Origin: a phage
Length of the DNA stretch: 238 nt
Strand: one strand, 5' to 3'
Sequence record: X58667.1
Part shown: positions 1 through 238 of the stretch, piece by piece
Layout: each line of letters starts with the position of its first letter
Position numbering within the stretch: position 1 is the stretch's first letter
Made by a program: the position numbers and the translations under genes
The notes under the pieces: generated by a model
The model's database searches: none
What the model was told of the DNA's origin: nothing
What the model saw: the letters and a program-made list of their open reading frames with translations, nothing else

Positions 1-56
1 GGATCCGTTGACCTGCAGGTCGACCCAGATCTGGGTCGACCGGTCGACCCAGATCC
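1..56. other. Synthetic multiple-cloning-site / linker region (BamHI 1-6, GTTGAC HincII-type 7-12, PstI 13-18, SalI 19-24, BglII 27-32, SalI 35-40, AgeI 39-44, SalI 43-48, AGATCC hybrid 51-56)
   Basis: Seen directly: eight or more 6-bp restriction recognition sequences tiled almost without gaps in 56 bp, far too dense for natural DNA. The first 24 bp (GGATCCGTTGACCTGCAGGTCGAC) resemble the symmetric BamHI-SalI-PstI-SalI polylinker of M13mp7/pUC7-type vectors with one base difference (GTTGAC rather than GTCGAC); this resemblance is recalled from memory, not searched. GC content drops sharply after about position 56. Confidence 0.8.
19..40. repeat. Perfect 22-bp palindrome GTCGACCCAGATCTGGGTCGAC (SalI-BglII-SalI linker); its left arm recurs as a 14-bp direct repeat GGTCGACCCAGATC at 18-31 and 42-55
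   Basis: Seen directly: the reverse complement of 19-40 is identical to itself, and positions 18-31 and 42-55 are identical. The pattern fits duplicated synthetic linker halves rather than a natural operator or mobile-element inverted repeat. Confidence 0.85.
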
Positions 57-95
57 ACTCGTTATTCTCGGACGAGTGTTCAGTAATGAACCTCT

Positions 96-101
96 GGAGA
101 G
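96..101 (+). promoter_or_regulatory. Shine-Dalgarno-like ribosome binding site (GGAGAG) for the ATG at 106
   Basis: Seen directly: GGAG at 96-99 (GGAGAG 96-101) lies 6 nt (4 nt from the extended motif) upstream of ATG 106-108, within the usual bacterial spacing range. Confidence 0.5.
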
Positions 102-105
102 AACC

Positions 106-238
106 ATGTATATGATCGTTATCTGGGTTGGACTTCTGCTTTTAAGCCCAGATAACTGGCCTGAATATGTTAATGAGAGAATCGGTATTCCTCATGTGTG
201 GCATGTTTTCGTCTTTGCTCTTGCATTTTCGCTAGCAA
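106..238 (+). CDS. Partial CDS (5' start in window, 3' end beyond window): hypothetical small hydrophobic/membrane protein, N-terminus MYMIVIWVGLLLLSPDNWPEYVNERIGIPHVWHVFVFALAFSLA...
   Basis: Seen directly: ATG at 106 with an upstream SD-like motif, and an open frame from 106 to the window end with no stop (44 full codons). The translation has a hydrophobic stretch at residues 1-13 (MYMIVIWVGLLLL), a polar/charged loop (SPDNWPEYVNERIG), then a second hydrophobic stretch (IPHVWHVFVFALAFSLA) still running at the window edge. Codon usage is AT-biased and includes AGA. No family assignment could be made from memory. The start is ambiguous: ATG 112 and GTG 76 are in the same frame, and the frame is open back to position 1. 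Confidence 0.55.
   Translation, partial: MYMIVIWVGLLLLSPDNWPEYVNERIGIPHVWHVFVFALAFSLA

Follow-up and report, generated by a model that had tools for sequence, protein, structure and literature searches.

The stretch of DNA analysed here, which is the 238-nucleotide window of sequence record X58667.1 at its full length, is very probably a laboratory recombinant-DNA junction in which a BamHI end of phage lambda DNA has been ligated to a BglII-cut synthetic linker. We put the probability of this reading at roughly 0.96. An earlier note, made from the letters of the window, had described it as an engineered chimera in which a synthetic polylinker abuts natural-looking DNA. The engineered character is borne out: positions 52-238 are lambda DNA at 100% identity, positions 1-51 agree with lambda 34449-34499 at 12 of 51 bases, which is chance level, a BglII/BamHI scar lies at the join, and the left-hand part is made up of a polylinker and tiled 8-mers.

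The right-hand part of the window (52..238, plus strand) corresponds to positions 34500-34686 of lambda, and all of its 187 bases (187/187) are identical to those of both NC_001416 and J02459. This region is the 5' part of sieB, which is annotated in NC_001416 as a plus-strand CDS (34482..35036). The gene is flanked by ral and N, and nutL and the oL operators follow at a greater distance to the right. In a megablast search with the whole window the segment 52-238 has been identified at 100% identity in 17 phage records, in 6 records of the plasmid collection and in 169 of the 5,426 complete E. coli genomes. Leftward of position 52 the match is not continued in any of these phage, plasmid or E. 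coli records.

The lambda segment is also present, at 100% identity, in records of about 48.5 kb that are filed as plasmids of Salmonella enterica, Stenotrophomonas maltophilia and Paenibacillus sonchi. As this length is that of the lambda genome, these records may represent contamination of public assemblies with lambda control DNA, a suggestion judged on the 187-nt match. A phage record named Campylobacter phage CJLB-4 has the segment as well (187-nt match). The laboratory strain E. coli C3026 carries the lambda sieB segment in three places and the laboratory strain C3029 in two, and the extra copies of these two genomes may be engineered lambda-derived insertions.

At the breakpoint lambda reads GAAATGGATCCACTCG and the window reads GACCCAGATCCACTCG. 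The lambda BamHI site GGATCC (34499-34504) is represented in the window by AGATCC (51-56), with A at position 51 as against G at lambda 34499, and the identity begins at position 52, which is lambda 34500. The match to lambda can not be extended leftward by even one base. Since the identity runs from the G of GATCC and takes in no further base, the break coincides with the cut position of BamHI (G^GATCC). The hexamer AGATCC is what the ligation of BglII-cut (A^GATCT) to BamHI-cut DNA is expected to give. The scar as a whole occupies 50..56 and comprises CAGATC, the BglII-cut half of the 8-mer CAGATCTG, joined to the lambda BamHI end. Such a hybrid hexamer can be cut neither by BamHI nor by BglII and is still open to BstYI and Sau3AI. 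Both marks of a compatible-end junction are found in the window, namely homology that stops at the cut position of an enzyme and the hybrid hexamer AGATCC.

Restriction sites had been described as lying back to back over 1-56, and the counts agree with this description. We have identified seven palindromic hexamers in 1-56, as against 1.05 on average in 20,000 shuffled sequences, of which a fraction of 0.0004 reached seven, and the named sites take up 50 of the 56 bases. One palindromic hexamer is present in the 182 bases of 57-238, and in lambda 34200-35700 a stretch of 56 nt has 0.43 of them on average and never more than 3. The sites, as read from the sequence, begin with BamHI GGATCC (1-6), which forms the first bases of the window, and continue with HincII GTTGAC (7-12), PstI CTGCAG (13-18) with an overlapping SbfI site (12-19), SalI (19-24), an intact BglII site (27-32) and two further SalI sites (35-40 and 43-48). 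An AgeI site (39-44) is made by the blunt join of two copies of the 8-mer GGTCGACC, and the row ends with the BglII/BamHI hybrid AGATCC (51-56), which is a BstYI site.

The composition of the bases changes along with the sites, the GC content falling from 0.65 for positions 1-51 to 0.43 for the lambda part, 52-238 (Fisher p = 0.007). The maximum-likelihood change point of the GC content lies at 61 and is imprecise. The fall in GC that was part of the original description is confirmed; its placement at 56/57 is not, as the lambda identity starts at 52 and the join therefore lies inside the common GATC overhang (52-55), 1-5 nt further left.

Dense tiling of palindromic sites, decomposition into polylinker and linker units and absence from natural genomes, three of the properties by which a polylinker is recognised, are found in the left-hand part of the window. 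Positions 1..24 (GGATCCGTTGACCTGCAGGTCGAC) are identical at 23 of 24 bases to the core of the symmetric M13mp7/pUC7-type polylinker (GGATCCGTCGACCTGCAGGTCGAC). The site order BamHI-SalI-PstI-SalI is shared with polylinkers of the M13mp7/pUC7/pUC4K type, which are arranged as EcoRI-BamHI-SalI-PstI-SalI-BamHI-EcoRI. The window differs from this type in having T and not C at position 9, and in the sequence following the second SalI site, which is GGATCC in the M13mp7-type polylinker and C followed by 8-mer linkers in the window; the EcoRI side of the polylinker would fall outside the window. Owing to the T at position 9 the first SalI site of the polylinker (GTCGAC) is lost and GTTGAC, a site for HincII only, is left at 7-12. 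This could be the result of a mutation, of a deliberate removal of SalI or of a sequencing error in a palindrome-rich stretch. The best match to 1-24 in PLSDB is the polylinker GGATCCGTCGACCTGCAGGTCGACGGATCCGGGGAATTC, located beside aph(3')-Ia in the plasmid record pTi_EHA101. The same polylinker is the sole notable match when 1-62 is compared by sensitive blastn with phages, plasmids and E. coli genomes; the search gave nothing in the E. coli genomes and chance-level fragments elsewhere.

Positions 18-55 can be divided without remainder into GGTCGACC, CAGATCTG, GGTCGACC, GGTCGACC and CAGATC. The first of these units (18..25), with the SalI site at 19-24, joins the mp7-type polylinker to the linker block. 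It is followed by CAGATCTG (26..33), which contains the intact BglII site, and by two tandem copies of GGTCGACC (34..49), each with a SalI site. The tiling contains perfect palindromes of 24 nt (18-41) and 28 nt (28-55) and a 14-nt direct repeat (18-31 and 42-55). The longer palindrome, GATCTG-GGTCGACC-GGTCGACC-CAGATC at 28..55, has the form of a linker-only BglII mini-fragment that was presumably caught between a BglII site and the lambda end, and a capture of this kind would fit linker-tailing and ligation work. We take GGTCGACC and CAGATCTG to be the classic commercial SalI and BglII synthetic linkers. Literature searches for the two 8-mers as commercial linkers gave nothing useful, and those for the linker block and for descriptions of the EMBL3 polylinker gave no match naming a vector. 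The comparison with Rfam picked out the palindromic linker only, at 14 bits as against a hairpin-family threshold of 45 bits, and such a score is meaningless.

On these observations the lambda DNA was cut at its natural BamHI site (G^GATCC, 34499/34500), and its GATC overhang was ligated to the compatible end of a BglII-cut synthetic linker to give AGATCC, which neither of the two enzymes can cut again. Leftward from the scar the DNA is synthetic only, with two copies of GGTCGACC, one intact CAGATCTG, another GGTCGACC and half of an mp7/pUC7-type polylinker, which reads leftward as SalI-PstI-(SalI mutated to GTTGAC)-BamHI. The lambda BamHI site has thereby been destroyed, and another BamHI site (1-6) now stands at a distance of about 50 bp, with SalI sites in the interval. 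As the window starts exactly at GGATCC, positions 1-6 are probably the cloning site of the construct, and the start of the record at position 1 probably corresponds to that site. Such a start fits a record or a read that was trimmed at the cloning site.

The lambda part of the window probably represents the beginning of a vector right arm, in a lambda vector of the BamHI replacement type. The start of sieB within it would have been carried along and would not be what the construct was made for. The right arm of lambda 1059 and of EMBL-type vectors presumably begins at the lambda BamHI site at 34499, the int-cIII region being deleted or replaced, and we take EMBL3 to have the order arm-SalI-BamHI-EcoRI, derived from mp7-type polylinker sequence. 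Compared with the right arms of the lambda 1059 and EMBL3-4 lineage and its derivatives, the window would have the same order of BamHI (1), SalI (19, 35, 43) and lambda 34500 (52). An EcoRI site would be expected beyond BamHI, outside the window, and the likeness to these arms is one of layout. With respect to the ral-sieB-N region of lambda itself, the window differs in having synthetic DNA to the left of 34500, on the ral side, and in the change of the BamHI G to A. The description of the window as a vector/insert chimera is upheld as regards the engineered join and needs correcting as regards the insert: lambda is itself a standard vector backbone, so that the window may consist of vector from end to end, with no insert.

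A different origin for the same junction would be a plasmid carrying a lambda insert, in which the BamHI fragment extending rightwards from 34500 was placed in the BglII site of a plasmid polylinker. We regard this as possible and as less likely than a vector arm; the purpose might have been, for example, the carriage of the N/pL/cI region or of sieB. The chemistry of the junction would be identical to that of the vector-arm picture, and the mp7-type polylinker is an element of plasmids and M13. Plasmids with lambda DNA from the BamHI site at 34499 do exist, as exemplified by pHB30, which contains lambda bases 34499-34696 with the BamHI site as one end, adjoining pBR322 from base 375 (PMC3640518). 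Against this origin, the junction and linker block are found in no plasmid of PLSDB, a collection that has few synthetic vectors, and the combination of BamHI, SalI sites and a lambda BamHI end is a layout typical of replacement-vector arms. The boundary in pHB30 lies at the same lambda BamHI site as that of the window. Base 375 of pBR322 is, as we assume, the BamHI site of that plasmid, so that the join in pHB30 would keep GGATCC and form no BglII hybrid, whereas in the window the site has been turned into AGATCC by way of a BglII linker. For the lambda part of these 238 bases, the right arm of a replacement vector is the more probable source and a plasmid insert the less probable one.

The portion of sieB (superinfection exclusion protein B) present in the window comprises its first 44 codons (MYMIVIWVGLLLLSPDNWPEYVNERIGIPHVWHVFVFALAFSLA), at 106..238 on the plus strand, and is cut off by the end of the window. 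A ribosome-binding sequence, GGAGAG, can be read on the same strand at 96..101, 4 nt upstream of the ATG at 106, and in one lambda record a ribosome_binding_site is annotated within the matched stretch. The Pfam family SieB (PF14163) has been assigned to frame 1 with a score of 28.8 bits (cut-off 26); residues 36-79 lie on positions 1-48 of the 147-position profile, and profile position 1 aligns with MYMIVIW, the ATG of which is at position 106. This ATG, 54 nt downstream of the junction, is the probable start of sieB. The annotated starts of the gene differ between records, being 34482 in NC_001416 (MSIEMDPLV...), 34497 in several other calls (MDPLV...) and 34554 in others (MYMIVIW...). SieB provides an exclusion function expressed from the prophage, and the SieB of P22 halts macromolecular synthesis midway in the lytic cycle of superinfecting P22-like phages (PMC10883804). 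In P22 the translation of sieB is under the control of an antisense RNA, sas (PMC12197685).

The earlier note had suggested that the encoded open reading frame was probably subcloned on purpose. A junction of this kind would have been designed for the expression or study of sieB, possibly as an in-frame fusion to residues encoded by the polylinker. Frame 1 is indeed open throughout (1-237), with the polylinker in frame with sieB (GSVDLQVDPDLGRPVDPDPLVILGRVFSNEPLERTMYMIV...), and both the ribosome-binding sequence and the ATG of sieB (96-108) are kept. The linker part, however, contains no ATG, GTG or TTG in frame 1 and hence no engineered start, and the window has neither a tag nor a tailored junction. 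The join is at a pre-existing lambda site, the natural BamHI site, upstream of the Pfam-supported start, and it deletes two in-frame upstream ATGs used in some of the annotations (34482 and the MDPLV... start). No promoter-like site is present in the linker or between the junction and sieB; when the window and lambda 34200-35100 were scanned for promoters and terminators, neither gave a consensus site. The tandem repetition of the linkers is redundant and points to unplanned products of ligation. A deliberate sieB expression construct is very unlikely in view of the natural site, the lack of a start and of a promoter, and the redundant linkers, and it has been rejected. The open frame that links the polylinker to sieB is probably a coincidence. 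There is likewise only a slight chance that the window derives from an undescribed lambda/polylinker vector variant in which the in-frame arrangement of polylinker and sieB and the GTTGAC were intentional, for instance to produce or study an N-terminally extended SieB. Were this true, the arrangement would add a detail to laboratory history but no new biology.

A perfect 10-nt inverted repeat has been identified within codons 5-17 of sieB, with GTTATCTGGG at 118-127 and CCCAGATAAC at 147-156 separated by a 19-nt spacer. The repeat is native lambda sequence and corresponds to lambda 34566-34604. On the plus strand it is predicted to form a 12-bp RNA hairpin (MFE -17.8 kcal/mol, z -3.4) and on the minus strand a structure with a main stem of 10 bp (MFE -14.1, z -3.5); for each strand, 0 of 200 shuffles were as good. 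The hairpin (118-156) is not followed by a T-run and has no match in Rfam. As sieB of P22 is regulated by the antisense RNA sas, a regulatory role for the lambda hairpin is conceivable by analogy.

A natural contig containing 1-238 contiguously had been named as an observation that would speak against an engineered construct, and none has been found. Neither the 30-mer over the junction (window 41-70) nor that of the linker block (window 26-55) has an exact match among 185,579 genomes of species, 241 million metagenome records and 2.9 million viral contigs, while the positive control, a native lambda 31-mer over the intact BamHI site, has matches in 35 viral contigs. No blastn match spans 1-51 in 50,697 phage records, in the plasmids or in the 5,426 E. 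coli genomes. A protein search with frame 1 gave 17 candidates, a set without full-length lambda SieB, and among these no gene call runs into the residues encoded by the linker; the best matches begin with MDPLVILG... or MYMIVIW.... An open reading frame of 35 amino acids across the junction is not on record.

Lambdoid phages are mosaic and several related phages carry 52-238 at 100% identity, as would suit a natural breakpoint in a lambdoid phage or prophage that differs from lambda to the left of sieB, but the probability of such an origin is negligible and it has been rejected: the break sits on a restriction cut position, with a hybrid of compatible ends at the join, the left side is made up of nothing but tiled palindromic sites and repeated 8-mers with 23 of 24 bases in common with an engineered polylinker, 1-51 matches no natural phage or prophage record, and the junction and linker block occur in none of the natural collections in which the native junction is found in 35 viral contigs.

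All the components of the window are known technology: a polylinker of the mp7 type, linkers of 8 nt, the scar of a compatible-end ligation and the wild-type sequence of lambda. Interpretations based on the genomic neighbourhood had been considered invalid for the left third of the window. This is correct for the left third, and the limitation to that third is not supported, as the lambda part is probably vector too and no inference on a natural neighbourhood can therefore be drawn from the whole window. The observation of a chimera is correct as a flag for contamination or artefact and is essentially without biological novelty. Its value is one of data hygiene: such records should be masked before any search for mosaic junctions or natural defence loci, since sieB of lambda, a real gene for superinfection exclusion, might otherwise be counted as a hit in an odd context.

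What the first reader, a model, noticed from the sequence alone, without database searches (positions are those of the whole stretch)
1..238. ORF frame is stop-free from position 1 through the polylinker: possible designed in-frame fusion, true start ambiguous
The frame containing ATG 106 (codons at 1, 4, 7 ...) has no stop codon anywhere in the window. It reads GSVDLQVDPDLGRPVDPDPLVILGRVFSNEPLERT before the MYMIV... start. This could be coincidence, or the insert could have been placed in frame with an upstream vector start codon (for example a tag or reporter fragment) to make a fusion. The SD-like GGAGAG before ATG 106 argues that the native start is at 106.
Basis: seen in the sequence. Interest (0 to 1): 0.4.

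Follow-up and report, generated by a model that had tools for sequence, protein, structure and literature searches.

The report
Truncated lambda sieB behind cloning linkers
The window is a laboratory junction between stacked restriction-site linkers and a phage lambda BamHI fragment that starts one base inside the superinfection-exclusion gene sieB, so the open frame is partly uninformative linker and partly the gene's real N-terminal coding sequence; this is ordinary, known biology.

Summary
Frame 1 has no stop across all 238 bases, and GGAG sits 6 nt before ATG 106. It carries little information, though. Positions 1-51 are synthetic: an M13mp7/pUC7-type polylinker with one base change, followed by tandem SalI-BglII-SalI linkers. 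That stretch is stop-free in 5 of 6 frames. Positions 52-238 are 100% phage lambda 34500-34686, joined by a BglII/BamHI hybrid site (AGATCC). The lambda part is open because it is real coding sequence. Comparative evidence puts the full-length SieB start at lambda ATG 34497, whose G is the first base of the BamHI site, so the junction destroys it. ATG 106 (lambda 34554) lines up with the in-frame internal 'esc' start annotated in phage P22. The evidence is third-position-biased substitution (pN/pS 0.15), distant homologues colinear from that Met, and a conserved NEPLER-x-M motif. The sieB promoter is 31/31 identical to the annotated P22 promoter. It lies 35-65 bp left of the cut and is missing from the window. 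Nothing supports a designed fusion: the parental lacZ-alpha frame would enter as frame 2 and stop at 113. Sequence upstream of the window is unavailable, so a fusion is not excluded. Already known; low interest.

The parts
1..24 (.). M13mp7/pUC7-type polylinker: BamHI 1-6, mutated SalI (GTTGAC, still a HincII site) 7-12, PstI 13-18, SalI 19-24
   Evidence: Site map. It matches 23/24 to the intact polylinker ggatccgtcgacctgcaggtcgac in the engineered Ti plasmid pTi_EHA101.
18..41 (.). 24-nt palindromic SalI-BglII-SalI linker unit, GGTCGACC+CAGATCTG+GGTCGACC
   Evidence: Inverted repeat I2 and direct repeat D1; sites.
42..55 (.). Second half-copy of the same linker unit (GGTCGACCCAGATC), whose BglII end received the lambda BamHI end
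   Evidence: Direct repeat D1, 18-31 and 42-55, 100% identical.
51..56 (.). AGATCC, a BglII/BamHI hybrid junction. The native lambda ATG 34497-34499 is replaced by CCA (49-51).
   Evidence: Lambda identity starts at window 52 = lambda 34500. Native lambda reads aaATGGATCC at this point.
52..238 (+). Phage lambda 34500-34686, the 5' part of sieB without its promoter, RNA start and first codon
   Evidence: 100% identity to lambda in three collections; annotation.
52..105 (+). Codons 2-19 of full-length (179-aa) SieB, the conserved N-terminal segment DPLVILGRVFSNEPLERT
   Evidence: Variable columns 5/5/14 by codon position, pN/pS 0.15, colinear distant homologues.
96..101 (+). Shine-Dalgarno-like GGAGAG serving ATG 106. 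It doubles as the Leu-Glu-Arg codons of SieB.
   Evidence: Anti-SD duplex -6.4 kcal/mol. Annotated as RBS in OM418626. It becomes GGAA in 3 of 7 diverged loci through a synonymous GAG>GAA change.
106..108 (+). ATG = lambda 34554, the internal in-frame start (Esc-type). It is the first credible start left in this construct.
   Evidence: Pfam SieB profile position 1. The P22 esc annotation and the bridging homologue P0042 place the Esc start at this position.
106..238 (+). N-terminal 44 codons of the SieB family domain, containing the two hydrophobic segments
   Evidence: PF14163, 28.8 bits against a cut-off of 26; hydropathy.
231..236 (.). NheI site (lambda 34679-34684); the window ends 2 bases later
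   Evidence: Site map.

Best explanation
The window is a man-made junction. A lambda fragment beginning at the BamHI site at 34499 was ligated into the BglII site of a stack of SalI/BglII linkers. Those linkers sit in an M13mp7/pUC7-type polylinker. The cut falls one base inside the initiation codon of full-length SieB (ATG GAT CC). The construct therefore lacks the sieB promoter (lambda ~34434-34464), the RNA start (~34471) and the SieB ATG. It keeps SieB codons 2-19 and the internal Shine-Dalgarno plus ATG (window 96-108). By analogy with P22, that internal start would give the N-terminally truncated Esc-type product (160 aa). The stop-free frame upstream of ATG 106 therefore has two parts. 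The first is 17 linker codons that are open by composition. The second is 18 real SieB codons. The in-frame continuity between them is most likely accidental. Shown: the identity of the sequence, the junction, the linker anatomy, the coding signature of the extension, and the promoter homology. Inferred: that lambda makes both products, and that the construct was built for another purpose (for example a pL-type vector or a lambda vector arm in which cargo reads on the opposite strand).
For: Window 52-238 is 100% lambda 34500-34686. The junction is absent from viral, genome and metagenome contigs and from the plasmid, phage and E. coli collections. In native lambda the frame is open back to TAA 34407-34409, with ATG 34497 overlapping the BamHI site. 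The extension shows 5/5/14 variable columns by codon position, against 17/14/15 immediately upstream (chi-square p=0.009). It also has synonymous Leu CTC>TTA and Arg CGA>AGA changes. pN/pS is 0.15 in the sieB frame and 1.5-2.5 in the shifted frames. The MDPL ATG is conserved in 8 of 8 diverged loci, whereas the frame further upstream carries stops in several. About 12 representatives at 20-40% identity (171-182 aa) align from their own residue 1-11 to lambda residue 1-9, and they share F-x-NEP(L/V)E(R/K)-x-M. P22 annotates sieB 29758 and in-frame esc 29830 (Met25, at the first hydrophobic helix), plus a promoter and RNA start. The P22 promoter is 31/31 identical in lambda at 34434-34464. P0042 links P22 Met25 to lambda residue 22. 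Other laboratory junctions at the same lambda end carry their cargo on the opposite strand.
Against: No experimental mapping of the lambda SieB N-terminus could be read; the primary paper is not held. The Pfam SieB profile starts exactly at the Met of ATG 106, and that ATG has by far the best Shine-Dalgarno (-6.4 against -2.2 kcal/mol). The 160-aa form could therefore be the main product in lambda. The antisense frame that shares third positions also scores a low pN/pS (0.21), although it has no conserved start or stop. Sequence upstream of position 1 is unknown, so an upstream in-frame ATG cannot be ruled out. GGA TCC is also the reading frame of BamHI in many tag vectors (own knowledge).
Confidence: 0.8

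Rival explanations
1. Designed translational fusion. The lambda BamHI fragment was deliberately placed in frame with an upstream vector start codon, tag or reporter. The product would be X-GSVDLQVDPDLGRPVDP-SieB(2-179).
For: Frame 1 is continuous from position 1 into sieB. The BamHI site overlaps SieB codons 1-2, which makes it a natural fusion point. GGA TCC (Gly-Ser) is the usual BamHI frame in many tag vectors (own knowledge).
Against: The linker is open in 5 of 6 frames, and the chance that this frame is open is about 0.63, so continuity is uninformative. The linker is a redundant stack of duplicated 8-mer linkers with three SalI sites, which is not how a designed fusion joint looks. The lacZ-alpha frame of the parental M13mp7/pUC7 polylinker (...CCG GAT CCG TCG ACC TGC AGG..., own knowledge; polylinker identity) enters as frame 2 and stops at TGA 113-115. 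Comparable junctions at this lambda end carry cargo on the other strand.
Confidence: 0.08
2. ATG 106 is the only true native start (SieB = 160 aa). The open frame upstream in lambda is then non-coding leader, conserved for regulatory or RNA reasons.
For: Strong SD with ideal spacing. Pfam profile position 1 falls at this Met. One curated record and many NCBI proteins use the 160-aa form. Synonymous divergence in the upstream 19 codons is about half that of the gene body, which hints at a nucleotide-level constraint.
Against: Substitutions concentrate at third positions, with pN/pS 0.15 and multi-base synonymous codon changes. The SD itself is not conserved: GGAG becomes GGAA in 3 of 7 loci, while the Glu codon is kept. 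Homologues at 20-40% identity keep the peptide motif and start at the equivalent of 34497. The P22 precedent has SieB starting 24 codons upstream of the Met at the first helix.
Confidence: 0.15
3. The open frame is pure coincidence throughout, with no biological content upstream of ATG 106.
For: The chance of an open frame over 35 codons at this composition is about 0.25.
Against: This holds for 1-51 but not for 52-105, which shows a coding signature and family-wide protein conservation.
Confidence: 0.05

Closest known systems
Phage lambda sieB (the 'git' reading frame; Pfam PF14163 SieB)
   Same: Window 52-238 is 100% identical to lambda 34500-34686. The Pfam SieB model is hit above its gathering score. 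It is the same gene and the same frame.
   Different: The copy is truncated at the 5' end by the BamHI cut. The promoter, the RNA start and the ATG at 34497 are missing, and 17 linker codons are joined in frame instead.
Phage P22 sieB/esc nested genes (Ranade & Poteete 1993; annotation in NC_002371)
   Same: The same genomic position, between ral and the N/24 antiterminator gene on the opposite strand. The promoter is identical (31/31). The N-terminal architecture is the same: a segment of about 20-24 aa, then a Met at the first hydrophobic helix. In P22 that Met is the start of Esc, the truncated inhibitor of SieB.
   Different: Direct pairwise protein similarity between lambda and P22 is not significant. 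Homology shows only through intermediates (P0042). The lambda internal start has a strong SD and the P22 esc start has none. Production of Esc, and a sas-type antisense RNA, were not tested for lambda here.
M13mp7 / pUC7 / pUC4K symmetric polylinker
   Same: GGATCCGTCGACCTGCAGGTCGAC is matched at 23 of 24 bases.
   Different: C>T at window 9 destroys the first SalI site. After the second SalI site the sequence continues into SalI and BglII 8-mer linkers, not into GGATCC.
pKC30-type lambda pL expression plasmids and lambda 1059/EMBL-type replacement-vector right arms, which use the lambda BamHI 34499 end (own knowledge)
   Same: The same lambda end point. A precedent was found here: contaminant contigs join EcoRI R-M genes to lambda 34500 through an AGATCC junction, with the cargo on the strand opposite to sieB.
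   Different: The window's own linker arrangement matches no sequence in any collection searched. pL lies outside the window, so membership could not be tested.

Membership tests
SieB superinfection exclusion protein family (PF14163) | Match to the family profile above the curated threshold | tested here: met
   The window fragment scores 28.8 bits against a cut-off of 26. The full lambda ORF scores 103.5 bits, E 1e-29.
SieB superinfection exclusion protein family (PF14163) | Identity to the founding member, lambda sieB | tested here: met
   100% over window 52-238, equal to lambda 34500-34686.
SieB superinfection exclusion protein family (PF14163) | Abortive-infection / exclusion activity | not testable with these tools
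   This needs phage challenge assays. The truncated construct also lacks its promoter and the full-length start.
sieB/esc nested two-product gene (P22 paradigm) | In-frame internal start at the beginning of the first hydrophobic helix, about 20-24 codons after the SieB start | tested here: met
   In P22, sieB starts at 29758 and esc at 29830, with Met25 before LIILIVLIIV. In lambda, Met20 precedes YMIVIWVGLLLL. P0042 links P22 residue 25 to lambda residue 22. The Met is conserved in nearly all aligned family members.
sieB/esc nested two-product gene (P22 paradigm) | The upstream segment is translated, so the full-length product exists | tested here: met
   There is a coding signature and deep colinearity. 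The support is computational only.
sieB/esc nested two-product gene (P22 paradigm) | Own promoter and RNA start just upstream of the sieB ATG | tested here: met
   This holds for native lambda: 31/31 identity to the annotated P22 promoter, with the TSS equivalent at 34471. It is not present in the window, because it lies left of the BamHI cut.
sieB/esc nested two-product gene (P22 paradigm) | Esc polypeptide made and antagonising SieB; sas antisense RNA switch | not testable with these tools
   No Rfam family was hit. This needs protein and RNA experiments.
Designed translational fusion vector | Promoter, RBS and ATG or tag upstream in the same frame | not testable with these tools
   Sequence upstream of position 1 is not in the window, and the junction was not found in any collection.
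Designed translational fusion vector | The linker frame is specifically kept open for the fusion frame | tested here: not met
   5 of 6 frames are open. The only stop comes from a point change.
Designed translational fusion vector | The insert is in frame with the parental polylinker's reporter (lacZ-alpha) | tested here: not met
   The M13mp7 lacZ-alpha frame reads GAT CCG..., which is window frame 2, and that frame stops at 113. The polylinker reading frame is from own knowledge; the polylinker identity is.
M13mp7/pUC7 polylinker | BamHI-SalI-PstI-SalI palindromic sequence | tested here: met
   23/24 match; the first SalI site is mutated to GTTGAC.

The most novel reading that the evidence does not exclude
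Lambda, like P22, makes two proteins from sieB: a 179-aa SieB from ATG 34497 and a 160-aa Esc-type antagonist from ATG 34554. On this reading the RefSeq start (TTG 34482) is wrong. The unusually low synonymous divergence of the 19 codons between the two starts would reflect a conserved RNA-level switch (sas-like antisense RNA or translational control) shared across the enterobacterial SieB family. The cloned fragment would then be an accidental 'esc-only' allele.
Probability: 0.4. Interest if true: 0.3.

Novelty: already known. Interest (0 to 1): 0.1.

Why it matters
It matters little for biology. The case shows that an open frame running through a polylinker is not evidence of a designed fusion. 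It also shows that the 'obvious' SD+ATG in a cloned fragment can be an internal start of a gene whose real start was removed by the cloning site. One practical by-product is that public records disagree four ways on the lambda sieB start. The comparative evidence here favours ATG 34497 for the full-length protein, with ATG 34554 as the Esc-type start. That could correct the RefSeq annotation (TTG 34482).

Tried and rejected
- I searched for the exact junction or linker in IMG/VR, GTDB genome contigs and JGI metagenome contigs, in plasmids in distant mode, and in the paper library. There were no matches, so the specific vector is unidentified.
- I tried to read Ranade & Poteete 1993 and the lambda ribosome-profiling paper; neither is held. 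Literature searches for a lambda sieB promoter or start returned nothing usable.
- The consensus promoter/terminator scan found nothing in the window or around the lambda sieB 5' end. The scan also misses the annotated P22-type sieB promoter, so this negative result is weak.
- Rfam returned only a meaningless sub-threshold hit on the palindromic linker.
- I considered an antisense ORF as the source of the third-position bias. It was rejected because its start and stop are not conserved, although its pN/pS is also low.
- I considered the 10-nt inverted repeat at 118-127/147-156 as a conserved RNA structure. It was rejected because it is not conserved in homologues.
- Direct BLASTP of lambda against P22 SieB is not significant. 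Homology had to be bridged through P0042.
- NCBIfam holds no model for this protein.

Full report
**Observation.** Frame 1 of the window has no stop codon. GGAGAG lies at 96-101, and the GGAG core is 6 nt before ATG 106. Whether it means anything depends on what the two halves of the upstream stretch are.

**What the sequence is.** Window 52-238 is 100% identical to phage lambda 34500-34686, inside the gene annotated sieB (superinfection exclusion B). This holds in the phage, plasmid and E. coli collections. Identity begins exactly at the lambda BamHI site: native lambda reads aaATGGATCCactc, with GGATCC at 34499-34504.

Window 1-51 matches nothing natural. It consists of restriction sites:
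- BamHI at 1
- GTTGAC at 7
- PstI at 13
- SalI at 19, 35 and 43
- BglII at 27
- AGATCC at 51-56

Positions 1-24 match the M13mp7/pUC7/pUC4K polylinker at 23 of 24 bases. The intact version, ggatccgtcgacctgcaggtcgacggatccggggaattc, is present in the engineered Ti plasmid pTi_EHA101 next to a Tn903 kan cassette. Positions 18-41 form a 24-nt palindrome, GGTCGACC+CAGATCTG+GGTCGACC. Positions 42-55 repeat its first 14 bases. So two tandem SalI-BglII-SalI linker units are present, and the lambda BamHI end was ligated into the BglII site of the second one, giving the hybrid AGATCC. The exact junction is absent from IMG/VR, GTDB genome contigs and JGI metagenome contigs. This is a laboratory construct. 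I could not identify which one.

**Is the open frame more than chance?** For the linker it is not. At its composition (65% G+C) a given frame of 17 codons is open with probability about 0.63-0.65. In practice 5 of the 6 frames of the linker are stop-free. The sole stop (TGA 9-11, frame 3) was created by the C>T change in the first SalI site. Over all 35 codons the chance is about 0.25. Continuity of frame through the polylinker therefore says nothing about design.

**Why the lambda part (52-105) is open.** In native lambda the same frame runs back to a TAA at 34407-34409. It contains in-frame TTG 34482, ATG 34485 and ATG 34497 ahead of ATG 34554, which is window ATG 106. Public records disagree on the start:

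| Start | Record |
|---|---|
| 34482 | RefSeq, GeneMark prediction |
| 34485 | mEp332 |
| 34497 | V00638, 'reading frame GIT'; also the commonest NCBI/UniRef form, 179 aa |
| 34554 | lambda imm434, with GGAG annotated as RBS |

I tested the question by comparison, using seven diverged loci (54-75% protein identity) from metagenomes, genomes and IMG/VR.
- The 19 codons from ATG 34497 to ATG 34554 have 5, 5 and 14 variable columns (of 19 each) at codon positions 1, 2 and 3. The 60 bases immediately upstream have 17, 14 and 15 of 20 each, and several loci carry in-frame stops there. The minimum numbers of changes are 6/5/17 (chi-square p=0.009).
- There are multi-base synonymous replacements (Leu CTC>TTA, Arg CGA>AGA).
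- Nei-Gojobori pN/pS for the extension is 0.15 in the sieB frame. That is similar to the following 44 codons (0.07-0.15). It is 1.5-2.5 in the shifted frames.
- The antisense frame that shares third positions scores 0.21, but it has neither a conserved start nor a conserved stop.
- The MDPL ATG is present in 8 of 8 loci.
- The SD before ATG 106 is not itself conserved. GGAG becomes GGAA in 3 of 7 loci through a synonymous Glu change.

Deeper comparison agrees. An exhaustive search of 1.8 billion cluster representatives found about a dozen full-length relatives (171-182 aa, 20-40% identity). Their own residues 1-11 align to residues 1-9 of the lambda 179-aa form. In the alignment, the segment F-x-NEP(L/V)E(R/K)-x-M is among the best-conserved parts of the family. 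The Pfam profile does start at the Met of ATG 106. I read that as a domain boundary rather than as evidence about the start codon.

**The P22 paradigm.** The P22 RefSeq record annotates the following:
- a sieB promoter at 29690-29720
- a sieB RNA start at 29727
- sieB at 29758-30336 (192 aa)
- esc in the same frame at 29830-30336

Esc therefore begins at Met25, directly before the first hydrophobic helix (MLIILIVLIIV). Lambda Met20, encoded by ATG 34554, sits in the equivalent place before YMIVIWVGLLLL, and both proteins have two hydrophobic segments at similar positions.

Lambda and P22 SieB are not significantly similar by direct BLASTP. The representative P0042 bridges them. It is 38% identical to P22 SieB with a 24-residue offset. 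It also hits lambda at E=3e-12, with its residue 1 aligned to lambda residue 22.

The DNA upstream is nearly identical between the two phages. The annotated P22 promoter is 31/31 identical in lambda at 34434-34464, and the RNA-start equivalent is 34471. This agrees with my recollection of the Ranade & Poteete 1993 abstract (own knowledge; the paper is not held), which says the lambda sieB promoter was identified by homology to that of P22. A start near 34471 leaves a 26-nt leader for ATG 34497, compared with 31 nt in P22. It leaves only 10-13 nt for TTG 34482 or ATG 34485, which makes those two starts unlikely. A lambda interaction review lists Esc as 'encoded in frame in sieB' and inhibiting it (PMC3224144). 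A recent review summarises the P22 sas/SieB/Esc switch (PMC12197685).

**Consequence for the window.** The BamHI cut removes three things: the promoter (35-65 bp to the left), the RNA start, and the SieB ATG. The G of that ATG is the first G of GGATCC, and in the construct the codon reads CCA. What remains is:
- SieB codons 2-19, joined in frame to 17 linker codons
- the internal SD and ATG at 96-108
- the first 44 codons of the conserved domain

No other credible start lies in frame 1 upstream of 106; there is only a GTG at 76-78, with no real SD. Unless something upstream supplies a start in frame 1, the only product would be the 160-aa Esc-type protein. Transcription would have to come from vector sequences.

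**Was the fusion designed?** I found no positive evidence for it.
- The linker is a redundant stack with three SalI sites and a duplicated unit. That is typical of stepwise linker cloning.
- The lacZ-alpha frame of M13mp7/pUC7 (...AAT TCC CCG GAT CCG TCG ACC TGC AGG..., own knowledge) enters the window as frame 2. Frame 2 terminates at TGA 113-115 and is not in frame with sieB.
- There is a real-world precedent at the same lambda end. Four contaminant contigs in unrelated genome assemblies join lambda 34500 through an AGATCC junction to the 3' part of ecoRIR plus ecoRIM. Both genes lie on the strand opposite to sieB, that is, downstream of pL/N. In constructs of this type the polylinker side serves cargo read on the minus strand.
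- Against this, GGA TCC is the reading frame of BamHI in many tag vectors (own knowledge), and the sequence left of position 1 is unknown.

I put a designed fusion at about 8%.

**Verdict.** The window holds a cloning junction plus the N-terminal coding sequence of a known lambda gene whose start codon was removed by the restriction site. The resolution is that ATG 106 is most likely the internal Esc-type start, not the native SieB start. This is known biology (lambda sieB, P22 sieB/esc). The only small by-product is comparative support for ATG 34497 over the RefSeq TTG 34482.

Noticed in passing
L072, L073, L078, L087 (junction about 600 in L073); parent contigs NZ_AEJF01000097, NZ_ACLQ01000036, NZ_GG730307, NZ_DS990436: Four unrelated genome assemblies (Caballeronia, Capnocytophaga gingivalis ATCC 33624, Citrobacter youngae ATCC 29220, Helicobacter cinaedi) contain the same laboratory junction. 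Lambda 34500 onward is fused through AGATCC to the 3' part of ecoRIR plus ecoRIM, on the strand opposite to sieB. It looks like a pL-driven EcoRI methylase/endonuclease over-producer plasmid contaminating the assemblies, perhaps DNA from enzyme preparations.
   Followed up: partly
H1-H3 (plasmids), H37 (phages), L060-L071 (genome contigs): Whole lambda genomes (about 48.5 kb) are deposited as 'plasmids' of Salmonella, Stenotrophomonas and Paenibacillus sonchi and as 'Campylobacter phage CJLB-4'. Lambda contigs also occur in assemblies of Shewanella, Chromatium, Pseudomonas, Neobacillus and others. This is most likely control or spike-in DNA contamination.
   Followed up: no
window 9 (GTTGAC at 7-12): A single C>T difference from the M13mp7 polylinker destroys the first SalI site while keeping HincII. 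It creates the only stop codon in the linker (TGA 9-11, frame 3). It could be a real mutation or a sequencing error.
   Followed up: partly
lambda 34482 / 34485 / 34497 / 34554 (L001 583, 586, 598, 655): Four different in-frame start codons are annotated for lambda sieB in public records. The RefSeq TTG 34482 would leave only about a 10-nt leader after the promoter-homology RNA start (about 34471), and it is not conserved in homologues.
   Followed up: yes
window 52-105 compared with 106-237: Synonymous divergence in the 19-codon N-terminal segment (pS 0.29-0.44) is about half that of the next 44 codons (pS 0.70-0.86). This suggests an added nucleotide-level constraint, such as a translational-control element or the target of a sas-like antisense RNA. 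The sample is small.
   Followed up: no
window 118-127 / 147-156: A perfect 10-nt inverted repeat (GTTATCTGGG ... CCCAGATAAC, 19-nt loop) lies inside the first hydrophobic-helix codons. About 0.03 such repeats are expected by chance in 238 nt. It is not conserved in diverged homologues (2-9 of 10 pairs).
   Followed up: yes
window 231-238: The window ends 2 bases after an NheI site (lambda 34679-34684). As far as I recall this is the only NheI site in lambda, so the record may be a sequenced BamHI-NheI interval of a vector.
   Followed up: no
L045 (IMG/VR UViG_2534681933_000019), around 1440-1560: A lambda-like contig has several single-base indels in the sieB 5' region. The MDPL ATG is replaced by a stop and the ORF is frameshifted. 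This is probably sequencing error rather than a pseudogene.
   Followed up: no
L073 204-656, minus strand: In the EcoRI/lambda contaminant construct, a 150-aa minus-strand ORF starts at an ATG antisense to the sieB ATG-106 region and runs in frame across the junction into the C-terminal part of the EcoRI endonuclease. It is an accidental fusion ORF, which shows how easily such junctions stay open.
   Followed up: no

Follow-up and report, generated by a model that had tools for sequence, protein, structure and literature searches.

The DNA analysed here (hereafter, the window) is the 238-nt sequence record X58667.1, in which a synthetic polylinker is joined to a piece of phage lambda carrying the 5' part of sieB, a superinfection exclusion gene (Table 1). 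BLAST searches aligned window 52-238 with lambda 34500-34686 at 100% identity, both in 17 phage records and in several 'plasmid' records of 48.5 kb, and window 1-51 had no match to lambda. The open reading frame (ORF) is labelled SieB, superinfection exclusion protein B, or, by its old name, 'reading frame GIT' in the lambda records, and the lambda protein is entered as UniProt P03762 and NP_597779.1. In lambda, sieB is flanked by orf28/ral and N and runs against the direction of the pL early-left operon, on the other strand; its stop codon abuts that of N, sieB and N being convergent. Past the end of the window the frame runs on to lambda 35036, which gives 160 codons from the ATG at window 106 (lambda 34554) and 179 codons from ATG 34497.

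Table 1 Features of the 238-nt window. Coordinates are those of the window; a point in the strand column marks features without strand.
Feature	Coordinates	Strand	Basis and remarks
Polylinker / linker concatemer, synthetic	1..51	.	Restriction-site scan, palindromes, repeat; the lambda BLAST match begins at 52
BglII/BamHI hybrid junction AGATCC	51..56	.	Window compared with lambda '...gaaATGGATCCactc'
Lambda 34500-34686, 5' part of sieB ('git')	52..238	+	100% identical; without promoter and without first codon
Segment from N to ral of the leftward pL early transcription unit, antisense to sieB	52..238	-	Gene order
SieB codons 2-19 DPLVILGRVFSNEPLERT, predicted cytoplasmic N-terminal extension	52..105	+	Diverged alleles, PHROG 6399, open frame
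GGAG Shine-Dalgarno	96..99	+	6-nt spacer before the ATG at 106-108; synonymous change to GGAA in L054-L057
ATG-TAT-ATG, internal in-frame starts (lambda 34554, 34560)	106..114	+	Both ATGs kept in L054-L057
Transmembrane segment 1 (TM1) MYMIVIWVGLLLLS	106..147	+	Hydropathy; hydrophobic at the equivalent spot in P22-type and diverged alleles
Acidic, Trp/Pro-rich short loop PDNWPEYVNERIGIP, predicted periplasmic	148..192	+	Net charge about -1; positive-inside rule
Transmembrane segment 2 (TM2), most of HVWHVFVFALAFSLA...	193..238	+	Hydropathy; continues past the window end as ...INVH, then strongly basic

Polylinker, junction and gene identity

The polylinker contains nested perfect palindromes, and a restriction-site scan located sites for BamHI (1-6), PstI (13-18), BglII (27-32) and AgeI (39-44), a HincII-type GTTGAC (7-12) and three SalI sites (19-24, 35-40 and 43-48). 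It is made up of repeated SalI-type and BglII-type linker units, with the 14-nt direct repeat GGTCGACCCAGATC present twice, at 18-31 and 42-55. The GTTGAC at 7-12 differs from a SalI site by one base, and one side of an otherwise symmetric BamHI-SalI-PstI-SalI arrangement is thereby broken. At the boundary with lambda, base 51 (A) stands in the place of G34499, the last base of the conserved sieB ATG (34497-34499). By this comparison, AGATCC is what results when a BglII end is ligated to the lambda BamHI end at 34499. The junction sequence had no exact match in the genome contigs and viral contigs searched. At the other end, a native lambda NheI site (GCTAGC, 231-236) falls two bases before the end of the record, and the 238-base record may be delimited by restriction sites, from BamHI to NheI.

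Translation of 106-237 gives the 44-residue peptide MYMIVIWVGLLLLSPDNWPEYVNERIGIPHVWHVFVFALAFSLA. These residues alone matched Pfam PF14163 (SieB) with 31.3 bits (E=1.8e-7), above the gathering threshold of 26 bits for the family, and full-length lambda SieB scored 103.5 bits. The profile PHROG 6399 ('SieB superinfection exclusion') was matched with E=7e-25 by the 44 residues and E=5e-113 by the full protein. Judged by these matches and by the DNA identity, the window ORF is almost certainly the N-terminal two-helix membrane region of lambda SieB, an already known gene. A reading of the sequence made without database searches (hereafter, the sequence-only reading) had called the protein unidentified; it is lambda sieB/git with 100% identity. 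That reading had itself named confident homology to a well-characterised protein of unrelated function as what would speak against a small membrane peptide, and a confident hit to a well-characterised protein, lambda SieB, is what was obtained.

The window copy and lambda SieB agree in DNA over 52-238, in frame and, counting from codon 2 of the 179-aa form, in protein; the window copy differs in ending after codon 63 of that form and in having polylinker codons fused upstream. None of the PADLOC-DB 2.0 protein models matched lambda or P22 SieB at E≤0.01, the search for NCBIfam models for SieB found none, and a sequence search of the PDB with SieB returned no solved structure. Overall, the locus is a known textbook phage gene on a cloning-vector junction, with nothing new besides the comparative support, described below, for a start codon and for an Esc-like short form, and the window ORF should be struck from lists of candidate new membrane peptides.

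Several records of ~48.5 kb were 100% lambda over the query, for example MW057783.1 ('Campylobacter phage CJLB-4'), NZ_CP082339.1, NZ_CP104294.1 and NZ_CP068597.1. Plasmids filed under Salmonella enterica, Stenotrophomonas maltophilia and Paenibacillus sonchi are among the lambda-matching records of this size. These 'plasmid' and 'Campylobacter phage' records look like carry-over of lambda control DNA in assemblies and not like real replicons.

The start codon of lambda SieB

Upstream of the ATG at window 106, its frame has no stop codon as far as base 1, the whole polylinker included. The corresponding lambda frame stays open back to 34410 and contains possible starts before 34554 at 34482 (TTG), 34485, 34497 and 34524. 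The N-termini of lambda SieB vary in public databases, where four versions of 160, 179, 183 and 184 aa are found. The 184-aa form, from TTG 34482, is that of UniProt P03762 and RefSeq, the 179-aa form is that of V00638, and the 160-aa form is that of most PGAP annotations and occurs on at least 1000 contigs.

Diverged lambda-type alleles (L054-L057, 71-74% amino acid identity) were obtained from a scan of viral contigs with the peptide of window 55-237. The codon-constraint test spans the 19 codons from ATG 34497 to 34554 and amounts to effectively two independent diverged alleles. Over these upstream codons L054 differs from lambda by four nucleotides, all four of them synonymous, and L055 has six changed codons, five of which are synonymous and the other an R to K replacement. 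Across the body of the gene, 23-52% of the nucleotides differ and replacements are many. Directly upstream of ATG 34497, identity in the diverged alleles falls to 50%; an in-frame TGA lies 12 codons upstream of this ATG, with no other start between. ATG 34497 is conserved in the diverged alleles, whereas TTG 34482 is not. The PHROG 6399 profile also takes in the extension, with the Met of window 106 at profile position 24.

Because the upstream changes are almost all synonymous, similarity collapses before the ATG and the TGA is followed by no alternative start, ATG 34497 appears to be the conserved start. We are confident, from this pattern of codon conservation, that the 19 codons upstream of the window 106 Met are translated and that this Met would be internal to full-length SieB. 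The native start of full-length SieB is most likely ATG 34497, which would give a protein of 179 aa.

The main alternative is that ATG 34554 is the sole true start of SieB (160 aa), with the upstream codons a leader, no Esc in lambda, and a complete start kept in the clone. It would fit the Shine-Dalgarno ranking, where ATG 34554 came out best of the in-frame candidates (GGAG, 6 nt) and ATG 34497 had just GAG, as well as the PF14163 model, which begins at the Met of ATG 34554 (profile position 1), and the fact that the 160-aa form is the commonest annotation. We nevertheless consider it improbable, since a leader does not fit with changed codons that are synonymous in four of four cases in L054 and five of six in L055, with a loss of similarity exactly upstream of ATG 34497, or with a PHROG profile that includes the extension. 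The experimentally based annotation of P22 has a long/short design as well, and P22-type alleles also keep the extension.

Predicted membrane topology, exclusion and a possible Esc-like short form

The 44-residue peptide has hydrophobic stretches at residues 1-13 and 30-44, with 13-mer Kyte-Doolittle means of up to 2.6 and 2.1, respectively. An open frame with two separated hydrophobic segments was retained in just 14 of 20,000 mononucleotide shuffles of 106-237, far fewer than if the pattern were due to chance. Translation and hydropathy thus bear out what the sequence-only reading had described, namely an ATG with a ribosome-binding site (RBS), a 44-residue frame and two hydrophobic segments around an acidic Trp/Pro loop, and its idea of an N-terminal membrane anchor or hairpin of a phage protein was right, as seen in hydropathy and in lambda SieB. 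Its picture of a small protein that starts directly at Met1 has to be given up: the protein has 160-179 aa, the frame has no upstream stop, and TM1 of the native protein is preceded by 19 residues including two arginines.

Beyond TM2, lambda SieB has no hydrophobic segment, and a C-terminal domain of ~110 residues follows. The net charge is -2 for the N-terminal extension in lambda, about -1 for the loop and +9 for the 30 residues after TM2. From the positive-inside rule applied to the charges around TM1 and TM2, we infer an N-in, loop-out, C-in hairpin that would anchor a cytoplasmic domain of ~110 residues. By hydropathy and charge, the layout of two N-terminal hydrophobic segments, a basic stretch and a soluble C-terminal domain is present in lambda, L054 and P22; in the diverged P22-type allele L006 the first hydrophobic segment alone was detected at the threshold used. 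From this layout, the window holds just TM1, the loop and most of TM2.

Several classes of small membrane protein had been suggested from the sequence. Superinfection exclusion, which was on that list, is supported by the SieB families, whereas holin, type I toxin and bacteriocin immunity protein are dismissed by size and position. Since the gene is flanked by ral and N, outside any lysis cassette, it does not encode a holin, a type I toxin or a bacteriocin immunity protein. That the window encodes a stand-alone small membrane peptide of the holin, type I toxin, lysis or bacteriocin-immunity kind, subcloned on purpose with its RBS, has next to no probability. The two hydrophobic segments and the good RBS visible in the window agree with such a peptide, and the lambda holin likewise has a dual start and two products, a loose functional resemblance; yet the gene has 160-179 codons with a large soluble domain, is convergent with N at a locus with no lysis cassette, and matches the SieB families solely, with no PADLOC or NCBIfam model, and the edge of the clone is a natural BamHI site that takes away the promoter and the conserved start.

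Two candidate classes were considered separately. A holin would be expected beside the endolysin in the lysis cassette and to have ~60-150 aa, mostly transmembrane with a short charged tail; the gene is found in the early-left region between ral/orf28 and N, and the protein of 160-179 aa has ~110 non-hydrophobic C-terminal residues. For a type I toxin or small lysis peptide the expectation is fewer than ~60 aa and a single transmembrane segment, and 160 codons with two hydrophobic segments were found.

P22 is the phage in which sieB was defined genetically. SieB is not known to have a partner other than Esc. RexB and other membrane-anchored abortive-infection proteins are like SieB in being prophage-expressed inner-membrane proteins of the immunity region that abort other phages. 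RexB is a multi-pass membrane protein that needs RexA, and no sequence relation between RexB and SieB was detected.

When P22-like phages superinfect, the SieB system halts macromolecular synthesis of the cell midway in their lytic cycle, whereas P22 itself is spared (PMC10883804); the phenotype described for SieB in the literature is that a lysogen abortively excludes heterologous lambdoid phages (PMC10883804). The sieB gene gives rise to two in-frame polypeptides, the exclusion factor SieB and the inhibitor Esc (PMC3224144, PMC10002423, PMC12197685), and in P22 the antisense RNA sas shifts translation from SieB to Esc (PMC10002423, PMC12197685, PMC7067206). SieB-Esc is entered for lambda too in the lambda interaction map (PMC3224144), and lambda sieB is dispensable for plaque formation (PMC10695390). 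SieB is a prophage-expressed inner-membrane protein which, going by the P22 literature, cuts short lytic growth when heterologous lambdoid phages superinfect, and P22 Esc is a truncated SieB that blocks SieB and spares the phage from self-exclusion. Esc would differ from SieB solely by missing the cytoplasmic N-terminal extension.

The P22 record annotates a sieB gene of 192 codons, esc in the same frame starting at codon 25, and a promoter with a mapped RNA start. P22 SieB and Esc (NP_059604.1 and YP_063724.1) belong to the same Pfam family as the lambda protein (E ~1e-29 each), and the P22 slot matches that of lambda: ral is on one side and, on the other, convergent with sieB, is the gene for the N-type antiterminator (in P22, gene 24). 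Both proteins have a two-TM N-terminus, an extension of 19-24 residues and a Met heading TM1. Direct similarity is low (~22% identity in the global alignment; a pairwise BLASTP E of 3.5, not significant), and a tblastn search of phages with lambda SieB did not reach P22; the positional equivalence between lambda and P22 rests on Pfam and PHROG profiles, global alignments and synteny. P22-type alleles of E. coli prophages (L005, L006 and L007) also keep an extension, of 24 residues, and a Met where TM1 begins.

On the Pfam profile, Met1 of P22 Esc falls at position 3, the window 106 Met at position 1 and the window 112 ATG at position 3. MAFFT and PHROG 1301 also align the P22 esc start with the window 112 ATG, two codons after 106. 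By these alignments, the window 112 ATG takes exactly the place of the P22 esc start. The putative internal start in lambda is a conserved ATG with a Shine-Dalgarno at the esc-equivalent position, the Shine-Dalgarno being weakened in L054-L057. The chance that lambda does use this start for an inhibitor of the Esc type is, in our view, slightly above even.

The comparative evidence favours ATG 34497 for full-length SieB, and the widely annotated 160-aa form is likely an Esc-type short product. Taken further, lambda sieB may be a two-product gene (SieB from 34497 and an Esc-like protein from 34554/34560), in which case the TTG start of RefSeq and UniProt and the 160-aa form of PGAP would both be wrong for the exclusion factor, and arms that begin at BamHI 34499 would be esc-only; we see this complete reading as evenly balanced between true and false. 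If true, the allele on all BamHI-34499 arms and fragments of old vectors would be 'esc-only' and without a promoter.

In P22, sas is an antisense RNA of 105 nt, whereas the lambda transcript that runs antisense to sieB is that of pL itself. No lambda counterpart of sas was identified, promoter scans having found no promoter-like site on the minus strand.

SieB and Esc resemble the lambda holin S105 and antiholin S107, in that one frame gives two membrane proteins which differ at the N-terminus only and one of which is an antagonist of the other; both pairs are included in the lambda interaction map (PMC3224144). The S105/S107 pair differs from SieB in being unrelated in sequence, in size, in location (lysis cassette versus immunity-left region) and in effect (programmed lysis versus abortive exclusion). 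The resemblance is one of design only, not of homology, and the window ORF does not belong to that pair. By analogy, our best guess is that Esc would block SieB through mixed inactive oligomers, as S107 does with S105.

The clone, the sieB promoter segment and other copies

The BamHI site GGATCC (34499-34504) overlaps the sieB initiator (atG GAT CC), and the junction turns ATG 34497 into CCA, with 17 polylinker codons fused in frame. As BamHI cuts within ATG 34497 and the junction is downstream of the promoter, the clone has neither the initiator nor the promoter of sieB. The insert is very probably a 5' fragment of lambda sieB, promoterless and start-less, carried as a passenger at a vector junction. 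BamHI 34499 is the usual edge of the right arms of lambda replacement vectors and of the HindIII-BamHI pL-N fragment of pL expression plasmids, and either a replacement-vector arm or a pL-N fragment would account for the junction.

The RBS and ATG at 96-108 are a natural internal start and so give no evidence of purposeful subcloning. The proposal of the sequence-only reading that the fragment had been subcloned with an intact RBS for the sake of expression thus loses its ground, as the insert simply begins at a BamHI site native to lambda, with the promoter and ATG 34497 cut off. An intended polylinker-sieB fusion, with a tagged SieB made from a vector start codon further upstream, is very unlikely: frame 1 does run without a stop from base 1 across the polylinker to sieB codon 2, but 51 stop-free bases are unremarkable, a palindromic linker stack is typical of vector construction, window 1-75 has no start codon in that frame, and BamHI 34499 is a standard boundary of lambda arms and fragments. 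As a passenger, the fragment could under vector-driven transcription yield no active full-length SieB, but at most a fusion with the polylinker or a short form like Esc. Constructs that end at lambda BamHI 34499 would accordingly be unable to make full-length SieB, which bears on worries about toxicity and phage exclusion.

The P22 promoter with its RNA start (29690-29727) has an almost base-for-base counterpart in lambda at ~34431-34471, upstream of the clone boundary. The sieB promoter would thus lie ~30-65 bp upstream of ATG 34497 and the junction, outside the window. Promoter and terminator scans on both strands of the window and of lambda 34199-35499 returned nothing. As far as can be read from the DNA, the sieB promoter is weak and recognisable by P22 homology alone.

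Searches of the minus strand of the window yielded neither a gene nor an Rfam family, nor any site resembling a promoter or terminator, and its ORFs were of just 20-22 aa. The one Rfam hit in the window was a palindrome artefact within the polylinker, below threshold. A perfect 10-nt inverted repeat (GTTATCTGGG/CCCAGATAAC, 118-127/147-156, with a 19-nt loop) is located just downstream of the internal ATGs, and is probably not functional. With a fold z of -1.75, the hairpin at 118-156 is thermodynamically ordinary, and in L054 and L055 no more than the six inner pairs persist; it was dropped as a candidate feature.

An 82-bp promoter segment (lambda 34399-34480; L001 2400-2481) was found in ~980 of the 5426 complete E. 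coli genomes, and lambda-type sieB follows it in just 161 of those. The other cargo behind the segment includes P22-type sieB (L005, L006 and L007) and, at L009 and L010, a gene of 164 aa that is not a membrane protein gene, belongs to PHROG 1244 and is not related to sieB. At L008 (ATCC 25922), an ISEc52 element is located just after the segment. The 82-bp site thus acts as if it were a conserved promoter behind which the cargo can be exchanged. The diverged alleles L054-L057 have a different upstream region, and at ~835-897 they nevertheless contain the AGCGAGAAAT core and the CCCC..ACAG motif as in the lambda/P22 promoter segment, which suggests that a promoter core has been conserved in an otherwise replaced leader.

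A further lambda-type sieB is located at 456-881 of L011 (E. coli O121 RM8352), annotated as a protein of 141 aa. It has a P to L replacement in the N-terminal extension and a frameshifted C-terminus, and is likely a decaying copy.
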